DNA from: Verrucomicrobiota bacterium
Lineage (GTDB): Bacteria > Verrucomicrobiota > Verrucomicrobiia > Limisphaerales > Palsa-1400
Length of the DNA stretch: 64,000 nt
Assembly: GCA_050014435.1 (NCBI GenBank)
Contig: JBEKDI010000016.1
Location: 410 to 64,409 of the forward strand
Direction of reading: 5' to 3'
Below the pieces are notes generated by a model that saw only the letters and a program-made list of their open reading frames with translations, made no database searches and had not been told where the DNA came from. A program made the position numbers and the translations under genes. Positions 1-64,000 of this stretch are shown in pieces. Positions within the stretch are counted from its first letter, which is position 1. The number at the start of each line of letters is the position of its first letter.

Positions 1-281
1 ATGTCATCCACAACGACCGCAGTTCCGTCGCCAAGTAACGAGACGCCCAGGTTTGTATATGACAGTGGGCTGTCGCCAAGGTCGGTTTGCCAGGTATTTG
101 TATTGCTGAACGACCACCGGTCAAGCCAGGGACGTGAATAGGAGTTTGTGGGCGGGTAGAGGGAGTCGGCAATGGCGCTGGAAGATGCCCAGAGGCAAAT
201 GACAGCCAGCGTGAATTTCTGAACAAAACGGTGACACCTCTGTTGGTGGGTTTTCCGCCGCAGAACGCTTGATAATATCAT
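1..281 (-). CDS. 5' part of a secreted-protein gene that runs off the left window edge (partial)
   Basis: Absent from the ORF track because no stop lies inside the window. Minus-strand ATG at 281-279 opens MILSSVLRRKTHQQRCHRFVQKFTLAVICLWASSSAIADSLYPPTNSYSRPWLDRWSFSNTNTWQTDLGDSPLSYTNLGVSLLGDGTAVVVDD. This shows a basic n-region, a hydrophobic core and an AIA-D cleavage-like site. The frame stays open to base 1. Confidence 0.4.
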   Translation of the reverse strand, partial: MILSSVLRRKTHQQRCHRFVQKFTLAVICLWASSSAIADSLYPPTNSYSRPWLDRWSFSNTNTWQTDLGDSPLSYTNLGVSLLGDGTAVVVDD

Positions 282-773
282 AATTCTTTCCCCGGGAACC
301 CGGACACGGACAAAGAGGCGCGGACTTAACGCGCCCTGACTCAAGGCACCGCGAAGCGCCTTTCCAGAAAGCGCGTCAAGCCGCGCCCACTTGGGCGCAA
401 CTTCGGTTGGTCACTGTGACGGGCCAGAAAAATTAGCGGTTTTCGAGGAAGCCCGTAGCCGAAGCTACACAAATTTTAATGTTTATTTTTCAGTAATTCT
501 TCAGTTGATGGGCGGATAGTGGCCGGAGCCAGCCGATTAGTCCAGCCAAAAAACTACAATTTTTGTAATGGGTACATCGCACTTTTGGCGTAGTGGTTTC
601 CATCTACCTAATCTTAATCCTCCGGATCTGCGGTCTTTAGGACCCGCGCTCGTCCCGCAAAAACCTGTAACTTCCGTGCGGTGCGGCGCGTCAAATCACT
701 TGCCTGAATGCGTTGCATAAACTATGCTTAAGATGACAAAAATGTTGAGCCCTAACCCGAGACAGGATGGTGT

Positions 774-2183
<1,410 letters not shown>

Positions 2184-2189
2184 TTTATC

Positions 2190-4634
<2,445 letters not shown>

Positions 4635-4898
4635 GGCCGCGGATATAAGCCGCATTACTACTCCGTGACTTCCACTTGCAGGCCTCGCGACCGCGCGTCA
4701 TTCACAATCCGCTCCAATTCGTGGCTTGCAGCGTCGTCAATTCACTCCTCGCCGCATTGCGAGCAGAGGGTTGCGCGCACCCCGCGCACAACGACCCCAC
4801 GTCAATCAGATTTAGCTTTACTTTACGATTGTTTTCGCCTATCATCCTCCTTTCGTAGCGCGTTTGTGAACAGGAGCGGAGTCCGTATAAGAGCAGGA

Positions 4899-7800
4899 AT
4901 GAAACCGAACTCTCTCTTACTGGCCGCAGTTTTAATGGCTATTGTCGCTCTGCCGCTTCCCTCCCAAGCGGGAGCGCAATCTTTGCGAGGAAGTGTTCCT
5001 TGCATTTTCCCGGACCTGAAGGCCATCGGAGAGCTCTCCAAGGCTGAAAGGCTGGATTTAGTGATCGGGTTGCCGCTGCGCAACAAGCCCGCCCTCACCA
5101 ACCTTCTCCAGCAACTTTATGACCCGAACAGCCCACAGTATCACCGGTTTCTAACCCCTGCCCAGTTCGCCGAGAGATTTTCCCCAACGGAGGCGGATTA
5201 TCGGGCCGTCGCCGCGTACGCCATGAGCTCCGGGTTAACCGTCATGCGCACCCATGGCAACCGCACCCTGCTCGGCGTGAACGGAGCCGTGGCAGATGTC
5301 AACAAAACCTTTCATGTCAGCTTGCGGACATATCAGCATCCGACGGAACCGCGCACATTTTACGCCCCGGACAAGGAACCGACGTTGGCCTTGAACGTGC
5401 CCATTCTGTCGGTGAGCGGACTGAATAATTATACATTGCCGCGCCCGATGATTCGCCGGCGTTCAGCGTCCGCCCAAGGCGCCAGCCCGCAGCCGCAGGC
5501 TGGCACCGGTCCAGCCGGGGCCTTCCTCGGAAATGATTTCCGCGCCGCGTACGTTCCGGGCGTGCCTCTGACCGGTTCAGGGCAGACCGTCGGCTTGTTG
5601 GAGCTTGATGCTTTCTATGCGAACGACATTCTTACCTACGAACAGCTGGCCGGCATCGCGCCTGTGCCGCTGACAACGATTCTCGTGGGCGGGTACAACG
5701 GAGCCGTCGGAGCCAACAATTCCGAAGTGGCGCTCGATATCGAAATGGCCGTGTCCATGGCGCCAGGGCTCGACGCCGTTGTCGTCTATGAAGCGGATTA
5801 CGGCACCGTCGGGGCGGGGAACGAAATCCTGAATGAAATGGCTGCTCCGTCGCAGGGTGAACCGCTTTCACGGCAATTGAGCGCTTCATGGCTCTTGGCC
5901 GATGATGAAAACACCGAGCAGATATTTCAGCAGTTCGCCGCCCAGGGACAATCCTTCTTCAACTCTTCGGGCGACTACGACTCCTATTATCCCCCTGGAA
6001 CGGGAAACGAATCCCAGCTCTCTGTGAATGTCACGAGCGTTGGAGGGACCACACTGACCACCGCAGCGGACGGAAGCTGGCTTTCTGAAACTGTTTGGAA
6101 TTGGGGATCAATTGGGAGCAGCGGCGGGGTCACCCCGTATCCAATCCCATCCTGGCAACAAGGGATTGACATGTCGGCCTGCCAAGGCTCCACGACCCTG
6201 CGCAATATTCCCGACGTCGCACTGACTGCGGATAATATCTGGGTCGTCTTCGATCACGGCGCGCAAATGATCTTTGGAGGAACCAGTTGCGCTGCTCCGC
6301 TGTGGGCCGGATTCACGGCCTTGGTCAATGAGCAGGCGAATACGTATGGCTGGCCGCCGGTCGGATTCATTAACCCCGCCCTCTATGCCCTTGCCAAAAG
6401 TCCTTCATACACGAATTGCTTTCATGACATCACCGCGGGCAATAATACTTGGGTCGGCAGTCCCAACCTTTATTATGCAGTTCCCGGTTATGATCTTTGC
6501 ACGGGTCTGGGCACTCCCGCCGGGCAACCGTTGATCGATGCCCTGGCCATTCCTGATTACATGGCCATCACCCCATTCGACGGTTTTGCCTCCAGCGGCA
6601 ATCCTGGCGGGCCGTTGACGATCACCGAGGAAACGATGGCGCTTACGAACGCCGGAATGGAGCCGCTGAATTGGACTGTCAATTATTCTTCACCCTGGCT
6701 GAATGTCTCCACCAACGGCGGCGCGTTGGCGCCATTAAATGGGTCATCGACCGTGACTGTGAGTCTGAATTCCGAAGCCAGCAACCTTGTCCCGGGCTTA
6801 TATACTGCGACTCTTTGGTTCACCAACCAAAATGATGAATTCGCCGAGGCCCGCACCTTCACCTTGAACGTGCTTGGCGCGCCTGTGGTCATCGCGCCGC
6901 CCGCAAATCGGGAAATCGCCGCAGGTGACGGTGTGGCATTTTCAGTGACGGCGTCCGGCGCCACGCCGCTGTCTTACTTCTGGCAGCAGAACGGCGTCAA
7001 CATTTCGGGCGCGACCAACTCAACGCTCGTCTTGACTAATGTGCCGGCAGCGGACACCGCCAGTCAGTTTAGTTGCGCCATCACCAACACCTACGGCGCG
7101 GTCACCAGTTCCGTGGCTTTGTTGACTGTCGCCAACCCCTTGTATTGTTTTCACGGACCTGATGGGGCCAATCCGTGTGCGGCCCTGGTGCAGGCTACTG
7201 ACGGGAATTTTTATGGCACCACAGAATACGGCGGAGCGTATGGTTTTGGCACCGTATTCAGACTAACAATAAACGGCGTGCTAACCACATTGGTTTCGTT
7301 TAACAGCACCAATGGAGCAAATCCCGTTGCCGGCTTGGTGCAAGCCAGAGATGGCAATCTCTATGGCGTAACGATGAATGGCGGCATTGCCATCGGCGAG
7401 CAGGGTTACGGGACCTTCTTCAGAATGACGACCAATGGCCAGTTCACCAGCCTGCTTTTGTTCAACTACTTCGCCAGCAATCCCGAAGGCGGACTGGTGC
7501 AGGGCAGCGATGGGAATCTCTATGGCACCACCACAAGCGGAGGCACAGCCTATGCAGGCTGCGTCATCAGATTAACAACTACGGGTGGACTGACGACGCT
7601 GACGTCGTTCGATCCGCCGGCTTCGGGAAGCATGGTCACCAGCAGTTTGATCCAGGGCAGCGATGGCAATTTCTACGGCGCCGCGTCAGGCGGTGGCGCG
7701 AACACTTATGGAACCGTGTTCGATGTCACGACCAATGGGACGCTAAACACCTTCGATTCGTTTTCGTTTCTGGCCGACCCAAAAGGCGGCGTCGTCCAGG

Positions 7801-10800
7801 GCAGGGACGGGAACTTTTATGGCACGACCTACTTCGGCGGCGATTACCGGGACGGCACGGTATTCAAAATGACACCCAGCGGAGCACTGACGACGGTGGT
7901 TTCTTTTTATCCATTTCGCGGGACCGCGACCGGTCAGTGGCCTGTTGCGGGGTTAATGCAGGCCAGCGACGGGAATTTCTATGGCGCCACGACCGCCGGC
8001 GGAACGAACAATAATGGGACCCTCTTCGAGACGACGACGAACGGTGTGGTGAATACATTCGTCTCCTTCGAAGGCGCCGACGGAGCCAGCCCCCAAGCCG
8101 CGGTGACGCAAGGCGGCGATATGTATTTATATGGAACTGCGACTTACGGCGGCGTCGGTTACAACGGCGCCGCCGGGAGCGGAAATGGAACAATCTTCCG
8201 TGTGGCGATACCAGGTTTGCCAGTCATCGTTGCGCAACCTGTGAGCCAAGCGGTCAACCTCGGTGGCGCGGTTACCTTCGCCGTCAACGCCAGCAACACC
8301 TTGCCGTTGACTTATCTCTGGCTCCGCAATGGCGTAGTCGTGCCGGGAGCGACCAATAATGTTCTGACACTGACAAACGTGGGAATCCGGAATGTCGGCA
8401 ACTATAATGCCGTAATTACAAGCAGCTTCGACAGCGTGACCAGCGCGGTTGCCACGTTGACCATCAATAATAGCACGTGCATCGGTCCGCTTCCGGGCAT
8501 CGTCGCGTGGTGGCGTGGTGAAGGCAATGCCAACGACGTTATTGGAGGCAACAACGGCACCCTGATGGACGGTGCCAGCTTCACCAACGGCTTGGATGGG
8601 GACGGCTTCGCGTTCAATGGCAACGGAAGTTACGTTCAACTTCCAGAAAACTTGTTTCCATTCCCCAACGCCGGCCCCTTCTCCATTGAGTTGTGGTTTG
8701 AGACAGCAACCGGCGGGGTCATTCTCGAAGAGCAGGACGTGCCGAATGGATGGGTGCCTGATTTATATGTAGGAACGGATGGGAATCTCTATACGCAAAT
8801 CTTCTGGGACGGAGCCTTTAACCAAATCAGCACCACTACTCCCGTCAATGACGGTGCATTTCATCATGCGGCTGTCACCTTTGACGGAATCAACGAAACA
8901 CTTTATCTCGACGGCGCAAAAGCAGGGGCGACCACATCGCAATACTCCAGCTCTACCAGCAATTACTTCTGCCAACTCGGCACTGGCTACACGCAATATT
9001 GGCCGGCCGGCAATGGCGGTTGGTTTCCCTTCAACGGCATTATCGATGAGGTAAGCCTTTACGGCAACGCGTTGACAGCGGACCAGATCATCGCAATCTA
9101 CAACGCCGCTACCGCAGGCAAATGCGCCGGTGAGCTTTTGCCCGCCATCGTGGCGCAGCCGATTAACCAAACGATCCTTGCCGGACAAACCGCCACGTTT
9201 GGCGTCACCGCAGTCAGCTTCCTGCCATTGGCCTACCAATGGTTCAAGAACGGGTCGGCTCTGACCGGCGCCACAAACACAAGTTACCTCGTGACCAACG
9301 CTCAACCGTCTGACTCGGGAGCCCAGTTTGGCTGTCAGATTTCCACGACGCAGGGCCTCACGAACAGCGCCACCGTCGTGCTGACGGTAATGAGCCCGCC
9401 CGTCATCGTCGTGCCGCCAATGAGTCTGACTGTGCCTGCAGGAGGAAGCGCCCTTTTCACCATAAACGTCACGGGCACCACGCCTTTTTATTATCTCTGG
9501 CTGAGTAACAATACGCCCATCGCGCGAGCGACAGCTTCAAATTATTTCCTGAACAATATTCCATTGTCCGATTCCGGCGCGCAGTTCAGTTGCCTAGTGA
9601 GCAACGCCCTGGGAACGACTAGCAGCGCTCCTGCCCTGCTGACCGTGACAACCAACCTGCCGCCCACAGTGCTTTCTCTTTACTCATTTGGCGGACCCGA
9701 CGGCGCGAAGCCGCAGGCTGGTTTGGACCAAGGCAGCGACGGCAATTTCTATGGCACGACGGCGGCAGGCGGCGCCAATGGAGATGGGACTGTGTTTCAA
9801 TTCACAACCAACCACCTGCTGACCAGCCTCGTCTCTTTCACGGGAACCAACGGCAGCGCGCCGCAAGGGATCTTGTTGGAGGGAAGCGATGGCAATTTCT
9901 ATGGCACGACCAGCGCCGGCGGATCCAGTGCCTGCGGGACCGTCTTTCGGGTGGCCACGAACGGCGCGCTGACCAGCTTGGTCTCGTTTACCAGCACCAA
10001 CGATGGCGCCTTTCCACGAGGCGGTCTGGTGCAGGCAGGGGACGGCACTTTCTATGGCACGACCAGCGCGGGCGGCGGATCGACTCCCTACAGCGGGATT
10101 TACGGCACTGTGTTCCGCATGACATCCAATGGCGCCCTGACCAACTTGGTCTATTTCACTTACGCCAACGGTGCCGGCCCGGAGGCTGGCTTGGTTTGGG
10201 GCGGCGACGGATCCTTATATGGCACGACGGAATTCGGCGGCCTCGACCAGTACGGGGAAGTAGGCTATGGCTATGGCACAGTCTTCAAGATCACCACCAA
10301 CGGCCTTTTGACAACTTTATACACCTTCCTCGAGACAAATGGATATACTCCCACGACGCCCATCTCAGTATTGCCTGCCAGCGACGGTTACCTCTATGGC
10401 ACGACTCTCTGGGGCGGATGGACTAGCGGCGCCGGAACTGTGTTTCGCTTAACCACCAACGGCGCGATCGCTCCCTTGGTCTATTTCGGCAACACCAATG
10501 GAGCGTCACCCTATGGCGGACTGATGCAGGCCAGTGACGGGAATTTCTACGGCACAACCGAAACGGGCGGAGCTTATGGCGACGGCACGGTGTTCAAGAT
10601 GACCACCAACGGCGTGTTGACCACCCTCTTCTGCTTTTCCGGTTCCAACGGCTCGTCACCAGAAGGCATCTTGGTGCAGGGCTACGATGGCAATCTTTAC
10701 GGAACGACCACTTTCGGCGGCGCGGGCTATAACGGATCTCCAACCAGTGGCAACGGCACCATCTTTGTTGTCCTCCTTTCTGCCAGCGCCTCCCCTTTGG

Positions 10801-11009
10801 CGATTACGTCGGTGGCGCTTCTTCCGACTGGGAACGTCCAATTGACGATGACGGGATGGCCCGGGAATGTCTTTCGACTCATGGGATCAACGGACCTGCT
10901 AAACTGGCAAACGATTGCCACGATGACGAACTTTACCGGCGCCTGCACATTCGCTGATTCCGCCACAACCAACCTCACCGCTCGTTTCTACGAACTCGTG
11001 TCTCCTTAA
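4899..11009 (+). CDS. Giant secreted sedolisin (S53) peptidase fused to Ig-like, LamG and 2 x 7 GloVer (Gloeo_Verruco) repeat modules
   Basis: The ORF track gives 4665..11009; I start it at ATG 4899, where the signal peptide MKPNSLLLAAVLMAIVALPLPSQAGAQ begins. The N-terminus is a pro-kumamolisin-type prodomain (LYDPNSPQYHRFLTPAQFAERF) plus an S53 catalytic domain with EVALDIEMA, SSGDYDS and GGTSCAAPLWAG. Ig-like modules follow (e.g. PLSYFWQQNG...LLTV). Seven repeats of the DGNFYGTT..GG..G.GTVF type span ~7135-8215. A LamG-type jelly roll spans ~8465-9125 (WWRGEGNANDV, IDEVSLYGNALTADQIIAIYNA). Two more Ig modules, seven more GloVer repeats (~9670-10775) and a ~70-aa C-terminal module complete the protein. 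Confidence 0.9.
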   Translation: MKPNSLLLAAVLMAIVALPLPSQAGAQSLRGSVPCIFPDLKAIGELSKAERLDLVIGLPLRNKPALTNLLQQLYDPNSPQYHRFLTPAQFAERFSPTEADYRAVAAYAMSSGLTVMRTHGNRTLLGVNGAVADVNKTFHVSLRTYQHPTEPRTFYAPDKEPTLALNVPILSVSGLNNYTLPRPMIRRRSASAQGASPQPQAGTGPAGAFLGNDFRAAYVPGVPLTGSGQTVGLLELDAFYANDILTYEQLAGIAPVPLTTILVGGYNGAVGANNSEVALDIEMAVSMAPGLDAVVVYEADYGTVGAGNEILNEMAAPSQGEPLSRQLSASWLLADDENTEQIFQQFAAQGQSFFNSSGDYDSYYPPGTGNESQLSVNVTSVGGTTLTTAADGSWLSETVWNWGSIGSSGGVTPYPIPSWQQGIDMSACQGSTTLRNIPDVALTADNIWVVFDHGAQMIFGGTSCAAPLWAGFTALVNEQANTYGWPPVGFINPALYALAKSPSYTNCFHDITAGNNTWVGSPNLYYAVPGYDLCTGLGTPAGQPLIDALAIPDYMAITPFDGFASSGNPGGPLTITEETMALTNAGMEPLNWTVNYSSPWLNVSTNGGALAPLNGSSTVTVSLNSEASNLVPGLYTATLWFTNQNDEFAEARTFTLNVLGAPVVIAPPANREIAAGDGVAFSVTASGATPLSYFWQQNGVNISGATNSTLVLTNVPAADTASQFSCAITNTYGAVTSSVALLTVANPLYCFHGPDGANPCAALVQATDGNFYGTTEYGGAYGFGTVFRLTINGVLTTLVSFNSTNGANPVAGLVQARDGNLYGVTMNGGIAIGEQGYGTFFRMTTNGQFTSLLLFNYFASNPEGGLVQGSDGNLYGTTTSGGTAYAGCVIRLTTTGGLTTLTSFDPPASGSMVTSSLIQGSDGNFYGAASGGGANTYGTVFDVTTNGTLNTFDSFSFLADPKGGVVQGRDGNFYGTTYFGGDYRDGTVFKMTPSGALTTVVSFYPFRGTATGQWPVAGLMQASDGNFYGATTAGGTNNNGTLFETTTNGVVNTFVSFEGADGASPQAAVTQGGDMYLYGTATYGGVGYNGAAGSGNGTIFRVAIPGLPVIVAQPVSQAVNLGGAVTFAVNASNTLPLTYLWLRNGVVVPGATNNVLTLTNVGIRNVGNYNAVITSSFDSVTSAVATLTINNSTCIGPLPGIVAWWRGEGNANDVIGGNNGTLMDGASFTNGLDGDGFAFNGNGSYVQLPENLFPFPNAGPFSIELWFETATGGVILEEQDVPNGWVPDLYVGTDGNLYTQIFWDGAFNQISTTTPVNDGAFHHAAVTFDGINETLYLDGAKAGATTSQYSSSTSNYFCQLGTGYTQYWPAGNGGWFPFNGIIDEVSLYGNALTADQIIAIYNAATAGKCAGELLPAIVAQPINQTILAGQTATFGVTAVSFLPLAYQWFKNGSALTGATNTSYLVTNAQPSDSGAQFGCQISTTQGLTNSATVVLTVMSPPVIVVPPMSLTVPAGGSALFTINVTGTTPFYYLWLSNNTPIARATASNYFLNNIPLSDSGAQFSCLVSNALGTTSSAPALLTVTTNLPPTVLSLYSFGGPDGAKPQAGLDQGSDGNFYGTTAAGGANGDGTVFQFTTNHLLTSLVSFTGTNGSAPQGILLEGSDGNFYGTTSAGGSSACGTVFRVATNGALTSLVSFTSTNDGAFPRGGLVQAGDGTFYGTTSAGGGSTPYSGIYGTVFRMTSNGALTNLVYFTYANGAGPEAGLVWGGDGSLYGTTEFGGLDQYGEVGYGYGTVFKITTNGLLTTLYTFLETNGYTPTTPISVLPASDGYLYGTTLWGGWTSGAGTVFRLTTNGAIAPLVYFGNTNGASPYGGLMQASDGNFYGTTETGGAYGDGTVFKMTTNGVLTTLFCFSGSNGSSPEGILVQGYDGNLYGTTTFGGAGYNGSPTSGNGTIFVVLLSASASPLAITSVALLPTGNVQLTMTGWPGNVFRLMGSTDLLNWQTIATMTNFTGACTFADSATTNLTARFYELVSP

Positions 11010-11103
11010 TTGTTTCAATAGCGGGCTACAACGGTGATCGTCCCGCCGGTGTCACTCCCCATTCCTTCTTCCGCGCAGGGCTGTTCTGTTGTATTGTGGC
11101 GCC

Positions 11104-12060
11104 ATGTCGCAGCCGGATGAAAATGCGGGGCCAGCCGCCGATGCGCGGATTTTGGAGTTCCTCCGCCATCTGGCCATTGACAAGGACGCCTCCATTTACA
11201 CGCAGAGGAATTACCGCCAAGCCTTGCTCGAATTCTTCGCCTGGTTCAAAAAACAGCGTGGCTCCGCCCCGGATTGGCCCGTCTTGCAGCGGGACGACTT
11301 TCGCGATTTTCTCCGCTTCCTCGGCCGCGGCCAGTTGAGCCGCGCCGCCATTCAACTCCGCTTTTCCGCGCTGCGTTCTTTTTACAAATTTCTCATTCGC
11401 AACGGCGTGGCGGAGGCTTCGCCCATCCGGAATCTTTCGCTGCCCCAATCGCCAAAGCGCCTGCCCCTTTTCCTCACGGTCAAGCAATTGCAGGACCTGC
11501 TCGAAGCGCCTGGAGCGGAATTGCGCCGCGAGGCGGAAAAAGGCGAAGCGGACGCCGCCCTTTATTTTCGTGATGCAGCGATTCTGGAGGTGATTTATTC
11601 CTGCGGCTTGCGCGTCAGCGAGTTGTGCCGGCTTTGCGCCGCGGACATCGATTGGTCCCAACAAGTGGTGTGCGTGCGCGGCAAGGGAAGAAAGGAGCGG
11701 CTCGTGCCCATCGGCGGACCCGCGCTGAAGGCGATCCGCGCCTACTGGAAACATCGCACCGCCCCGGTCCTGGGCGGCCAGGCGGTTTTTTCCGCGCGTC
11801 CGAACAAGACCACCCCGCTGTCGCCGCGCACCGTGCAGACGCGCCTGAAGAAATATCTGTGCTCAGCCGGACTGGACCCGCACATGACGCCGCACAAATT
11901 GCGCCACAGTTTCGCCACACACTTGTTGGACGCCGGGGCGGATTTGCGCAGCGTGCAGGAATTGCTGGGCCACGCCCACTTGGTCACGACGCAGGTCTAT
12001 ACCCACATCACGACCGAGCGATTGAAGCGCGCCTACGATCAGGCCCATCCCCGCGCCTGA
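11104..12060 (+). CDS. Tyrosine site-specific recombinase, XerC/XerD-like
   Basis: N-terminal SAM-like domain (ILEFLRHLAIDKDASIYTQRNYRQALLEFF). Catalytic signature is present: GLRVSEL (Arg), HKLRHSFATHLL (His-x-x-Arg) and LLGHAHLVTTQVYTH (His, Tyr). ATG 11104 is preferred over the track start at 11089. Confidence 0.85.
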   Translation: MSQPDENAGPAADARILEFLRHLAIDKDASIYTQRNYRQALLEFFAWFKKQRGSAPDWPVLQRDDFRDFLRFLGRGQLSRAAIQLRFSALRSFYKFLIRNGVAEASPIRNLSLPQSPKRLPLFLTVKQLQDLLEAPGAELRREAEKGEADAALYFRDAAILEVIYSCGLRVSELCRLCAADIDWSQQVVCVRGKGRKERLVPIGGPALKAIRAYWKHRTAPVLGGQAVFSARPNKTTPLSPRTVQTRLKKYLCSAGLDPHMTPHKLRHSFATHLLDAGADLRSVQELLGHAHLVTTQVYTHITTERLKRAYDQAHPRA

Positions 12061-12081
12061 GAATGCCGCGCGGGCGAAGGC

Positions 12082-12158
12082 TGGTGCCAGCGAGTGGAAT
12101 CGAACCACTGACCTCGGGCTTATGAGTCCCACGCTCTAACCAACTGAGCTACGCTGGC
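12082..12158 (-). tRNA. tRNA with CAU anticodon (elongator Met, or Ile2 if lysidine-modified), CCA encoded
   Basis: The reverse complement reads GCCAGCG TA GCTC AGTTGGTTA GAGC G TGGGA CTCATAA GCCCG AGGTC AGTGG TTCGATT CCACT CGCTGGC A CCA. This gives a 7-bp acceptor stem, D arm, TPsiC arm with TTCGATT and anticodon loop CT-CAT-AA. G1-C72 is paired, so it is not an initiator. There is one A31/G39 mismatch in the anticodon stem. Confidence 0.9.
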
Positions 12159-12207
12159 CTGAGGGGCTATACTTCGCGGAGAACCATGCCGGTGTCAAAT
12201 TCGATTT

Positions 12208-12250
12208 TAAAAACAAAAAGCCCCTGTCCAGCCTTTCGGCTGAACAGAGG
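12208..12250 (-). terminator. Rho-independent terminator (minus strand)
   Basis: The minus strand reads CCUCUGUUCAGCC-GAAA-GGCUGGACAGGGG followed by CUUUUUGUUUUUA. That is a 13-bp stem with a GAAA loop. Its two non-Watson-Crick positions are G-U on the minus strand but C-A mismatches on the plus strand, so the signal is strand-specific. Confidence 0.7.
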
Positions 12251-13020
12251 CAAATTGGGATCTGGGAGTTCGCCATGCTCTCTTTCCCACGCTGACATTA
12301 GGCGCACCCTTGCGGGGCTGCCAGCTTCCCGACGCCATTCTCCACGGCAAGCGGAGTTTCCGGCCTCATAGCAGGGCCGTCCAGCGCCTTGCGGTCGCTG
12401 AATTATTGAGTGAGGCCTCTTAGCTCGCTTGGGCTGGCGCTTGCGGACGCCGGCTTGCGAACCAGGTCAACACACGTATGCGACTTGGATCCGCGTCTTG
12501 ACCATTTGCCTTGGGACAGCCACCGCTTTTGGCGATGCGTTTGCCCAATGCCACGGGTCTGACCTCTTAACTCTCAGGTTGCCTTTCGTCACATGCCGGC
12601 GGTGTCGTTTGCAACATCGCCTGCATCTTGGAAGGTTTTTACCAGCCGTGCCTTGGCTGTGTCTCCTTCCCGGTGCGCATGCTCACTTTGTCCCGCCTTT
12701 CAGCGTCTTTCCTTGGGCTGGCCTTGTCTCCAAGACCGCCAGAGCCATCCGCCCCGTGCTGATGCACAGTAGCAACCTCTTACCCTCCGGGTAACTGCGA
12801 TTCGCCCAAGCCTGAAACCAGCCTGAACTACTTGACTCGGCTCGGAACGGCTTCTTTTCGTTCCTTGCCGCTCAGTTCCTGTCTCGCGTTACTGACGGCG
12901 CGCGAACGCCGCCAGAGGAACTGGTGAATTCTGCCTCCAGTCTCCGCTTCTTGCGAGGCGGACTTCGAGGGGTTGGGCCAACCAGCCTGACTCAACCATT
13001 CCCCCGGTCACCCGGGGTTA
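12208..13020 (-). ncRNA. Candidate large structured non-coding RNA, class unknown; 5' end not defined
   Basis: There is no credible ORF in any frame. On the minus strand CGCAAG (C-GCAA-G) occurs five times, seen as plus-strand cttgcg at 12309, 12388, 12440, 12454 and 12950, each flanked by complementary arms. A GUGA-capped 6-bp hairpin lies at 13002-13017. An 8-bp long-range helix pairs 12873-12880 with 12915-12922 and encloses a UUCG-type hairpin. UAAGAGG occurs three times. The terminator at 12208-12250 forms the 3' end. Confidence 0.4.
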
Positions 13021-13124
13021 TCCTTGGAACTTCAACAGCTTTCTTTCGTCCACCGCATTCATTCCAGCTCTTTCAATGAACTGGAAAGATCATGGCATAT
13101 TCTCCGTGACAGTAATACTAAATC

Positions 13125-13268
13125 TTATCCACAGGCTTATTCACCATCGCCTCATCTTATTCACAACCCGCGACCGCCGGAAAAATCAATACTGACGCTA
13201 TTTTTGCGCGTGTGCGAGCCTCCAACGCCGGAGCCGCACGGGGTGATGCCGGCGGCGATGGTGGATAA
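13125..13268. promoter_or_regulatory. Cluster of DnaA-box-like 9-mers with a 15-bp inverted repeat
   Basis: TTATCCACA at 13125-13133 is a perfect E. coli-type box. TTATTCACC lies at 13137-13145 and TTATTCACA at 13157-13165. TTATCCACC lies on the other strand at 13260-13268. TTATTCACCATCGCC (13137-13151) and GGCGATGGTGGATAA (13254-13268) form an inverted repeat. An AT-rich tract follows at ~13285-13345. Confidence 0.35.
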
Positions 13269-13453
13269 GTTTTGAGCCGGAAAAGCGCGAAAAACTGCGA
13301 AAAATGTAAAAATCGGCCAAGAGGATTATGTCAACAATAGAAATTTTCCTCCCTTTCCTCCTTGGGTGGATAGAGCCGGGGCGCGGAGGCCGTTTTTGCG
13401 GCTCCAGTTCGTCAGAAGGGGTTCTCGTTGAAGAAGTTGTCCCTCGCCCGGAC

Positions 13454-13558
13454 TCAGGCTTTCGGGGCTGGCTTCTTCGTCTTGGCCGCGGCTTTTTTCC
13501 GTTTGATGTAGGCGGCCCGGCGGCTGCGTTTCACGACTTTATTTGTTTGTTGGCCCAT
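13454..13558 (-). CDS. Possible 34-aa highly basic peptide (below the ORF-track cutoff)
   Basis: The minus-strand ATG at 13558 translates to MGQQTNKVVKRSRRAAYIKRKKAAAKTKKPAPKA, ending at a TGA stop (13456-13454). A GGAG lies ~14 nt upstream. The ORF is divergent from the 13604 gene. No family was recognised. Confidence 0.3.
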   Translation of the reverse strand: MGQQTNKVVKRSRRAAYIKRKKAAAKTKKPAPKA

Positions 13559-13603
13559 AAATCTTTACTTTGCTCCAAGAATTGCGTTCTCTAAAGGCGC
13601 ACT

Positions 13604-14245
13604 ATGAAGAGATGGCGCTGTTCATTCAATATCTATTTTGCATTGGCCTGCCTTGCACTGGGGGGGGGTTGCGCCTCGATGGGGGGAGACAACCCCAAAA
13701 AACAGCAATCCACCATCCGCCTCTACATCGAGGGGCAAAAAGCCGACAGAACAACTTCCGGCACGGTTCTGGTCACGCGGGACAAGATTCCCTTCACCGT
13801 CGAGCGCGATCCGTTTCTGGATGAAGGCGACCTCGCCAAAGCGTCGATCGTGGATGACCCGTCCGGCGACGGCGGTTATTCCATTCAACTGACTTTCAAC
13901 GAACACGGCACGTTGTTGCTGGACATGTACAGCACCGACCACAAGGGCAGGCACATCATCGTCTTCTCCCAATTCCCCAAGCCCGGCAAAAAGGCGCATG
14001 AGGCAAAGAAAAAATCGGGCGATTCGGATGACTCGGATTTGGTGGAGCCGTCCAGCGTTTCGTCGCCGCCCGCGGGCACGAATACCACCCGGGAATCCGC
14101 CTGGCTGGGCGCGGTGTTGATCCGGCAGCGCATCTCCAACGGCATGTTTCGATTCACCCCGGACGCCTCGCGCGCGGAGGGCGTCCGCATTGTGCGCGGA
14201 CTGAGAAACGTCATCGCCAAGGCGAAGAAAAGCGACAAGTTTTAG
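13604..14245 (+). CDS. Hypothetical lipoprotein
   Basis: 213-aa ORF with a lipobox (FALACLALGGGC-ASMG). The C-terminal half is acidic/Ser-rich and the tail is basic. No catalytic motif was recognised. Confidence 0.7.
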   Translation: MKRWRCSFNIYFALACLALGGGCASMGGDNPKKQQSTIRLYIEGQKADRTTSGTVLVTRDKIPFTVERDPFLDEGDLAKASIVDDPSGDGGYSIQLTFNEHGTLLLDMYSTDHKGRHIIVFSQFPKPGKKAHEAKKKSGDSDDSDLVEPSSVSSPPAGTNTTRESAWLGAVLIRQRISNGMFRFTPDASRAEGVRIVRGLRNVIAKAKKSDKF

Positions 14246-14260
14246 GCAATCCCCGCCGGC

Positions 14261-15280
14261 TTGCTGTTGATGGACGTGAATAGATTTCTTTTCTCAGTGC
14301 TTTTTGTTTGCATCCGGCTTGCCGCCCTGGGGCAACCGTTCCATGTGCCCACCGCCAATCAAGCCCTGTTCGAGCCAGGGGGCGAGGAGAGGTTTTTTGT
14401 CGGGACCACCGGCCATTCCTGGACCAGCGGCTGCTTTGGCTGCGTGCGTTCCGGCGGCTGGCAAATGCACGAGGGGCTGGATATCAAGTGCCTGCAACGC
14501 GACAAGCGCGGCGAACCGGCCGACCCGGTGATGGCCACCGCTGATGGCGCGGTGATGTACATGAATAACAAACCTTCCCTTTCCAATTACGGCCGCTACG
14601 TTGTTTTGCGGCACGTCGTTGACGGCGTTGAAGTTTATTCCCTCTACGCCCACCTGTCGGAAATTGTCCCCGGCCTCAATCCCGGCCAGGCCGTGAAGAC
14701 GGGCGAAAAAATCGCCGTGATGGGCCGCACCACCAACACGCGCTCCGGCATTCCCAGGGAACGCGCCCACGTCCACTTTGAGTTGAATCTTTTTTACAAC
14801 GACCATTTCAGCGCCTGGTACAAAAAGCAGTATCCAAAGGAACGCGACGACCACGGCATCTGGAACGGGCAAAACCTGGTGGGCTTCGATCCGCGCCTGA
14901 TCCTGCTGGCCGAGCGCGACGAGGGCGCGCAGTTCAGCCTCGTGCGCTGGCTGCAACAGCGCACCGAAATTTGCCGTGTCCTGGTGCGGAAGACCGACTT
15001 CTCCTGGCTCAGACGCTATCCCATGCTGGTGCGGGACGACCCGGCCCTGCCGCGCGGACAAATCGCCGGTTATGAAATGGCATTCGATTTCAACGGGCTG
15101 CCGTTCGAGCTGATCCCCCGCCCGGCCTCGCAGTTCAAGGGGACCGCCAGGTATCAACTGCTCTCGGTCAATGAAGCCGAATACACCAAAAACCCCTGCC
15201 GCCGGCTGGTGACACGGCGGGGCGCGCATTTCCAACTCGGCCGGGAAGGCATCGACCTGCTCGATCTGCTGACCGAATGA
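14261..15280 (+). CDS. M23 family metallopeptidase
   Basis: HEGLDI (HxxxD) and AHVHFEL (HxH) zinc-ligand motifs sit at the correct spacing. YSLYAHLSEI and IAVMGRTTNT blocks and an N-terminal signal/anchor are present. Confidence 0.85.
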   Translation: MLLMDVNRFLFSVLFVCIRLAALGQPFHVPTANQALFEPGGEERFFVGTTGHSWTSGCFGCVRSGGWQMHEGLDIKCLQRDKRGEPADPVMATADGAVMYMNNKPSLSNYGRYVVLRHVVDGVEVYSLYAHLSEIVPGLNPGQAVKTGEKIAVMGRTTNTRSGIPRERAHVHFELNLFYNDHFSAWYKKQYPKERDDHGIWNGQNLVGFDPRLILLAERDEGAQFSLVRWLQQRTEICRVLVRKTDFSWLRRYPMLVRDDPALPRGQIAGYEMAFDFNGLPFELIPRPASQFKGTARYQLLSVNEAEYTKNPCRRLVTRRGAHFQLGREGIDLLDLLTE

Positions 15281-15878
15281 TTAATCTTCAATTTCACCGT
15301 GCAGATGGTCACGGATTCAGGCTTCTTGACGGGATGAACGCCTCTGGACCCGCAGGATTTGAACGCAAAAGCAGACACAAAAGCCGCAAGCAAAACGCTG
15401 AGTCTGAATTGAAAATCTCTCATTGAGAATTTTTCATTTGTCATTCGGAAAATCAGTCGAACGCAGATGCATGGGGGCAAAAACATGGAACTGCCGCGAA
15501 GAATGGGCAGAAGCGCCAGATTGATAGATTGGATAGCTCGCTATCCCGAAGGCTTTCGGGACCACTACTCAACAACTTAACCCGCTACACGGTCCGCAAC
15601 AGATCCGTAACATGTAGCGGGTTTCGCCTCGGTCTGGCTTACGGAGTCGGGTTGTGGGTCTGGTTTGGGATGCCGCCTGGCGCAGAGAAAGTGCATCGCC
15701 AATATATCTGAACAAATAAAAATGGACAAAGCTCTGGTGCGACCACTTTGACAAAAAGTTAAGAGTTTTAACCACGAAATATGCGAACTACACGAACCCT
15801 GAACCTTGCAAGCTGTTCCTCGAAATCATTCCGTCCGGGGTTGACGTCGTGAAAAGCGCCGACGGCAGACACCACAAC

Positions 15879-15970
15879 GAGCAAATATCTGGTTTGACCC
15901 CTCGGACCTCGGACCCCTCGGACGAGCAAATATCCGGTTTGACCCCTCGGACCCCTCGGACCCCTCGGAT
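15879..15970. repeat. Tandem direct repeat (2 x ~45 nt) containing nested CCCCTCGGA 9-mers
   Basis: Copy 1 (15879-15923) reads gagcaaatatctggtttgacccctcggacctcggacccctcggac. Copy 2 (15924-15970) reads gagcaaatatccggtttgacccctcggacccctcggacccctcggat. Confidence 0.85.
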
Positions 15971-16032
15971 GCTTTGTCAGATCAATTTATTACTGTGACC
16001 ACGCACCGGGTGAATGGTTATCCTCTAGCCAG

Positions 16033-18096
16033 TTACTTTGCTTTCAGGACCAGGTATCCGGTGGCAGGAATGATGAGGTCGCCGTGATCGCCAATGCTGG
16101 CCGGCCCTCCGGAAGACAGCACCTTCCAGCCAGCGCTGCCGTTATCGGCTCGGAAAGTTTTCGGTACGGTTGCGTTATTCATGATGACCAGGACTCGGGA
16201 TGTGGGGTCGGTTCTCTCATAGGCCAGTATATTTTTGTCCCCGGGAAGCATGCGAACCTCACCGCCGATCAGGACCGGGTTGTCGTGACGCATCCTGGAA
16301 AATTCTTTGACGACGTCGATGAGGCTGTAGTCGCCGTAATAACACCCGTCCTCTTTCCAGGGATACGGGCCGCGGTTCATGGGGTCGGCCCCCCCGGTCA
16401 TGCCGGCCTCGTCGCCGTAATAGATGGTGGGTGCGCCCGGGTAGGTGAACTGGAGGGCGAAGCAGAGCAGAAGCCGCTTGCGCATCTCCCCGTAATTGGC
16501 CGCGCCGTATTTCGCATAACCCAACTCGAAAAGCGCGCGGGGCACGTCATGGCTGGAAATGAGGTTCATCAGGCGGTAGAAAACGGGCTTCGGGTAATTC
16601 TCGCGAAGCATCTCCAGAGTGTCTCTTGACAATGTGGCGTTGCCACCGCTCGCAAAATTCAGCGCGGCCGAGCGGAAGATGTAGTTCATGGTGCTGTCGT
16701 ACATGTCCCCGGTGAAATATTTGCTGGCGTCAAACCAGACCTCGGCAATGGTGAAGGCTTGGGGATAGTCTTTTTTCAGCTCTTTGCGCCAGTCCCTCCA
16801 GAAATCATCGCTCTTCCACGGCGTGCAGTCCATGCGCCAGCCCCCGATGCCCAGGGATAGCCAGTATTTGATTACGGAATGCGGGTCGCGGTAGGCAAAT
16901 TGTTTATAGGAGTCAACTTCTCTTAGCGTGGCAAGGGTGGGGCTGGCCCACTGGCCGTACATCCGGTCAGGGGTTTTCGCGTTGCGGTGCCACTCGAACC
17001 ATTCGTAATAAGGGGAGTTGGTGTGGATGCTTTCGTTCTCAAAAGCGCCGTTGGAATGGTATTTGCCGTAGCGATCCATGTAGAGCGAGTCTGAACCGCA
17101 GTGGTTGAGCGAGGTGTCGAGGATGATCCGGATGCCGCGCTTTTTCGATTCGGCCACCAGCTTTTTGAAAGTATCCAGCGTGCCGAAACCCTGGTCGATG
17201 GCCAGGTAATCGGCCGTATCGTACTTGTGGTTGGACGGGGCCTGGAAGATGGGCGTAAGGTAAATAACATTCGCCCCCAAGGCCCGAATATAATCCAGTT
17301 TCTGGATGATACCGTCCAGATCCCCTCCGTAAAAGTCATTGCAGTATTCCGCGTCGCTTCTTCCATCGCCTGGCACGTAAGGCTTTGGGTCGCACCAGTT
17401 GGTATGAAACTCGATGTTTTTGGCGCCGTAGAACTTTCTGACACCCACGACGGGGTCGTTGGTCTTATTGCCGTTCTTGAATCGGTCAGGAAAGATATAG
17501 TAAATCACCATATCGCGGGTCCAATCGGCCATCTGAAAGCCGGGGCTGTAGATCGTCAGGGTGTAATAAGCCACCGACTCGTCGGCACCGGTGAGCTCGC
17601 CCAAGCCGCCGGTGCCCTTGAGATGCAGGTAGGGGACCTTGATCGGGGTTTTGTTGTTGCCGTAAAAGCTCGTTTCCCCATGCCTGCCGGTCAGTTTGAA
17701 GTAATAGCCATAAAGGGCGGGAACCTTCAAAGCAAAGCTCGTCTCGAAAATATCCTGGCCGTTGGTCACGCCTTTTTTCTCCATGGGGAAACTGGCATAA
17801 CCGGCGTGCTCGGTCGCGTTGTCATTGCCGGAAATGGTTGTTTTTGCGATCTGAAGGGTAACCGACCGGAGAGCGCCGTGTTTCGCCAGAAAGTGCATGG
17901 TGATGTTCGTGCCGGCCGGGACCGCGCCGAAGGGCGACTTGCAGAAACTGTCCCGCGAACTGAAAGAGACGGATTGAGGATCGATCGTGGCAAGGCGTTT
18001 TCCCTCTGCGTCACCCTGGCAGATCAGGGTGGCAAGCAAGGCAGCCAGGATTGAGAATGACACTCTATTGATGTGCATAGGACAATGCCTTTTCAT
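16033..18096 (-). CDS. Glycoside hydrolase family 13 (alpha-amylase/neopullulanase-like), secreted
   Basis: GH13 conserved regions are present: GANVIYLTPIF, GIRIILDTSLNHCG, GWRMDCTPW, FTIAEVW, LISSHDVPR. There is a signal peptide and an N-terminal beta-sandwich domain. Confidence 0.9.
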   Translation of the reverse strand: MKRHCPMHINRVSFSILAALLATLICQGDAEGKRLATIDPQSVSFSSRDSFCKSPFGAVPAGTNITMHFLAKHGALRSVTLQIAKTTISGNDNATEHAGYASFPMEKKGVTNGQDIFETSFALKVPALYGYYFKLTGRHGETSFYGNNKTPIKVPYLHLKGTGGLGELTGADESVAYYTLTIYSPGFQMADWTRDMVIYYIFPDRFKNGNKTNDPVVGVRKFYGAKNIEFHTNWCDPKPYVPGDGRSDAEYCNDFYGGDLDGIIQKLDYIRALGANVIYLTPIFQAPSNHKYDTADYLAIDQGFGTLDTFKKLVAESKKRGIRIILDTSLNHCGSDSLYMDRYGKYHSNGAFENESIHTNSPYYEWFEWHRNAKTPDRMYGQWASPTLATLREVDSYKQFAYRDPHSVIKYWLSLGIGGWRMDCTPWKSDDFWRDWRKELKKDYPQAFTIAEVWFDASKYFTGDMYDSTMNYIFRSAALNFASGGNATLSRDTLEMLRENYPKPVFYRLMNLISSHDVPRALFELGYAKYGAANYGEMRKRLLLCFALQFTYPGAPTIYYGDEAGMTGGADPMNRGPYPWKEDGCYYGDYSLIDVVKEFSRMRHDNPVLIGGEVRMLPGDKNILAYERTDPTSRVLVIMNNATVPKTFRADNGSAGWKVLSSGGPASIGDHGDLIIPATGYLVLKAK

Positions 18097-18165
18097 GGCG
18101 GTTAAGAGGTTGGGTCTTGTGCCGTCGTCGAAGTTTTGTCTGGATTTTCCAGCACGAGCGGGGAT

Positions 18166-19185
18166 TTACAAAAGTTTGGTTTGTTGGCCGCCGGGCGCTT
18201 TGAGGCCCAGTTTTTGGCGGGCCAATTCCGTGGCGATCCGGCCTTGCGAAGTTCGGTTCAGATAGCCTTCCATAATGAGGAACGGCTCATAGACCTCTTC
18301 GAGTGTGTCCGCTTCCTCGCCCACGGCCACGGCCAGGGAATTGATGCCGACAGGGCCGCCGCCAAATTTGACGATGATGGTTTCCAAGATCCGCTTGTCC
18401 ATTTCGTCCAAGCCATTCTGGTCGATGGCCAGCATGGCCAGGGCTTGATCGGCCACGGCGTCGGTGATTTTGCCGTCGCCCCGCACCTGGGCGTAATCCC
18501 GCACGCGCCGCAGGAGGTTGTTGGCGATGCGCGGCGTGCCGCGGCTGCGCCGGGCAATTTCCCGCGCGCCCTTCGGGTCGATGGGGATGGCCAGGAGATT
18601 GGCGGAGCGGACGACGATTTGCTGCAATTGATCGGCTTGGTAATAGTCCAGCCGCTCGCGAATGGGGAACCGGGTCAGCAACGGCGCTGTCAACAAACCG
18701 CTGCGCGTGGTGGCGCCGATCAGGGTGAAGCGGGGCAGATTCAACCGCACGTTGCGCGCGTTGGGCCCCTGATCAATGATGATGTCCAGCTTGAAATCCT
18801 CCATCGCCGGGTAGAGATATTCCTCGATGGTCTTTTGCAACCGATGGATTTCATCAATGAACAGGACATCGCCCTCTTCCAGGTTGGTGAGCAAGCCGGC
18901 CAGGTCGCCGGCCTTCTCGATGGTCGGGCCGCTGGTGCATTTGAGGCCCGCGCCCATATTTTTGGCAATGATGTAGGCCAGGGTGGTTTTGCCCAAGCCG
19001 GGCGGTCCGCTGAAGAGCAGATGATCCAGCGCCTCGCCGCGCTGCTTGGCCGCCTGCACGGCGATCTCAAGGCGCTCCTTGACGTTGGCCTGCCCGACAA
19101 ACTCGGAAAAGAGCGACGGACGCAGCGTCATCTCCAACGCGGCATCCGGCTTGGCCAACACATCCGATACGATTCGCTCCGGCAT
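18166..19185 (-). CDS. ruvB: Holliday junction branch-migration ATPase RuvB
   Basis: Motifs present: [19 protein letters not shown], Walker [12 protein letters not shown], Walker [50 protein letters not shown]. Confidence 0.95.
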
Positions 19186-19266
19186 CGCTGTTGAGGATGG
19201 GCAATGCGGCGCGGAGCGACAAGGGAAAACTGGGCCGGGGCGATAATCTCGCGAGTGACGGGCGGT

Positions 19267-21303
19267 TTAGCCGCCAAAACCTGAGGACGCTGCCGTGGTC
19301 GATGGCTGTTGCGCCCGACCGTTGCCGTGGAACACGCGGGGCAGCATGTTGCGATAGGTTGCCAAGGCCAGGAGTGGCCAACTGTTCCGATACATGTCGT
19401 ACTTCAAATAAAACACCTTTGGAAAACCGGTCCCGGTTGCCTCGGCCTCGCTCCAGGAGCCGTCGGCGTTTTGGGTGCGGACGAGATACTCGATGCCGTT
19501 GCGCAGGCTGGACCGGTTGGGATCGTCAAAGGCGCAAAGGCCCATCACGGCCCAAGCGGTTTGCGAAGCGGTGCTCGGCCCCTGGCCTTTGAATACCGGG
19601 TCGTCGTAGGTGTTGCAGCGTTCCCCCCAGCCGCCGTCCTCGTGCTGTACGCTTTCCAGCCAGTCGCGCGCTTTGAGAATCCACGGCTCGGACATGTCCA
19701 TCCCCAGGGCGCGCAGGCCGCGCAGCACCTGCCAAGTCCCGTAGATATAATTGACGCCCCACCGCCCGTACCACGAGCCGTCGGCTTCCTGCTGGCTGCG
19801 CAAGAATTCCAGCGCCTTTTGCACTTGAGGCTCTTCCACGGTGAAATTCTCGTAACCCAGCAGTTCCAGGATGCGGGCGGTGATGTCCGCGCACTCCGGA
19901 TCGAGCATGGCGTTGTGATCGGCGAACGGCACTTTTTCCAAAATGCTTTTGGTGCAATCCTTGTCGAAAGAGGCCCAGCCACCATCTTTGCACTGGAAGG
20001 TCAGCGTCCAGTTCAGACCGCGCTGGAAGCTGGCATCGCGCCGGGTCGGATTGGAGGTCGGGATCTTGCGCAGGGCCAGCAGCACCATGGCCGTGTCGTC
20101 CACGTCCGGGTTCCATTTGTTGTTAAATTCAAAGACCCAGCCGCTGGGCTCGACCTGGGCCTGGTTCTTGTGGTGCCAGTCCCCGCGGAAACGGACTTCC
20201 CGGTCCAAAAGCCATTCGCAAGCTTTGACCAGCGCGGGATGATCGCTGGACAATCCCGATTCATGCAGGGCGATGGTGACAATGGCGGTGTCCCAAACCG
20301 GCGAAGTGCAAGGCTCGACGCGAACGTCGTGCTCGGTTTCGTGCGTGAGTTTCTGCAACTCCTCTTCGCAACGGCGGACGAGCGGATGGTCGTCCGGGTA
20401 GCCGAGGGCCTTGAAGGCGATGTGGGAGTTGAGCACGCCGGGAAAAATGGCAGCCAGGCCGTCGCTGCCTTCAAAGCGATCCACCATCCATTCCTCGGCC
20501 TTTTTGAGGGCGCGTTTGCGGAAGGGATGGATGTTGCGTTTGGCAAAGTGCTCGGCGAATTTATGCACGCCGTCGAGCCAGATGAACAAATTGCGCCAGG
20601 TGAAGCGTTGCGGATCGCGCGGCAGCATGAGGTCGCGCTCGTGAAAGCCCTGCGGGTACAATTCATGCAGGGTGGTTCCGGAGCGCAGCACGCGAGTGGG
20701 TTTGAAATGGTTGATGATCGAGAGCGGGACCAGCATGGAGCGGCTCCAGGAACTCATTTCATAGAAATCAACGAAGAACCATCGGCCGATGAGCATGACT
20801 TCGCAGGGGATGGTGGGCACATATTTCCACGGGAACAGGCCGAGGACGGCGAGATACAGTTTGGAAAAGGTGTTGAGGCGCGGAATTCCACCCAGGCTCA
20901 GGGCCGTCTGGCGCGCGCGCAACATGCGCGGGTCCGTCATCGGCACACCGGCCAGTTTGAGCGCCAGATAAGCTTTGACCGTGGCGTTGATTTCCGCCGG
21001 GCCGCCCGGATAAATATTCCAGCCGCCGGTCGGGACCTGCAGGGCGAACAGGTGGTTGACCGCCTTGCGCTGCCACTCTTCATCCACGCTCCCGTTCCAA
21101 TGTTGGAACGCGAGCACGTCGGCCACCAGCGTGCAATCAACCATCAACTCACCGAGCCAATAACCTTCCTGCTTCTGCTCCCCGAGCAGATAACTCTGCG
21201 ACCGGGCGATGGCGTTTTCCAAATCCGGCAGGGAGAACAAAACCGCATCCGACGCCTGTGGAGCCGTGAAGGTCTGGCCGTTGTTTAAAACATTCGCAGA
21301 CAC
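19267..21303 (-). CDS. shc: Squalene-hopene cyclase
   Basis: DxDD motif (NPDVDDTAMVL) and repeated QW motifs (QQEADGSWYGRWGVNYIYGTW, VQHEDGGWGE, TQNADGSWSE). The track ORF (to 22128) overlaps arcC; I start at GTG 21303 (VSANVLNNGQ...), which gives a typical 678 aa. Confidence 0.9.
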   Translation of the reverse strand: MSANVLNNGQTFTAPQASDAVLFSLPDLENAIARSQSYLLGEQKQEGYWLGELMVDCTLVADVLAFQHWNGSVDEEWQRKAVNHLFALQVPTGGWNIYPGGPAEINATVKAYLALKLAGVPMTDPRMLRARQTALSLGGIPRLNTFSKLYLAVLGLFPWKYVPTIPCEVMLIGRWFFVDFYEMSSWSRSMLVPLSIINHFKPTRVLRSGTTLHELYPQGFHERDLMLPRDPQRFTWRNLFIWLDGVHKFAEHFAKRNIHPFRKRALKKAEEWMVDRFEGSDGLAAIFPGVLNSHIAFKALGYPDDHPLVRRCEEELQKLTHETEHDVRVEPCTSPVWDTAIVTIALHESGLSSDHPALVKACEWLLDREVRFRGDWHHKNQAQVEPSGWVFEFNNKWNPDVDDTAMVLLALRKIPTSNPTRRDASFQRGLNWTLTFQCKDGGWASFDKDCTKSILEKVPFADHNAMLDPECADITARILELLGYENFTVEEPQVQKALEFLRSQQEADGSWYGRWGVNYIYGTWQVLRGLRALGMDMSEPWILKARDWLESVQHEDGGWGERCNTYDDPVFKGQGPSTASQTAWAVMGLCAFDDPNRSSLRNGIEYLVRTQNADGSWSEAEATGTGFPKVFYLKYDMYRNSWPLLALATYRNMLPRVFHGNGRAQQPSTTAASSGFGG

Positions 21304-21444
21304 TGGGATACTGTGCGCGACCAAACCCGATCTGTAAAGCCAATTTGCGCGTTGCGGGCATTCGCCTCTGCGATTGACATGACGGCCAACGGAGTGATTG
21401 TGTGTGGCATGATGGCTTCCTTTAAAGATCGGGCGAGCATCACT

Positions 21445-22383
21445 ATGAAGAGCATCGTTATCGCCATCGGGGGTAATTCGCTGATCAAAGATGCGCAACA
21501 CAGGAGCGTGCCCGATCAGTATGCCGCGGTGATGGCGGCGGCGCGCGACATTGCCGGCCTGGTGGAACGCGGATTTCGGATTGTCATGACCCACGGGAAC
21601 GGGCCGCAGGTGGGATTCATTCTGTTGCGCAGTGAACATTCGCGCGGCTTGCTGCACCCCGTGCCATTGGATTCCATCGTTGCCGACACGCAAGGCGCGC
21701 TTGGGTATCAGATTCAACAGGCGCTGGAAAATGAATTCCGCCGGCGCGGCTTGAAAAACTCCGTGGCCACGGTCATCACCCAAACTTTGGTGGACCGTCA
21801 CGATCCGGCATTCGCCAAGCCGGATAAGCCCATTGGTGAATTTTACACCCGCGAACAGGCCGAAGACCGGATGCGCGTGGAGAAATGGGACATGGTGGAG
21901 GATGCGGGGCGCGGCTGGCGGCGCGTGGTGGCCTCGCCGCAACCGGTCCGCATCATCGAAGCCGGAGTGATTAAACACCTGGTCAAGGAGGGTTATGTGG
22001 TCATCGCGGCCGGCGGCGGAGGCATCCCGGTTGTGGCCGACGATCAAGGCATGCTGACGGGCATGGCCGCCGTGATTGACAAGGACCTTGCCGCCGCAGT
22101 GCTGGCCGGGGAAATCGGCGCCAGCCACCTCGTCATTTCAACCGCCGTCGAGAGGGTTTGTCTCAACTTCGGCAAGCCCAACCAGCGTTCTCTGGATTGC
22201 ATTACCGTGGCGGAGGCCCGACAGTACATCACGGAAGGCCATTTCGCGCCCGGCTCAATGCTGCCCAAGGTCCAGGCCTGCATTCAGTTCATCGAGCAGG
22301 GCGGGCGGGAGGCGCTTATCACCTGTCCGGAAGCGCTGGCGGTTGCCCTGGAGGGGCGCGGAGGCACGCGTGTGGTGGCTTGA
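21445..22383 (+). CDS. arcC: Carbamate kinase
   Basis: Starting at ATG 21445 gives MKSIVIAIGGNSLIK, followed by IVMTHGNGPQVG and VVIAAGGGGIPV. The length of 312 aa is canonical. Confidence 0.9.
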   Translation: MKSIVIAIGGNSLIKDAQHRSVPDQYAAVMAAARDIAGLVERGFRIVMTHGNGPQVGFILLRSEHSRGLLHPVPLDSIVADTQGALGYQIQQALENEFRRRGLKNSVATVITQTLVDRHDPAFAKPDKPIGEFYTREQAEDRMRVEKWDMVEDAGRGWRRVVASPQPVRIIEAGVIKHLVKEGYVVIAAGGGGIPVVADDQGMLTGMAAVIDKDLAAAVLAGEIGASHLVISTAVERVCLNFGKPNQRSLDCITVAEARQYITEGHFAPGSMLPKVQACIQFIEQGGREALITCPEALAVALEGRGGTRVVA

Positions 22384-22416
22384 GCAAAGCAAGGCTTTTT
22401 AAAACGGCGTTGCCGG

Positions 22417-23067
22417 CTAACTTGAGCTGTTTTGCCTCGAAATATAAAGGGCCAGGGCTTTCTCGTAATCCGCGGGCGTGTCTATGTCCTGGCTTAGACC
22501 GGGGTCGTCCACATCGCAGCCGGTGGCGCTTTCCGGCAGTTTATCCAAAAAATCCTTGAGCGTCGCCTGCGGGGTGGTTTCGAGTTGCAGGAACACCGTT
22601 TTCGGCATGAGCACGGGATGGCGGAGATGACCGTGGCGGCAGGGTTGGCACACTTTGCCCGGATAGGTTGCGGCGCACTCCAGCAACGCGAGCAGGGTCT
22701 GCGGGCGAAGATGCGGTTGGTCTCCCAGCGTTATCGCCCAATGCGTCAGCCCCGTTGACCAGCCGGCCCATCGCGCCGCGCATCGAATTGAACTGAACAT
22801 TCCTTGTTGCGGGGCGTGATTCACAATGCGGTTTTCGGCCGGGAAATGAATTCGAGCCAGCTCGGCCTGCATCGCTTTGTCGCCGGCGGCGCAGACGATG
22901 GCGATTTGTTTTACGCCCAAGCCATTCCACAGGCCGATTTGATGCCCTGCGATGGATGTGCCGCCCCACGACAAAAGGAGCTTGGGCCGTTCCATCCGCC
23001 GGGAGATGCCCGCCGCAAGGAGGACAACGCCCAGGCGCCGGGCCAAATTGTTGGCATCGCCTTCCAT
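22417..23067 (-). CDS. MobA/MocA-like nucleotidyltransferase (molybdenum cofactor cytidylyl/guanylyl-transferase family)
   Basis: Starting at ATG 23067 gives MEGDANNLARRLGVVLLAAGISRRMERPKLLL (the LAAGxSxRMG-type motif) and WAITLGDQP. The 216-aa length fits the family. The longer track ORF upstream is Arg/Ala-rich and overlaps the neighbouring gene. Confidence 0.75.
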   Translation of the reverse strand: MEGDANNLARRLGVVLLAAGISRRMERPKLLLSWGGTSIAGHQIGLWNGLGVKQIAIVCAAGDKAMQAELARIHFPAENRIVNHAPQQGMFSSIRCAARWAGWSTGLTHWAITLGDQPHLRPQTLLALLECAATYPGKVCQPCRHGHLRHPVLMPKTVFLQLETTPQATLKDFLDKLPESATGCDVDDPGLSQDIDTPADYEKALALYISRQNSSS

Positions 23068-23160
23068 ATCGCGAGTATGCCCGGAAACTGCCGCGGTATG
23101 CAACCGCTTGACTTGCTTTGCCGCTTGCCTTTTGGCGGTGCGCGGCCCAATTTTGCGCTG

Positions 23161-24693
23161 ATGAACTCTGGCACACGCCAAAACGTATTGCTGACAATGT
23201 GCGCTCTTCTTGCCTCTGGAATTATGACTGCCCGCTCCCAGGACGCCGCTTTGGGCGTATTTGAATCGCAGGGCGACATTGGCTCGCCGAAGCTGGCCGG
23301 CTCGGCCGACTGGAACCCCGCCAGCCAGGAATACACCCTGAGCGGCGCAGGCTCGAACATGTGGTTCGCGTCCGACCAATGCCATTTTCTGTGGAGGAAG
23401 ATGAAGGGGGACTTCATTCTTCGCACGCGGGTTGAATTCGTCGGGCAGGGCGCCATCGCGCACAGAAAAATCGGCTGGATGGTGCGGCAGAGCCTGGCGC
23501 CGGAGGCGCCCTACGCGGACACGGCGGAGCACGGCAGCGGCCTGACTTCGTTGCAGTTTCGGCGCGCTGCGGGAAGCAATACCGAAGAAATCACCCTCAG
23601 CATTACTAACGCGGACGTGCTGCAATTTGAGCGCCGGGGGAACACTTATATCTTTTCGGCGGCGCGTTACGGGGAGCCGTTCACCAGCGCGGAACTCACC
23701 AACTTTGACCTGGGCGACGACGTTTACGCCGGGCTTTTCATCTGCTCGCATACGGCGGAGGTGGTGGAGAAGGCCGTTTTCCGCGATGTGCGCATTATCC
23801 GCCCCGCGCCGATTGGGTTTGTGCCTTACCATGACTACATTGGCAGCGTGTTGGAAATCCTGGATGTGCAGAGCGGCAAACTGGCGCAGATTTACGAGTC
23901 CGAGGAGCCGTTCGAAGCGCCCAATTGGACGCGCGACGGCCATGCGTTGATCTACAACCTCAGCGGAGGCGGGGAGCGCCGGGGCCGATTGTGCCGCTTC
24001 GATCTCGCCAGCAAGACGCCGTCAATTCTGAATACCGAGCCTTGCATCCGGAATAATAACGATCATGTGTTGTCGTTCGACGGGACCCTGCTGGGCATCA
24101 GCGACCAGAGCGAGGTTCACGGCGGGAAATCGCGCGTGTTCACGGTGCCTGTCCAGGGCGGAACTCCCCAGGCGATCACGCCATTGACGCCGTCCTACTG
24201 CCACGGCTGGTCGCCCAACGGGAAATTTCTCGTCTATACCGGCGGACGGGACGGGAAGTACGACATTTACAAAATACGGTCCGACGGCAAGGGAACGGAA
24301 GCGCGGCTGACGGAGAATTCGGGGTTGAACGACGGCCCCGAATACACGCCGGACGGGAAGCACATCTATTTTAATTCCACCCGCAGCGGGACCATGCAGA
24401 TTTGGCGAATGAAGCCGGACGGGAAGGACCAGGAACAGGTGACGCATGACGAATTCAACAATTGGTTCCCCCATATTTCGCCCGACGGGAAATGGATCGC
24501 ATTCATTTCCTTCAGCAAGGATGTGGATCCAAAGGATCATCCTTATTACAAGCACGTTTACCTCCGCCTCCTGCCCATCCAAGGCGGCGAGCCGAAGGTG
24601 AGAGCTTATGTCTATGGCGGGCAAGGCACGATGAACGTCCCTTCGTGGTCGCCGGACAGCGCGCGGATCGCGTTTGTGAGCAATACGCGGTAA
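23161..24693 (+). CDS. TolB-like PD40 beta-propeller protein with N-terminal beta-sandwich domain, secreted
   Basis: Signal peptide from ATG 23161 (VLLTMCALLASGIMTARSQD). Repeated PD40 motifs are present: WSPNGKFLVYTG, YTPDGKHIYFNS, ISPDGKWIAFIS, WSPDSARIAFVS. Confidence 0.8.
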   Translation: MNSGTRQNVLLTMCALLASGIMTARSQDAALGVFESQGDIGSPKLAGSADWNPASQEYTLSGAGSNMWFASDQCHFLWRKMKGDFILRTRVEFVGQGAIAHRKIGWMVRQSLAPEAPYADTAEHGSGLTSLQFRRAAGSNTEEITLSITNADVLQFERRGNTYIFSAARYGEPFTSAELTNFDLGDDVYAGLFICSHTAEVVEKAVFRDVRIIRPAPIGFVPYHDYIGSVLEILDVQSGKLAQIYESEEPFEAPNWTRDGHALIYNLSGGGERRGRLCRFDLASKTPSILNTEPCIRNNNDHVLSFDGTLLGISDQSEVHGGKSRVFTVPVQGGTPQAITPLTPSYCHGWSPNGKFLVYTGGRDGKYDIYKIRSDGKGTEARLTENSGLNDGPEYTPDGKHIYFNSTRSGTMQIWRMKPDGKDQEQVTHDEFNNWFPHISPDGKWIAFISFSKDVDPKDHPYYKHVYLRLLPIQGGEPKVRAYVYGGQGTMNVPSWSPDSARIAFVSNTR

Positions 24694-24718
24694 AGCTGCC
24701 ATTCCCGCCAGCCGCGAA

Positions 24719-25651
24719 TCAGTCAGGCACTGAACCGTCCGCTGGTTTCGCCTCCACGACCTCCATTTGCCGCAATGCCTCGTCGTGGCCCAGGATGAGG
24801 GCGGCGGCGATTTCTTTCGGGTTGACGCTGAAGGAACCCACCGGGAGCGGCCGGAATGGACGAAACACCTGAATCTTGACCCACGCGGGCGGGTGCTTCA
24901 TCAGATCGAGGGCGGCGTTGTAGTGCACATTTTGCCGGGCCGTCCAGACTTCGGCCACTTTGGGAAAATCCGGGTAGGCCAGCCGTCCCATCCACTTCGA
25001 GACAGGCTTAAGGCGGAAGGCGGGATTGTGTGTCAGCACCACGGTGATGTCCGTCGCGCCATCCTCTATCGCCCGCTGGAGGGGAATGGGGTCCGCCACC
25101 CCGCCGTCAGCGTAGGGCTTGCCGTCCACGTAATCGAACCCGCGCGTCGCCAACGGCATGGATGACGTGGCGCGCAGGGCGGCAAAGACCCGGTCATCGC
25201 AGGCACGAAAGTAAACCGGTTCCCCCGTGTGGCAGTCGGTCAGCACGATGAAAAAGCGCGTGGTCATCTTTTGCAGCACTTCAACGGAAAGCGGAACGCG
25301 CTTGCGGATGATGTAATCCACGAGGTAAGCCAGGTCAATGATCGGTTTGCGGCGCAGGAAATTGCTTTTGCGCACCACGTTGCAGGCCAGTTCGCGCCAG
25401 ATGGCCAGACCCGGCTCCCACATGCCGGCAACGAAATAGGCCGCCGAACAGGCGCCGGAAGAGGCCGCATAAACCAGATCGTATTGGCGCCGCCCGCATT
25501 CCTGAAGATAAGCCAGCACCCCTGCCGCCCATGCTCCGCGCATCGCTCCTCCTTCCACAATCAGCGCTGTTTTGTGGCGGACGACCGACCCCGCATTTCC
25601 AACCATTGGTGCCAACATCCCATTTCTTAAATCGGCGGCCCGGCTGAGCAA
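24719..25651 (-). CDS. Patatin-like phospholipase
   Basis: Oxyanion GGAMRGAWAAGVL, a nucleophile elbow variant AASSGA, and DGGVADPIP (the catalytic Asp of the Ser-Asp dyad). Confidence 0.85.
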   Translation of the reverse strand: MLSRAADLRNGMLAPMVGNAGSVVRHKTALIVEGGAMRGAWAAGVLAYLQECGRRQYDLVYAASSGACSAAYFVAGMWEPGLAIWRELACNVVRKSNFLRRKPIIDLAYLVDYIIRKRVPLSVEVLQKMTTRFFIVLTDCHTGEPVYFRACDDRVFAALRATSSMPLATRGFDYVDGKPYADGGVADPIPLQRAIEDGATDITVVLTHNPAFRLKPVSKWMGRLAYPDFPKVAEVWTARQNVHYNAALDLMKHPPAWVKIQVFRPFRPLPVGSFSVNPKEIAAALILGHDEALRQMEVVEAKPADGSVPD

Positions 25652-25982
25652 CCTAAGCCCCCCGATGAAATCCCTTTTTCCTCCAGGTTAATATAGCATA
25701 CTTTCAGCGGATTCATAACGGCGAGCCGTCGCAGACGGCCATTTGGACATGGCGGGTTTCTGCCAGATCGCTACAGAGGTCCCAAAAATCGGCAACCCGG
25801 CAACAAGTCCTGATGAACAAGACTTAGCTGGCAATATGAAAAGCTACACATCGGCAACATTTTGCCGGATTTCTCACTTTGCCACCCCTGCCCAGAGTCT
25901 GGCAGATTGTTCCCCGGGTGGCCTTGGGGCGGGCCTGATTTTCCACGATGGCCGAAAACCGGACGGCAGATGAATCCCCGTG

Positions 25983-26927
25983 TTAGGGCAGTGAGATCTC
26001 GATTTGATAAAACTTTTGCACTCCGATGGCATTGGTATCGGTCAGGATAACTTGCGTGCCATTGGTAACGGCGGGCATGCCGGTAAGCGGAACCCACATC
26101 CCGGCAAGCAGGTTGCTGCTGGCTAGCGGCGTATAGGTGCGTCCAGCCACGACGGGGCTGAAAACAAGGTTCATCCAACCGGGTTGGTTGGGCACAGGAA
26201 CCATGTTGAGCACAAAGACCGAATTCGTATTGGTCGGGTCCAGACCGGCCACGTACTTGAAGTAGTTGTTTTGCCCGGTGCCATCGAAATCGGCGCCGGA
26301 TTGCGCTTGCAGGCAGGTGGTGCAGCCGAAGTATTGAGACTGCCACGCTTCGAAGGGGGTCATTACAGTGATGAGATTGGTTTGCGTGATGGCAGTTGTG
26401 CCGCTTGGGCCGGTGACGGTTTCCGTCACTGTGTAAACGCCGGGCGTGCTGTAGGTGTGGGCAATACTGTTCGAGGTGCTGGTGTTGCTGGTCCCGCCGT
26501 CGCCAAAATCCCAGAACCAGTTGGCGACGGTGCCAGTCGAGGCGTCCGTGAACGTCACGGTCAACGGCGGGACGCCGTTGGCCGGGGCGGCGGCAAAGGC
26601 GGGGGGCGCCGGGATGTTGTTGGAAATCACGTTCGAATAGGGGCTGTCCTCCTGCGCAGAATTATACGCCGTCACGGCAAAGTAATAGATCAGTCCGGGG
26701 GTCAAGCCGGTCACCGTGCAGGTGGTGTTTGTGCCGGCATCGAGAATCCAAGTGTACTGGCCCTCAGCCAATCCATAACAGACTTCGTAGCCCGCCACTG
26801 CGGGGCTTGGGCTCGGATTCCAAGCCAGCGAAACGCTTTGCGCCCATGTGGGCGCTATGGCGGATACGAACAAGAAGAGTGTTAACGCAACTACACTGCG
26901 TCCGGCCAAAACTGCTCTGACTGTCAT
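25983..26927 (-). CDS. Secreted Fn3 + PKD domain protein with conserved C-terminal module
   Basis: Signal peptide (VVALTLFLFVSAIAPTWAQ). Fn3-like LAWNPSPSPAVAGYEVCYG is followed by a PKD domain (PLTVTFTDASTGTVANWFWDFGDGGTS). The C-terminus ends ...GRTYTPLASSNLLAGMW...VQKFYQIEISLP. Confidence 0.8.
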   Translation of the reverse strand: MTVRAVLAGRSVVALTLFLFVSAIAPTWAQSVSLAWNPSPSPAVAGYEVCYGLAEGQYTWILDAGTNTTCTVTGLTPGLIYYFAVTAYNSAQEDSPYSNVISNNIPAPPAFAAAPANGVPPLTVTFTDASTGTVANWFWDFGDGGTSNTSTSNSIAHTYSTPGVYTVTETVTGPSGTTAITQTNLITVMTPFEAWQSQYFGCTTCLQAQSGADFDGTGQNNYFKYVAGLDPTNTNSVFVLNMVPVPNQPGWMNLVFSPVVAGRTYTPLASSNLLAGMWVPLTGMPAVTNGTQVILTDTNAIGVQKFYQIEISLP

Positions 26928-27402
26928 CTGCTCCGCGTCTTTCCTGATTACGAACCACTCTGCTGTCTCCTTTACTCAGTGCCGGGCGCGTAACCGCCTC
27001 GCCTCGCCCACCGGACGTTCTTCGTCTGGTTGTTCTGTTTCAAGAGCCGCACAGCAGCTCATCAAAATCAACTTGTTAGAACTAACGGCGATTCCTCCTT
27101 CAGCGACTCACCCTAATTTGCGAAATAAAGAGTAAATTTTGCTTATTAATCTATAGGCGAAGTATAAGAGATAATTCACCAGAATTTGCGAAAGGAAGAG
27201 CAAATGATGTTTGCGGATTGTCCGGCGCCGCGTAAGACGGTATTTTGAAAAGATCATTGCCTGCAGCAAGAGATTTGACGGGCCCAAGGGCGGCCCGGTT
27301 AAGAGTTCACGCCGCAAAAGCGGCCACCGCAGGCGCCATCACGCGCAAAAGTATCGTTTGACGCCTCTGATAAACATCAACGATATTGAAGGAGATCGCG
27401 TA

Positions 27403-28065
27403 ATGAATACGAAGACTTACGATGCCCAGACGGCGAAGTTCGCCGCAGCCGTCCTCACTTCCATGCCTGAATTGTCCTCGGACGCCATGCAGCAATGGAT
27501 TGAAAACCCCAAGGGCCTGCAACAAGCACTCAAAAAGGCTCTTGGTTCGCCTGAGGAGAAGAAGGCCCCGGCGCCCAACTTCAAGACCTTCCGCACTCTC
27601 AAGCTCGGCACGGGGATTCCTGACGCCGATGGGTTCCGCAAGGCCTTGAAAGAAGCCGGGTTTAGCGTCGGCGATTTGGCCAACGATCTTCTCGGCAAAC
27701 CGGCCTTCACCGTCTCGTCCGAGGCAAAGGAGATTGAATTGGTCATCCTCTCTGTCGCCGAGCTAAGCTTCAAGAATGCCGCAACCCGCAAAGATATTTA
27801 TGCCCGCGCGATCGAATGCGGCCTGGCTCTCTGTCCTGCTGAAGTCGGCCCACAATTGCGCTTGCAGTACACCAACCAGCCGAAAGGAGAGTGGCTTTTC
27901 ATCGGAATGGAACCCATCGACGTCGCGGTCCTCGACATCCGCGACCTGCGAATCTTCGACGTCGAGCATCGAAACAAAAACGAATTGTGGCTCAGCAGCG
28001 ACAACGGCGACCCGAGCCACGTCTGGAAGGCCGCCGACCATTGGGTGTTCCTGCGTCGCACATAA
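27403..28065 (+). CDS. Hypothetical protein (orphan, no motif recognised)
   Basis: ATG 27403 is preceded by GAAGGAG. The 220-aa protein opens MNTKTYDAQTAKFAAAV... and its codon usage looks coding. The track start at 27211 would add an Arg-rich leader that lies in AT-rich DNA. Confidence 0.6.
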   Translation: MNTKTYDAQTAKFAAAVLTSMPELSSDAMQQWIENPKGLQQALKKALGSPEEKKAPAPNFKTFRTLKLGTGIPDADGFRKALKEAGFSVGDLANDLLGKPAFTVSSEAKEIELVILSVAELSFKNAATRKDIYARAIECGLALCPAEVGPQLRLQYTNQPKGEWLFIGMEPIDVAVLDIRDLRIFDVEHRNKNELWLSSDNGDPSHVWKAADHWVFLRRT

Positions 28066-28144
28066 TACAAAAGTGTGGTTCCCGGTGGATAAAGGCCTCC
28101 AGAAAGTGTAGGTTTGCGGGCATGACTGGCAACTCAATAACCGT

Positions 28145-28720
28145 ATGTCTCTGACACCTTCCACCATGTTGGCGCTGGGAACCAGCGCGCCGGACTTTCG
28201 CCTGCCGGATACCCGCGGGCAAATGGTTTCGCTGGCTGATTTTAAATCGGCCCCGGCCCTGCTCGTGCTTTTCATCTGCAACCATTGTCCCTATGTCAAA
28301 CATATCCGATCCGCCCTGGCGGAGGTGGGCCGGGAGTACCAGCCGCGCGGCGCGGGCATCGTGGCCATCAATTCCAACGACGCGCAAAATTACCCCGAGG
28401 ACAGCCCGGAGAAGATGAAACAGGAAGTCAAGGCGGCGGGTTATGTGTTTCCCTACCTCTACGACGAAACGCAGTCCGCTGCCCGGGCCTATCGCGCCGC
28501 CTGCACGCCCGACATTTTTCTTTTCGACAAGAACCGCCGGCTGGCCTATCGCGGGCAGTTCGACGACAGCCGCCCCGGCAACGGCCGGCCGGTGACAGGC
28601 CGGGACTTGCGCGCCGCCCTTGACGCCGTTCTGGAGGGCACGCCGGCGCCGGAGCCGCAGACGCCCAGCATGGGATGCAACATCAAATGGAAAGCGGGCA
28701 ACGCGCCCGATTATTTTTGA
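28145..28720 (+). CDS. Thioredoxin-fold protein (AhpC/TSA-redoxin family)
   Basis: APDFRLPDTRGQMVSLADF is followed by LVLFICNHCPYV (a CxxC-like CNHC motif). The length of 191 aa fits the family. Confidence 0.85.
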   Translation: MSLTPSTMLALGTSAPDFRLPDTRGQMVSLADFKSAPALLVLFICNHCPYVKHIRSALAEVGREYQPRGAGIVAINSNDAQNYPEDSPEKMKQEVKAAGYVFPYLYDETQSAARAYRAACTPDIFLFDKNRRLAYRGQFDDSRPGNGRPVTGRDLRAALDAVLEGTPAPEPQTPSMGCNIKWKAGNAPDYF

Positions 28721-29997
28721 GGGACATCCGCCGGGGCGGGGCCGCCGGGCGGCGCTTCCGACGGCACGAGACGCCCGAACTGCGGGATTTCCGGCCAGAT
28801 CCAGGCCACCGCCAGCACCACAAAAATCGTGGCCACGCCTCCCGACACCACCGAAAAAACGGGGCCGAAATACTGGCTGACCAGCCCGGATTCAAACCAG
28901 CCCAGTTGATTGGAAGTCCCGATAAACAAATTATTGACAGAAGAGACCCGTCCGCGCATGGCGTCCGGCGTGAGCAACTGCACCAGGGTATGGCGGACGA
29001 TGACGCTGACGTTGTCGGCAAAACCGCAGAGGAACAGCATGAGGATCGAGAACCAAAACCAGCGCGACCCGCCAAAAGCGATGGTAGCCAGGCCGAACAC
29101 TATCACCGCCGCGATGAGGGCGCGCCCGGCTTTTTTCATGGGAGGACGATGGGCCATGAGCAAGGCGCAGGTTATCGATCCGACCGGCAGGGCCGCCGTC
29201 AACAGTCCCAGTCCCTGCGGCCCAACTTTCAAGATGTCCTTGGCATATTGGGGCAATAATCCGGTCGCTCCGCCAAAGAGGACGGCGAACATGTCCAGGG
29301 TTATGGCGCCGAGAATCACGCGGTGCCCGAAGACAAACCGGAATCCGCCCAGAAGCGATTCGACCGAGACCTCCTGCTTTGCAAGGGGCTTGTGATGTGC
29401 GCGGACGAGGCAAATCATGGCCAGACAAAACAACGCCGCCAGGGCGTTGAGGGCATAGACGGTGGCCGCGCTGTGGGTCAGGGCGATGAGCGCGCCGCCC
29501 GCCGCCGGGCCGGTCACCGCGGAGAACTGGAAGGTGGTGGAATTCCAGTTGACTGCCAGGGGGAATTCCTCCCGGGCCACCAATTGCGGGAGAAACGACG
29601 CGCTGGCCGACCAGAGAAAGGTTTGCGCCACGCCCGCTGCGAACAGGCAGATAAAAGTCCACGCCACCGGCATCCCCTTCCAGGAAACCAGCGCCAAACC
29701 CAATGAGGTCAGCGCCATCGCTCCTTGCATCACGATAATCACCTGCTTGCGCTCGCGGGTGTCGGCCACCTGTCCAGCCGGCAGCGTCATCGCCACCATC
29801 GGCAAAAAGGCGGCCAATCCGACAAAGCTCAAGGCGAGGGCGGAATGGGTGCGCTCATAAATCTCCCAACCCACCGCCACCGTCAGCATTTGCTGGCCGA
29901 AGGACGCCATGACACGGCCCAGCAAATAATACAAAAAATCCCGGTTGCGCAGGATGGCGTAAGGGCTGGGGTTTTGGTCTGTCGATGCAGGCGCCAC
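28711..29997 (-). CDS. MFS transporter
   Basis: About 12 predicted TM helices and an N-terminal ILRNRDFLYYLLGRVMASFGQQM typical of the EntS/MFS_3 type. No in-frame ATG lies downstream of the dapF stop, so GTG 29997 is proposed. The start is uncertain. Confidence 0.75.
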   Translation of the reverse strand: MAPASTDQNPSPYAILRNRDFLYYLLGRVMASFGQQMLTVAVGWEIYERTHSALALSFVGLAAFLPMVAMTLPAGQVADTRERKQVIIVMQGAMALTSLGLALVSWKGMPVAWTFICLFAAGVAQTFLWSASASFLPQLVAREEFPLAVNWNSTTFQFSAVTGPAAGGALIALTHSAATVYALNALAALFCLAMICLVRAHHKPLAKQEVSVESLLGGFRFVFGHRVILGAITLDMFAVLFGGATGLLPQYAKDILKVGPQGLGLLTAALPVGSITCALLMAHRPPMKKAGRALIAAVIVFGLATIAFGGSRWFWFSILMLFLCGFADNVSVIVRHTLVQLLTPDAMRGRVSSVNNLFIGTSNQLGWFESGLVSQYFGPVFSVVSGGVATIFVVLAVAWIWPEIPQFGRLVPSEAPPGGPAPADVPQK

Positions 29998-30007
29998 GCA
30001 AAAAAGA

Positions 30008-30844
30008 TTACGGTCCGGCGCCAACTTGGTTGTCCGGCAACTCGATGGCGCCCTCGAACACAAAGTCGGCCGGGCCGCCCAACACGACATTGGTGAATTG
30101 CCCGCCGCTTCTCTCAAAGCTCACTTCCAGCACCTTTCCGCCCAGCACCTGCACCTTCACGGGCGAGCTCCATTGGTTCAGTTCGGCGGCGATCAAGGCG
30201 GACGCCGTCACGCCCGTGCCGCAGGCCAGCGTTTCGCCTTCCACACCCCGCTCGAAGGTGCGGACGCGGATGGCGTTGGCTCCTTGCAACTGCACAAAAT
30301 TCACATTCGTGCCGCGCGGCCCAAAATGAGGATGGCGCCGGATCTCCCGGCCGAGGCTCTGCACCATGGCGCGGTCCGCGTCAGGCACAAACAGCACCGC
30401 GTGTGGCACCCCCGTGTCCACCGAATGAATGGCCGTCGGCCCAATGCTCACCTGAATGGTCTCATGCAGCCGCAAATCCCTCGGCGCGGTCAAAGTGACG
30501 GCGACGTCGTCCCCCTTGAAACAGACGCTGATGACCCCGGCGCGGGTTTCAAAGGTGAAGTCCTTCTTCAAACCTGTCACCCGCCGCACGAACCGCCCAA
30601 AGCACCTCGCTCCATTGCCGCACATTTCACCCTGGCTGCCGTCGCTGTTAAAAAAATCCCAGGCCCAATCGGCCTTGCCCGAGGCGCAGGGTTTAAGGGC
30701 AATGAGGCCATCGGCCCCGATGCCCCGGTGCCGGTCGCACAAGCGCGCGGCTCTCGCGGCGTCGAGCGGGATCGTCTGCGCGCGATTATCGATCATCACG
30801 AAATCGTTTCCCGCCCCGCTCATTTTGGTGAATTTAACGACCAC
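30008..30844 (-). CDS. dapF: Diaminopimelate epimerase
   Basis: KFTKMSGAGNDFVMIDN plus the two catalytic Cys motifs MCGNGARC and LACGTGVTA. GTG 30844 is proposed as the start; ATG 30823 is the alternative. Confidence 0.9.
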   Translation of the reverse strand: MVVKFTKMSGAGNDFVMIDNRAQTIPLDAARAARLCDRHRGIGADGLIALKPCASGKADWAWDFFNSDGSQGEMCGNGARCFGRFVRRVTGLKKDFTFETRAGVISVCFKGDDVAVTLTAPRDLRLHETIQVSIGPTAIHSVDTGVPHAVLFVPDADRAMVQSLGREIRRHPHFGPRGTNVNFVQLQGANAIRVRTFERGVEGETLACGTGVTASALIAAELNQWSSPVKVQVLGGKVLEVSFERSGGQFTNVVLGGPADFVFEGAIELPDNQVGAGP

Positions 30845-30901
30845 GAGGCGGAGGTTAGCAGTGGAGGGCGCGCACTTCAAATCGGAAAGTCCGCACAAAC
30901 T

Positions 30902-31594
30902 CTACATCGTCAGTTGGCCGTCGGTCAATTCCATGACGCGGGGGGCGCGCGCGGCGATTTTGGCGTCGTGCGTGGCGATGACGAGGGTGGCCTGGCGTTC
31001 GGCAAGCAGGTCGTGAAGGAGTTGGATGATTTCCTCGCCGGTGTGCGAATCCAGGTTGCCTGTAGGCTCGTCGGCGAGAATCAGGTCCGGCTGATTGACG
31101 AGCGACCGGGCAATGGCCACGCGCTGCTGTTCGCCGCCGGACAACTCGTAGGGCCGGTGGGAGGCGCGCCGGGCCAGGCCGACGCGGTCCAGAAGTTCGC
31201 GCGCGCGCGCCTCCACCCCTGCCGGGGACTGCCGCGCCATGCGGGCCGGCAACATGATATTTTCGATCGCGCTGAGTTCGGGCAAAAGATGATAGGCCTG
31301 GAAAATGAAACCAACGCGACGGTTGCGCAATTGGGCCAGGGCGCCGGGGGCGAGCTGGCGGAGATTGATGCCGTCAAACAAAATTTCCCCCTGGTTGGGC
31401 AAATCCAGCCCGCCCAACAAGTGGAGCAGGGTGCTTTTGCCCGCGCCGGAAGCGCCGCGCAAGGCCACGAATTCGCCGCGCTGCACGGTCAGATCGAGGC
31501 CGCGCAACACCTCCAGGTTGCGCCCGCCCATGACGTAGGCCTTGTGCAGGTTGTGAGCGGCCAACATGGCTGGCGCGCCGGCCGGCTCATTCAT
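30902..31594 (-). CDS. lolD: Lipoprotein-releasing ABC transporter ATP-binding protein LolD
   Basis: Walker A GASGAGKSTLL, signature LSGGEQQRVAIARSL and Walker B LILADEPTGNLD. The start at ATG 31594 overlaps the stop of the upstream permease gene. Confidence 0.85.
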   Translation of the reverse strand: MNEPAGAPAMLAAHNLHKAYVMGGRNLEVLRGLDLTVQRGEFVALRGASGAGKSTLLHLLGGLDLPNQGEILFDGINLRQLAPGALAQLRNRRVGFIFQAYHLLPELSAIENIMLPARMARQSPAGVEARARELLDRVGLARRASHRPYELSGGEQQRVAIARSLVNQPDLILADEPTGNLDSHTGEEIIQLLHDLLAERQATLVIATHDAKIAARAPRVMELTDGQLTM

Positions 31595-32867
31595 GACGCA
31601 GGGCCTCCACGGGTTGCAGACGGCTGGCCTTCCAGGCGGGAAACAAACCGGCCAGCACACAGGCGGCAAAGGCCGTCCCGCAGATAACCAGCACGTCCGG
31701 GGTTTGAATCGACGCCGGCAAATCATAAACATGATAAATGGACGAGGGCAGCAAGTCCGAGTGTGTCACCTGTCGCATGAGGGCGAGGAAGGGGTTGCGG
31801 TAATGCAGAGCCAGCATGCCGGCGGCAAAGCCCAGCCCCACCCCCAGCACCCCGACCACAATGCTCTGGCTGAGGAACAGACACAGAATCTGCCGGTTGT
31901 TGGCGCCGAGGGCCTTGAGAATGCCGATTTCGCGCGTTTTCTGGACGACGAAGGTGATCTGATAACTGACGATGCCGAAGGCGGCGGCGATCATGATGAA
32001 AAAAAGCAGAAAAAACATCATGTTCTTCTCCGTGGCCAGGGCGTTGAAAATGTCCGGGCTTTCCTCCTGCCACGTCCGCACCGTCAGGCCGCGCGCCGAG
32101 GCGGCCCGCAATTGGGCGGCGACTTCGTCCGCCAGGAACGGATCGCGCAGCTTGACTTGCAGGGCCTGGACGGAATTGTCCGGCAGGGACAGCAAGTCGC
32201 GCGCGTCATCCAGCGAAGCGACAATGAATTGATTGTTGAAGTCCGGAAAGCCGACGTCAAAAATGCCGCGCACGGTAAAATCCTCGCCCACCGTGACCTC
32301 GGTATTGGTCTTGCCGGTGGTGGGATCCATTTTTTGCAGGCTTTTCCAGGACCAGATGGCGACGCGGTCACCCACGCCCAAGCCGTTGAAGGTGGCGTAA
32401 CCGCAGCCAATGACCAACCCCTTGTCACTGAGGTCGAAGGAGCCGCCCTTGATGCTGGCCGGCAGCACATTGACTGTGCCGACGGTGGCGGGGTCCACGC
32501 CGGCCAAATACGGCGCGGAAGGAACGGGGCTGCCGGTGTCCGGCTCGGTTTTGACCAGGACCTGGCTGTGGATGAACGGGGAAGTGCCGACGACGTTGGG
32601 ATTGGCGGCAATCAGTTTCATGGCCGCTTGATAATTGGTGAAAACTTCGTCCCGGTCGGTTGGAAAGACGGTCAAGTGAGCGTTGAAACCAAGAATGCTG
32701 TCGCGCCATTCCTTGTCAAACCCGCTCATGACTGAGATAACCACGATCAAGACGGCCACGCCCAACAAAACCGCGCCGATGGAAATGAGCGTAATCACCG
32801 AGACAAAAGTCCGGCGCGGTCGCAAATAGCGAAGCGCTAAAAAGGCCTCAAAAGGCAGCCTTGACAT
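31587..32867 (-). CDS. LolC/LolE-family lipoprotein-release permease (FtsX/MacB type)
   Basis: 426-aa ORF. It has an N-terminal TM (LALRYLRPRRTFVSVITLISIGAVLLGV), a large periplasmic domain and a C-terminal FtsX 3-TM bundle (EIGILKALGAN). It is operonic with lolD. Confidence 0.85.
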   Translation of the reverse strand: MSRLPFEAFLALRYLRPRRTFVSVITLISIGAVLLGVAVLIVVISVMSGFDKEWRDSILGFNAHLTVFPTDRDEVFTNYQAAMKLIAANPNVVGTSPFIHSQVLVKTEPDTGSPVPSAPYLAGVDPATVGTVNVLPASIKGGSFDLSDKGLVIGCGYATFNGLGVGDRVAIWSWKSLQKMDPTTGKTNTEVTVGEDFTVRGIFDVGFPDFNNQFIVASLDDARDLLSLPDNSVQALQVKLRDPFLADEVAAQLRAASARGLTVRTWQEESPDIFNALATEKNMMFFLLFFIMIAAAFGIVSYQITFVVQKTREIGILKALGANNRQILCLFLSQSIVVGVLGVGLGFAAGMLALHYRNPFLALMRQVTHSDLLPSSIYHVYDLPASIQTPDVLVICGTAFAACVLAGLFPAWKASRLQPVEALRHE

Positions 32868-32968
32868 GCCCCATGAGACTACGGTTGCGCGGGCCGGGTG
32901 TCAACGAAGCGGCGAAGCCGCCAGGAAAAGATGCTCGCCTGATTCCACTGACGTGGTATCATGATGGG

Positions 32969-33224
32969 GTGAAGATCAAAACGACGCTCTATCCGCACAT
33001 TGTCACTGATCCGCGCATTGCAGGCGGTGCGCCCATTATGCCTGGTGACGTTCAACGTCGGGGACTTCGTCAAACTCCACAAACAATGGCTAGAGGCGAA
33101 GCGTGAGCATGCGGGAATCGTGGTATCCAGGCAATTGCCAATCGGCGAATCACTGCGCCGGCTGCTCATTTTGTTGCTCAAGGAAGACCCTGCTTCGATG
33201 AGATCTCAACTGCGGTTTTTTTGA
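32969..33224 (+). pseudogene. Collapsed remnant of a DUF433 / DUF5615 (PIN-like) two-gene module
   Basis: One frame gives YPHIVTDPRIAGGAPI, the N-terminal DUF433 signature, then breaks off. From ~33030 a different frame gives LCLVTFNVGDFVKLHKQWLEAKREHAGIVVS, the C-terminal DUF5615 signature. The C-terminus of the first gene and the N-terminus of the second are missing. Confidence 0.5.
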
Positions 33225-33231
33225 GCGCAAG

Positions 33232-33840
33232 TCAGTGCGGCGGCGCGTTGGTTTTGGCGCCGGCATTTATCATGACAAAAGGCTCGCCAAAACGGCCATA
33301 ATCAAACTTGTTCGTGCTGAATTGCCCCGCCTCCAGAATCCGGAGATACCGGTATTTCAAAACCACTGTCCCGTCCGGTTTGACCTTCTCCGGCACCCCG
33401 TAGATGAGGGCGAGCTTGCCGGGCGCGGCGTACGCTTCAGCGCTGTCGGCTGTGGCGGCGGCGCCAATTTTGTCCAGGTGCCATGTGATGCGAAAAAGGC
33501 CCTCGCCGCGGGGTGAAACAAACAGCGTAATATGGTGGCCGTCATTGTACTCAATGCCGTTGAAGTAATGATGCTCGAAAACGGTCTCGGCCTCGATTTT
33601 GCCGTTCTCGCCTTCGTCACGCGCGTCGGTGCTGCGAATGATGCCGGCCCACACCACCGGAACGCCCGCATAAGTCGCGGGTTCCTTGCGCACGTCGTCC
33701 GGATAAACGTCCACGCGGGAGCGCAAGAGTTCCATCTGCTCCGGTTTGCTGGCCGGCTGATATGACTCGTTGCCGGCCCGTGTGGCGCAGGAAACAAGGA
33801 GGGTCAGCGCGAAAAATGCCACGACAAGATTGCGTATCAT
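33232..33840 (-). CDS. Lipoprotein, possibly Slp/OB-fold-like
   Basis: Lipobox FFALTLLVSC-ATR. GVPVVWAGIIRS followed by a beta-rich core loosely resembles Slp-family lipoproteins. The family assignment is weak. Confidence 0.6.
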   Translation of the reverse strand: MIRNLVVAFFALTLLVSCATRAGNESYQPASKPEQMELLRSRVDVYPDDVRKEPATYAGVPVVWAGIIRSTDARDEGENGKIEAETVFEHHYFNGIEYNDGHHITLFVSPRGEGLFRITWHLDKIGAAATADSAEAYAAPGKLALIYGVPEKVKPDGTVVLKYRYLRILEAGQFSTNKFDYGRFGEPFVMINAGAKTNAPPH

Positions 33841-33923
33841 ATAATATTGCAGGTTGAATAAACGCCGATCACGGCTCTGAGACTACCGGATGCCAGATTT
33901 CATTGCCACTCTTTTTCAAACGG

Positions 33924-35663
33924 TTACTTCTCCGGCCAAACGAAATCGGAATTCGTCTGGAAACTGTCGATTTGGCCGCCAACGTGGCCACCGTGGTCCT
34001 GTTGGCTCCAGCCAATAGAATAGAGCTGAAACGTGCCGTCAGCATTGCGGCAGTAGTGCGGCGACCGCCCTCCGATGACGTCGTGGGGAATTGTCTCGAT
34101 GAACTGCGGGACCAGAGCGTCGAGGACTACTGGATACTGGCCATACTCCAGGCGATAGCGCTCTAACGCGCATACAATCCGCGCTTGGTTGACCATCGTT
34201 TGGATGCGAGTGAAAGTCTGGGCGGCTCGTACAAAGTTTGGAATGGCTATGGCGGAAAGAAGTGTAAATGGGGACCAAAATGGATGGGCAATCGTGCTTT
34301 GCACTTCCTGCATTGCTGCCTCGATTTTGTTTGGGACCACTTCTTGATTTGCCGACTCAAAACCTTCAGCCACCTTCTGTTGAAGATTGGCATAAACCAC
34401 GATGTTCTGGTATTCCCAGCCTCGTGGCATCAAATCAGAAAGCGAGACGTTGCGGAGTTTCGACCAATTGAGAACAAATGGGGATTGCGAGTCGTGCCGC
34501 GTAGCCATTTCCATCATGCGGCAAGCACGTGCCCGATCAAATTCAATCGAGTTCACCATAAAACGGCGCAAATTGATTTCCTTGAGCTGTTCCTCCAGCG
34601 CGGTCAACTGTGGTTCCTGCCACACTTTCAGTCGTATTCCCTCCTCAATCGTGTCCACGCATAGGCCTGTCACGGCAACATTTATCATGGCTGCCACCAA
34701 AGTCATAGGCTGGGCCGTTGGCCGGGCTTCCAGCACGCCGCACAGTTCATGCATAAAGGTCAATTCATCCAAAGCCCTCCCAGGCTGGCCGAGGACCATA
34801 TAAGTTCGGGACATGGCCGCCAGACTTTGTTCGAGAATCCGGACCGTGACAAAATTTGGAATGGGAATGTCAACGGGATCACGATAGTCGCCCTCCATCC
34901 GCCCATAAGGACGATGCAATGCCTTGCGGATCAAGGCGAATTCTGGTTCAAGCTGCTGACTCCACTTCAGGAATTCCGCAACAGTGTCAGGAGCGAGCAT
35001 CGTTACTCTGTAGGATTCGTTGCCCACGCACTCAAGTTGGATGTTTTCGGTATCTGGAAAGATTGTGTTGGCGATGGGTTTCGGCAGAAAATGCAGCAAG
35101 TCCTTCTCCGCCGGCGCAGTTTGGCACTGCAAATGGATTTGGGCCGGTCGGATTTCCTTCGGTTGCCGCAGAATGAGATCGAAACCGGCCGGTGCCATGA
35201 CAACCGGACCAAGAGCGTCCTTGATCAACCTGCCCGCCTTCTCTGGTGCTCGTGGATCTTCCCATCGCAACACGAGAGCCCCGCTATGGTTGTGGTCGAT
35301 TGTCCCCGGCAAACCAATCGTCAACTCGGCGATGGTAAGACGCGCTGTCCTGTTGCTCCGGTCATAGCCTGGGTAAGAAATTGTTTTGGAAAATCCCGTC
35401 TCTTCCCAGGCAATAAACCATTTCTGCATCTCCGGCACGCCAAACATGTTTTCATCCGCCGGAACGGGCGCGGGAATATAATTGGTCCAATCCAGTCTGA
35501 CGCCTTTGGCTTCGAGTTGGCGCTTGCAATTCTCCCACGCCCGCCTACCGCGCCAGTTTTCCTCGGTGTAGAAAAGCGCGACGATTATGGCAAGGGCCGC
35601 CGAACCAACCAAGAGGCGGCTTAATCGCCGTGAGCGCGGTGACGCAGTTTCAGGCGGAGTCAT
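33924..35663 (-). CDS. Hypothetical membrane-anchored protein
   Basis: 579-aa ORF with an N-terminal anchor (RLSRLLVGSAALAIIVALFYTEENWRGRRAWE). No catalytic motif was recognised, but codon usage is consistent with coding. Confidence 0.7.
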   Translation of the reverse strand: MTPPETASPRSRRLSRLLVGSAALAIIVALFYTEENWRGRRAWENCKRQLEAKGVRLDWTNYIPAPVPADENMFGVPEMQKWFIAWEETGFSKTISYPGYDRSNRTARLTIAELTIGLPGTIDHNHSGALVLRWEDPRAPEKAGRLIKDALGPVVMAPAGFDLILRQPKEIRPAQIHLQCQTAPAEKDLLHFLPKPIANTIFPDTENIQLECVGNESYRVTMLAPDTVAEFLKWSQQLEPEFALIRKALHRPYGRMEGDYRDPVDIPIPNFVTVRILEQSLAAMSRTYMVLGQPGRALDELTFMHELCGVLEARPTAQPMTLVAAMINVAVTGLCVDTIEEGIRLKVWQEPQLTALEEQLKEINLRRFMVNSIEFDRARACRMMEMATRHDSQSPFVLNWSKLRNVSLSDLMPRGWEYQNIVVYANLQQKVAEGFESANQEVVPNKIEAAMQEVQSTIAHPFWSPFTLLSAIAIPNFVRAAQTFTRIQTMVNQARIVCALERYRLEYGQYPVVLDALVPQFIETIPHDVIGGRSPHYCRNADGTFQLYSIGWSQQDHGGHVGGQIDSFQTNSDFVWPEK

Positions 35664-35718
35664 AATTGCCCCGGGAGTTCAGGCTCGTCCTGATGCATCG
35701 CCTGAAACATCTAGGGCG

Positions 35719-36762
35719 TTACTGGCCCGGTGCCGGCTCCATGGTGTAAACCAGCAGCCTCAAGGTGCCGGGAATCATCCGGGGACGCCTTTCCCCCTCG
35801 GCGGGCGGATTGAACTTGGCCGTCGGCAGATAGATCCTGTGAGTTTTCGGATCGAGCGTCATGGTTCTCGCGCCGCGCGCCGTCTTTAACGTCTGCACCA
35901 CGGTGAGCTTGTCCGGCGCGTCTTCATGCGCAATGGTCGTCGTGCCATCGCCGCATGAACTGAAGGCCAGTTGCGTACCGTCATCGAAGGCGCAGGCATC
36001 GACTCCGTTGCCAATCGGCACCGAAGTGATCACTTTGCCGTCCGTGCTGTCCATCATCACCATCAGGTTGTTGTGGCAGCCGCTGAAAAGGCGGTGATGA
36101 GCCGCATCAATGGCCAGGCCGGAACCCTCCTCGCCCGGGGCGAGCGGCCAGTTGGTCACAACACTGTGCGTCGCCGCGTCGATCACGGCCACTTCACTTT
36201 TGTCTTCAATATTGTCATAGACACGGCCCGCCGCCGGATCGGCTGCGGGAAACTCCGGCTTCCCATCCAGCGCGATGGTCGCAACCACCTTGCCTGATTT
36301 GGCGTCGATCACCGTGGCCGAACGGCCGCGACCGTTGAACATATAAGCCTCCTGCCGGCCCGGCTCATAAACCATGCCGTCGGGATTCTGGCCGGTGTCC
36401 ACCTTTGATAGGATTTGCAAAGTCTTCAAATCGACGATGGCGGCCTTTCCTTCCCGGCCGTCGCTGACAAAACCGCGCCCCAGTTCCGGGGCCGGTGCCA
36501 GGCCGTGGACGCCCGGAGTATTGGTGATTCTGCCCACCACGCTATCCGCGTCAATGTCCACCACCACCACCTCCGCGCCGTGGCTCATGTAGAGACGGCG
36601 GGCCGATGCGTCCACCGAAAGATAATCCCAGCCGCCTTCGCCGCTGATGGGAATTTCCTTCAAAAAGTGATACGACCCTTGCGCGCCGCAGGTTGCCGCC
36701 GTGACCAGCCCGACGGCGATAAGCACGGCAGGCCCGAGGACAGAACGAGTTTTGTGTTTCAT
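35719..36762 (-). CDS. YncE/YVTN-type beta-propeller protein, secreted
   Basis: Starting at ATG 36762 gives the signal MKHKTRSVLGPAVLIAVGLVTAATCGAQ. Repeated units of the DxxxxRLYxxxxxxxxVxVID type are present (ARRLYMSHGAEVVVVDID, GRGFVSDGREGKAAIVDLK, QEAYMFNGRGRSATVIDAK, GRVYDNIEDKSEVAVIDAA). Confidence 0.8.
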   Translation of the reverse strand: MKHKTRSVLGPAVLIAVGLVTAATCGAQGSYHFLKEIPISGEGGWDYLSVDASARRLYMSHGAEVVVVDIDADSVVGRITNTPGVHGLAPAPELGRGFVSDGREGKAAIVDLKTLQILSKVDTGQNPDGMVYEPGRQEAYMFNGRGRSATVIDAKSGKVVATIALDGKPEFPAADPAAGRVYDNIEDKSEVAVIDAATHSVVTNWPLAPGEEGSGLAIDAAHHRLFSGCHNNLMVMMDSTDGKVITSVPIGNGVDACAFDDGTQLAFSSCGDGTTTIAHEDAPDKLTVVQTLKTARGARTMTLDPKTHRIYLPTAKFNPPAEGERRPRMIPGTLRLLVYTMEPAPGQ

Positions 36763-36824
36763 AGGCTTGGGACTGATAACATGACGTTTGTCCGATGGGA
36801 AGTCTTTCTTGCAGCCGTTCTTAA

Positions 36825-36892
36825 TCTTAATCCTAATCATAATCTTAATCCCAAATGCACAAAGAAGATTAAGATTAAGATTAGGATTAAGA
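36825..36892. repeat. Palindromic (GATTAA/GATTAG)n hexamer array; 26-bp-arm hairpin
   Basis: The left arm at 36825-36850 pairs with GATTAAGATTAAGATTAGGATTAAGA at 36867-36892 in 25 of 26 positions, around a 16-nt loop. The stop codon of the pseudouridine synthase gene lies inside the right arm. Confidence 0.85.
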
Positions 36893-37453
36893 ACCACAAA
36901 CCAGCGCCCGCTCCTCATCGTTGAGCGCGCGCCAGCGGCCCGGGGCCAGGCAGGCCAAATCGAAATTCCCGATCCGTACTCGGATGAGTCGCAACGTTGG
37001 ATGCCCCGCCGCCGCCGTCATGCGCCGTGCCTGGCGGTTCTTTCCCTCGATCAGTTCCAGTCCGATCCAGCGGTCCGGGATCGTTTTCCGCGCGCGGATG
37101 GGCGGCTGACGCGGGGCGACTTCCGGTTGCGGATCGATCAGCCAGGCACGGCACGGCAATGTCTTTCTCCCTTGGATGACCAAGCCGCGGGACAAGGCGC
37201 GCAAGGCTTCCGGCGTTGGAACGCCTTCCACCTGTGCCCAATAGACGCGCTTGTGTCCATGGCGGGGTTGCAGCAGTTGGGCGTTCAGCGCCGCTTCATC
37301 GCTCAGTAGCAGAAGCCCTTCGGAATCCGCATCCAGTCGGCCAATGGGGTAAACGCCCGGAGGAAATTGAAATTCCGCCAGCGTGCGATGGCCCGAACCA
37401 TCCGGGGTGAACCGGGAAAGCACCCCGTAAGGCTTATGGAAGGCAATCAGCAT
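36887..37453 (-). CDS. rRNA pseudouridine synthase, RsuA/RluE family
   Basis: LIAFHKPYGVLSRF, the catalytic-Asp motif GRLDADSEGLLLLSDE, and YWAQVEG. Confidence 0.85.
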   Translation of the reverse strand: MLIAFHKPYGVLSRFTPDGSGHRTLAEFQFPPGVYPIGRLDADSEGLLLLSDEAALNAQLLQPRHGHKRVYWAQVEGVPTPEALRALSRGLVIQGRKTLPCRAWLIDPQPEVAPRQPPIRARKTIPDRWIGLELIEGKNRQARRMTAAAGHPTLRLIRVRIGNFDLACLAPGRWRALNDEERALVCGS

Positions 37454-37554
37454 CCAAAACAAGCTTGGCACGCCCAAAACGGCGCTCCAGAAATTTTCAG
37501 AAATATTTTCACCTGGACAGCCTTTGTCCAGGTGCCCTCGCTACAGTGGGCGGC

Positions 37555-37719
37555 ATGATGAATACAAATCAAATGGAACTGGGTCTGAAAGCGAAGCAAC
37601 TCCGCGCCGCCGCGGCGCAAAAACAACGGCGCCAGGAGCGGGCGCAATGGTGGTTTGGCCAGATGCGCCGGGTGGTGGCCGCATCGCTGGAATGGAAACC
37701 CCAGAAAGTTGAAGGTTGA
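37555..37719 (+). CDS. Possible 54-aa basic protein
   Basis: MMNTNQMELGLKAKQLRAAAAQKQRRQERAQWWFGQMRRVVAASLEWKPQKVEG. No family was recognised. It is flanked downstream by purine/pyrimidine-rich inverted repeats. Confidence 0.3.
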   Translation: MMNTNQMELGLKAKQLRAAAAQKQRRQERAQWWFGQMRRVVAASLEWKPQKVEG

Positions 37720-37828
37720 GTCAATAAAGTCAGAATTAAGAAGGAAGAATTAAGAAGTCAAAACGGGCATCTCGCCTCCCAAGAAGCCATGGGCATTGGC
37801 TGTCTTCTTCCTTCATAATTCATAATTC

Positions 37829-39457
37829 TTAACTCTTAATTTTTTTCCGCCTCCACCACAGCAGCAGCACGAGGAACCAACTCAAGTTCAGCCAGCCGGA
37901 GTAAGGCAGGGCCGCCAGCACCGTGCGGAAAAAACCACTGTTCGCGAAGAATGCCTTCGCGTCGGCGTCGTTGGCATGCCGCGCCAGCGCGACGCCGCCA
38001 ACGGCAAACTCATGGGCCGCCGCCGCCCCGCCTTGCGCACCCACCCAGGCAATCGCGCAACCTCCCACAGCCTTCCAGCCGATGGCCATGCCGCCAACCG
38101 CAAACGGCGCCAGGGCGAACCCTCCAAAAGCCATCAATCCAACCGCAAAACCGCCCAGCGTCAACAGACCGACAGAGACTCCGCCAAAGCTGATCGGCGC
38201 AACCGCCACCCCGCCAAAGGCGAAAAGTGCCCCAAGGGCCGAATCACCCGCGGCAATCCACGCCTTGACCGGCCCTCGTTCGAGTCCGCCCCGGAAACGA
38301 ATGTGGATCAAGGGCAAACCGAGCAAAGCAAGCTTGCTGCGATACTCGAACAAAGGCACGAGCGTGAACGCGGGATGATGATCTTCCATTTCCTGCCGGC
38401 GAATTTTCCGCAGGGACCGGCGCATCCAGACCGTGAGCGCCATGACCACGAAGAGGTAGGCCACGCCAATTCCAAGCAGCAATTCGATATACAGCCCGGG
38501 GCGGTTCTTGATCAACGCGCCATTCCCCAGCGCGAGCGAGAATACGGCCGCCAAAAAAACCACGATGCAGACGACCAGGATGCGATAGTATTTGGTCGTC
38601 AATGCGCGTCGCTGCGGGGAGTTGGCGTCCGCCCGGTCCAGTCTGTAGCCGAAGTAGATGCCAAAGAAAACGAACAAAGGCCCGAGGACCGCATTGCACA
38701 AACCGGCCAAACCGGCCGACTTCGCCAAAGCGCCGCCTTTGGCCGCCGTCGCGCCGACGGCTGCCGCCTTGGCGGAGGTGGCCATGAACGGCAAGGCCGC
38801 CAGCACGCCCAGGGTGAACGCCTTGCCCGGAGTGGATTGTTCCAAGGCCCCTTCCACAAAGGCCAGCACCTGCTCTTGCAGCAGCTTGCGCCCGCGTGAG
38901 AGGCGTTGCTTCACGGCAACCTCTGTCAGGTCCAATGCCTCCGCCACACGCTCCACCGACTGGTGCTCGCGATAAAACAACACAAGCGGCTCGCGATACG
39001 TCCCGGGAATGCGCTCCAACGAACGCCAAAGAATGGACTCTTCCTCCTTGCTGATCATGTGATCGAGAGGAAGCGGTTCGTTCGAGGCAGACTCATTGGC
39101 TTCCTCCAGGGGCCGGGCGGCGTGAACCGGTTCGCGGCTGTCCTGCCGCAGTGCTTTGCCAATGAGATTCCGCGCGATGCCGCACAACCAGGGGCGCAAC
39201 TTGGCCGGTTCGCGCAGTCCCGGCAGGCACTTCCATGCGGTCACAAAAGTCTGCTGCGCCAGGTCCTCGCTCTGGGCCAGGCTGCCGGTGGCGCTGTAGG
39301 CCAGCGAACAAATCAGCGCCTGGTGCTGGGCCACAATCCGCCCAAACGCGTCGCGGTCGCCGGCCAGGCTCTCCGTCACCAGTGTGGCATCGTTGTATTC
39401 CGTTGCGGGCATTGTCAGTGTTGTTATCATATCACCGTATAAGTACCCGGAAAGCAC
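37829..39457 (-). CDS. ECF-type sigma-70 family factor fused to a polytopic membrane domain
   Basis: Region 2 (FGRIVAQHQALICSLAYSATGSLAQSEDLAQQTFVTAW, LRPWLCGIARN) and region 4 (REPLVLFYREHQSVERVAEALDLTEVAVKQRLSRGRKLL) are present. They are followed by ~340 aa with several TM helices and a 10-residue GG-x-A repeat. The start may be an internal Met (39430). Confidence 0.8.
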   Translation of the reverse strand: MLSGYLYGDMITTLTMPATEYNDATLVTESLAGDRDAFGRIVAQHQALICSLAYSATGSLAQSEDLAQQTFVTAWKCLPGLREPAKLRPWLCGIARNLIGKALRQDSREPVHAARPLEEANESASNEPLPLDHMISKEEESILWRSLERIPGTYREPLVLFYREHQSVERVAEALDLTEVAVKQRLSRGRKLLQEQVLAFVEGALEQSTPGKAFTLGVLAALPFMATSAKAAAVGATAAKGGALAKSAGLAGLCNAVLGPLFVFFGIYFGYRLDRADANSPQRRALTTKYYRILVVCIVVFLAAVFSLALGNGALIKNRPGLYIELLLGIGVAYLFVVMALTVWMRRSLRKIRRQEMEDHHPAFTLVPLFEYRSKLALLGLPLIHIRFRGGLERGPVKAWIAAGDSALGALFAFGGVAVAPISFGGVSVGLLTLGGFAVGLMAFGGFALAPFAVGGMAIGWKAVGGCAIAWVGAQGGAAAAHEFAVGGVALARHANDADAKAFFANSGFFRTVLAALPYSGWLNLSWFLVLLLWWRRKKIKS

Positions 39458-39513
39458 CGAAAGGTGACATGCTGATACCCCCTGTGCGGGCGCATCTAAA
39501 TCTTGGCGTTTCT

Positions 39514-39590
39514 CATTAACACCGCGGCTTTAGCCCGGTGTGGCGGCTGGCCTGCGAAATCCCTAACCGTTTCCAACGGTTTCCCAAGCG
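39514..39590. mobile_element. Half-unit of the MITE-like repeat family seen at 58730-58885
   Basis: The unit runs cattaa + hairpin (caccgcggctttagcccggtg) + spacer + cctaaccgtttccaacggtttccc. This is the same layout as each half of the 58730 element. It supplies the last ~25 codons and the stop of the adjacent VOC ORF. Confidence 0.5.
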
Positions 39591-39845
39591 ACACTCGCCC
39601 CATGAATCTTGATGCGTCTGCCCTGCTGCTACTGAATCGAGATTAAGCCAGATACGGACCGGATGAAGCGCACCTTCGGCAACTCGGTCGAGAAACAGTC
39701 GCGTCTTCTCACGCGAGACACCCGCGATGCCGTCTTCGCACTTCCAATCGAGCAAGAACCCTAACCGCAATTGATAAAACTCAATCGCTCGCGCAAGATC
39801 GCGGACGGGAACCTGCGGAATAGGTGTTGGTAGCTTACTGGCCAT
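39516..39845 (-). pseudogene. Truncated VOC (glyoxalase/bleomycin-resistance) family gene
   Basis: The N-terminal ~72 aa look like a VOC fold (IPQVPVRDLARAIEFYQLRLGFLLDW). The expected second half is missing, and after ...DSWGEC the reading frame runs into repeat-derived sequence (RLGNRWKRLGISQASRHTGLKPRC). Confidence 0.55.
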
Positions 39846-40122
39846 TTCTTCGGCTAACTATTAAAATACGAACAGCGGTTCTATATTGAAACCGGTCTTC
39901 TGACCGAATCCAAATGTCGCAACTTGCTCATAATCAACAGTTGATGCTTCAATGTACAGCAGCCGTTACGTTTTTTGAAGCACAAGACTCCGTCGCTCGG
40001 GCGGTGCTCGACTGCTCCATCTGCATTTTCAGATCGGCGGAAACACCATGCGATCAGCCTGGCTGCCTCGTCCCCTTCGCCCCGAATACGCCAGCGCGGA
40101 TTGCGGAACACCCCGCCGATTC

Positions 40123-41535
40123 TTACTTCCCCGCTTTCAATGGTACATAAATATCCGTGAACCCAAACGTCGGCGGCATCCCCTCCCGGCCATTCGCCGC
40201 CACCAAAAACGATCGGGCCTTCCGTGCTTTGCGGCCGCTCGCAGGCAGCCATGAGCGGAACAATTTCTCATAGCCCTTGGCGATCGCCCCAACCGGACAA
40301 TTCCTCGCCACCACATAATCGCCGCCCGCTATCGTTCGCACACGCACCGGCTTGGCGGGAACATACTTCTCATCCACCGTCACGCAGGCGTCATAGCGCA
40401 ATTTCTCCGGCGGCGTGACCTTCGGATTATCCAAGGGCACGCCGATGAGCAACGAATCCTTGCGGGGCAGCCCGTCCTTCATCAGCCTCGTCGTAAAATC
40501 CCGCCAGACCTGCCAGGCGCCATTGTACGGCCCCACATGCCGCATATACGCGACCCGCTGCGGCTCCAGCGTCTTCACTTCGATGTTCATTTGAGCCGGT
40601 TTATTCAGGGGCCCCTTCGGCTGCAACGGCATGTAAATATCAAACCGCAGTTTCGCGCGCTCGGCCGCATCCCGGGCATTCACCACCACAAGAAAGCTCG
40701 GCGCAGGCCGCAACTCCCGGGAACTGCGCGCGAGCCATTTGCCGAACAAGTACTGGTAGGCGTCCTTGACTTTCCCGAACGGGCAATTTTTCGCCACGGC
40801 GTAATCGCCGCCGACGATGGTCTGCAACTCCACCGGCTTCTTCGGCTCATAGTCTTCATCCACCGTGATGCACGCATCGTAACGAAGCTCCGCCGCCGGT
40901 GTCACCGATGGATCATCGTGCCCAATGCCGATGAACACCGAACTCTTGCGAACCTGCTTGTCCGCCGACAGCCGTGCCGTGAGGTCATTCCACGTGCGGC
41001 TGACACTTTCGTATTCGTATGGCCCGACATGCCGCAAATAAGCCACGCGCATTGGTTTGATTTTCCTCGTAATGACTTTCATAACTTTTGTTGTGATGTG
41101 ATTTGTGTTGAATGTGGTCAAAGGAACTCCCGGCCGAAAATGCACGCCGGACGGCGCGGCGAGAATGGCGATGGGCCCCGTCGCGCGGCGAAACCCCGCC
41201 GGTGAGACTCCGTATGCCGCCTTGAACGCCCGCGTGAACGCCTCATGTGCCTCATAACCCGCGTCCAGCGCCACTTGAATTACCTGCATCGCGCCCGACC
41301 TCAATTCCGCCGCCGCCCGCTCCAACCGCAGCCGCCGCACATGGTCCGCAATCGTCTCACCCGTCATTGCGGCGAAGACGCGATGAAAATGAAAACTCGA
41401 AAAACACGCCACCCGCGCCAACTCCTCCAGATCCAATGGCTCATCCAGATGCTCCTGGATATGCCTCAACACCCGCAGAATGCGCTCGTTATAATCGTTC
41501 CATGTTGACTTATGCTTTGGCTGTGTGCCGCTCAT
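40123..41535 (-). CDS. AraC-family transcription regulator with two GyrI-like effector domains
   Basis: The HTH region shows LDLEELARVACFSSFHFHRVFAAMTGETIADHVRRLRLERAAAEL and VALDAGYEAHEAFTRAFKAAYGVSPAGFR. Two tandem GyrI-like repeats follow (MRVAYLRHVGPY... and QRVAYMRHVGPY...). Confidence 0.85.
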   Translation of the reverse strand: MSGTQPKHKSTWNDYNERILRVLRHIQEHLDEPLDLEELARVACFSSFHFHRVFAAMTGETIADHVRRLRLERAAAELRSGAMQVIQVALDAGYEAHEAFTRAFKAAYGVSPAGFRRATGPIAILAAPSGVHFRPGVPLTTFNTNHITTKVMKVITRKIKPMRVAYLRHVGPYEYESVSRTWNDLTARLSADKQVRKSSVFIGIGHDDPSVTPAAELRYDACITVDEDYEPKKPVELQTIVGGDYAVAKNCPFGKVKDAYQYLFGKWLARSSRELRPAPSFLVVVNARDAAERAKLRFDIYMPLQPKGPLNKPAQMNIEVKTLEPQRVAYMRHVGPYNGAWQVWRDFTTRLMKDGLPRKDSLLIGVPLDNPKVTPPEKLRYDACVTVDEKYVPAKPVRVRTIAGGDYVVARNCPVGAIAKGYEKLFRSWLPASGRKARKARSFLVAANGREGMPPTFGFTDIYVPLKAGK

Positions 41536-41732
41536 CTGCGCGTTAGATTAGCAAACGCCATTACGGGCCGCTTGACTAATTTTGCGGTTTTACAATTCCG
41601 GCACCGACATTGGGTGCGATTAATACCCCAGCGCGGTTTATCACGTCCTGGCGCGTGGGTGACACTCATCACGAATCGGTGTCAGTGGTCACTTCAAAAC
41701 CAGCCGAGGAAGTTTATTGGGAGTAGGCGCGC

Positions 41733-42050
41733 TCAGTCCGTGCGCGAAGACAAATAGGCGCACACCAGGCACAAAACAGTGATGGACGCGACTCCAGTTA
41801 TCAGCTTGATGCCATCCCCGGCTCCCATGGCAGACACGACCTGTACCGGGACAACAACAAGGGCGATCAAGAGCAACAATACCGGAATCGCGCTCGGGCG
41901 GGCGGCATTGACCGTCCAGCCCATCCACTTCAGACCCCTTGGCACGATCACTCGTGGATCTGCCTTGCAATAATAGAAACCCCACTTTCGATTGCGCGGG
42001 TCTTTCCTGCAATTCTCAATTTCTTCTCGCGTCATATTGCCTCCAGCCAC
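41733..42050 (-). CDS. Small membrane protein, DUF5808-like
   Basis: RKWGFYYCKADPRVIVPRGLKWMGWTVNAARP is followed by two hydrophobic helices. Confidence 0.6.
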   Translation of the reverse strand: MAGGNMTREEIENCRKDPRNRKWGFYYCKADPRVIVPRGLKWMGWTVNAARPSAIPVLLLLIALVVVPVQVVSAMGAGDGIKLITGVASITVLCLVCAYLSSRTD

Positions 42051-42135
42051 TTAACTATCGCCGTGGGGGCGGTATAACCGATTCACGGCGAAACTCGAGC
42101 GTTTTTTATTATTCGGCGGCGAACCCGGCAAGGAA

Positions 42136-42242
42136 TGTAACGGGTCTGTTACGGCCCTGTTGCGTTTTTTGTTACGGTCTAAGTTGTTGATTATCAATCG
42201 TGTAACGGGTGTTACGCCGTTTCCGGACCTATCTATCAATCG
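42136..42242. promoter_or_regulatory. Operator-like palindromes and direct repeats upstream of the second giant gene
   Basis: TGTAACGGGTCTGTTACGG (42136-42154) and TGTAACGGGTGTTACGCC (42201-42218) are of the type GTAAC-N4/6-GTTAC. A half-site GTTACGG lies at 42171-42177. The palindrome TTGATTATCAA lies at 42187-42197. TATCAATCG occurs twice (42192-42200 and 42234-42242). Confidence 0.3.
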
Positions 42243-42438
42243 GACGTCGGTTGCGGGTATCCCGGGGACTTGGACTTATAATCCTAATCGGCGCGGGACA
42301 TCTCCAACCCTGAATATTCAAGTTAATTCAGGATTTTTCAGGCAATAATTAAAACCTTCCTTGAGAATGGTTGACTATCGCATCTTGCTTGAGGTCGTTG
42401 GGGGATTGTGATAGGCTGCGGGCAAGCATGAAGGATTT

Positions 42439-45400
42439 GTGAAACTCCCCATTCTCGCACGCATTGTCGTGTTGTCGCTTTTGTTGAGCGTCATGGCGCG
42501 CGCGCCGGGCGCGGCGGCAGGACAATTGCTGCGCGGCCAGATTCCTCCCGAGGCAAAGCTTTTGCAGCCGGTCGATCGTCTCGATGCCTCGAAGCGGTTG
42601 AACCTGGCCATCGGCCTGCCCTTGCGCAACCGGGGAGCGTTGACCAATTTGCTGCGCGATCTCTACGACCCGGCCAGCCCTCGGTTTCACCAATATTTGA
42701 CAGCCCGCCAATTCGCGGACCAGTTTGGTCCGACGGAACAGGATTATCAGGCCGTGACACGTTTCGCGCAAGCTTACGGCTTGAGTGTGACCGCCACGCA
42801 TCTGAACCGCGCGCTGCTGGATGTCAGCGGGGCAGTAGCGGATATCGAGAAAGCGTTCCATCTGCATATGCGCGTCTATCGGCATCCCACGGAAGCGCGC
42901 ACATTCTATGCCCCGGACACCGCTCCGACGCTGGATCTCGCCGTGCCGATCCTGGGCATCAACGGTTTGGACAACTTCGTGTTGCCCCGCCCAATGGATC
43001 TCAACACCACCGCCTTTGGCATGGGCACGAACGCGCTGGCTTATGTGACGGGATCCGGCCCGGGCGGATATTTCATCGGGGGTGATTTCCGGGCGGCCTA
43101 TGCGCCCGGGGTGGCTCTCAATGGCTCGGGCCAGTCTGTCGGGCTTTTCGAATTGGACGGTTATTATCCGGGCGATATTGCCGACTACGAAATTCTGGCC
43201 AAGCTGCCGAATGTGACGCTGACCAACATATTGTTGGACGGATTCAACGGGACACCGGGGAGCGAAAATATCGAGGTGGCGCTGGACATTGACATGGCGA
43301 TTTGCATGGCGCCCGGTCTGTTGCAAGTCATGGTCTATGAAGGGGAGATTCCGAATGATGTTTTGAACCGGATGGCGACGGACAATCAGGCAAAACAGCT
43401 CAGTTCTTCGTGGAGTTTTGGGTCTTCAACCGACCCGGTGCGCGACCAGATCTATCAGCAATTCGCAGCGCAGGGGCAATCCATGTTCCAGGCGTCCGGC
43501 GACAGCGGAGCCTATCCGGGAAGCATCCCGGCGCCATCGGATGACCCGAATATCACGGTGGTAGGGGGCACATCCTTGACGACGACCGGTCCGGGCGGCG
43601 CGTGGTCCGGCGAGACGACGTGGTCAGGCAGCGGCGGGGGGCCCAGCACTACATTCCCGATTCCGCCCTGGCAAGAGGGCGTGAGCATGTCTTCCAACTT
43701 TGGATCGATAACGATGCGTAATATTCCTGATATATCCTGCGTGGCTGCTGTTTCGATATGGTCGATCGCGCAGAATGGCCATCAGGGCCCGATCGGCGGG
43801 ACCAGCGCAGCCACACCGTTGTGGGCGGGCTTCATGGCCCTGGCCAATCAGCAGGCCGCAGCCAACGGGCGGCCCAGCATCGGGTTTATCAATCCGGCGA
43901 TTTATGCCATCGGCCAGGGCAACGGTTACACCACCGCCTTCCACGATATAACGAGCGGCAACAACACCAATGCAACCAGCCCGACGAATTTCTTTGCCGT
44001 GCCAGGCTACGACCTTTGCACCGGATGGGGCAGTCCGACGGGAAGCAATTTGATCAATGCCCTCACGCCGGACCCGCTGCAGATCACTCCGTCCGCGGGC
44101 TTTGTCTCGTCCGGCCCTGCGGGGGGGCCACTCAGCGTCACCGGTCAGACTTTCATCTTGACCAATATTGGACCGGGTTCGCTCAGTTGGGCGCTGGGCG
44201 GTGGTTCGTCGTGGCTCAACGCCTCGCCCGGCGGGGGCACTCTCACCGCCGGCGCGTCCGCCTCCACTGTAACTTTGAGCCTAAATGCCACCGCCAGCAA
44301 TTTGACGGCGGGAAGCTATGCCGCCACGTTGTGGTTCACCAACCTGAACGACCGCTTTGTCCAGAACCGTCTGTTGACCCTGGACGTGGTTGTTGCGCCG
44401 ATCATCAGTCAGCAACCTGCCAGCCAAAGCGTGCCGTTGGGGGGCACGGCGATGTTCAACGTCGGCACCGCCAGCAACGCCTTGCTTTTCTTTCAGTGGG
44501 AGCAGAATGGCACGAACTTGACCAATGGCGGCAACATCTCCGGCGCTTGCGGCAGCGAGTTGATGATTAGCAACGTGAACGCGGGAAATGCCGGCACTTA
44601 CAGAGTTGTGGTGAGCAACGCCGCGAACGTGGCCGTCAGCGATGGCGCCACTCTTTCCATCACTTCCTCCTCGCCGGTGATCCTCACCCAACCCATGAGC
44701 CAGACGGCGTTGCAGGGAGCAACGGCCACTCTGTCCGTCACCGGGGCTGGAAATGCGCCGCTTTTGTATCAATGGCAGTGGAACACAACGAATTTGACCA
44801 ATGGCGGCAACATTTCCGGCGCCACCTCGAACGTGTTGACGCTCATGAACCTGGCTCCCACCAACGCCGGAAGCTACTCCGTGGTGGTGAGCAACACCCT
44901 TGGATCGACCCCCAGTTCCAACGCCATCCTGGCGGTCATTTCTCCGACCGCCCCCGGAGTGGCCATGTCCACCCTCTATTCGTTCACCGGGGGGATGGAC
45001 GGGGGCAATCCGAACGGGTTGATGCAGGAAACCAACGGTAATCTTTACGGCACGACGCAGGCTGGCGGGTCCAATAATTCAGGGACAATATTTCAAATGG
45101 CACCTGCCGGTGCGGTGACGACTTTGTATTGGTTCAATAATGCCAGTAATGCGGGAAACCTGCCGGGCGCGGCGCTGACGCAAGGCCTGGATGGCGAACT
45201 CTATGGCACGACGGAATCTGGCGGCAAACACGGCGACGGAACCGCATTCAAGACCACCACCAATGGCGTGCTGTCCAATTTGGTTAGCTTCAGCACCGGC
45301 ACCACGGGCTTGGACCCGGCAGCCGCAATGATTCAGGGCGCCGACGGCGCTTTCTACGGCACGACATCCCACGGCGGCGCTTACGGGTTGGGCGTGGCGT

Positions 45401-48204
45401 TCCGCCTGACCACCAATGGAACCATGTCCACCCTGGTTGCGTTCAACCGCACGAACGGCTCCGATCCAGCCAATCTGGTCCAAGCCGCCAACGGCATCTT
45501 GTACGGCACAACCTTCGGCGGCGGCGCGAATGGCGACGGCACCATCTTCCAACTCACCACCAACGGCGCTTTGGCCAGCCTGGCCTCCTTCAATTACACC
45601 AATGGCGGTTCTCTGCCGTATGACGGCCTGGTGCAAACGCCTGACGGTAATTTCCTGGGCACAACCTACGAAGGCGGGGCTTACGGCTACGGCACGGTCT
45701 TTCAAGTTTCACCCGAAGGCGAAGTGGCGACGATTTATGCCTTCACTGGCGGCAACGATGGCGGGCACCCCGTCGACGCAATGATTGAAGGCAGCGATGG
45801 CAATTACTACGGCACCACGGCATTCAGGGGCGCTTACGACGACGGCACGGTTTTCAGGTTGTCTCCCGACGGCACCCTGGTGACCTTGGCGCAATTCGAC
45901 GGTTATAACGGTGCGAACCCGCAAGCCCCCCTGGTGCAGGGGACCGATGGCAATCTTTATGGCACCACTCAAAACGGCGGGGCCAACGGCATGGGTGTCA
46001 TCTTCCTGCTCAACCTCAATTTCTCCTCGTTGCAAATCAGCAGCCAGCCCTCCAACCAAAACGCCTATCTCGGAGCGGACGCCGTCTTCAGCGTTGCGGT
46101 CATCGGCAACCCGCCTTTCTTTTATCAGTGGAAGCTGGACGGAATCAATTTAAAGGACGGCGATGGCTTTTCCGGTTCGCTGACCCCCGTCCTGACCATC
46201 AGCAATGTCGGCTTGGGGAACGCCGGAGCCTATTCCGTCCTGGTCAGCAACGCGGCGGGTTCGATTTTGAGCGGGGATGCGAGCCTTGGCGTGATCTACT
46301 CCCCCCCGCAAATCACGATGCAACCGGTCAGTCAGACCTTGCTGGTGGGAGGAACGGCTGTGTTTTCCATCGCCGCTGTGGGCGATCTGCCGCTGTCCTA
46401 TCAATGGCAGGAGAATGGCGTTAATCTGACCGATGGCGGTCCAATCTCCGGCTCGGCCACCAGTAGCCTGACCATCACCAATCTGGTTGAGACCAATTCC
46501 GGAGCTTATTCCGTGATTATCAATAATCCCATTGCCAGTGCGCCGGTAGTCAGCTCAGAAGCCGTGTTGGCGGTGTTTGCGGTCAGCGCAGCCGGAACCA
46601 CCTTGGCCGATGTGTACTCGTTCACGGGCGGCAACGACGGCGGCATCCCCAACGGCCTGATGTTGGGGGGCAACGGCCTTTTGTACGGCACGACACAGAA
46701 CGGCGGCATGTACGGCGACGGCACGATTTTCAGTCTGTCAACGAACGGCACTTTGATCACACTCGCCTCATTTGACGGAACCAACGGCGCCATGCCTGTG
46801 GCGGGCCTGATTCAGGGCAGCAACGGCCTTTTTTACGGCACCACACAATTGGGGGGAAGCAATTCCGCGGGAACTGTTTTCAGCATGACGTCCGGTGGCA
46901 CGATCAACAGCATTTACTCCTTTGCCAGCACGAATGACAGCATCGATCCTTTTACTTCGCTGATCCAGGACGCCGAAGGCAATTTCTACGGCGCAAGCTC
47001 CAACAACGCCATGACCGGCGACGGCACTATATTCAAGCTGACCCCGGGCGGCCTGCTCAACACTTTCTATGTTTTCCCCGGCGGCTTCGATGGCACGTTG
47101 CCGGCGGGGGCGTTGACACTGGGGACGGACGGCAATTTGTATGGCATGACCGGTACCGGCGGGGCCTACACGAATGGCAACGTCTTCAGACTGACCTCAG
47201 AAGGGTTTCTGACCAATATTTATTCCTTCACCGGTGGTACTGACGGATCTTTTCCTTCCGGCCAGTTGGCGCAGGGCACCGATGGTAATTTTTACGGCGT
47301 GACCAGGAGCAATAACATCAATCACCTCCCCTTCTATGGCACGATATTCAAGATAACTCCCGGCGGCGCGCTGACCACTTTGTTTGCGCTCAACCCCTTG
47401 GAAACTCTTGCTGGTGGCACCAATCCTGTTGCCGGCCTTATTCAGGGCAGCGACGGCAACTTCTACGGCACGACAGAAAACGGGTTCTTCATCAACGACA
47501 CGGGCACCATTATCGACAGCTTGTATGGCACCGTCTTTCGCGTAACACCTTCCGGCACGTTCACCACTCTGGCAGATTTTAACGGCACCGATGATGGCGC
47601 CTATCCCATATCCGCGATGGTGGAGGGTCCGGATGGCAGTCTCTATGGCACGACAACCAACGGAGGTCCGGGTGGGCAGGGCACCATCTTCCGGCTCACT
47701 TTCACATCCGCTCCGCAAATCACCACCCAACCGGCCAGCCAGACAAATTTCGCGGGCGGGAGCGCGTCCTTTAACGTCACGGTCTTCGGCGCGCCGCAAT
47801 TGTTTTATCAATGGCAGGAAAACGGCGCGAATTTGACCGATGGCGAGAACGTCTCCGGCTCCGCCACGCGCATGCTGACTCTCAACACCCTCACCCCTGC
47901 CGATGCCGCAACTTACTCCGTCATCGTCAGCAACGCTCTGGGCTCGGTGACAAGCCTCGGCGCGTTTCTCACCGTCGAACAGCTGCCGGCATTTTTGACG
48001 GCCGCGCAAAGCAGCAGCGGCACGATTGCATTCACCTGGAGCGCGGCACCGGGGCTGGCTTATCAACTGCAATCCACCACGAATTTGGCTTCCGCCTGGA
48101 GCAATTTGAACAGCGCCGTGATTGCGACCAATTCCATCATGGGCGCCTCCGATTTCATCGTGACGAACGGCCAGAAATTCTACCGGGTGATTGTGGCGCA
48201 ATAG
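42439..48204 (+). CDS. Giant secreted sedolisin (S53) peptidase fused to Ig-like and 2 x 7 GloVer repeat modules (paralog of 4899..11009)
   Basis: GTG start at 42439, because the upstream ATG at 42428 hits a stop after 4 codons. Signal peptide KLPILARIVVLSLLLSVMARAPGAAAG. The prodomain (LYDPASPRFHQYLTARQFADQF) and S53 motifs IEVALDIDMA, ASGDSGA and IGGTSAATPLWAG are present. Ig-like modules are interspersed, GloVer blocks span ~44965-46020 and ~46600-47710, and the protein ends in the C-terminal module ...KFYRVIVAQ. Confidence 0.9.
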   Translation: MKLPILARIVVLSLLLSVMARAPGAAAGQLLRGQIPPEAKLLQPVDRLDASKRLNLAIGLPLRNRGALTNLLRDLYDPASPRFHQYLTARQFADQFGPTEQDYQAVTRFAQAYGLSVTATHLNRALLDVSGAVADIEKAFHLHMRVYRHPTEARTFYAPDTAPTLDLAVPILGINGLDNFVLPRPMDLNTTAFGMGTNALAYVTGSGPGGYFIGGDFRAAYAPGVALNGSGQSVGLFELDGYYPGDIADYEILAKLPNVTLTNILLDGFNGTPGSENIEVALDIDMAICMAPGLLQVMVYEGEIPNDVLNRMATDNQAKQLSSSWSFGSSTDPVRDQIYQQFAAQGQSMFQASGDSGAYPGSIPAPSDDPNITVVGGTSLTTTGPGGAWSGETTWSGSGGGPSTTFPIPPWQEGVSMSSNFGSITMRNIPDISCVAAVSIWSIAQNGHQGPIGGTSAATPLWAGFMALANQQAAANGRPSIGFINPAIYAIGQGNGYTTAFHDITSGNNTNATSPTNFFAVPGYDLCTGWGSPTGSNLINALTPDPLQITPSAGFVSSGPAGGPLSVTGQTFILTNIGPGSLSWALGGGSSWLNASPGGGTLTAGASASTVTLSLNATASNLTAGSYAATLWFTNLNDRFVQNRLLTLDVVVAPIISQQPASQSVPLGGTAMFNVGTASNALLFFQWEQNGTNLTNGGNISGACGSELMISNVNAGNAGTYRVVVSNAANVAVSDGATLSITSSSPVILTQPMSQTALQGATATLSVTGAGNAPLLYQWQWNTTNLTNGGNISGATSNVLTLMNLAPTNAGSYSVVVSNTLGSTPSSNAILAVISPTAPGVAMSTLYSFTGGMDGGNPNGLMQETNGNLYGTTQAGGSNNSGTIFQMAPAGAVTTLYWFNNASNAGNLPGAALTQGLDGELYGTTESGGKHGDGTAFKTTTNGVLSNLVSFSTGTTGLDPAAAMIQGADGAFYGTTSHGGAYGLGVAFRLTTNGTMSTLVAFNRTNGSDPANLVQAANGILYGTTFGGGANGDGTIFQLTTNGALASLASFNYTNGGSLPYDGLVQTPDGNFLGTTYEGGAYGYGTVFQVSPEGEVATIYAFTGGNDGGHPVDAMIEGSDGNYYGTTAFRGAYDDGTVFRLSPDGTLVTLAQFDGYNGANPQAPLVQGTDGNLYGTTQNGGANGMGVIFLLNLNFSSLQISSQPSNQNAYLGADAVFSVAVIGNPPFFYQWKLDGINLKDGDGFSGSLTPVLTISNVGLGNAGAYSVLVSNAAGSILSGDASLGVIYSPPQITMQPVSQTLLVGGTAVFSIAAVGDLPLSYQWQENGVNLTDGGPISGSATSSLTITNLVETNSGAYSVIINNPIASAPVVSSEAVLAVFAVSAAGTTLADVYSFTGGNDGGIPNGLMLGGNGLLYGTTQNGGMYGDGTIFSLSTNGTLITLASFDGTNGAMPVAGLIQGSNGLFYGTTQLGGSNSAGTVFSMTSGGTINSIYSFASTNDSIDPFTSLIQDAEGNFYGASSNNAMTGDGTIFKLTPGGLLNTFYVFPGGFDGTLPAGALTLGTDGNLYGMTGTGGAYTNGNVFRLTSEGFLTNIYSFTGGTDGSFPSGQLAQGTDGNFYGVTRSNNINHLPFYGTIFKITPGGALTTLFALNPLETLAGGTNPVAGLIQGSDGNFYGTTENGFFINDTGTIIDSLYGTVFRVTPSGTFTTLADFNGTDDGAYPISAMVEGPDGSLYGTTTNGGPGGQGTIFRLTFTSAPQITTQPASQTNFAGGSASFNVTVFGAPQLFYQWQENGANLTDGENVSGSATRMLTLNTLTPADAATYSVIVSNALGSVTSLGAFLTVEQLPAFLTAAQSSSGTIAFTWSAAPGLAYQLQSTTNLASAWSNLNSAVIATNSIMGASDFIVTNGQKFYRVIVAQ

Positions 48205-48299
48205 TTTGTGTTACAGGTTCCATACCGCTCCTATCCTTCGCGGAGGAAGGCGGCAAGGACCAGGCCACCATGCGTATGCGATCTTTGGACAAAAGAGTC

Positions 48300-49022
48300 T
48301 TACGCCTTGGTTTTGCGCGGCTGGCGGGAGTTGAAATAAAAGCGCCTGGACAGCGGGCTACTCAGAACAGAAATGCCAAGAGCCGCCAGCGCAGCGGTGG
48401 AGGGTTCAGGCACCACGGTCTCCTCGACCTCGACGTCGAAGGCGAAGGTGTTATTGCTCCCCAGCTTGCCCCAAGAGCCGAGAGAGAAGGACTGCGCCAC
48501 AACGGCCTGCACACCCTGACTGTTTTGATTCACCGCGATATCTGTCGTGCCGGAAGCGGGCACGACACAGAGCCAATAGGGATCGCCGGCTTGGAGGAAT
48601 GGGTTCTTGGTCGAGGTAAGAGTCAGGATGCCGTTGTTGTCGGCGGTGGTGCTAACATAAAGAAAGCTTTGCAAGTAGGTGCCGGTGGGAAGGTTTTGGC
48701 TGCTGTTGGGCTCGATGAAAACATTGGCGAGGGCACTTGCCGCAGTGCCGCCTGACATGGCGATGCTGAGTTGGTCCAGGTAGCCGGAGACCGTCGGTGT
48801 AAAGGCGACGGCTTCTCCGACGTATGGCTCGGGCGGATCATTGCCGCCATTGACCAGCCAGGCGTCGCCGCCGTCGTAAATGTTCCCCGGCTCTCCGAAA
48901 GTGTTATATGTGGTGTACGTTTGGGCGCCGGCCTGCAGCGCCACCAGAGCGGGTATTAGAAAAAGAGATTTTGCCCAAGCTCTCATCTTGAGTGAATTAG
49001 ATTTTCGCATAGTGTTGGGCAT
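48300..49022 (-). CDS. PEP-CTERM sorting-domain protein
   Basis: The C-terminus reads VVPEPSTAALAALGISVLSSPLSRRFYF, i.e. PEP motif + TM + basic tail. Signal peptide MRAWAKSLFLIPALVALQAGAQ; the start may be ATG 48986. Confidence 0.8.
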   Translation of the reverse strand: MPNTMRKSNSLKMRAWAKSLFLIPALVALQAGAQTYTTYNTFGEPGNIYDGGDAWLVNGGNDPPEPYVGEAVAFTPTVSGYLDQLSIAMSGGTAASALANVFIEPNSSQNLPTGTYLQSFLYVSTTADNNGILTLTSTKNPFLQAGDPYWLCVVPASGTTDIAVNQNSQGVQAVVAQSFSLGSWGKLGSNNTFAFDVEVEETVVPEPSTAALAALGISVLSSPLSRRFYFNSRQPRKTKA

Positions 49023-49241
49023 TTGCGCGGAAAAAGCAAGACAATAATGACGCAGTTTTGCGAACGATTGGATGGAAGCTGAGGGCCGCCAGTTGGACGC
49101 TGTGACAGGTTGAAGCCAGGGTTTGGAGGAGTCGCATTAGCCCGGCATTTTCCGCCTCGATCAGATAGGAATCAGGAGCGAGAGCAATCGAAGCCCAGGC
49201 ATCAGTGAATTCTGTTCTAAAGCCCCGGTAAATTCGATCCG

Positions 49242-49703
49242 ATGTCAAAGGTGAGAAACCCTGAACTAATCGATGCACATATGAGCGCGAAGTGCCAGGA
49301 GAACCTGACGGCGATTTGCTTTGAAGGAGTGTTGCTGCCGAATTGGGCGCGGTTGCTCTTCCTGGCAGAGCAACTTTGCGCAGTCGGGCAGGATGAAGAT
49401 CAGTGGTTTTCAAGGTTCACCAGTTGTTCCGGAGTTGACGACGCGCGCACGGTGATAGAGCAGTGTGAACTTCTCCGGGCGGGCATACAGGAACATCGCG
49501 AGTCGATTTCCACCGAGCTTCAGCGCAGCTGTTACTCTGGCCAATCAAAGCAGATTCTTTCAGCCTGGATGGATTCTTTGGATACGATGATTCGGCAGGC
49601 GCGAACCAGGAAGACCTGCTCGTGGATTGTCGAGGGAACGGAAGAGGCAGAGGCACCATTGAACTACCTGGACGACGGAGATGCCGCCTTGAGACGCATA
49701 TAA
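49242..49703 (+). CDS. Hypothetical protein
   Basis: 153-aa ORF with plausible codon usage and no recognisable motif. It competes with the antisense ORF 48997..49413, which looks less protein-like. Confidence 0.4.
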   Translation: MSKVRNPELIDAHMSAKCQENLTAICFEGVLLPNWARLLFLAEQLCAVGQDEDQWFSRFTSCSGVDDARTVIEQCELLRAGIQEHRESISTELQRSCYSGQSKQILSAWMDSLDTMIRQARTRKTCSWIVEGTEEAEAPLNYLDDGDAALRRI

Positions 49704-49809
49704 GGAGCCGCCAACTGCCGCAAGCTTGCACCCTCCGCCGGGTTGTCAACTGAACTGGCTTCGCAAAGAATAATGGTGTTTTGTCGCTGCCTGGGCCATT
49801 ATTCCGCCC

Positions 49810-50253
49810 GTGACAAGGCTTCCCTTGAATAGCGTGCCGATTTTTGCAGGGCTTAATGAGCGGGCCATGCAGATCTTTTTGGAGCATGCCAAAGAGATGA
49901 CGGTTTCCGAGGGCGATGTGATTGCACGGGAAGGGGAAACCAATGATTGCATGTATTTGATCAAGGCTGGCGAGGTGTCCATCTTCAAGAAATTTGGCAC
50001 GCCGAACCCTGTCAAATTGGCAACACTTGGAGCGGGACAGTGCTTTGGCGAGATGTGCGTGCTGGAAACCCAGCCCCGTTACGCCACGGCACAGGCCACC
50101 GGCCAGACCACAGTGGTCAGCGTTCCGACCTCTGCCTTTTTCCAGCTTTACCAGAAGGCGCCTGAACAATACTGCATCATTCTGCTGAGCATCGCCCGCG
50201 ATCTCTCGCGCCGGCTGCGCGAGTTGGGGGATGCCTTCGCCGCCCGCGATTAG
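49810..50253 (+). CDS. Cyclic-nucleotide-binding domain protein
   Basis: VPIFAGLNERAMQIFLEHA, GDVIAREGETNDCMYLIKAGEVSI and FGEMCVLETQPRYATAQA form the cNMP-binding beta-barrel signature. GTG start at 49810. No DNA-binding domain is attached. Confidence 0.8.
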   Translation: MTRLPLNSVPIFAGLNERAMQIFLEHAKEMTVSEGDVIAREGETNDCMYLIKAGEVSIFKKFGTPNPVKLATLGAGQCFGEMCVLETQPRYATAQATGQTTVVSVPTSAFFQLYQKAPEQYCIILLSIARDLSRRLRELGDAFAARD

Positions 50254-50256
50254 CCG

Positions 50257-50898
50257 TCATTGCAGCAAGGGCCGCAAAACCGCCCAGACATTTTCCGCCA
50301 CTATTTTGTGGCCTTCCGGCGTGGGATGAATGCCGTCCGACAAATTCAAATCCGGCTTGCCGCCCACGCCTTCCAACAGGAACGGGATCAACTCGGCATG
50401 GTTCTTCGCCGCCAGCTCGGGATAAATCTTATCGAATGCATCGACATACCCGGGCCCCATGTTCGGCGGCATTTTCATTCCGGCAATGACGATCTGTATG
50501 GCCGGGATATTTTGCCGGAAGCGGTCGATGATGGCCTGCAAATTGGTCCTGGTGGAGTCCAACGGCAAACCCCGCAACCCGTCGTTGCCGCCCAGTTCCA
50601 ACAGCAACACGTCGGCCTTGCGCCGCAGCAGCCAATCGACGCGCTGCAATCCATCGGCGGTCGTGTCGCCGCTGACGCCGGCGTTGAGCACCTTGAATCT
50701 CAGTCCGGCGGCGTCGATCTTCTTTTGCAGCAAAGCCGGCCACGCTTGATCGGGATCGACACCGTATCCGGCAGCAAGGCTGTCGCCGAGGACCAGAATC
50801 GTCTTGGGTGCGGCGGCCGCAGGGAGCGACGCGGATAAAAGGAGCGCGGCAAGGAGCAGTAAGAAGCACTTTCTCGAATACAGCATCGGGGACATCAT
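50257..50898 (-). CDS. SGNH/GDSL hydrolase, TesA-like arylesterase/thioesterase, secreted
   Basis: Block I ILVLGDSLAAGYG, block III LELGGNDGLRG, block V DGIHPTPEGH, and a signal peptide. Confidence 0.85.
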   Translation of the reverse strand: MMSPMLYSRKCFLLLLAALLLSASLPAAAAPKTILVLGDSLAAGYGVDPDQAWPALLQKKIDAAGLRFKVLNAGVSGDTTADGLQRVDWLLRRKADVLLLELGGNDGLRGLPLDSTRTNLQAIIDRFRQNIPAIQIVIAGMKMPPNMGPGYVDAFDKIYPELAAKNHAELIPFLLEGVGGKPDLNLSDGIHPTPEGHKIVAENVWAVLRPLLQ

Positions 50899-50951
50899 CG
50901 GTTATTGGGAAGGAATGTCCAAGTCATTCGTTTCGACATTCGTCGTTCCTC

Positions 50952-50989
50952 GATTAGGATTAAGAGTAAGATTAAGATTAGGATTAGGA
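50952..50989. repeat. (GATTAG/GATTAA)n hexamer array in a divergent promoter region
   Basis: The array reads gattaggattaagagtaagattaagattaggattagga. It ends 4 nt before the ATG of the ABC ATPase gene, and its last GGAG doubles as the likely Shine-Dalgarno sequence. Confidence 0.8.
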
Positions 50990-50993
50990 GCTG

Positions 50994-51692
50994 ATGAACC
51001 CATCAAATGCCACGGCCAATGGAGCCATTTTGGAAGTCAAACATCTGACCAAGGAGTACGCCAGCGGCGGCGCGATTCTCACGGTGGTCAAGGACGTTTC
51101 CTTCTCGATTCCCGCCGGATCGACCCGCGCCATCGTGGGGACGTCCGGCAGCGGCAAGACGACGTTGCTCGGTTTGTGCGCGGGACTGGACCAGCCGACC
51201 TCGGGCGAAGTGCGCCTGGACGGCATCCATCTTGGAGCGCTGGATGGAGACGGGCGGGCCGCGGTGCGCAACAGGAGTGTTGGGTTCGTTTTCCAAAGTT
51301 TCCAACTCATCCCCACCCTGACGGCGCTTGAGAATGTCATGGTGCCGCTGGAATTGCGCGGCGAGGGGGGCGCGGCGGGGCGGGCGCGGGAATTGCTGGA
51401 GCGGGTTGGGCTGGAGGGGCGGTTCTCGCATTTCCCGGCGCAACTATCCGGAGGCGAACAGCAACGGGTGGGATTGGCGCGCGCTTTCATCAACCGGCCC
51501 AAAGTCCTCTTTGCGGACGAACCGACCGGGAATCTGGACGAGGAGACAGGGCGGCGGGTCATTGACAGTTTGTTCGCGCTGAACGCGGCTTCCGGCACCG
51601 CGCTGATAATCGTGACGCACGACGCGGAGCTGGCCGGGCGCGCGGAGCGGATCATCCAGCTTAGGGCGGGGGCGGTGGTCGCCGGCGCGTGA
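50994..51692 (+). CDS. ABC transporter ATP-binding protein, YbbA-like
   Basis: Walker A GTSGSGKTTLL, signature LSGGEQQRVGLARAF and Walker B VLFADEPTGNLD. It is divergent from the tesA-like gene. Confidence 0.9.
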   Translation: MNPSNATANGAILEVKHLTKEYASGGAILTVVKDVSFSIPAGSTRAIVGTSGSGKTTLLGLCAGLDQPTSGEVRLDGIHLGALDGDGRAAVRNRSVGFVFQSFQLIPTLTALENVMVPLELRGEGGAAGRARELLERVGLEGRFSHFPAQLSGGEQQRVGLARAFINRPKVLFADEPTGNLDEETGRRVIDSLFALNAASGTALIIVTHDAELAGRAERIIQLRAGAVVAGA

Positions 51693-54238
51693 AAGCGTTC
51701 CTCAAACATCTGTTGTCCGCCTGGACGTGGGGCATGGCCTGGCGCGACAGCCGCACCAACCGCGGTCGGCTGCTGTTGTTTTCGTCCTCCATTGTGCTCG
51801 GAGTGGCGGCGCTGGCGGCCATCGGGTCGCTGGGGAAAAACCTGGAGCGCGCCGTCGCGGAACAGGCCAAGACGTTGCTGGGGGCCGATCTGGCCCTGTC
51901 GTCGCGCCAGCCTTATTCGAGCGCAGAAGAACAGTTATTGACAGGATTGGGCGGACGGCAGGCGCGGGAAACCTCCTTTTCGTCCATGATTTATTTTCCG
52001 AACGGAGGCGGCACCCGCCTGGTCCAGGTGCGCGCGTTGGGCGGGCCGTTTCCCTTTTACGGCCGGCTGGAAACCGAGCCGCCTGCGGCGGCGGATGAAT
52101 TCCGCCTCGGGCGCGGGGCGTTGGTCGAGGAGAATCTGCTGATTCAATTCGGGGCCAGGGCCGGCGATAATATCCGGCTCGGCACGCTGACTCTGCCGGT
52201 CATCGGCGTGTTGAAGAAGGTCCCGGGCGAAAGCGCGGCCCTGGCGGTCATTGCGCCGCGCGTCTATCTGCCGATGAGCGACCTGGCGCAAACCGGACTG
52301 CTCAACGGGGGCGGCCTGGCCCGCTACCGGGCCTTCTTCCAATTCCCATCCGGCGCCGACGTCGCGAAAATAGTCGCAGGCGTTCGGCCGCAACTGGATC
52401 GCTTCCGCCTTGGCGTTGAGACGGTCGAGTCCCGGCAGCGCGAGCTGGGGCGGACCATGGACAATCTGTATCACTTCCTGAACCTGGGTGGCCTGGCGGC
52501 CTTGCTGCTGGGTGGCATTGGGGTGGCCAGCGGGGTCCAGGCGCATGTCAAACAAAAACTCGGGACGGTGGCGGTGTTGCGCTGTCTCGGCGGCTCCGTC
52601 GGGCAAACCTTCGCCATTTACGCGGCGCAGGGGATTGCCCTGGGGCTGGCAGGGGCGCTGGCCGGCTCGGCCCTGGGTGTGGCCGTGCAGGCCGCTGCGC
52701 CGCGCGCTGTGGCGGATTTCATACCGTTCGCTTTCCAATTTCAGACATCCTGGCCGGCGGTTGGATGCGCGGCGGGGATCGGCTTTGGTCTGTGTCTGCT
52801 CTTTGCGTTGTTGCCGTTGCTGGAGGTCCGCCGCGTCGCGCCGCTGGCCGCGCTGCGGCGCGCTTATGAGAACACAAAAGCAAAGCGCGACCCGTTGCGC
52901 TGGCTGGTCGAAGGCTGCCTGGCCGCGGGCATTACCGCATTCGTTCTCGGACAGGGACGCGACTGGCGGATCGGCCTTGGGTTTTGCGGGGGTTTGGCGG
53001 CCGCCATCGCTGTGCTGGCGGGGACGGCAAAGGCCCTGATCTTCCTCGCGCGGAAATTCCTGAGTCCGGCCCTGCCGTTCACGTTGCGCCAGGGCCTGGG
53101 CAATTTGCACCGGCCCAACAACCGGACACTTTTGCTGCTGCTGTCCCTGGGGCTGGGCGTTTTTCTGATGGTGAGCATCCAGATGCTTCAGCACACTCTG
53201 GCCACGGAATTGATCGTGCCGGGCGGCAACCAGCCCAACGCCGTCCTGTTCGACATTCAACCCAGCCAACAGAAAGCCGCGGCCGAGTTGGTCCGGTCCA
53301 TGCATTTGCCGGTCCTGGATGAATTGCCCATCGTGACGATGCGGCTCAGTTCGATCAAGGGGCGCAGCGTCGAATCGCTTCTGGCAGACAAACAAATCCA
53401 CATTCCCTCCTGGGTTTTGCGCCGGGAATACCGCTGCACCTACACCGATCACCTGCGCGACGCCGAGAAGGTGATCGCAGGCCGCTGGATCGGGCAGGCG
53501 GGAAATGCGACCAATCCCGCGCCGATTTCCCTGGAAAAAGGCATCGCCGGGGATTTGCACGCCGGGCTGGGGGACGAAATTGCATTTGATCTTCAAGGCG
53601 TGAGGGTGACGGGGCGCGTGGCCAGCCTGCGGGAGGTGGAGTGGCGGCGGGTGCAGCCAAACTTTTTTGTGGTTTTTCCGCGGGGCGTTTTGGAAAGCGC
53701 GCCGAGCATGAACGTGCTGGTGACGCGGGTGGATTCCAGCGCCCAATCCGCGCTGCTGCAGCGGGCCGTGGTGCAGGCGTTCCCGAATGTTTCGGTGATC
53801 GACCTGACGCTCATCTTGCAGACACTGGATGCCATTCTGGGCAAAGTGGCGCTGGCCATGCGGTTCATGGCGCTGTTCACCGTGCTGACCGGCGTCCTTG
53901 TGCTGGCGGGCGCGCTGGCCAGCGGAAGTTTCCAGCGCGCGCGGGAGAGCATCCTGTTGCGGACGCTGGGGGCCTCGCGCCGCCAAATTCACTGCATCCT
54001 GGCCGTTGAGTATGTGAGCCTGGGAGCACTGGCGGCGGCGACAGGGGGTTTGCTGTCGCTGGCGGCGGTTTGGGCGCTGGCGAGGTTTGTTTTTCACGTT
54101 CAGTTTGTGCCCGAGGCGGCGCCGTTGTTGTGCGCCCTGGTTGCGACCCCGGTCCTGACCGCCGGTCTCGGCCTTTTCATGAGCCGCGGCATCCTGAGCC
54201 AGCCTCCGGTGGTCGCCTTGAGAAGCGAGGATGTGTAA
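51689..54238 (+). CDS. FtsX-family ABC permease, YbbP-like (duplicated FtsX module)
   Basis: 849-aa ORF that overlaps the ATPase stop by 4 nt. It contains two FtsX-type 4-TM modules, each preceded by an extracytoplasmic domain (VAVLRCLGGS..., ILLRTLGASRRQI...). Confidence 0.85.
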   Translation: MKAFLKHLLSAWTWGMAWRDSRTNRGRLLLFSSSIVLGVAALAAIGSLGKNLERAVAEQAKTLLGADLALSSRQPYSSAEEQLLTGLGGRQARETSFSSMIYFPNGGGTRLVQVRALGGPFPFYGRLETEPPAAADEFRLGRGALVEENLLIQFGARAGDNIRLGTLTLPVIGVLKKVPGESAALAVIAPRVYLPMSDLAQTGLLNGGGLARYRAFFQFPSGADVAKIVAGVRPQLDRFRLGVETVESRQRELGRTMDNLYHFLNLGGLAALLLGGIGVASGVQAHVKQKLGTVAVLRCLGGSVGQTFAIYAAQGIALGLAGALAGSALGVAVQAAAPRAVADFIPFAFQFQTSWPAVGCAAGIGFGLCLLFALLPLLEVRRVAPLAALRRAYENTKAKRDPLRWLVEGCLAAGITAFVLGQGRDWRIGLGFCGGLAAAIAVLAGTAKALIFLARKFLSPALPFTLRQGLGNLHRPNNRTLLLLLSLGLGVFLMVSIQMLQHTLATELIVPGGNQPNAVLFDIQPSQQKAAAELVRSMHLPVLDELPIVTMRLSSIKGRSVESLLADKQIHIPSWVLRREYRCTYTDHLRDAEKVIAGRWIGQAGNATNPAPISLEKGIAGDLHAGLGDEIAFDLQGVRVTGRVASLREVEWRRVQPNFFVVFPRGVLESAPSMNVLVTRVDSSAQSALLQRAVVQAFPNVSVIDLTLILQTLDAILGKVALAMRFMALFTVLTGVLVLAGALASGSFQRARESILLRTLGASRRQIHCILAVEYVSLGALAAATGGLLSLAAVWALARFVFHVQFVPEAAPLLCALVATPVLTAGLGLFMSRGILSQPPVVALRSEDV

Positions 54239-54261
54239 AGAAGAAATTTAAATTTGAGATG

Positions 54262-57200
54262 CTAATCCAATGTGAGATTGACGCGATCTTGACCTTTGAA
54301 ATTGGCTCCGATGGGTTTTGGAGCGGTGATGAACAATCTGTCCGCCGTGACCCTGCCCGATTTCAAAAGGTAAGCTTCAACCTGATTGGCCCGGTCCTGC
54401 ATTAGCTGCCGGAAGTCGTCGCTGGTAATGTCGATCTTTTGCAGGAGCTGTTCTTCCATGCCGGCGAGATCGCTTTGCGCGACAGCGGCCTGCGCGAGTT
54501 GGGCCTGCTTGCTTATTACCGCGGGCGGCGACGTCAAGACCCAGCCCGGATGCGACAAGAGAACCAGACGAGTCGCTCCGTTTGCAAAGAACGGCTTGGC
54601 CGGAGGCGGCGGATTCGGGGCCGGTTTGTTCCGGGGCAACGGCGCGGGCGCGCCCGGCAATTGATTGGTTTCAGGCGGATGGTAAGCGCCGAAAGTGTTG
54701 GTGTAAACCGCGGCCAACAGCCGGTCATGGTCGGCGGGTTGCAGCACGACTTCATCGATGGAGGCGGGCGGTTTGCCGGCATCGGTCATTTCCTTGATGA
54801 AGAGCGCTTTGAGCTGGCGCTGAAGCCTGGCGCGGGCCATTACTTCGCGATCCATCGCCGGATCAACAGAACCGTTAATTTCCAAAGTCAACTCAGGCCG
54901 GTCGTAAAGGGCCTTGGACAGTGCATCCAAAGTGTTGGTTTCAACTGGAAGGATGTCAGACAGCCCTGGATCAAAGTTGATGCTTAGTTCTTTGCTGCTG
55001 CCGAACATTGCCCCCAGCAGCGAAAACGGCGAAGTGGCCGCTTTGACGAGGAGATTCTCGACCACTCCCCAAATGATCGGACCGAGCTTGAATTTGGGAT
55101 CGTCCACCCGCCCTTGCACAGGAACGTCGAGTTTGATGCGGCCGTTGCGGTCCTTGAGCAGCGCGATGGCGAGTTTGACGGGCAGGCTGGTGGCATTGGT
55201 GCTGCCGTTTTTTGCGCCGAGTGTGAGTTGATCGATGAAAATGAAATTGGAAGCATTCAATGCTTTTTGATTGATGTCATAATGCAGGGCCAGGGAAAGT
55301 TTGCCCTTCTCCAGCGGACGGCCGACATATTTTTCGGTGTAGGGACTGAACGCGGTCAGCCCGGCGTTGGTAAAGGCAACGGAGACGTCCACAAAAAGCT
55401 TGTCCGGCATGGGATTGAGAGAGCCGGTCACGCTGAAGGACGAGAACTGATCGACTTTGCCTTTGACGTCCACCGCGGCCGGGGTCAGCACGAGGGAAGA
55501 AATGCCTTTGACGCTTCCGCTGGCGTCCTGAACGTCAAAAGTGCAATTTGGCTCGAGGGACCGGTCGGCAAAATGGAGGGAGGCATTTTCAAAGACAAAC
55601 GCGCCAAGAGTAATTTCCGGAATCGTGTTCGTCGTCGGTGCCGGTGTGTTGGCTTCCGCAAGGGAGGCCTTTTTCTCCGGCAGGATGGTCAGGATGTTCA
55701 GGCGACGGTCCGGGCCGATGATCGCACTGTTGTCCGCCTGGACGAACTTGATCTGGTCAACGTGGAACTTGTCCGGCTGCAACGCCGTGTCGATGCCGGT
55801 GATGTCGAGGGAATCCCATTTGGCCAGGTTCTCGAACAGCACTTGATCGGTCACAGCAAAATCGCGCACGGAGACATTGCCAGCGAAGCTGACGAGGGGA
55901 GCGCCCTGCCTGGCGGGAGAATAATGCGCATGGCCGTCGAGGTTGAGCACGCCGCGCGTGATGGACATTTTGAGTTGTTCATCGAGATAGGGCTGGATCA
56001 TGCGCAAGTCCAGATTGGTCACCCCAATCAGCACGTCGGCCCACGGGGGAATGAGCGTGAGGGCGCCATTCACGCCGATCGATCCCGTCTCCTGCAAGCG
56101 CAGGGAAAGCGCCAGCGTCACCGGCGCATTGCTCTGGTTGGAGACGTTCTTCAGGTTGAGATTGAGCTGGTCGATGTTGAACGCCGCCGGCTTGGGCGGC
56201 TGCCTGTCCTCGGCTTTGATGGCGTAATTGTGGAAGGCGATTTCGTCAATCTTGACCGACCAAGGCGGGGTGGCGACCGGGAGGGACTGGGTTGGGGCCG
56301 GCTTGGGCTGGGGAACCAGATTGGCCAGGAAGTTGATTGTCCCGTCCTGGTTCCGGCGAACCAATATCGAGCCATCCTCCGATTTGATCTGCCCGACCTT
56401 TGCCGTGCGCCGGGCCACACTCGCCTCGATTTGCTTGAGGGATAGCGATGGGATCGTCAAAACATCCTCCCCTGTGTCCGGCGTTTTCAGCCGGAGGTGG
56501 CTGAACGTTACCATCGCGTTCGAAACCTCCAGGTCGAGGGCGTTGGTCGCGGAGTCATAACGATATTCCGCCGAGGCGTCGAGCTGGCCGTCGGCGATTT
56601 CAAAGAGCGCGTAATCCTGGCTGTAGGGCTTGTATCTGCCGAGCTTGAACCCGCCGAGGCGGAAAGTGCCGGTCGCCTGCAGAGGGTTGACGGTGACATG
56701 CCCCGACCAGGCAATGCTTTCGCCGGAATCGCCGGTGGCGACGATCTCGTGCGGACTGCTCTGATCGAGCAAGGTGGTGAAATCCTTGAGACTGACGTTG
56801 ATGGGCTGGTAGCGGATTTTGAAGGGGCTCCGGCGAGTCTGGTCCTCGAAGGCCACCGCGCCGTTGGTGATGAGGAGATGATGCACGATGATGGGCGGCA
56901 GTGGTTGAGCTGGCCGAGGCGCGGGGGCCGGCGCAGGCGACGGGGCGCCGAGCAGATTGGCGAAATTGAACGTGCCATCCTTGAGATAAGTGATTTGCGC
57001 AAAGGGATCCTGCAGCGAAATATCAGCGAAGTTCCAGCTCCGCCTGAAGATCGAGGAAAGTTGGAACCTGACGTAAAACTCGCTGAAGGAACTGAAGACG
57101 TCGCCGTTGGTTTCCTTCAATGAAAAGCCGTCGATGGTCATTGCAAAGGCGTAGGGATTGAATTTGACGCGCTCGATGGCGGCCTGCCTTTTGGTCAGCG

Positions 57201-57342
57201 GCGGCAGGCGTTTGAGCATCTGCGATTTGACAACGGCCGGAACGATGAGGAACCCGATGACGGTGTAGAGAACCACCGCCGTTCCCAACGCAATCAGCCA
57301 TTTGGTTCGCCTTGACATATTAGCCGCGGGATCGGTTGTCAT
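54262..57342 (-). CDS. DUF748 domain protein (AsmA-like envelope protein)
   Basis: 1026-aa ORF. The N-terminal anchor KWLIALGTAVVLYTVIGFLIVPAVVKSQMLKRL is followed by RVKFNPYAFAMTIDGFSLKE, typical of DUF748. The rest is a long beta-rich body. Confidence 0.8.
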   Translation of the reverse strand: MTTDPAANMSRRTKWLIALGTAVVLYTVIGFLIVPAVVKSQMLKRLPPLTKRQAAIERVKFNPYAFAMTIDGFSLKETNGDVFSSFSEFYVRFQLSSIFRRSWNFADISLQDPFAQITYLKDGTFNFANLLGAPSPAPAPAPRPAQPLPPIIVHHLLITNGAVAFEDQTRRSPFKIRYQPINVSLKDFTTLLDQSSPHEIVATGDSGESIAWSGHVTVNPLQATGTFRLGGFKLGRYKPYSQDYALFEIADGQLDASAEYRYDSATNALDLEVSNAMVTFSHLRLKTPDTGEDVLTIPSLSLKQIEASVARRTAKVGQIKSEDGSILVRRNQDGTINFLANLVPQPKPAPTQSLPVATPPWSVKIDEIAFHNYAIKAEDRQPPKPAAFNIDQLNLNLKNVSNQSNAPVTLALSLRLQETGSIGVNGALTLIPPWADVLIGVTNLDLRMIQPYLDEQLKMSITRGVLNLDGHAHYSPARQGAPLVSFAGNVSVRDFAVTDQVLFENLAKWDSLDITGIDTALQPDKFHVDQIKFVQADNSAIIGPDRRLNILTILPEKKASLAEANTPAPTTNTIPEITLGAFVFENASLHFADRSLEPNCTFDVQDASGSVKGISSLVLTPAAVDVKGKVDQFSSFSVTGSLNPMPDKLFVDVSVAFTNAGLTAFSPYTEKYVGRPLEKGKLSLALHYDINQKALNASNFIFIDQLTLGAKNGSTNATSLPVKLAIALLKDRNGRIKLDVPVQGRVDDPKFKLGPIIWGVVENLLVKAATSPFSLLGAMFGSSKELSINFDPGLSDILPVETNTLDALSKALYDRPELTLEINGSVDPAMDREVMARARLQRQLKALFIKEMTDAGKPPASIDEVVLQPADHDRLLAAVYTNTFGAYHPPETNQLPGAPAPLPRNKPAPNPPPPAKPFFANGATRLVLLSHPGWVLTSPPAVISKQAQLAQAAVAQSDLAGMEEQLLQKIDITSDDFRQLMQDRANQVEAYLLKSGRVTADRLFITAPKPIGANFKGQDRVNLTLD

Positions 57343-57865
57343 AAGTTTTCTGGCCGACAGGAATTTAAAACGTCTGCCTCAAAAGGCAAAATAAAAAATG
57401 TTTGAAAATGGTGCGATTAAGCCGGATTAAGTGCGAGCAAGTGTGATTAACTGCGATTTTTTGGGCCGGAAATGGCCACAGACCCGCACACGGATTTTCG
57501 CAGATTGATTTCAGAATCCTTCCCTTGATTCTCACCAGGCAACCCCTCTTCCCGTCCGGCCCAATTTTGGGTTCTCATGTTTCTTCCTTTCCGCCGAGGA
57601 CTTCAATTATCCATTGTCAATTTTGCATGATCCACTATTAATAATTCATTAAACGAACTATACAGTTCAAGCATTATTCAGTCAATAGATTTTTAAAACA
57701 ATCTTTTAAAAACCACCATTTATGGATAAAACGTGGTTAAAGCCGTGAGCGGCAGAGGCTTCAAAAGTTTTCCACCACGAGGCGCGCGTAACTTTGACGC
57801 GGCAGGGCTTTCTGCCGAGGCATTTGGCGGCAGTTGTTCAAAATGTCCTTTTTTCAAATGTACTC

Positions 57866-58636
57866 TCAATACTGGATGGCCACGTAATTTCGCATCCTAT
57901 CCTCATGCGTAATCGGCAAATTGGATGGATAAGCATCTTCCAAAAGCATGCGGTTGAACGCGGCGGTCATTTGTTGACGGCCGATTCGCATCTCCGGCGG
58001 TGGATTGAGATCGAGCTGCAACATGCGGAGGTTTGGCGGGCGCAACTTGACTCCACGAAACCGATCCTCCTCATAAATCGAAGGGCCGAGGATTATCGTG
58101 TTCAGTTCTTTGACGAGGAGAAGCTCAAGGGGTGTCTCCTCCGGACGCGATTCCGGGAAACTGGCAATCGCCAACCGGGTGCTTTCAGAAAACCGGGTGA
58201 TGAGAAAAGAGGAGACCGGATCGGAGGGCGATTTTAGTTTCGCAACGAAAAACGCGAGGTTCGTTATCTCGTCCGCTGGAAAGGCCGGGACAAGTTCGGA
58301 TTGATCATTTGTCTGTTGGACAAACCGTCCATAATAAATCGCTTTCCGGCCTTCGTACTTGAAGAGAAATGCGTGGTCCGTGGCGCAATTTGGACCGGGA
58401 TTGAACTCGGGAGAGACGGAGGTGATTTTTTCGGTTTTCTCGATGACCGTTACAAAAGCAGGATACGTGGCGCCGGGCGCTGCATAGACGTGCTTCATCA
58501 CTCCACACTTGGCGGCGTCATAGCTGGTATAGGCGACCGTGGCCACTGCCCAAGTGAGACCGTATGGATTGTCCTGGGAAGCGCACCCGGCCAAAAGGCA
58601 GCCCAGGAAGCCTAGACAGAGTCGGTACGTTTTCAT
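57866..58636 (-). CDS. Hypothetical lipoprotein
   Basis: Lipobox LGFLGCLLAGC-ASQ in a 256-aa ORF. No motif was recognised. Confidence 0.7.
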   Translation of the reverse strand: MKTYRLCLGFLGCLLAGCASQDNPYGLTWAVATVAYTSYDAAKCGVMKHVYAAPGATYPAFVTVIEKTEKITSVSPEFNPGPNCATDHAFLFKYEGRKAIYYGRFVQQTNDQSELVPAFPADEITNLAFFVAKLKSPSDPVSSFLITRFSESTRLAIASFPESRPEETPLELLLVKELNTIILGPSIYEEDRFRGVKLRPPNLRMLQLDLNPPPEMRIGRQQMTAAFNRMLLEDAYPSNLPITHEDRMRNYVAIQY

Positions 58637-58729
58637 GGGAGCAGCTTATCTTCATTACGAGGCTCCAGTTAATTGATAACTTTTAACGCGACATTGATAA
58701 AATGAATGGAAGGCGCATCTCATTTTTTT

Positions 58730-58885
58730 CATTAACCCCTCGTTTTAACGAGGGGACCTGGGTGCAAGGAGGCCCTTAAACTGTTTCAACAGTTTCGGCC
58801 ATGGTCCGACCACGCCGGAAACCGTTGAAACGATTGGATAAGCCGACGGCTCCACTCATCCCCTCGTTAAAACGAGGGGTTAATG
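58730..58885. mobile_element. MITE-like palindromic repeat element (156 bp, 27-bp perfect terminal inverted repeats)
   Basis: Left end cattaacccctcgttttaacgagggga (58730-58756) and right end tcccctcgttaaaacgaggggttaatg (58859-58885) are exact reverse complements. Each end is itself a hairpin. Internal hairpins are aaactgtttcaacagttt and ccgttgaaacg. No coding capacity. Confidence 0.6.
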
Positions 58886-59050
58886 AGAGGCAGTGGTTTG
58901 GGCATAAATCAATTCGTCGCCTAAAACCCAAGATGGACCCGAACAGAAGGGGATGTTTTAATTGACTCTTCCGCGGTTTGGGCTTAACATTTCTCAACGC
59001 AGGATCGGTTGCAATGAAGTCATTCCGGCGTCAGCCGGAGGAGGTGATGC

Positions 59051-59617
59051 ATGGAAACAGTATTGCCGTCGGAGTTCAAACGAGCCATGGTTCTGATGTT
59101 GGAAGGCGCCCCGTATATCATCGAGGAGCTTCACCAGAGCGGCACGGCGCAAACCAAGCACAAGCTCCACACCCGGTTGCGCAATCTCAAGGCCGGCCAT
59201 ACGATCGACCGCGTTTTTGCCGAGAACGAACGCGTGACCGTGGCCCACTTGCAAACCCGGCGCGTCACCTACAGTTACAGCCAGGGCGACTCTCATGTCT
59301 TTCTCGACGCCGAGACGTTCGAAGAGCTTGATCTGAACGACAAGCAACTCGGCGAGCGGCGCTGGTTTCTCAAGGAAAACGAGGAATACAAAGCGTTGTA
59401 CCTGGAGGGCGCGCCCCTCGATATCGTGCTGCCGCCCCAAATCCCGCTCAAAGTCGCGGACACCGCCCCGCCCGTTCGCGGCAGCTCGGATACAGCCTGG
59501 AAGGAAGCGAAACTCGAAACGGGCCTTGAGGTCATGGTGCCGTTGTTCATTGCCAAAGGGGAGACGATTCGCGTGGACACCGCCTCCAAGAAATACGCCG
59601 GGAAGCAAAGCTTGTAG
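59051..59617 (+). CDS. Elongation factor P family protein, EfpL/YeiP-like loop
   Basis: 188 aa with three-domain EF-P organisation (FKRAMVLMLEGAPYIIEE..., VTYSYSQGDSHVFLDAETFEEL, VMVPLFIAKGETIRVDT). The domain-I tip loop reads HQSGTAQTKHK instead of the canonical KPGKG. Confidence 0.85.
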   Translation: METVLPSEFKRAMVLMLEGAPYIIEELHQSGTAQTKHKLHTRLRNLKAGHTIDRVFAENERVTVAHLQTRRVTYSYSQGDSHVFLDAETFEELDLNDKQLGERRWFLKENEEYKALYLEGAPLDIVLPPQIPLKVADTAPPVRGSSDTAWKEAKLETGLEVMVPLFIAKGETIRVDTASKKYAGKQSL

Positions 59618-59635
59618 AGTGCCGACTGTTTCGGG

Positions 59636-59965
59636 TCAGCAAACCGGCATTGGCTGCAGCGACTCGTTGAACGAGGTCATCTTTTTGGTAAGCTCTCGTA
59701 TCTGGTTGAACTCCGTCTGGAATCTAAATGTGGACGGGAGCTGTGGTAGCAAAAAAAGGATAAGCAACATACCAAGCACTGCCATAATCCGTCCTTCCCA
59801 GCGCCGCGTTTTATCGTTCTGTTTCGTTCGTGCTGCTGCCAAACCGCACCCCAATGCGGTACAACCGCAAAATATGCCGAAGACACAATGGGTGAATGTC
59901 TGGCCATCCAATATCCCTTGGGCCAACAAGCCAAAAATCAAGCAGAGTAGTGCAATGACACGCAT
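59636..59965 (-). CDS. Small hypothetical membrane protein
   Basis: 109 aa with three hydrophobic segments (VIALLCLIFGLLAQGIL, VFGIFCGCTALGCGLAA, IMAVLGMLLILFLL). Confidence 0.5.
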   Translation of the reverse strand: MRVIALLCLIFGLLAQGILDGQTFTHCVFGIFCGCTALGCGLAAARTKQNDKTRRWEGRIMAVLGMLLILFLLPQLPSTFRFQTEFNQIRELTKKMTSFNESLQPMPVC

Positions 59966-59999
59966 ATAGTAGCAGCGTCTAGCCGAAAAATGGGGGCTT

Positions 60000-60785
60000 C
60001 TACCACATTTTCCACGGGGCTTTGCCTTCGGACCAGAGTTTGTTGAGCAGGTTGAACTCGGAGAAGGTGTCCATCGGTTGCCAGAAGCCGTCGTGCAGAA
60101 AGGCCATCACTTGGCCGTCGGCTGCCATGGTGCGGATGGGTTTCTGCTCGAACATCACCTGGTCGCAGGATCCCTCCAGATAATCGAAGATGCCGCAGGA
60201 GGCGACGAAGAAGCCGCCGTTGATGCGGCCTTCGGCGGCTTGCGGTTTCTCGTTGAATTGCGTGACGCGGCCTTCGGGGGAGATGCCCATTTCGCCAAAA
60301 CGGCCGGGAGGCCGCACGGCGGTCACGGTAAGCTTCTTGCCGTGCTTGCGATGGAAAGCGCGGGAGGCGTTGATGTCAATGTTGCCCACGCCGTCTCCGT
60401 AGGTGATGAAAAAATCAGGGTCGTCGCCAATGTAAGGTTTGATTTTTTGGATGCGTCCGGCGGTGAGGGTGTTTTCGCCGGTGTCGGCCAGGGTGACGGA
60501 CCAGTCTTCCTCGTCGTGGTGAGTGTGGAATGTGACGCCGGCTTTGCGCCCCAGGCGAAGGGTGACGTCGCTGGTCATCCAGAGGTAATTGCGGAAGTAG
60601 TCCTTGATGATGTCGCCCTTGTAACCGAGGCAAAGGATGAAGTCCTTGTGGCCGTGGGCCGCGTAAGTTTTCATGATGTGCCACAGGATGGGCCGGTCGC
60701 CGATGGGCACCATGGGTTTGGGGCGGTATTCGGTTTCCTCGCGCAAGCGGGTGCCTTTGCCACCGCAGAGTATGACGACTTTCAT
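60000..60785 (-). CDS. rfbF: Glucose-1-phosphate cytidylyltransferase
   Basis: MKVVILCGGKGTRLREETEYRPKPMVPIGDRPILWHIMKTYAAHGHKDFILCLGYKG is near-canonical RfbF. GFWQPMDT is present and the length is 261 aa. Confidence 0.9.
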   Translation of the reverse strand: MKVVILCGGKGTRLREETEYRPKPMVPIGDRPILWHIMKTYAAHGHKDFILCLGYKGDIIKDYFRNYLWMTSDVTLRLGRKAGVTFHTHHDEEDWSVTLADTGENTLTAGRIQKIKPYIGDDPDFFITYGDGVGNIDINASRAFHRKHGKKLTVTAVRPPGRFGEMGISPEGRVTQFNEKPQAAEGRINGGFFVASCGIFDYLEGSCDQVMFEQKPIRTMAADGQVMAFLHDGFWQPMDTFSEFNLLNKLWSEGKAPWKMW

Positions 60786-60926
60786 GGCAGGCCAGGCTCC
60801 GGGTGAACGGGCGTTTTATTCATGAGAACCATGGGCAATGGATACGCCAGGAACGGCCACAGGGGCAACTCTAAATGTCTAATGACGAAATGTGCAGGTC
60901 CCGGCCAATTTCGCTTCCAAGAACTC

Positions 60927-62132
60927 CTACGGCGCGAAATCCTCGGCGACGAGGCGCGCGATTTCACTCCCGATGGCCAGGGAGGCAGTGGCGCCCGGAC
61001 TGGGGGCGTTGAGAACATGCAAGGCGCGGGATCGGCGCACGAGGCAGAAATCCTGCAACAATTCGCCGTCCGGCGACATGGCTTGGGCGCGGACGCCGGC
61101 GCCGCCGTGGCCCAGATCTTCGATGCGGATTTCCGGGACGAGCCGTTGCAGGGCCTGGCAGAATAAGCGTCGGCTGAAGGAACGCTTGATTTCATCCCAG
61201 CTCATTCGCTTGTGCTTGCCCATGAAATGCCAGAGTCCGGAAAAACTCAAAGCGTCCCAGAGGTCGCGGACGTTAATATCGGTTTTCTTGTAGCCCTCCC
61301 GCGCCCCGGCCAGCACCGCGTTCGGGCCGGCTTCGACGCCGCCTTCAATCAGGCGCGTGAAATGGACGCCCAGGAACGGGAAGGTCGGGTCCGGCACGGG
61401 ATAGATCAGGTGGCGCACCAGATGCTGGCTTTCGGGCCTGATCTTGAAATACTCGCCGCGGAAGGGGACGATGCGGACCTCGCGTTTTTCGCCGGCCATG
61501 GCGGCGACGCGGTCGCAGTGCAGGCCGGCGCAATTGACCACGTAATCCGCCTGCCAGTCGCCGGAGGAAGTGCGGACCAACCAGCCTCCACTCTGCGGCT
61601 GAATCTTGTTGACGCTGGCGCGGGTGGCGACGCGCCCGCCCGCCGCCTCGAGTTTCTTGACCATGGCATGGCAGACCTGGACGTAATCGACAATGCCCTC
61701 CTGGGGGACATGAACGGCGGCGATGCCGGCCACATGGGGTTCGATCTCCAGCATTTGCGGGCGGTCGAGGAGGCGGAGGCCTTGCAGGCCATTTTGTTGG
61801 CCGCGTTCGAGGAGCTTGTGCAGACGGGGCAGCTCGGTTTCGTCCACCGCCACGACCAGCTTGCCGCAGATTTCGTGGGCGATGCCGTTATCCTTGCAGA
61901 AGGCGACCATTTCCTGGATGCCGGAGACGGCCAGTTTGGCCTTGAGCGAACCGGGCTTGTAATACAACCCGGCGTGGAGCACGCCGCTGTTATTGCCGGA
62001 TTGATGGCGGGCCACGTCGTCCTCTTTTTCCAGGACGACGACTTGGGCGGCGGGGAAGCGGCCGGATAATTTCAGGCCGGTGGCCAGGCCGATGATGCCG
62101 CCGCCTACAATAATAATGCGCCGTTGTGTCAC
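60927..62132 (-). CDS. lhgO: L-2-hydroxyglutarate oxidase (FAD-dependent)
   Basis: The Rossmann motif IIIVGGGIIGLATG, then HQSGNNSGVLHAGLYYKPGSLKA, NCAGLHCDRV and NAPSPGATASLAIG are all typical of LhgO/YgaF. Confidence 0.85.
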   Translation of the reverse strand: MTQRRIIIVGGGIIGLATGLKLSGRFPAAQVVVLEKEDDVARHQSGNNSGVLHAGLYYKPGSLKAKLAVSGIQEMVAFCKDNGIAHEICGKLVVAVDETELPRLHKLLERGQQNGLQGLRLLDRPQMLEIEPHVAGIAAVHVPQEGIVDYVQVCHAMVKKLEAAGGRVATRASVNKIQPQSGGWLVRTSSGDWQADYVVNCAGLHCDRVAAMAGEKREVRIVPFRGEYFKIRPESQHLVRHLIYPVPDPTFPFLGVHFTRLIEGGVEAGPNAVLAGAREGYKKTDINVRDLWDALSFSGLWHFMGKHKRMSWDEIKRSFSRRLFCQALQRLVPEIRIEDLGHGGAGVRAQAMSPDGELLQDFCLVRRSRALHVLNAPSPGATASLAIGSEIARLVAEDFAP

Positions 62133-62248
62133 CTCATAAAAATCCGCCCGGAAAGAGCGCGAGTCAATTCATTTGGGCGGCGGCTGCCGGTTTCCGGCCG
62201 GCTAATTTACGAGTTGGCTTCAGCGTTTTTTTGCGTATCCTGCCGCCA

Positions 62249-64000
62249 ATGGCTATGAATGGACAACAGTCCGCCGCAAAACAGCACACGCGGAAGGGCA
62301 GCTTGCTGGTGCTGTTCATTGTGCTGGGAGGCGCATTGGCCGCCTTGTGTCATCAAGGGTTTTTGCCGCACCAGGTCATGTGGGCGAACGACGTGCCGCT
62401 GGGCGCAATGATGGACCCTTGCAACCGCTTGCCTGGAACTTTTTCCGGCCATTGGGACACCCTCTACTATATTGGGGGGCCTTCGCCGAGTTCTTCACCT
62501 TCGTTTTCGACGCTGTTGCAATGGATTCTCGGTCCGGTGATTTATCTCAAGATTTACACACCGTTGACCATGGTGATGCTGGGGTTCGCGGCGTGGTTGT
62601 TTTTCAGGGGACTGGGCTTCGCGCCGGCAGCGTGCGTGGTGGGCGCCCTGGGGGCGGGATTGAACATGCACTTTTTCTCCAACGCTTGCTGGGGCCTGGG
62701 CAATTGGAATATATCGGCCGCCATGGTTTTCATCACGCTGGCCGTGCTGGCCTCCTCCACTATTCGTCCCTTGTGGGTCAAGGCGGCGATTGCCGGGCTG
62801 GCTGTCGGCATGATCGTGATGGAGGGTTATGATGTGGGGGCCATTTTAAGCCTTTATGTGGGACTTTTCATTGTTTTCTATGTCCTGCGAACGTCGCCCA
62901 ACCCCACGCAGGGAATTCCCCGGACCATCGGCGTGGGGACGCTGGTGGTGCTGTTTGCGCTCTTGATCTCGGACAGCACCCTTTACACGTTGGTGGGGAC
63001 GCAAATCAAGGGGACATCATCCGGGGCGGGGCAAAGCGCGGGTGAAAAGGAGGCCCACTGGAACTTCACCACCCAATGGAGTTTCCCGAAGTTGGAAACG
63101 ATTCGCCTCGTCATTCCGGGCGTGTTCGGATACCGCCTGCAGGACTACATCACGGACACGAACAAAGCCAGCGCCTATTGGGGCAAGATCGCCGAGGACC
63201 CGCATGTGGACCAACTGGAGAGCAGCGATCCGCAGACCCGCGCCCATGCCGCCGCCTCCCTCGGATTGCAGTCGGAAGTCCAAAACGTCATGGCGGGCGA
63301 CGACCTGTCCATGCGGGGACGGATCATGGATCAGATCAAGGGCGGCCTGCAACGGCGGCATACCGGCTCCGGGGATTACACGGGGGTGCTGGTTTGTCTG
63401 CTGGCACTTTTCGGCCTGTTTAATTCCTGGCGAAAATCCAATTCGCCCTTCTCGGAACATGAGCGGCAGTTTGTGTGGTTTTGGGGCGGGGCGGCGCTGT
63501 TTTCTCTGATGGCGGCTTGGGGCCGGTACAGCTTTGTGTATCAGTTCATCTACCACTTGCCCTACCTCAGCACCATCCGCAACCCGATCAAATTCCTGCA
63601 TCCCTTGAACATCTGCCTGATGATCTTGTCGGGCTATGGTCTGGAAGCGCTCTACCGCGGCTATCTGCGCGGGTCGGTCAATCGCGCCGGAAGCTGGTGG
63701 CAAAAAGCCGCCGCCTTCGACAAGAAATGGACCACCGGCAGCCTGCTGGTCCTGGGGGCATCCGTGCTGGGCCTCCTGATCCTGACTTCCTACAAGGCGA
63801 ACCTGGCCCACTATTTGGATCAGAACGGTTTTCCAACTGATCAGGCATCGCAGATGGCGGCGTTTTGCATCCAGGAAGTCGTTCTCTTCATCGTCTTTTT
63901 TGGCCTGTCGGTGGCGGTTCTCATTGGCGCTCTCAGCGGCGCATTCAGCGGACGCCGCGCGATTTGGGCCTGGGTCTTTCTTGGCGCCATCATGATATTT
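62249..64000 (+). CDS. Large polytopic membrane protein (YfhO/glycosyltransferase-like topology), 3' end beyond the window
   Basis: Not in the ORF track (no stop). From ATG 62249 the frame stays open for 584 codons to the window end: MAMNGQQSAAKQHTRKGSLLVLFIVLGGALAAL... It has many hydrophobic helices (ISAAMVFITLAVLASS, VLVCLLALFGLF, EVVLFIVFFGLSVAVLIGAL). Confidence 0.7.
   Translation, partial: MAMNGQQSAAKQHTRKGSLLVLFIVLGGALAALCHQGFLPHQVMWANDVPLGAMMDPCNRLPGTFSGHWDTLYYIGGPSPSSSPSFSTLLQWILGPVIYLKIYTPLTMVMLGFAAWLFFRGLGFAPAACVVGALGAGLNMHFFSNACWGLGNWNISAAMVFITLAVLASSTIRPLWVKAAIAGLAVGMIVMEGYDVGAILSLYVGLFIVFYVLRTSPNPTQGIPRTIGVGTLVVLFALLISDSTLYTLVGTQIKGTSSGAGQSAGEKEAHWNFTTQWSFPKLETIRLVIPGVFGYRLQDYITDTNKASAYWGKIAEDPHVDQLESSDPQTRAHAAASLGLQSEVQNVMAGDDLSMRGRIMDQIKGGLQRRHTGSGDYTGVLVCLLALFGLFNSWRKSNSPFSEHERQFVWFWGGAALFSLMAAWGRYSFVYQFIYHLPYLSTIRNPIKFLHPLNICLMILSGYGLEALYRGYLRGSVNRAGSWWQKAAAFDKKWTTGSLLVLGASVLGLLILTSYKANLAHYLDQNGFPTDQASQMAAFCIQEVVLFIVFFGLSVAVLIGALSGAFSGRRAIWAWVFLGAIMIF

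Follow-up and report, generated by a model that had tools for sequence, protein, structure and literature searches.

MISL RNA gene in a Verrucomicrobiota genome: a full-length RF03079 member with predicted transcript ends, additional tertiary helices and an upstream DnaA-box-like array

Identity of the minus-strand RNA gene

The region studied here encodes MISL RNA, a large non-coding RNA found in Verrucomicrobiota, as a full-length member of that family on the minus strand of the window (the whole 64,000-nt stretch of Verrucomicrobiota DNA that was analysed). For the identity and the architecture of the gene taken jointly, we put the probability of this reading at about 0.88. The cmscan search of the whole window against Rfam 15 placed RF03079 (MISL RNA) at 13023..12265, minus strand, with a score of 583.2 bits (gathering score 274.6; E 1.6e-176), and the match covered positions 1-751 of the 751 of the model without truncation. 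The family is typed by Rfam as "Gene; sRNA". No other Rfam family reached the gathering threshold at this site in the whole-window scan, and when 11900-13700 was rescanned permissively (E <= 1), a tRNA was the sole further match. No covariance-model match was obtained, at the gathering threshold or at E <= 1, for GOLLD, ROOL, OLE, HEARO, RNase P, tmRNA and group I/II introns, and ARAGORN likewise returned no tmRNA.

The initial annotation, made from the letters of the window, had left the class of the RNA unassigned and had proposed an Rfam covariance-model scan against these same alternatives; the scan supplied the class, RF03079, above threshold and at full length. The annotation had also described a large, GNRA-rich structured RNA read from the minus strand and provided with its own terminator, a description borne out by the full-length Rfam match, by strong covariation and by the folding energy of the sequence (z -4.6, see below). 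MISL RNA is an already-catalogued class: the feature is real and the class is not new. As the discovery of a new class the region has no significance, a routine Rfam scan already naming it. The MISL motif was reportedly described first by Weinberg and colleagues in NAR in 2017, among 224 candidate structured RNAs, and some of the additions to the Rfam model presented below, pseudoknots included, may already be drawn in the supplement of that original description. Our literature search found no experimental paper on MISL function; the only paper found that names it was Ribonanza, with MISL as a chemical-mapping example.

Compared with the RF03079 family, nothing sets this copy apart, all modelled helices being formed and the host phylum being Verrucomicrobiota. 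What we describe beyond the 751 positions of the model is a covarying 60-nt 5' extension, a 3' linker followed by a terminator, pseudoknots and an upstream box array. MISL is among the largest bacterial non-coding RNAs without an assigned function, and the analysis provides handles on it in the form of predicted transcript ends, a 5' domain outside the model and the box array. Cultured carriers of the gene are Limisphaera sp. VF-2 and a Horticoccus sp.

Consensus fold, proposed tertiary helices and predicted transcript ends

The 103 full-length copies were aligned by MAFFT on sequence only, with no structural information, and the Rfam structure was projected onto this alignment via the window sequence. 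Over the body of the RNA as delimited by RF03079 (12265..13023, minus strand, 759 nt; cmscan and covariation), 86.1% of the structure cells were paired in the 103 homologues, compared with 37-41% when the partners were slid by 1-3 columns. Compensatory changes on both sides were found in 127 of the 171 Rfam pairs, and the covariation score of 0.362, to be compared with 0.07-0.09 in the slid controls, was reached by none of 500 shuffles. The helices of the MISL consensus thus form in the homologues and carry compensatory changes, and the covariation that had been suggested as a check was recovered by simple pair counting on the MAFFT alignment. About 20 helices are kept by compensatory substitutions across two classes, and the structure is under selection. 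The single-sequence fold of the 879-nt minus-strand RNA had an energy of -372.5 kcal/mol (z = -4.6 versus dinucleotide shuffles).

A decayed protein-coding gene, or structure arising by chance in GC-rich DNA, might account for the short ORFs of the region, which extend up to 121 aa; the longest mechanical ORF in 12160-13600 is indeed of that length (12429..12794, plus strand), as stated when the region was first called ORF-free. Stop codons are nevertheless present in all six window frames, the G-U pairs function on the minus strand only, a length of ~750 nt is maintained across two classes, and both-side changes that keep pairing in 127 of 171 pairs are not a product of coding constraint. We therefore give this explanation practically no weight.

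The signals from which a structured RNA had been suspected could be compared with this fold. The hexamer CTTGCG was present on the plus strand at 12309, 12388, 12440, 12454 and 12950, as the five CGCAAG copies of the initial annotation predicted, which makes 5 of the 31 plus-strand matches in 64 kb, for ~0.27 expected per 650 nt. That every copy would form a tetraloop was a slight overstatement: in the covariation-supported structure, hairpin loops hold four of them, and the copy at 12454 lies within a stem. The GUGA hairpin at 13002-13017 corresponds to the first helix in the Rfam model and was paired in 100% of the homologues, and the 8-bp long-range helix 12873-12880/12915-12922 is also a model helix, 95% paired and covarying. 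The hairpin enclosed by this helix, read earlier as UUCG-type, contains no plain tetraloop; its loop UCGCG pairs with a downstream CGCGA as a pseudoknot. The motif UAAGAGG does occur three times in the region on the minus strand, out of four matches in the window, with only two of the three copies conserved in the homologues.

The region had been correctly located, and the conserved RNA reaches ~13083, some 60 nt past the upper limit given for it. This 5' extension outside the Rfam model (13024..13083, minus strand, ~60 nt) was conserved wherever a locus had upstream sequence, among the matches listed. RNAalifold on the extension gave only the outer stem of its second hairpin, the other helices being placed by hand and then counted. 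The first hairpin, H1 (13083..13065, minus strand), has as its core GUUC at 13081-13078 with GAGC at 13070-13067. Its stem (GUUC/GAAC) was 98.6% paired over 108 sequences and its sole variation was from U-A to U-G, which is sensible only in an RNA of this strand. The second hairpin on the same strand, H2, combines an outer stem (13066-13062/13029-13025) with an inner stem (13055-13050/13038-13033); the outer stem was 95% paired, with compensatory changes in all five of its pairs (108 sequences). The covariation score was 0.41, compared with at most 0.11 in the slid controls.

Long-range helices were searched for by mutual-information screening followed by explicit pair counting. Three pseudoknots were supported by covariation and a fourth helix was retained as a near-invariant candidate; all of them are absent from the nested Rfam consensus. 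In PK-A (minus strand), AUGUGA at 12594-12589 would pair with the hairpin loop UCGCAU at 12483-12478, with 98.2% pairing and both-side changes in 6 of 6 pairs, and in PK-B (minus strand) the loop UCGCG at 12905-12901 would pair with CGCGA at 12888-12884, with 96.8% pairing and both-side changes in 4 of 5 pairs. PK-C, GGUUGC at 12777-12772 with GCAACC at 12582-12577 (minus strand), was 100% paired in 103 sequences. This helix is almost invariant, with a single varying pair (CG 100, UA 2, UG 1), and PK-C is for that reason a candidate tertiary helix that fits the sequences but is weakly tested by covariation. Counted jointly, PK-A, PK-B and PK-C were 98.5% paired versus 25-43% in the slid controls. 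Finally, PK-D would connect the extension to the body, the H1 loop UGAA (13075-13072) pairing with UUCA (12928-12925, minus strand) in 98% of the cases versus 12-63% in slid controls, with one covarying pair of three Watson-Crick types (AU 46, UA 45, CG 3, UG 2). Otherwise, the mutual information linking the 5' extension with the body mostly reflected differences between the classes, PK-D being the only contact that held up. A further candidate contact, of the loop at RNA positions 650-658 with positions 684-690, was dropped because its register was ambiguous and it conflicted with a supported hairpin.

The single-stranded or junction core CAACCUGAGAGnUAAGAGGnnAGACCCGU (12553..12585, minus strand, 33 nt) is nearly invariant, its columns being invariant in the 103 sequences of the two classes. 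It holds the 5' strand of a long-range helix that closes a multi-stem junction and whose partner strand is 12415-12408; this helix shows no variation in the 103 sequences, so that covariation neither supports nor refutes it. The pseudoknot helices would anchor the 5' hairpin and remote domains to this near-invariant 33-nt junction (12585-12553), and because they converge there, MISL RNA would adopt a compact tertiary fold rather than a string of independent hairpins. Such pseudoknots would define a compact MISL core suited to structural work.

Conservation around the gene also suggested where the transcript begins and ends. A predicted extended -10 promoter, TGcCATGAT (13097..13089, minus strand), was deduced from conservation: the Verrucomicrobiia-type loci have the consensus TGnTAnnnT, ending 7 nt upstream of the 5' hairpin, and the Opitutia-type loci have CAnnnT at the equivalent position. 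A generic sigma-70 scan found no promoter at the 5' end of MISL. On the 3' side, the minus strand carries a conserved linker (12264-12252) that reads CAYCCCCMAUUUG in essentially all homologues. The linker leads to an intrinsic terminator on that strand, detected by a terminator scan, with a hairpin at 12251..12220 and a U tract at 12219..12210. The hairpin with a GAAA loop and the following T run had been announced by the initial annotation; we counted 14 bp in its stem. In essentially all homologues, MISL is followed by a strong GC hairpin that ends in a U-rich tail, 89 of 111 passing a strict test. MISL would thus be its own transcription unit of ~875 nt, as conservation suggests. The -10 promoter at 13097..13089 would start the RNA near the predicted start site (~13082), with the 5'-terminal hairpin first, and the RNA would continue through the 60-nt extension and the 759-nt modelled body to end at the terminator (12251..12210). 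The transcript probably runs from ~13082 to 12210, and stable expression of MISL is predicted from the conserved promoter and terminator.

Distribution and genomic context

The loci were gathered with an invariant 19-mer of the MISL core in GTDB contigs representing one genome per species, which gave at least 119 stretches; as this 19-mer comes from the invariant core, divergent family members are missed. A single homologue of ~745-760 nt was carried by 118 of the 119 loci among the matches listed, a single copy per genome being read from the fact that each contig occurs once among these matches. The matches listed span two classes of Verrucomicrobiota, Verrucomicrobiia (Limisphaerales, Pedosphaera and "Verrucomicrobiales") and Opitutia (Opitutaceae, Lacunisphaera, Opitutus, Horticoccus and Cephaloticoccus), so that conservation extends well beyond the one strain in which the region had been noticed. 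Nearly all homologues among the matches listed are labelled Verrucomicrobiota. The nearest relative among them, with 98.4% identity over 886 nt, belongs to a Limisphaerales MAG, which assigns the window to that order, and the similarity of the MISL sequences tracks taxonomy, as vertical descent predicts. A blastn search found no MISL match in plasmids and none in phage genomes (50,697 phage records), and in IMG/VR the motif was present in only three fragments of 2.2-2.4 kb, with truncated copies, out of 2.9 million contigs. A few bins among the matches listed are labelled Dongiaceae, Saccharimonadales, Bifidobacteriaceae or Klebsiella; they look mis-binned, because their RNAs are Limisphaerales-like and some of them share Limisphaerales synteny.

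The likeness to GOLLD and ROOL proposed by the initial annotation, in which the RNA would be a relative of these large and ornate phage or prophage RNAs located beside tRNA genes, did not survive these comparisons. The RNA is large and rich in GNRA loops, and the tRNA described downstream was recovered, a tRNA-Met(CAT) at 12158..12082 on the same strand, ~50 nt downstream of the RNA and followed in the window by a tyrosine recombinase gene. This adjacency is however not conserved, a tRNA being found within 1.5 kb downstream in only 2 of the 119 loci among the matches listed, the window itself and its 98%-identical relative. In addition, neither covariance model matched at E <= 1, phage genomes yielded no copy, with the three IMG/VR fragments of ~2.3 kb as the sole viral matches, and similarity followed taxonomy as expected from vertical descent, so that we consider kinship with GOLLD or ROOL effectively refuted. 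ROOL (RF03087) and GOLLD are, like MISL, non-coding RNAs of bacteria that exceed 500 nt, contain many helices and have no assigned biochemical function. MISL differs from them in being chromosomal, without conserved tRNA or phage context, and restricted to Verrucomicrobiota among the matches listed. One published study describes RNA-only homo-oligomeric complexes formed by ROOL and GOLLD (PMC12286853).

Clustering of the flanking ORFs in the loci among the matches listed revealed no gene common to both classes, only class-specific synteny. In 32 Verrucomicrobiia-type loci among these matches, a small basic ORF lies on the upstream side together with a divergent protein of 213 aa and an M23 peptidase. 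In one Opitutia-type locus (L038), a divergent HrpB helicase lies upstream, and an ORF cluster overlapping the HrpB gene recurs in at least 27 loci. Among the long "ORFs" of GC-rich loci, several gave no match in Pfam and probably represent spurious frames.

The small basic ORF (34 aa; 13558..13454, minus strand) belongs to no Pfam or NCBIfam family and lies on the same strand as MISL, 213-790 nt upstream, in the 32 loci among the matches listed. We rejected it as a candidate partner protein, since it is confined to 32 loci of one synteny block and was not found in the Opitutia loci; no other small ORF near MISL was conserved in the loci among the matches listed. The position of this ORF bears on another explanation, according to which MISL would be a cis-acting part of a neighbouring transcript, either the 3' UTR of the basic ORF or a leader co-processed with the tRNA. 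The constant strand and upstream location of the ORF in the 32 loci would fit such an arrangement, as would the fact that, in the window, no terminator-like site was found in the interval separating it from the RNA. However, the ORF was not detected in ~12 loci of the same class with enough upstream sequence, nor in any Opitutia locus, and it co-occurs exactly with the rest of its synteny block, whereas a conserved -10 element directly precedes the 5' hairpin in all loci among the matches listed. As to the leader, the RNA and the tRNA have a terminator between them, and the tRNA itself is unconserved. We regard a cis-acting role as very improbable.

The context would instead fit an RNA gene that is inherited vertically, stands alone and acts in trans, trans action being suggested by the different neighbours of the gene in the two classes. 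RNase P RNA, tmRNA and 6S RNA resemble MISL in standing alone with their own promoter and terminator, in being vertically inherited and in acting in trans, as MISL would; their models did not match, and MISL is 2-5 times longer and found in one phylum. OLE RNA works as a ribonucleoprotein, and its operon also contains the genes of its protein partners. It resembles MISL as a lineage-restricted, highly conserved large RNA present once per locus, but the OLE model did not match MISL, which has no neighbour conserved across classes.

The upstream DnaA-box-like array and possible functions

Upstream of the predicted promoter, the window contains a DnaA-box-like array of four 9-mers (13125..13268). 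On the plus strand, TTATCCACA (13125-13133) and TTATTCACA (13157-13165) are perfect matches to the consensus TTATNCACA, the only two in the 64-kb window, and TTATTCACC (13137-13145) has one mismatch, as does TTATCCACC on the minus strand (13268..13260). Four of the 26 matches with at most one mismatch to TTATNCACA in the window thus fall within 144 bp. The conserved sequence upstream of the promoter holds repeats of TGTGnATAA, which on the opposite strand is the DnaA-box consensus. In 100 loci among the matches listed, drawn from both classes, we counted ~2.5 boxes per locus at -400..0, compared with 0.05-0.09 per 400 nt elsewhere, that is a ~30-fold excess at fixed positions. The Opitutia boxes have conserved offsets and occur in both orientations, and in the loci among the matches listed the boxes accompany MISL rather than any gene next to it.

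The array resembles known DnaA-box clusters, which likewise have several closely spaced 9-mers fitting the consensus with at most one mismatch, upstream of a promoter. In contrast to the boxes of DnaA-controlled promoters, those of MISL are putative DnaA sites, and their commonest variant, TTATTCACC, differs from the consensus at its last base, C instead of A. The DnaA-box reading was made post hoc, and another DNA-binding protein could account for the boxes. Control of MISL transcription at the DNA level, by DnaA or by a protein recognizing similar sites, is probable in view of this array. A search of the window and of the loci among the matches listed gave no dnaA homologue, a weak test with an E. 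coli fragment as its query.

The box array could also be part of the chromosomal replication origin, with MISL as an origin-flanking transcript of which either the synthesis or the RNA itself would act in initiation, comparable to transcription through mioC and gidA in E. coli or to the origin-encoded CcnA RNA of Caulobacter. One published study describes a non-coding RNA gene at a replication origin, so that a precedent exists (PMC8959179). The four DnaA-box-like sites and AT-rich stretches (13280-13345) share a 370-bp intergenic region, the GC skew changes sign near 15 kb, and the boxes accompany MISL in both classes when every other neighbour is different. On the other hand, the skew profile is noisy with a second minimum at 47 kb, the genes left of the site point toward it, the Opitutia-type intergenic region measures ~190-250 bp with a single box in some loci, and the weak search for dnaA was negative. 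An origin at this site seems improbable to us, and an origin-flanking MISL is a less likely alternative to transcription control of the DnaA type.

The box array, which stands at fixed upstream positions in both classes, suggests with low confidence that MISL synthesis would respond to DnaA. With similarly low confidence, we propose a trans-acting role that depends on the fold: MISL could serve as a scaffold for a protein partner, catalyse a reaction or bind a ligand. The functional proposal as a whole, combining trans action and response to DnaA, is tentative and, on our own estimate, has a good deal less than an even chance. We consider still more doubtful the full combination in which MISL would be a ~875-nt RNA with a 5' domain and a pseudoknotted core and would, in addition, be part of the DnaA regulon or lie beside the origin in Verrucomicrobiia and Opitutia at large. 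If true, MISL would be a replication- or cell-cycle-coupled structured RNA without known counterpart; no description of a DnaA-regulated large structured RNA was found in our literature search. The conserved DnaA-box-like array in any case points to a possible physiological context for MISL. As to the spacing of its boxes, E. coli DnaA is reported to prefer pairs of closely spaced sites (PMC11317965).

DnaA-box-like array upstream of MISL

An array of 9-mers resembling DnaA boxes (TTATNCACA, with at most one mismatch) was found at 13125-13268 in the window, upstream of the predicted promoter of the large structured RNA gene MISL. The array was retained at positions -40 to -190 relative to MISL in the listed loci (L001-L119), in both Verrucomicrobiia and Opitutia. 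AT-rich stretches adjoin it in the window (13280-13345), where the sign of the GC skew switches near 15 kb. The array could reflect regulation by DnaA, for which we consider it a candidate; that it corresponds to a replication origin is less likely than such regulation.

Protein-coding neighbours on the upstream side

Two plus-strand genes run divergently from the MISL side. The product of the first (13604-14245) has 213 aa and a lipoprotein-like N-terminus and matched no family; that of the second (14261-15280) is an M23 peptidase with NlpD, DipM, and MepM as relatives. Their synteny was recovered in 30-32 Verrucomicrobiia-type loci among those listed.

A small ORF of 34 aa with a strongly basic composition (MGQQTNKVVKRSRRAAYIKRKKAAAKTKKPAPKA) is located on the minus strand at 13454-13558. 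Its 22 N-terminal residues (MGxQxNKVxKRxRRxxYLKRKK) were conserved in 32 of the 119 listed loci, 213-790 nt upstream of MISL and on the MISL strand in every case, and no corresponding family was found in Pfam or NCBIfam. The distribution of this ORF coincides exactly with that of one synteny block, and our search did not retrieve it in the Opitutia loci listed; any link with MISL is thus tentative.

Loci with unexpected taxonomic labels

Six loci (L018, L023, L039, L043, L045, and L107) are carried by MAG contigs labelled as Dongiaceae, Saccharimonadales, Bifidobacteriaceae or Bifidobacterium, and Klebsiella. All six contain a MISL of the Limisphaerales type, and in some of them the flanking genes show the same synteny as well; transfer is a less likely explanation than mis-binning or mislabelling. 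The only one of the 119 listed loci that matches the invariant MISL 19-mer and lacks a MISL homologue, L111, belongs to a MAG of Candidatus Nanosyncoccus; this match is presumably due to chance.

tRNA, recombinase, and giant ORF

A tRNA-Met(CAT) gene (12082-12158, minus strand) adjoins a gene for a XerC/XerD-type tyrosine recombinase (11089-12060, plus strand) with Phage_integrase and SAM-like N-terminal domains. This pair resembles an integration hotspot and, among the 119 loci listed, is common only to the window and to L079, a locus 98% identical to it. In a plus-strand ORF of 2114 aa (4665-11009), several Ig-like domains accompany a pro-kumamolisin activation domain and a laminin-G/concanavalin-like domain, and BACON_2 is matched weakly; this ORF probably encodes a giant secreted or surface protein.
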